Source of the DNA: Candidatus Krumholzibacteriia bacterium | GTDB taxonomy: Bacteria > Krumholzibacteriota > Krumholzibacteriia > LZORAL124-64-63 | DNA: 7,973 nt | Assembly (NCBI GenBank): GCA_036351155.1 | Contig: JAZBOO010000075.1 | Span: 1-7,973 of the forward strand | Direction of reading: 5' to 3' | Part shown: positions 1 to 7,973 of the stretch, in pieces | Layout of the letters: each line of letters starts with the position of its first letter | How positions within the stretch are numbered: position 1 is the first letter of the stretch | Made by a program: the position numbers and the translations under genes | Notes under the pieces: model-generated | What the model was told of the DNA's origin: nothing | The model's database searches: none | Seen by the model: only the letters and a program-made list of their open reading frames with translations

Positions 1-1454
1 CGCGTGAAGCCGGTGACCCGCAGGTTCCAGGGACCGGTCAGGTACTCCGCCCCCAGATCCCAGGTCCAGCCCCGCTCGGCGTCCAGGTGGGCGTTGCCCT
101 GGTTGGCCGGATCTTCGTAATACAGTTCCGTGAAGGTGGGCAGCCGGTACACGGAGCCCGAGCTGGTCCGCAGCACAAGCCCCCTGGCCACCTCGGCAGA
201 AACCGCGGCCGACCCGGACACCCGGGAGGCAAAACCTGTCCTCCGGTCCACCCGGCTCCCCAGCTGCCAGCGCACCCGGCCGTGGTGCCCGTCAATCTCG
301 GCCGCCACCGAGGCCCGGCGACGCAGATGGTTACCCAGGGCCTCGCCCCAGACGCCGCCGCGCAGACCACGGCTTTCGATATCCTCGTAGCCGCCTTCCA
401 GACTGACCGACAGAGCATACCCCGAGCCGAGCCTGACCAGACCGCGCAGTTCGGCGCCCGCCTTCTGGGACTGGTGGTCGTTGGTGTAGGACTCAGGGTT
501 ATCGCGGAACAGGATAAACTCGTCCCGGTGCCGCCGGAAAAACACCCGCGGCTCCAGGGTCAGACGATCGGAAATGGTCCGATTGTAGCGCGCCGCGGCA
601 AAGAAGGTCCGGGTCTTCTCGAAGCTGTCGAAGGGCGCGTAGAAATCCTGGGCCCCGAACTGGCGATCAGCATAGCCGGCGAAGACATCGGCCTCGCCCC
701 GGTCGAACCTGTGGGTCAACCGGGCCGTGGTGCTGTAGGTGTCGGCATCGCTCTGGTTATCTTGTTCAACAGAATGACCATCGGTACGAAAACGCTCCCC
801 CGAGATTCTCACTCCGGTTTGCTGCCCCAGCGCCAGTCCCGCATTACCCCAGGTGCCCCAGGTCCCATTCTCACCGCCGTAGGCCGCGACTTCCGATCCG
901 GTCACCAGCGGATGCCCCGCCGTATCGGGCAAGGCCGGCCGGCGGCTGACCACGTTGATGGTGCCTCCGAAGGCCCCCGAGCCATAGAGGGTCGATCCGT
1001 GCCCCGGCAAAACTTCCAGGCGCTGAATGTCCTGTCGGCCCAGGGGCAAATCCATGAGGTGATGGCCCGTCTGGGGATCGCCCAGGTCAAAACCATCGAG
1101 CAGAACCTGTACCTGCTCGAAGCTGGAACCGCGGATGCTCACATCGCTCTGAACACCGTACTGCTGCCGCTGCCCCACCACCACACCGGGAACCGTCTGC
1201 AGCACCTCGGCCGCCGAACGGCCAGGCAGGCGGGCCAGGTCGGCCTCGTCCACCACTCCAACCGTGCGCACGATTCCCGGCAAAGCCGCCGTGACCCGGG
1301 TCCCCACGATTTCCACGATCTCCACCAGCCACAGGGTATCCCCCTCGACCACCACGAAATCGGCGGTGGCCGGGGGCTCCTGGGCCTGGGCCGGGGTGGT
1401 TCCGCCCAACAAGGCCAGGCAAGCCACGACCAGGGCTATTCTATTGTTCCACAT
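1..1454 (-). CDS. TonB-dependent outer-membrane receptor (plug + beta-barrel), 3'-truncated by the window edge
   Basis: Manual translation of the minus strand from the ATG at 1454 (GAGGA RBS upstream) is open to the window edge, about 484 codons. It has a signal peptide (MWNNRIALVVACLALLGGTTPAQA) and a TonB-box-like EIVEIVGTR. Plug motifs are LQTVPGV, SIRGSSFEQVQVLLDG and IQRLEVLPGHGSTLYGSGAFGGTINVVS. A barrel motif YRLPTFTELYYEDPANQGNAHLDAERGWTWDLG is present. It is absent from the ORF track because there is no stop in the window. Confidence 0.93.
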   Translation of the reverse strand, partial: MWNNRIALVVACLALLGGTTPAQAQEPPATADFVVVEGDTLWLVEIVEIVGTRVTAALPGIVRTVGVVDEADLARLPGRSAAEVLQTVPGVVVGQRQQYGVQSDVSIRGSSFEQVQVLLDGFDLGDPQTGHHLMDLPLGRQDIQRLEVLPGHGSTLYGSGAFGGTINVVSRRPALPDTAGHPLVTGSEVAAYGGENGTWGTWGNAGLALGQQTGVRISGERFRTDGHSVEQDNQSDADTYSTTARLTHRFDRGEADVFAGYADRQFGAQDFYAPFDSFEKTRTFFAAARYNRTISDRLTLEPRVFFRRHRDEFILFRDNPESYTNDHQSQKAGAELRGLVRLGSGYALSVSLEGGYEDIESRGLRGGVWGEALGNHLRRRASVAAEIDGHHGRVRWQLGSRVDRRTGFASRVSGSAAVSAEVARGLVLRTSSGSVYRLPTFTELYYEDPANQGNAHLDAERGWTWDLGAEYLTGPWNLRVTGFT

Positions 1455-1483
1455 GGGCGAATCCTCGATCAATCAGCCTCGAA

Positions 1484-2953
1484 TTACGCGGTCTTGGTTT
1501 TGGGCTTGGGCTTGGCGTTCCACAGACGCAGGGCCAGGGCAAACCCGATGGCCGCCACCGGAACCATCGCCAGAGGCCAGGCTTTCCAGTTGGCCGGGTC
1601 GGTGGCCGGACCGGTGATGTGGCCGGCGGCATCCAGCTGCACCTTGGGCAGGACGTTGCGGTAAGTGAGCGCCATGACCCCGGTGCCAAGATAGACAAAG
1701 CCATCGATGATACCCACCGCGATGCCTGCGTTCTTGCTGCCGCCGAAGTCCATGCTGGCCGTGCCGGAGAGCATGCCGTGCACACCGATGACAGCCATGG
1801 ACATGAAGACCACCAGCCAGCCCACGATGGGGCTCGTGTACAGGAAAATCAGTCCGATGGAGCCCACCAGCATGACACCGTACAAGAAACCGGCCACCGG
1901 GCCGCGCCGGGACTGGAACAGGTGGTCGCTGATGGTGCCGGCGAACACCCCACCGGTGATGCCGGCGATGCACAGCAGAAGACCCCAGTTGTCATAAACG
2001 AAGGCCGACTTGAGGCCCAGGATAGCGTCGGTCTGCTTGGCGAACGAGGTGTACTGCTGCATGATCGCCTGGCGCAGGAACCCGCTGCAGAACTCGACGC
2101 CGGCGATGGTCAGGATGATGGGGTTGGTGAGCATTTTCTTGAAAACCACCACGGCGCCCAGGCGAGGGCCCTCATCGCCGCTGGTGGCGTCACCCGTGTT
2201 GAAGTCCTCGAGCCCGGCCTCGGATGGGTGATTGCGCACCATGAAGAAATCCAGCAACCAGAAGATACTCAGCAGCAAGGCGGGCATGAAGAAAACCCAG
2301 ACCAGGCCCATGCCATCGAGAATCATGTGGCCCAGATCGAAGGCGAAATAGACCCCCAGGGAAATGAGGATACCAAAAATGGCCCCGAACACCCCGCGCT
2401 CACGCACATGGAACCAGGGCGCATTGACTTTGACGATGGCCACGGCCCCGAAGCTCTGAAAGTACATGTTGGCCGCGTAGAGCACCGAAAAAACGGCAAT
2501 GAAGTGAGCCGCCAGAAACTCGGAAAACGGACCATGGTGGAGCAGGGAAAGGCTGGACAGTCCCATCAGAACATTCATCACCAGCGCCCCCAGGGTGCCG
2601 GTGAGCATGGAGAAGCGCCCCCCCATACGGTCAGTCAGGGGTCCATTGATCAGAAAAGAGATGCCGTAGATGATCGTCCCCACCATGAAGATGGTGTTGA
2701 AGCCGGCGTTGCCCATCAGCGGGTCTCCACCGGGACCGGCCATCTCCTCGAAAGCGTACTGGCTGACCTTGAGGTTGTAGCGGCCCATGTACAGGAAGGC
2801 GTAGGTGAGGCCCAGAGGCAGCCAGTTCATGACGCGGCGTCGCAGGTAAGCCTTGCTGTGCCCCACGTCCACCGAAGGCAACCGATAGAAGACCAGCGCG
2901 ACCACGAGCAGTAAAAAAATCAGGGGCCAGAATTCCTTGAGCCAAAGAGGCAT
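1484..2953 (-). CDS. MFS transporter, organophosphate:phosphate antiporter (OPA; GlpT/UhpC-like) family
   Basis: About 12-13 hydrophobic segments, MFS motif A (GPLTDRMGGR; repeat GTISDHLFQSRRGP) and WFHVRERG. Arg residues in YMGRYNL and GFLRQA match the two substrate-binding arginines of GlpT. The start is placed at ATG 2953 (MPLWLKEFW, GGGAGAG RBS upstream) rather than 3049. Confidence 0.88.
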   Translation of the reverse strand: MPLWLKEFWPLIFLLLVVALVFYRLPSVDVGHSKAYLRRRVMNWLPLGLTYAFLYMGRYNLKVSQYAFEEMAGPGGDPLMGNAGFNTIFMVGTIIYGISFLINGPLTDRMGGRFSMLTGTLGALVMNVLMGLSSLSLLHHGPFSEFLAAHFIAVFSVLYAANMYFQSFGAVAIVKVNAPWFHVRERGVFGAIFGILISLGVYFAFDLGHMILDGMGLVWVFFMPALLLSIFWLLDFFMVRNHPSEAGLEDFNTGDATSGDEGPRLGAVVVFKKMLTNPIILTIAGVEFCSGFLRQAIMQQYTSFAKQTDAILGLKSAFVYDNWGLLLCIAGITGGVFAGTISDHLFQSRRGPVAGFLYGVMLVGSIGLIFLYTSPIVGWLVVFMSMAVIGVHGMLSGTASMDFGGSKNAGIAVGIIDGFVYLGTGVMALTYRNVLPKVQLDAAGHITGPATDPANWKAWPLAMVPVAAIGFALALRLWNAKPKPKTKTA

Positions 2954-3068
2954 GAGCACTCTCCCAATAGCGACCACGCAGGTCGGTTCAGCTGTGACGG
3001 ATCCGGACTGGGAAACATACGCCCTGACGGGACCTGTTTCCAGCCGCATTAGTTTTATTTACCTGGCC

Positions 3069-5408
3069 TTAACCCTGCCGGCGCACCACCACCAGGGTGA
3101 TATCATCGCTCTGGGCCACGCCCTGGGTATGCTGGCTCACCGCGTCCAGGATGGCCTCCTTGATGCCCACGGCGGGCAGGTGGCTGCTGCGGCGCACCAC
3201 CTCGATCAGCGGTTCCTCACCGAACATGGCCTCGGGATCGTCTTCCTCGGCCGAGGGGCCCACCGCCTCGGTGATGCCGTCGGTGTACATGACGATGATC
3301 TCGCCCGGCTCCAGGGTGATGGTCTCCTGCTTGTAAACCACTCCGCTGACCATTCCCAGCAAGAGACCGCCGGTTTTGAGCAGTTCGATGCTGCCATCGT
3401 TGCGCAGAACCAGGGGCGGATTGTGCCCCGCGTTGGTGCTGGTGAAGGTGCCGCTGGTCAGGTCCAGCAGGCCGTAGAAGAAGGTGGCGAACATGTGGGG
3501 ATCGGTGCTGCCCACGATCAGGTTGTTCACGCGGGTGACGATCTCCGCCACGCTGCTGGGGTGAATGACCTGGCCCTGCAGGCTGGCCTGCAGGTTGCTC
3601 ATCAACAGAGCCGCCGGCATACCCTTGCCCGACACATCGCCGATGGCCACGCCGAGGTGGCGATCGTCCTGCATCAGGAAGTCGAAGTAGTCGCCGCCGA
3701 TTTCCCGGCTGGGAATGCTGGCCCCGGTGACCTCGAAACCGGCCAGTTCGGGTTCTCCGGCAGGCAGTAAGCGCTCCTGAATTCCCCTGGCCGTTTCCAG
3801 CTCACGGGTCAGGCGCTCGTTGGCCAGAGCATCCTCGCGTCCCTGGCGGATGGATTTGGTCATCTCGTTGAAGCTATGGGCCAGGTCGCCCAGCTCATCA
3901 TCGTTGGGAATATCGATGACCGTGTCCAGATCACCTGCGGTCAGGGCCTTGGTGCCCCGGTCCAGCTTGTGGACGGCGGTCACAAACCCCTCGGTGATGC
4001 GGAGCCCGAACATGAAGGCGAAGATTTCCAGGATCAGGAACAGAGTGGCCACCACACCCAGACTGACCACCACCGCCACGTTGATGTTGTTTTCGCCCTC
4101 CAAGAACTCCTTGCGCAGATCCTGCCACCGCACCCGCAGGTTGATGAACACGGTGGTTTCCGAGACCCGGTCGCCACGCAAGTTGATGACCTCGAACATG
4201 CTGCTCCCGAAGAAGCGGAACTTGCCCCAGAAGGCCGGATCGTCACTGACGTCACGGTAGCTGATCTTCCGGCCGGGATAGCCGCGGCGCAGGGTTTCGG
4301 ACTCCCCCCTTGAATCGGAGGTCGGGTCCTCACCACTCCCGCCAAACGAGGTGATGTCCAGTCCCGCCGTCAGCACCTCGGACAGCTGCTCCAGCGGGGC
4401 CTGCCCAAGCAGCCAGCCCCGCGTGCGCGCACGGTCGGTGCCCGCATCTTGCCACTGCATCAGCCAGATTTCCTGGTCCACCAGAAACCACCCCGTGGTG
4501 TCGATGGGACTTTCCCGGAGCGTATCCTGTCGATTGACCCGGATCTCCGACGACAGAGCCTTGTCCAGCTGTCCGGCCCACCAGGGCGCCTCCAGGGTGG
4601 TGCTCAGGGGGGAAATGGGATTCCGGTCCAGGGGAATGACCCCCGCCGACCAGACGAAGGTGGTGTCGAAGGGCGCGCCGCTCAGATCGGCTCCGCGATG
4701 GGCCTCCTGGCGCCATCCTTCGAGGATGTTGCTGGCGCGCTGGGCGCGCGCGCCTCCCAGACCGGTGTAGAAAATCATCACGCCCATGACCAGCACCAGG
4801 ACCAGCGGCACGAAACCGATCAAGATGGCGCTGACCGCCAGCTTGGGCCTCAGCCGCAGGAAATGCAGCCGCATGTGAATGGCCAGGTGGAACAGCGACC
4901 AGAACCAGAACCCGACCAGCGACCAGAGCGACCATCCCCCCACGTGACGCAATACCGCCAGGAAGCCCGACTCAGGGGCTTCCAGGGCCCAGAAACGATG
5001 GCAGAAGACCACCAGCACCAGTGCCAGCAGGCCCAGGCCAAAGCCCACCGCGCGCCGGCGGTCCGAGATGTGCCGCCAAGACTGGTACTGGCGCATGGTC
5101 AGAAAAATATGGGACAGGGCGATGCCGAACCCCATCCCCACCGAGCCCTGGGTGACCACCAGGAGGAAGGTGCCCGCCAGGACCACCAGCCACAGCCAGC
5201 GGCCCCAGGTGTCGCTGAGCAGGAAGCGCAGAGCGGCCAGCCAGCTCAGGCCCAGCAGAACCGAAACGGTGACCTGGGTGAAGGCCGGGGTCAGCAGCTG
5301 CCGATCCAGATGCAGGAAGGTGACCAGGGCGGCCACCAGGATGAACAGCGCGTTGAGAATCACACAACGCCACAGGCGGCGTGCCAGGGGGGCGGGGGCA
5401 TTTTTCAA
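3069..5408 (-). CDS. Membrane-bound PP2C/SpoIIE (RsbU-like) serine phosphatase with N-terminal multi-TM region, extracytoplasmic domain and HAMP domain
   Basis: 779-aa ORF with PP2C motifs IGGDYFD, GDVSGKG, NAGHNPP, YTDGITE and DDIT. The HAMP signature is GDLDTVIDIPNDDELGDLAHSFNEMT. There are several N-terminal TM helices. The TTG start overlaps the upstream TGA stop, with AAGGAG upstream. Confidence 0.92.
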   Translation of the reverse strand: MKNAPAPLARRLWRCVILNALFILVAALVTFLHLDRQLLTPAFTQVTVSVLLGLSWLAALRFLLSDTWGRWLWLVVLAGTFLLVVTQGSVGMGFGIALSHIFLTMRQYQSWRHISDRRRAVGFGLGLLALVLVVFCHRFWALEAPESGFLAVLRHVGGWSLWSLVGFWFWSLFHLAIHMRLHFLRLRPKLAVSAILIGFVPLVLVLVMGVMIFYTGLGGARAQRASNILEGWRQEAHRGADLSGAPFDTTFVWSAGVIPLDRNPISPLSTTLEAPWWAGQLDKALSSEIRVNRQDTLRESPIDTTGWFLVDQEIWLMQWQDAGTDRARTRGWLLGQAPLEQLSEVLTAGLDITSFGGSGEDPTSDSRGESETLRRGYPGRKISYRDVSDDPAFWGKFRFFGSSMFEVINLRGDRVSETTVFINLRVRWQDLRKEFLEGENNINVAVVVSLGVVATLFLILEIFAFMFGLRITEGFVTAVHKLDRGTKALTAGDLDTVIDIPNDDELGDLAHSFNEMTKSIRQGREDALANERLTRELETARGIQERLLPAGEPELAGFEVTGASIPSREIGGDYFDFLMQDDRHLGVAIGDVSGKGMPAALLMSNLQASLQGQVIHPSSVAEIVTRVNNLIVGSTDPHMFATFFYGLLDLTSGTFTSTNAGHNPPLVLRNDGSIELLKTGGLLLGMVSGVVYKQETITLEPGEIIVMYTDGITEAVGPSAEEDDPEAMFGEEPLIEVVRRSSHLPAVGIKEAILDAVSQHTQGVAQSDDITLVVVRRQG

Positions 5409-6091
5409 CGGATTCCGTGCTCCTTCTTGTAGACGGCCCAGTTGTCCTTGAGGTGGCAGAAGGCGGCAAAATCCGGGGCAATCAGGAAGGGATTGTGTCG
5501 CCGCTCGTGCCCGATGGTGCTGCTGGGCATGGCGCCCTCGCCGCCGTAGTAGTCGTGACCGGGAAAGACGCCGGTGGCATCGGGAAGTTGCAGAATTTTC
5601 TGTAGCGAAGCGTGCTCCTGCTCCGCCGAGGAGCCGGCGAAATAGCTCCCGGTGCCTCCCACCTTCCCACAGAACAGCAGATCGCCGGTGACCAGCCGGC
5701 CATCAAAAAGATAGCAGAAATGGCCCGGCGAGTGGCCGGGTGTGGCCAGGGCCTTGACGGGAGTACGGCCCAGAAGGATTTCCTGCCCATCCTGGACCGC
5801 CTGGGCTCCGGGCACCTGGTCTTCGGCGCCGGCCCAGAGCTGGGCGCCGGTCAGCTTTTGCAAGGACTCGACACCCCCGATGTGGTCGCTGTGCCCATGG
5901 GTGATCAGGATGTGCTTGATGTCCATCCCCTGATCCATGGCAATCTCGGCCAGCTTTTCCGGGGCGAAGCCCGGGTCAACGGCCGCCGCTTCGCCGGAAT
6001 GCAAATCGCCCAGCAGGTAGCAGAAATTGCGATCGCCCCCCAGATGAATCTGGAAAAAGCGCGTTTCGCCCTGGCTGTGGTCGTTGATCAT
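5405..6091 (-). CDS. Metallo-beta-lactamase-fold hydrolase (glyoxalase II / hydroxyacylglutathione hydrolase-like)
   Basis: HxHxDH motif THGHSDH, plus TPGHSPGH, TGDLLF, PGHDY and STIGHERRHNPF. An AGAGAGGA RBS lies upstream of ATG 6091. Confidence 0.92.
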   Translation of the reverse strand: MINDHSQGETRFFQIHLGGDRNFCYLLGDLHSGEAAAVDPGFAPEKLAEIAMDQGMDIKHILITHGHSDHIGGVESLQKLTGAQLWAGAEDQVPGAQAVQDGQEILLGRTPVKALATPGHSPGHFCYLFDGRLVTGDLLFCGKVGGTGSYFAGSSAEQEHASLQKILQLPDATGVFPGHDYYGGEGAMPSSTIGHERRHNPFLIAPDFAAFCHLKDNWAVYKKEHGIR

Positions 6092-6246
6092 CGATGGATC
6101 CTCTCTACGTATGGTAAGGAAGCGTTCATGATAACCCTTTTTCCCGCGTTGCGTCTCCCCCTATTGCGGACTCCCATTTATTTCCTACCATTCTTATAGG
6201 ACTAAATGCGTCTTGTTTCCCTTCGCCCAAAATAAAGGACATGGTC
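6092..6246. promoter_or_regulatory. AT-rich divergent promoter region
   Basis: 155-bp intergenic region between divergent starts. A candidate + strand sigma70-like promoter is TTGCGG(6164-69)-N16-TACCAT(6186-91). Candidate minus-strand -10 boxes are TATCAT and TACCAT. Exact boxes are uncertain. Confidence 0.45.
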
Positions 6247-7083
6247 ATGAGAAAACCTCTTGTGCGCTTTTTCGCCCTTTCCATCGTCATGCTGATGATG
6301 GTCACCGGCCTGGCCCAGGCCGACCCCGGAGACGTGGGTACGCCTGCGGCCCCGTTCTCGCTCACCGCTCTTGGTGGAGGCACGGTCAGCCTGAGTGACT
6401 ACTCCGGCCAGGTGGTCGTGCTGTTCATCGTGGGCTATGGTTGAGGTTCCTGTATTGCTGCGGCCCCCGGTGCGGAGGCCATCGCGACTGCTCGAGCCGA
6501 TCAACCCCTGACCATGCTCGCCATCGACGCCTGGGGTGGAAATGAATCCCAGGGCCAGATCTTCATCAACAGCTCCGGCTGGGGCTTGCCCTTGTTGCTG
6601 GGCGGCCTGCAAGCGGGCTTCCTGGCCGACTACGACACCGGCTATGACTACTTCATCGTGGTCGACCACGAGGGCATCATCAGCTGGCGGGGCAGCCCCC
6701 AGACCCCCAACCACACCAACATGGCCAACGCGGTGGACAATGCCCTGGCCGCCATCAGCACCAGTGCGTCGCCCGAGGCCCCCCGCGCCCGGCACCAGCT
6801 CCTGGCCGGATATCCCAACCCCTTCAACCCCATGACCCGCATTCCCTACGAACTGGCCGAAAGCCAGGGCGGGGATGTGCCGGTGAAGCTGGAGATCCTG
6901 GACCTGCGCGGACGCGTGGTCAAGACCCTGGTGAACACCCGGCAGGCGACGGGCCAGCGTCACGAGGTGACCTGGGACGGCACCAGCAACGCCGGACGCA
7001 AGCTGCCCAGCGGCAGTTACATCAGCCAGCTGACCGTCGGTGGAGATGCGCCTCAGGCGCGGATTCTGACACTGGTAAAATAA
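6247..7083 (+). CDS. Probable exported selenoprotein (278 aa, Sec66): signal peptide + thioredoxin-fold redoxin/TlpA-like domain with UxxC + C-terminal FlgD-Ig/T9SS-type sorting-like domain
   Basis: ORFs 6241..6444 and 6514..7083 share a frame and are separated only by TGA 6442-6444. Read-through gives PAAPFSLTALGGGTVSLSDYSGQVVVLFIVGYG-U-GSC-IAAAP, placing the TGA at the first Cys of a redoxin CxxC. The protein also has FIVVDHEGII and a C-terminal YPNPFNP...WDGT...LPSGSY domain. The AAAGGA RBS spacing favours ATG 6247. Signal peptide is 6247-6321 (AQA|D). Confidence 0.88.
6445..6498 (+). promoter_or_regulatory. Putative bacterial SECIS element (Sec insertion hairpin) directly 3' of the UGA
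   Basis: The apical stem is GGCC(6462-65)/GGCC(6477-80), then a C.A mismatch, then CC/GG closing a GGUGC loop whose G lies about 25 nt from the UGA. The basal helix is GGUUC(6445-49)/GAGCC(6494-98), with imperfect pairing in between. Folded by eye. Confidence 0.7.
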
Positions 7084-7115
7084 TTGGTGAAATAAACTCG
7101 CCCATATTTCATCAA

Positions 7116-7151
7116 CAGAAACGGCGGCTCCTGAGAGCCGCCGTTTTGCTG
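7116..7151. terminator. Rho-independent terminator, likely bidirectional, between convergent genes
   Basis: Perfect 12-bp inverted repeat AAACGGCGGCTC (7119-7130) / GAGCCGCCGTTT (7135-7146) with a CTGA loop and short T/A tails on both sides. Confidence 0.85.
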
Positions 7152-7168
7152 TCTCATGATAACCTGGG

Positions 7169-7973
7169 TCAACGATAAAGCGCCTTCACCCCATCAAGGG
7201 TGATGGCCTCGGTGGCCACCGGGCCGTCGGCCAGGGGCAGGAAGTTCACGAAGAAGTTGACGATGTAGGGAGGATCGTTTCCATCGAGGATGAACTCTGA
7301 GATTTCATCCACGTCCTGGGTGCCCCAGTAGTTGTTGGTCATGTCCAGAAATACTTGTTCTTCCCCCCAAGGCCAATAATCCAGGACACTCCGTACGTAC
7401 AGAGCTTCTCCATTCCGAATGAAATGGTTGTTGTTGAAGGAGGATTGTCCCACCCCGGGTCCTCCCACAAAGACACAACTTCTCACTGGCTCGAAAGTGT
7501 TGTTGTAGGCGACAAGATTGTAATCGTAGATCAGATAGATTTCGTCGGAATCGGAGAACCGCAGCACGCTGTCATGAACCACCACATGCGAATCACTCAC
7601 CGTGATGGCATCATTAAAATACTCGACATGACAATTGTCCACTTCAATGGACGCGCCTGATGACACGTAGAAGCCTGAGCCGCCCTGATACGTCGGCGGG
7701 GCAGAGAGATGACAGTTGCGGATCACGATGCCGGAAGTGTCCGAACCCCAAAACCCCATGCCATATTGGCTGTTTTCAAACTGGCAGTCTTCTATCACCA
7801 TTCCTGAAGTCGGTCCACTGGTTCTAATGCAGTATTCGGGCAAGTCTTTAAAATTGCAGTTTCGGATCAAGCTTCCACTGGAATTCCAACTTTTGATGCC
7901 AACAGTCCAGTTATTTGCCAAGCTGCTGTCGGTAAAACTACAATCAGTCACCTCCAGATAGTCGAACCCGGAG
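7169..7973 (-). CDS. Right-handed parallel beta-helix (pectin-lyase-like) repeat protein, 5'-truncated by the window edge, probably secreted
   Basis: The frame stays open upstream of 7951 to the edge (…SGFDYLEVTDCSF). Repeats such as LIRNCNF, VIEDCQFENS, VIRNCHL, EVDNCHV, AYNNTF and FNNNHF are typical of beta-helices. It contains DMTNNYWGT and ends PVATEAITLDGVKALYR. Confidence 0.8.
   Translation of the reverse strand, partial: SGFDYLEVTDCSFTDSSLANNWTVGIKSWNSSGSLIRNCNFKDLPEYCIRTSGPTSGMVIEDCQFENSQYGMGFWGSDTSGIVIRNCHLSAPPTYQGGSGFYVSSGASIEVDNCHVEYFNDAITVSDSHVVVHDSVLRFSDSDEIYLIYDYNLVAYNNTFEPVRSCVFVGGPGVGQSSFNNNHFIRNGEALYVRSVLDYWPWGEEQVFLDMTNNYWGTQDVDEISEFILDGNDPPYIVNFFVNFLPLADGPVATEAITLDGVKALYR

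Follow-up and report, generated by a model that had tools for sequence, protein, structure and literature searches.

An in-frame UGA very probably encodes selenocysteine in a predicted exported TlpA/ResA-like redoxin of Krumholzibacteriota with a probable type IX-type sorting domain

In the window, the whole 7,973-nucleotide stretch of DNA that we analysed from a Candidatus Krumholzibacteriia bacterium (contig JAZBOO010000075.1, assembly GCA_036351155.1), positions 6247-7083 very probably constitute a single gene. Its predicted product is a 278-residue exported redoxin of the TlpA/ResA type, which would be a selenoprotein and end in a probable sorting domain of the kind used by the type IX secretion system (T9SS). 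That the UGA at 6442-6444 within this gene is decoded as selenocysteine (Sec) appears very probable from comparison of sequences. The features are listed in Table 1.

The frame runs on the + strand from ATG 6247 to TAA 7081-7083 and comprises 278 sense codons, with TGA 6442-6444 as its sole internal stop. Reading through this TGA gives ...FIVGYG-U66-GS-C69..., in which C69 (TGT 6451-6453) is the only Cys codon of the frame. ORF calling by the standard method gives two pieces, 6241-6444 (67 aa) and 6514-7083 (189 aa). The Pfam matches to AhpC-TSA (residues 30-146) and Redoxin (residues 30-160) both cross the TGA, and therefore neither half is a whole domain. Sequence inspection found no Shine-Dalgarno-like run before ATG 6514; one does precede ATG 6247, and the equivalent N-terminal start in orthologues has a GGAGG- or AAAGG-type site upstream. 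A preliminary description of this DNA had already reported a lone TGA breaking an otherwise open 278-codon frame three residues before the protein's only Cys, an ATG 6514 lacking a ribosome-binding site, and two halves that are each an incomplete thioredoxin fold; our analysis agrees with it on all of these. Its remark that genes of this kind are often misannotated as split also applies here, the nearest database proteins being the truncated C-terminal part.

Table 1. Features of the selenoprotein gene and its 3' flank, in positions of the window
Feature	Position	Strand	Basis
Shine-Dalgarno-like AAAGGA, 7 nt before ATG 6247	6234-6239	+	sequence; sites in orthologues
Coding sequence, 278 codons plus TAA, UGA read as selenocysteine (predicted)	6247-7083	+	conservation in relatives before and after the TGA
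Probable Sec-pathway signal peptide, residues 1-25	6247-6321	+	inferred from the translation by eye
TlpA/ResA-like thioredoxin-fold (AhpC-TSA/Redoxin) domain, residues 30-160	6334-6726	+	Pfam, PDB profile, Foldseek
UGA, predicted selenocysteine 66, opening the U-G-S-C redox motif	6442-6444	+	TGA/Cys column in relatives
TGT, Cys69, predicted resolving partner in UxxC, invariant in the family	6451-6453	+	alignments
bSECIS-like hairpin	6455-6487	+	folds, consensus structure, pair counts, frozen synonymous sites
FlgD-Ig-like domain at the C-terminus, residues 186-278, probable T9SS type A sorting domain	6802-7080	+	PF13860, TIGR04183, PorU-model match
Probable terminator: strong GC-rich hairpin between convergent genes, with UUUU after it on the + strand	7119-7146		fold versus shuffles

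Among 75 aligned relatives (hmmalign rows), the column of U66 holds TGA in 66 and Cys in eight, with one row being a fragment; neither Trp nor any other non-Cys residue was seen at this position among the aligned relatives. The same column has TGA at 7/7 genome loci and at 13 of the 16 metagenome loci, the other three having Cys. In a survey of 151 genomes of the phylum, TGA was found in 51 of the 52 best matches, and the Sec form was present in 46 of the 151 genomes. Conservation extends to both sides of the TGA down to ~30% identity, while the motif itself varies among orthologues (UGGC, UTRC, UPRC, UVGC, UPFC and others). The Cys forms include G110, which reads GYACAPC, as well as full-length proteins of ~260 aa elsewhere that are likewise built from a signal peptide, a redoxin domain and a sorting tail. 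Two of the latter, P0139 and P0272, share 29-31% identity with the window protein along its whole length and have Cys opposite U66. Furthermore, a PDB profile search aligned U66 with the first Cys of the CxxC in 3kcm. TGA 6442-6444 is covered by a contig of run X1, which differs from the window at 16 places elsewhere, and by a contig of run X2, with no difference listed at the TGA, one of the two runs possibly being the window's own source. From a metatranscriptome run (X21) nothing could be placed on the window, a result that speaks neither for nor against expression.

The genome from which the window comes, 97.6% complete by the tool's figure, contains selA (377 bits), SelB as a winged-helix domain within a 684-aa open frame, selD (362 bits; Sec-containing, with an in-frame TGA of its own) and a 98-nt tRNA-SeC(tca). 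The stop used most often in this genome is TGA, which ends 1412 of the 2341 open frames of at least 400 codons and is therefore a normal stop; both genes that neighbour the redoxin gene also end in TGA. We propose that the organism's own SelB/tRNA-Sec system would read UGA 6442-6444 as Sec, guided, as comparison with relatives suggests, by an mRNA hairpin 21-39 nt downstream.

The core stem of this hairpin pairs 6462-6469 with 6473-6480, with one C.A mismatch (6466/6476), around an apical G-U-G loop (6470-6472) that starts 25 nt after the UGA, and a lower stem pairs 6455-6458 with 6484-6487. In the part of PMC13188914 that we consulted, a bSECIS element is described as having an apical loop of 3-9 nt with G at loop position 1 or 2, an upper stem of 4-16 bp, and a loop placed 16-37 nt after the UGA; the G-U-G loop, 25-nt spacing and 7-bp upper stem with one mismatch agree with this description. 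The hairpin is the consensus structure in 20/20 close orthologues. Codons within it are frozen, namely +7 GCC (17/17), +8 CCC (17/17), +9 GGT (18/18), +11 GAG (18/18) and +12 GCC (16/17). Among 113 conserved columns, four of the eight with zero entropy fall within these five hairpin columns (hypergeometric p 5e-5), whose mean codon entropy is 0.06 bits versus 1.17 bits. The segment after the UGA averages -11.0 kcal/mol versus -7.3 in other segments of the same loci.

Covariation in the hairpin is modest. Across 52 sequences, 80.4% of cells pair, a value reached by 0/500 shuffles, and the covariation score is 0.182 versus 0.110, with one of 500 shuffles reaching 0.182. Sliding the 3' partners by +1 in this wider set leaves the score nearly unchanged at 0.180, because subfamilies use shifted registers. 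The 20 close orthologues contain one compensatory pair, and their covariation score is reached by 33/500 shuffles. Against shuffles of the GC-rich sequence, the stability of the window hairpin was not exceptional in either of two tests (z -1.07 in one; z -0.61 in the other, with 55/200 shuffles equally stable), and when the whole window was scanned against Rfam (E up to 10), no family of the SECIS type appeared and no match came close to a gathering score. The hairpin has comparative support only. The separate hairpin at 7119-7146 has a fold of -26 kcal/mol (z -5.74; 0/200 shuffles equally stable); a simple terminator scan did not list it.

Taken together, the TGA/Cys column, the Sec machinery and the bSECIS-like hairpin support the proposal of the preliminary description that the UGA is Sec66. 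Of the checks that it had suggested, the comparison of homologues showed only TGA or Cys at position 66, with no Trp or other residue, the search for selA, selB, selC and selD found selA, selB, selD and the tRNA-Sec all in the organism's genome, and the possibility of a sequencing error was addressed by the X1 and X2 contigs, which retain the TGA, although one of them may be its source.

Three other readings of UGA 6442 have to be weighed. The default table 11 reading makes it a true stop, in which case a 65-residue N-terminal peptide and/or the 189-residue ORF from ATG 6514 would be made, and the closest database proteins (35/35, 153-208 aa) are so annotated. We consider this highly improbable, since a Pfam domain crosses the TGA, both of its sides are conserved at low identity, ATG 6514 is not preceded by a ribosome-binding site, the downstream piece would carry an export tail but lack a signal peptide, and the Cys forms are continuous proteins. 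That the UGA is instead read as a standard amino acid, through a reassigned code (TGA as Trp or Gly) or near-cognate suppression, seems less probable still. Computation on a single site cannot by itself separate Sec insertion from efficient read-through; nevertheless, a reassigned code is rejected by the 1412 of 2341 long frames that TGA ends, as it does both neighbouring genes, and either version is opposed by the complete Sec machinery, by relatives that exchange TGA for Cys alone, and by a positioned hairpin with frozen synonymous sites downstream of the UGA. The last reading, an error in sequencing or assembly or else a pseudogene that mutation has recently inactivated, has only the bare presence of a stop in its favour. 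The TGA in the same column of 66 aligned relatives and of 51 of the 52 best matches from the 151-genome survey refutes it, as do the X1 and X2 contigs, which show no difference there (one may be the source of the window), and its probability appears close to nil.

The redoxin domain matched PF00578 with 32.9 bits (cut-off 26) and PF08534 with 30.3 bits (cut-off 26.6). A PDB profile search returned 3kcm, ResA and others, and Foldseek on the predicted structure returned ResA, TlpA and Etrx with TM-scores of 0.75-0.88 on the target. In the structural model, which has a mean pLDDT of 72 and lower values around residues 60-80, U66 follows strand 56-62 and precedes helix 67-72, which places UxxC where helix 1 of a thioredoxin fold begins; this fits the placement of the TGA at the end of the first beta-strand in the preliminary description. 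A homologue search with the redoxin domain alone found the window protein's own truncated cluster only. In the HMMER alignment to 3kcm, the G-V-P-E of that protein stands opposite N-Y-D-Y in the window protein (Val-Pro versus Tyr-Asp), and the Cys forms have T-Y-D-R/K at this place. We take the Val-Pro of 3kcm to be the cis-Pro loop of the fold, which faces the active site in thioredoxin-fold redoxins.

In the proposed active site, U66-G-S-C69, Sec would take the place of the attacking Cys of CxxC, and the enzyme would most likely catalyse thiol-disulfide (selenenylsulfide) exchange, with substrates that are extracytoplasmic. The peroxidatic motif of peroxiredoxins is given as PxxxTxxC/U in the section of PMC13188914 that describes it. 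The window protein has I-V-G-Y-G before U66 and lacks both the Thr at -3 and the Pro at -7; therefore we do not file it as a peroxiredoxin, and the assignment as a peroxiredoxin proper was rejected.

Judged by eye, residues 1-25 consist of a basic start, a hydrophobic core and A-Q-A before D26, and the N-termini of orthologues are comparable. At the other end, the C-terminal domain matches PF13860 (FlgD_ig) with 39.5 bits against a cut-off of 27, barely passes TIGR04183 (23.4 bits, cut-off 23) and stays below the cut-off for PF18962 (Por_Secre_tail; 18.6 bits versus 27); it also matches the PorU model over that model's C-terminal part. The preliminary description mentions neither a signal peptide nor a C-terminal domain of the T9SS type, nor that UxxC redoxin selenoproteins like this one have been catalogued before. 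The genome has PorU (499 bits, cut-off 420), an adjoining PorV-like gene (94.7 bits, below the cut-off of 250) and SprA (483 bits summed, in a 2163-aa frame), and the GldM profile was silent in the genome, as it was in all controls. The PorU model gave 51 scored matches in this genome, 44 of them being C-terminal domains of the same type that end other open frames. An NPFNP-type tail is present in 46 of 61 distinct Sec forms, and about 11 of the 61 have no Ig-like tail and end instead in a short W-S-x-V-K-x-L-Y-R; therefore the redoxin domain can work without the tail.

These data suggest, on balance, that the protein is exported across the outer membrane by T9SS and is then displayed at the surface or released. 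TlpA-like proteins are normally reduced via a membrane-bound reductant of the CcdA/DsbD type. At the surface such a reductant would be out of the enzyme's reach, which counts against T9SS export. We can propose only tentatively that the selenoenzyme as such crosses the outer membrane by T9SS and acts at the cell surface or outside the cell. Were it to do so, the use of Sec rather than Cys by nearly every member within the phylum might reflect the lasting reactivity of a selenol and its resistance to irreversible over-oxidation beyond the reach of any cellular reductant relay, and the enzyme's substrates in sulfidic sediments might be environmental thiols, polysulfides or peroxides. It is also conceivable, though doubtful, that the selenoprotein is periplasmic like ordinary TlpA/ResA, with a CcdA/DsbD-type relay reducing it and the Ig-like domain serving as a structural or binding module. 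The need of TlpA-like enzymes for a membrane-bound reductant would be explained by a periplasmic site, as would the Sec forms lacking the Ig-like tail (about 11 of 61), the PF18962 score below its cut-off where the generic FlgD_ig passes, and the PorV score under its cut-off together with the silent GldM, a silence shared by the controls. Against a periplasmic site, however, TIGR04183 does pass, if barely, PorU lies above its cut-off with a PorV-like neighbour and SprA is present, 44 of 51 PorU-model matches are such domains on other frames, and full-length Cys forms, one of them named for a Bacteroidales, bear the same tail. A literature search for selenoproteins with type IX secretion or T9SS found incidental co-mentions only, judged from titles and the starts of abstracts.

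The neighbours of the gene in the window encode an MFS transporter, a HAMP-SpoIIE phosphatase, a GloB-like MBL hydrolase and a beta-helix protein. The MBL and SpoIIE neighbours recur at loci L007, L011 and L093 and not at L008 or L009. No redox partner (CcdA, DsbD or Msr) was seen among the neighbours in the window and at the compared loci.

TlpA, ResA and pneumococcal Etrx (1st9, 2h1b, 3kcm, 4hqz, 2yp6) gave the best profile and fold matches to the window protein, and they share with it an active site placed where strand 1 gives way to helix 1 and an extracytoplasmic location. They differ in having CxxC, in being membrane-anchored or lipoproteins with no T9SS tail, and in being reduced by CcdA/DsbD, whereas no such partner lies near the window gene. 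The same three-part architecture is found in the Cys forms annotated as 'redoxin domain-containing protein' or 'peroxiredoxin' (P0272, P0129, P0139), of which P0272 is named by NCBI for a Bacteroidales MAG. These T9SS-tailed Cys forms have G-Y-G/D-C-P-x-C opposite G-Y-G-U-G-S-C; with Cys in place of Sec they are therefore called whole and named, and their function is likewise predicted.

Predicted prokaryotic selenoprotein families of the Prx-like and TlpA-like kind with UxxC are catalogued in PMC13188914 (Table 1) and PMC2398784 (Table 2). As far as these tables describe them, the families resemble the window protein in their thioredoxin fold, in a UxxC with Sec at the first Cys, in having many Cys homologues and in a function that is predicted. 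The lineage of the window protein, compared with these families as known here by description, stands apart in its signal peptide and T9SS-type tail, in the Sec form of 51 of the 52 best matches in the phylum, and in its presence in databases as truncated fragments. A parallel in architecture is 'Prx-like 2' from the GOS data (Zhang and Gladyshev 2008, PMC2398784), described there as a very distant Prx homologue with weak similarity to pfam04592. In supplementary file 3 of that paper, as consulted in part, Prx-like 2 reads begin with what resembles a signal peptide, contain a ...G-x-F-T-U-x-x-C... site and, in 16 places, carry a ...YPNPFNP... tail at the C-terminus. These reads thus share with the window protein an exported UxxC redoxin with an NPFNP-type tail, and the architecture has therefore been published since 2008, without a secretion-signal label in the passages concerned. 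Unlike Prx-like 2, however, the window protein matches PF00578 and PF08534 directly, and the surroundings of the active site are, by eye, clearly different.

The GOS 'UGSC-containing' family, listed in Table 2 of PMC2398784 with a conserved U-G-S-C and no Pfam domain, was rejected as a home for the window protein, whose orthologues have UGGC, UTRC, UPRC, UVGC or UPFC and which clearly matches PF00578. An hmmscan against all 18950 NCBIfam models at E up to 0.1 gave no match to a selenoprotein family (e.g., NF045500 Omp28-related selenoprotein, NF040730 SaoT or NF041383 VPGUxxT). Our literature searches found nothing on selenocysteine in Krumholzibacteriota and, on extracellular Sec oxidoreductases, nothing relevant beyond the PMC13188914 review. 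No new mechanism is revealed, and, to the extent that the catalogues cover them, similar UxxC redoxins are known; the window protein is a selenoprotein of an already known type.

In a collection of 5.8 billion proteins, the closest proteins to the window protein are in 35 of 35 cases a truncated C-terminal piece of 153-208 aa, and an exported redox family of the phylum therefore stands in databases without its active site. The public annotation of this gene is wrong throughout and needs correction. Reading the UGA as Sec adds at least one selenoprotein per genome to a poorly known sediment phylum, with the Sec form in 46 of the 151 sampled genomes. Finally, the Sec and Cys forms are a natural pair of identical architecture, which could serve to ask why extracytoplasmic redox enzymes keep Sec.

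A lone TGA at 6442-6444 breaks a plus-strand frame that is otherwise open over 278 codons, and under translation table 11 the frame appears as two ORFs. Read-through of the TGA gives ...FIVGYG-U66-G-S-C69-IAAAPGAEA..., in which C69 is encoded by the sole Cys codon of the frame. The sequence AAAGGA lies 7 nt upstream of ATG 6247, and no ribosome-binding-site-like run was seen upstream of ATG 6514. The Pfam domains AhpC-TSA (residues 30-146) and Redoxin (residues 30-160) both scored over cut-off, and both matches extend across the TGA. These results agree with the preliminary description, which had reported a single interrupting TGA, an only Cys three residues after it, a downstream ATG lacking a ribosome-binding site, and two halves that are each an incomplete thioredoxin fold. 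It had also placed the TGA near the end of a strand, and in the AlphaFold model, whose mean pLDDT is 72 with lower values around residues 60-80, U66 indeed lies between strand 56-62 and helix 67-72. Because the 35 closest relatives in a 5.8-billion-protein collection, all of 153-208 aa, span only the part after the TGA, we deduced that the family is miscalled everywhere. We are highly confident that 6247-7083 is a genuine, systematically mis-annotated selenoprotein gene.

Coordinates of the features discussed (positions without a prefix are those of the window)
Feature	Position	Strand	Detail
Selenoprotein frame	6247-7083	+	ATG 6247 to TAA 7081-7083
Upstream ORF, table 11	6241-6444	+	67 aa
Downstream ORF, table 11	6514-7083	+	189 aa
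bSECIS-like hairpin	6462-6480		G-G-C-C.C-C-G / G-U-G loop / C-G-G.G-G-C-C
Lower stem extending the hairpin	6455-6458 with 6484-6487
Codons of residues 129-135	6631-6651		Y-D-T-G-Y-D-Y
Strong hairpin closing the selenoprotein gene	7119-7146		z -5.74
HAMP-SpoIIE (PP2C-type) phosphatase gene, then MBL-fold gene	3069-6091	-	MBL-fold product 228 aa
Beta-helix/NosD-like gene	7169-7972	-	convergent
Homologues of the beta-helix/NosD-like gene	L007:4924-6822; L095:2164-3300
Tandem short-tailed Sec forms	L103 (G042:C27:47511-48571); L137 (G102:C230:353-1464)
Host selD, locus L004	G000:C334:1256-2173	-	in-frame TGA, ...SAG-U-AAKLSP...

At the DNA level, TGA occupied the same column at all seven related genome loci (six 46-55% identical, one 30%) and at 13 of 16 metagenome loci, the three most distant of which have Cys. 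Among 151 genomes of the phylum, 52 matches reached 83 bits or more; 51 of these, in 46 genomes, have one TGA, and the match in genome G110 has none and reads GYACAPC at the active site. Within the phylum the selenoprotein is nearly fixed for Sec. The preliminary description had pointed to homologues at position 66 as a check. When every one of the 75 profile hits (window plus 70 loci) was aligned, 66 had TGA in the Sec column and 8 had Cys, the remaining hit being a fragment that lacks the column. Some loci of different collections are the same DNA, and 61 distinct Sec forms were left after de-duplication.

The preliminary description had named a sequencing error as a possible refutation, but contigs of two public runs, one possibly the window's own source, cover the TGA unchanged. 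Between 6200 and 6840 the strain in public run X1 has 16 differences from the window, none of them within 6404-6593, the stretch with the UGA and the hairpin. A reassigned code was excluded because TGA is the commonest stop of the host genome, ending 1412 of 2341 open frames of at least 400 codons, and also ends both neighbouring genes. The sel genes that the preliminary description had proposed to look for were all found in this genome (4.19 Mb, 405 contigs, 97.6% complete): selA at 377 bits, a SelB winged-helix domain within a 684-aa open frame, selD at 362 bits, and a tRNA-SeC(tca) of 98 nt whose extra arm is long. The selD gene has its own in-frame TGA, presumably where the active-site Cys/Sec of SelD lies, which makes SelD a selenoprotein in this genome too. 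The organism uses selenocysteine.

The hairpin after the UGA has an upper stem of 7 bp and a loop that starts 25 nt after the UGA with G-U first. It fits the bacterial SECIS (bSECIS) constraints given in PMC13188914, which ask for 3-9 nt in the loop, 4-16 bp in the stem, a G among the first two loop nucleotides, and a distance of 16-37 nt from the UGA. No Rfam model matched it, and in the window it was not more stable than shuffles of the GC-rich sequence (z -1.07 and -0.61). RNAalifold recovered the same hairpin from 20 orthologues. The hairpin codons (A-P-G-x-E-A) are nearly without synonymous change (GCC 17/17, CCC 17/17, GGT 18/18, GAG 18/18, GCC 16/17), and conserved Gly, Ala, and Pro codons outside it vary freely across the gene; mean codon entropy was 0.06 in the five hairpin columns versus 1.17 bits. 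Four of the eight invariant-codon columns among 113 conserved ones fall in these five (hypergeometric p 5e-5), p-values here being only indicative because the sequences are related. In a more diverse set of 52 sequences the share of paired cells was 80.4%, which none of 500 shuffles reached, and just 1 of 500 matched the covariation score. The 32-nt stretch after the UGA averaged -11.0 versus -7.3 kcal/mol for other windows of the same loci and ranked within the more stable half at 50 of the 52 loci. Covariation among close orthologues rests on one compensatory pair, and shifting by +1 in the wide set gives nearly as good a score, as the register of the hairpin differs between subfamilies. The evidence for selection on the hairpin is thus comparative.

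Foldseek matched the model to ResA, TlpA-like, and pneumococcal Etrx structures (TM-scores on target up to 0.88), and the redoxin-domain profile found solved TlpA/ResA-type proteins, with the Sec column opposite the first Cys of their CxxC. A peroxiredoxin proper was ruled out because the PxxxTxxC/U motif is missing. Residues 129-135 include a Thr in the window and the L008 group of loci, at a place where a second conserved Cys is found in most orthologues (Y-N-C-G/N-Y-D-Y); this stretch occupies the place of the Val-Pro-bearing loop in the alignment to 3kcm, a solved TlpA/ResA-type structure. Among 1.84 billion representative proteins, a profile search yielded many full-length Cys proteins of ~260 aa. 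The layout of signal peptide, redoxin, and sorting tail was present in 6 of 12 fetched, and two aligned end to end with the window protein at 29-31% identity with Cys opposite U66. Three of eight looked up carried a source name, two 'peroxiredoxin' and one 'redoxin domain-containing protein' (Bacteroidales MAG). The best-scoring Cys relatives (P0122, P0123, P0125) carry this redoxin domain two or three times in tandem (G-Y-x-C-P-x-C repeated) and show no sorting tail in the retrieved sequences.

Residues 1-25 look like a Sec-pathway signal peptide, and orthologue N-termini are comparable, with good ribosome-binding sites in front. From the comparisons, SelB with Sec-tRNA(Sec) would read UGA 6442, aided by the downstream hairpin. 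The preprotein, judging from its sequence features, would then be exported through the Sec pathway; folding of the redoxin domain would take place outside the cytoplasm. Judging from the fold and the Cys homologues, U66 may attack a disulfide or other oxidised sulfur species and C69 may resolve the resulting selenenylsulfide. The C-terminal domain is predicted, again from sequence features, to direct passage through SprA and to be removed by PorU.

This last step supposes a type IX secretion system (T9SS). The host genome encodes SprA and, over cut-off, PorU, whose gene adjoins a PorV-like gene scoring under cut-off; GldM was not found, in a search likewise silent in controls. The selenoprotein has a C-terminal FlgD_ig domain, scores only just over cut-off for the NCBIfam T9SS type A sorting domain, and matches the PorU model at its C-terminal end. 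That model had 51 scored matches in the genome, of which 44 are C-terminal domains of sorting type, one of them in the selenoprotein gene. An NPFNP-type tail is present in 46 of the 61 distinct Sec forms. Because PorU, SprA, sorting-type domains, and NPFNP-type tails are all present, we moderately favor T9SS export. Residence in the periplasm is a serious rival: the PF18962 score is under cut-off, the neighbouring genes examined encode no redox partner, and TlpA-like proteins normally use a membrane reductant, which a surface enzyme would lack.

About 11 of the 61 Sec forms have instead a short W-S-x-V-K-x-L-Y-R tail, possibly another kind of signal for sorting or anchoring. A sub-branch without the Ig-like sorting domain (L102, L103, L104, L105, L135-L139, L142), comprising Sec forms and the one Cys form of G110, ends ~120-128 residues past the active site in ...P-x-P-V-x(3-5)-W-S-x-V-K-x-L-Y-R. 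Two genomes carry the short-tailed Sec form as a tandem pair, each copy with its own TGA and hairpin.

The MBL-fold gene is divergent from the selenoprotein gene, with 155 bp between them, and its synteny with the HAMP-SpoIIE gene is conserved in three loci (L007, L011, L093). The nearest match of its product is hydroxyacylglutathione hydrolase GloB (122 bits, under the cut-off of 200.8), and thiol or persulfide chemistry is a possible connection. The homologues of the convergent beta-helix/NosD-like protein in L007 and L095 likewise have a FlgD_ig sorting domain at their C-terminus, so that two putative cargo genes of the T9SS would lie tail to tail with a common closing hairpin.

UxxC thioredoxin-fold selenoproteins are an established predicted class, and no selenoprotein-specific NCBIfam family matched the window protein. 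The dipeptide between U and C varies freely among relatives (GG, GS, TR, PR, VG, PF, others), so the 'UGSC' of the window is a coincidence and the GOS 'UGSC-containing' family was rejected. Table 2 of the 2008 GOS study lists Prx-like 1, 2, and 3 (PMC2398784). In the supplement parts examined, 16 stretches under 'Prx-like 2' have a ...YPNPFNP... tail behind a UxxC redoxin, as in the window protein; the exported, tailed architecture is thus already in published data, where, in those parts, it carries no interpretation (PMC2398784). The literature searched held no link between selenoproteins and type IX secretion and nothing on selenocysteine in Krumholzibacteriota. The selenoprotein represents no new mechanism; the gene is a Krumholzibacteriota branch of a broader family of TlpA-like redoxins with T9SS tails.
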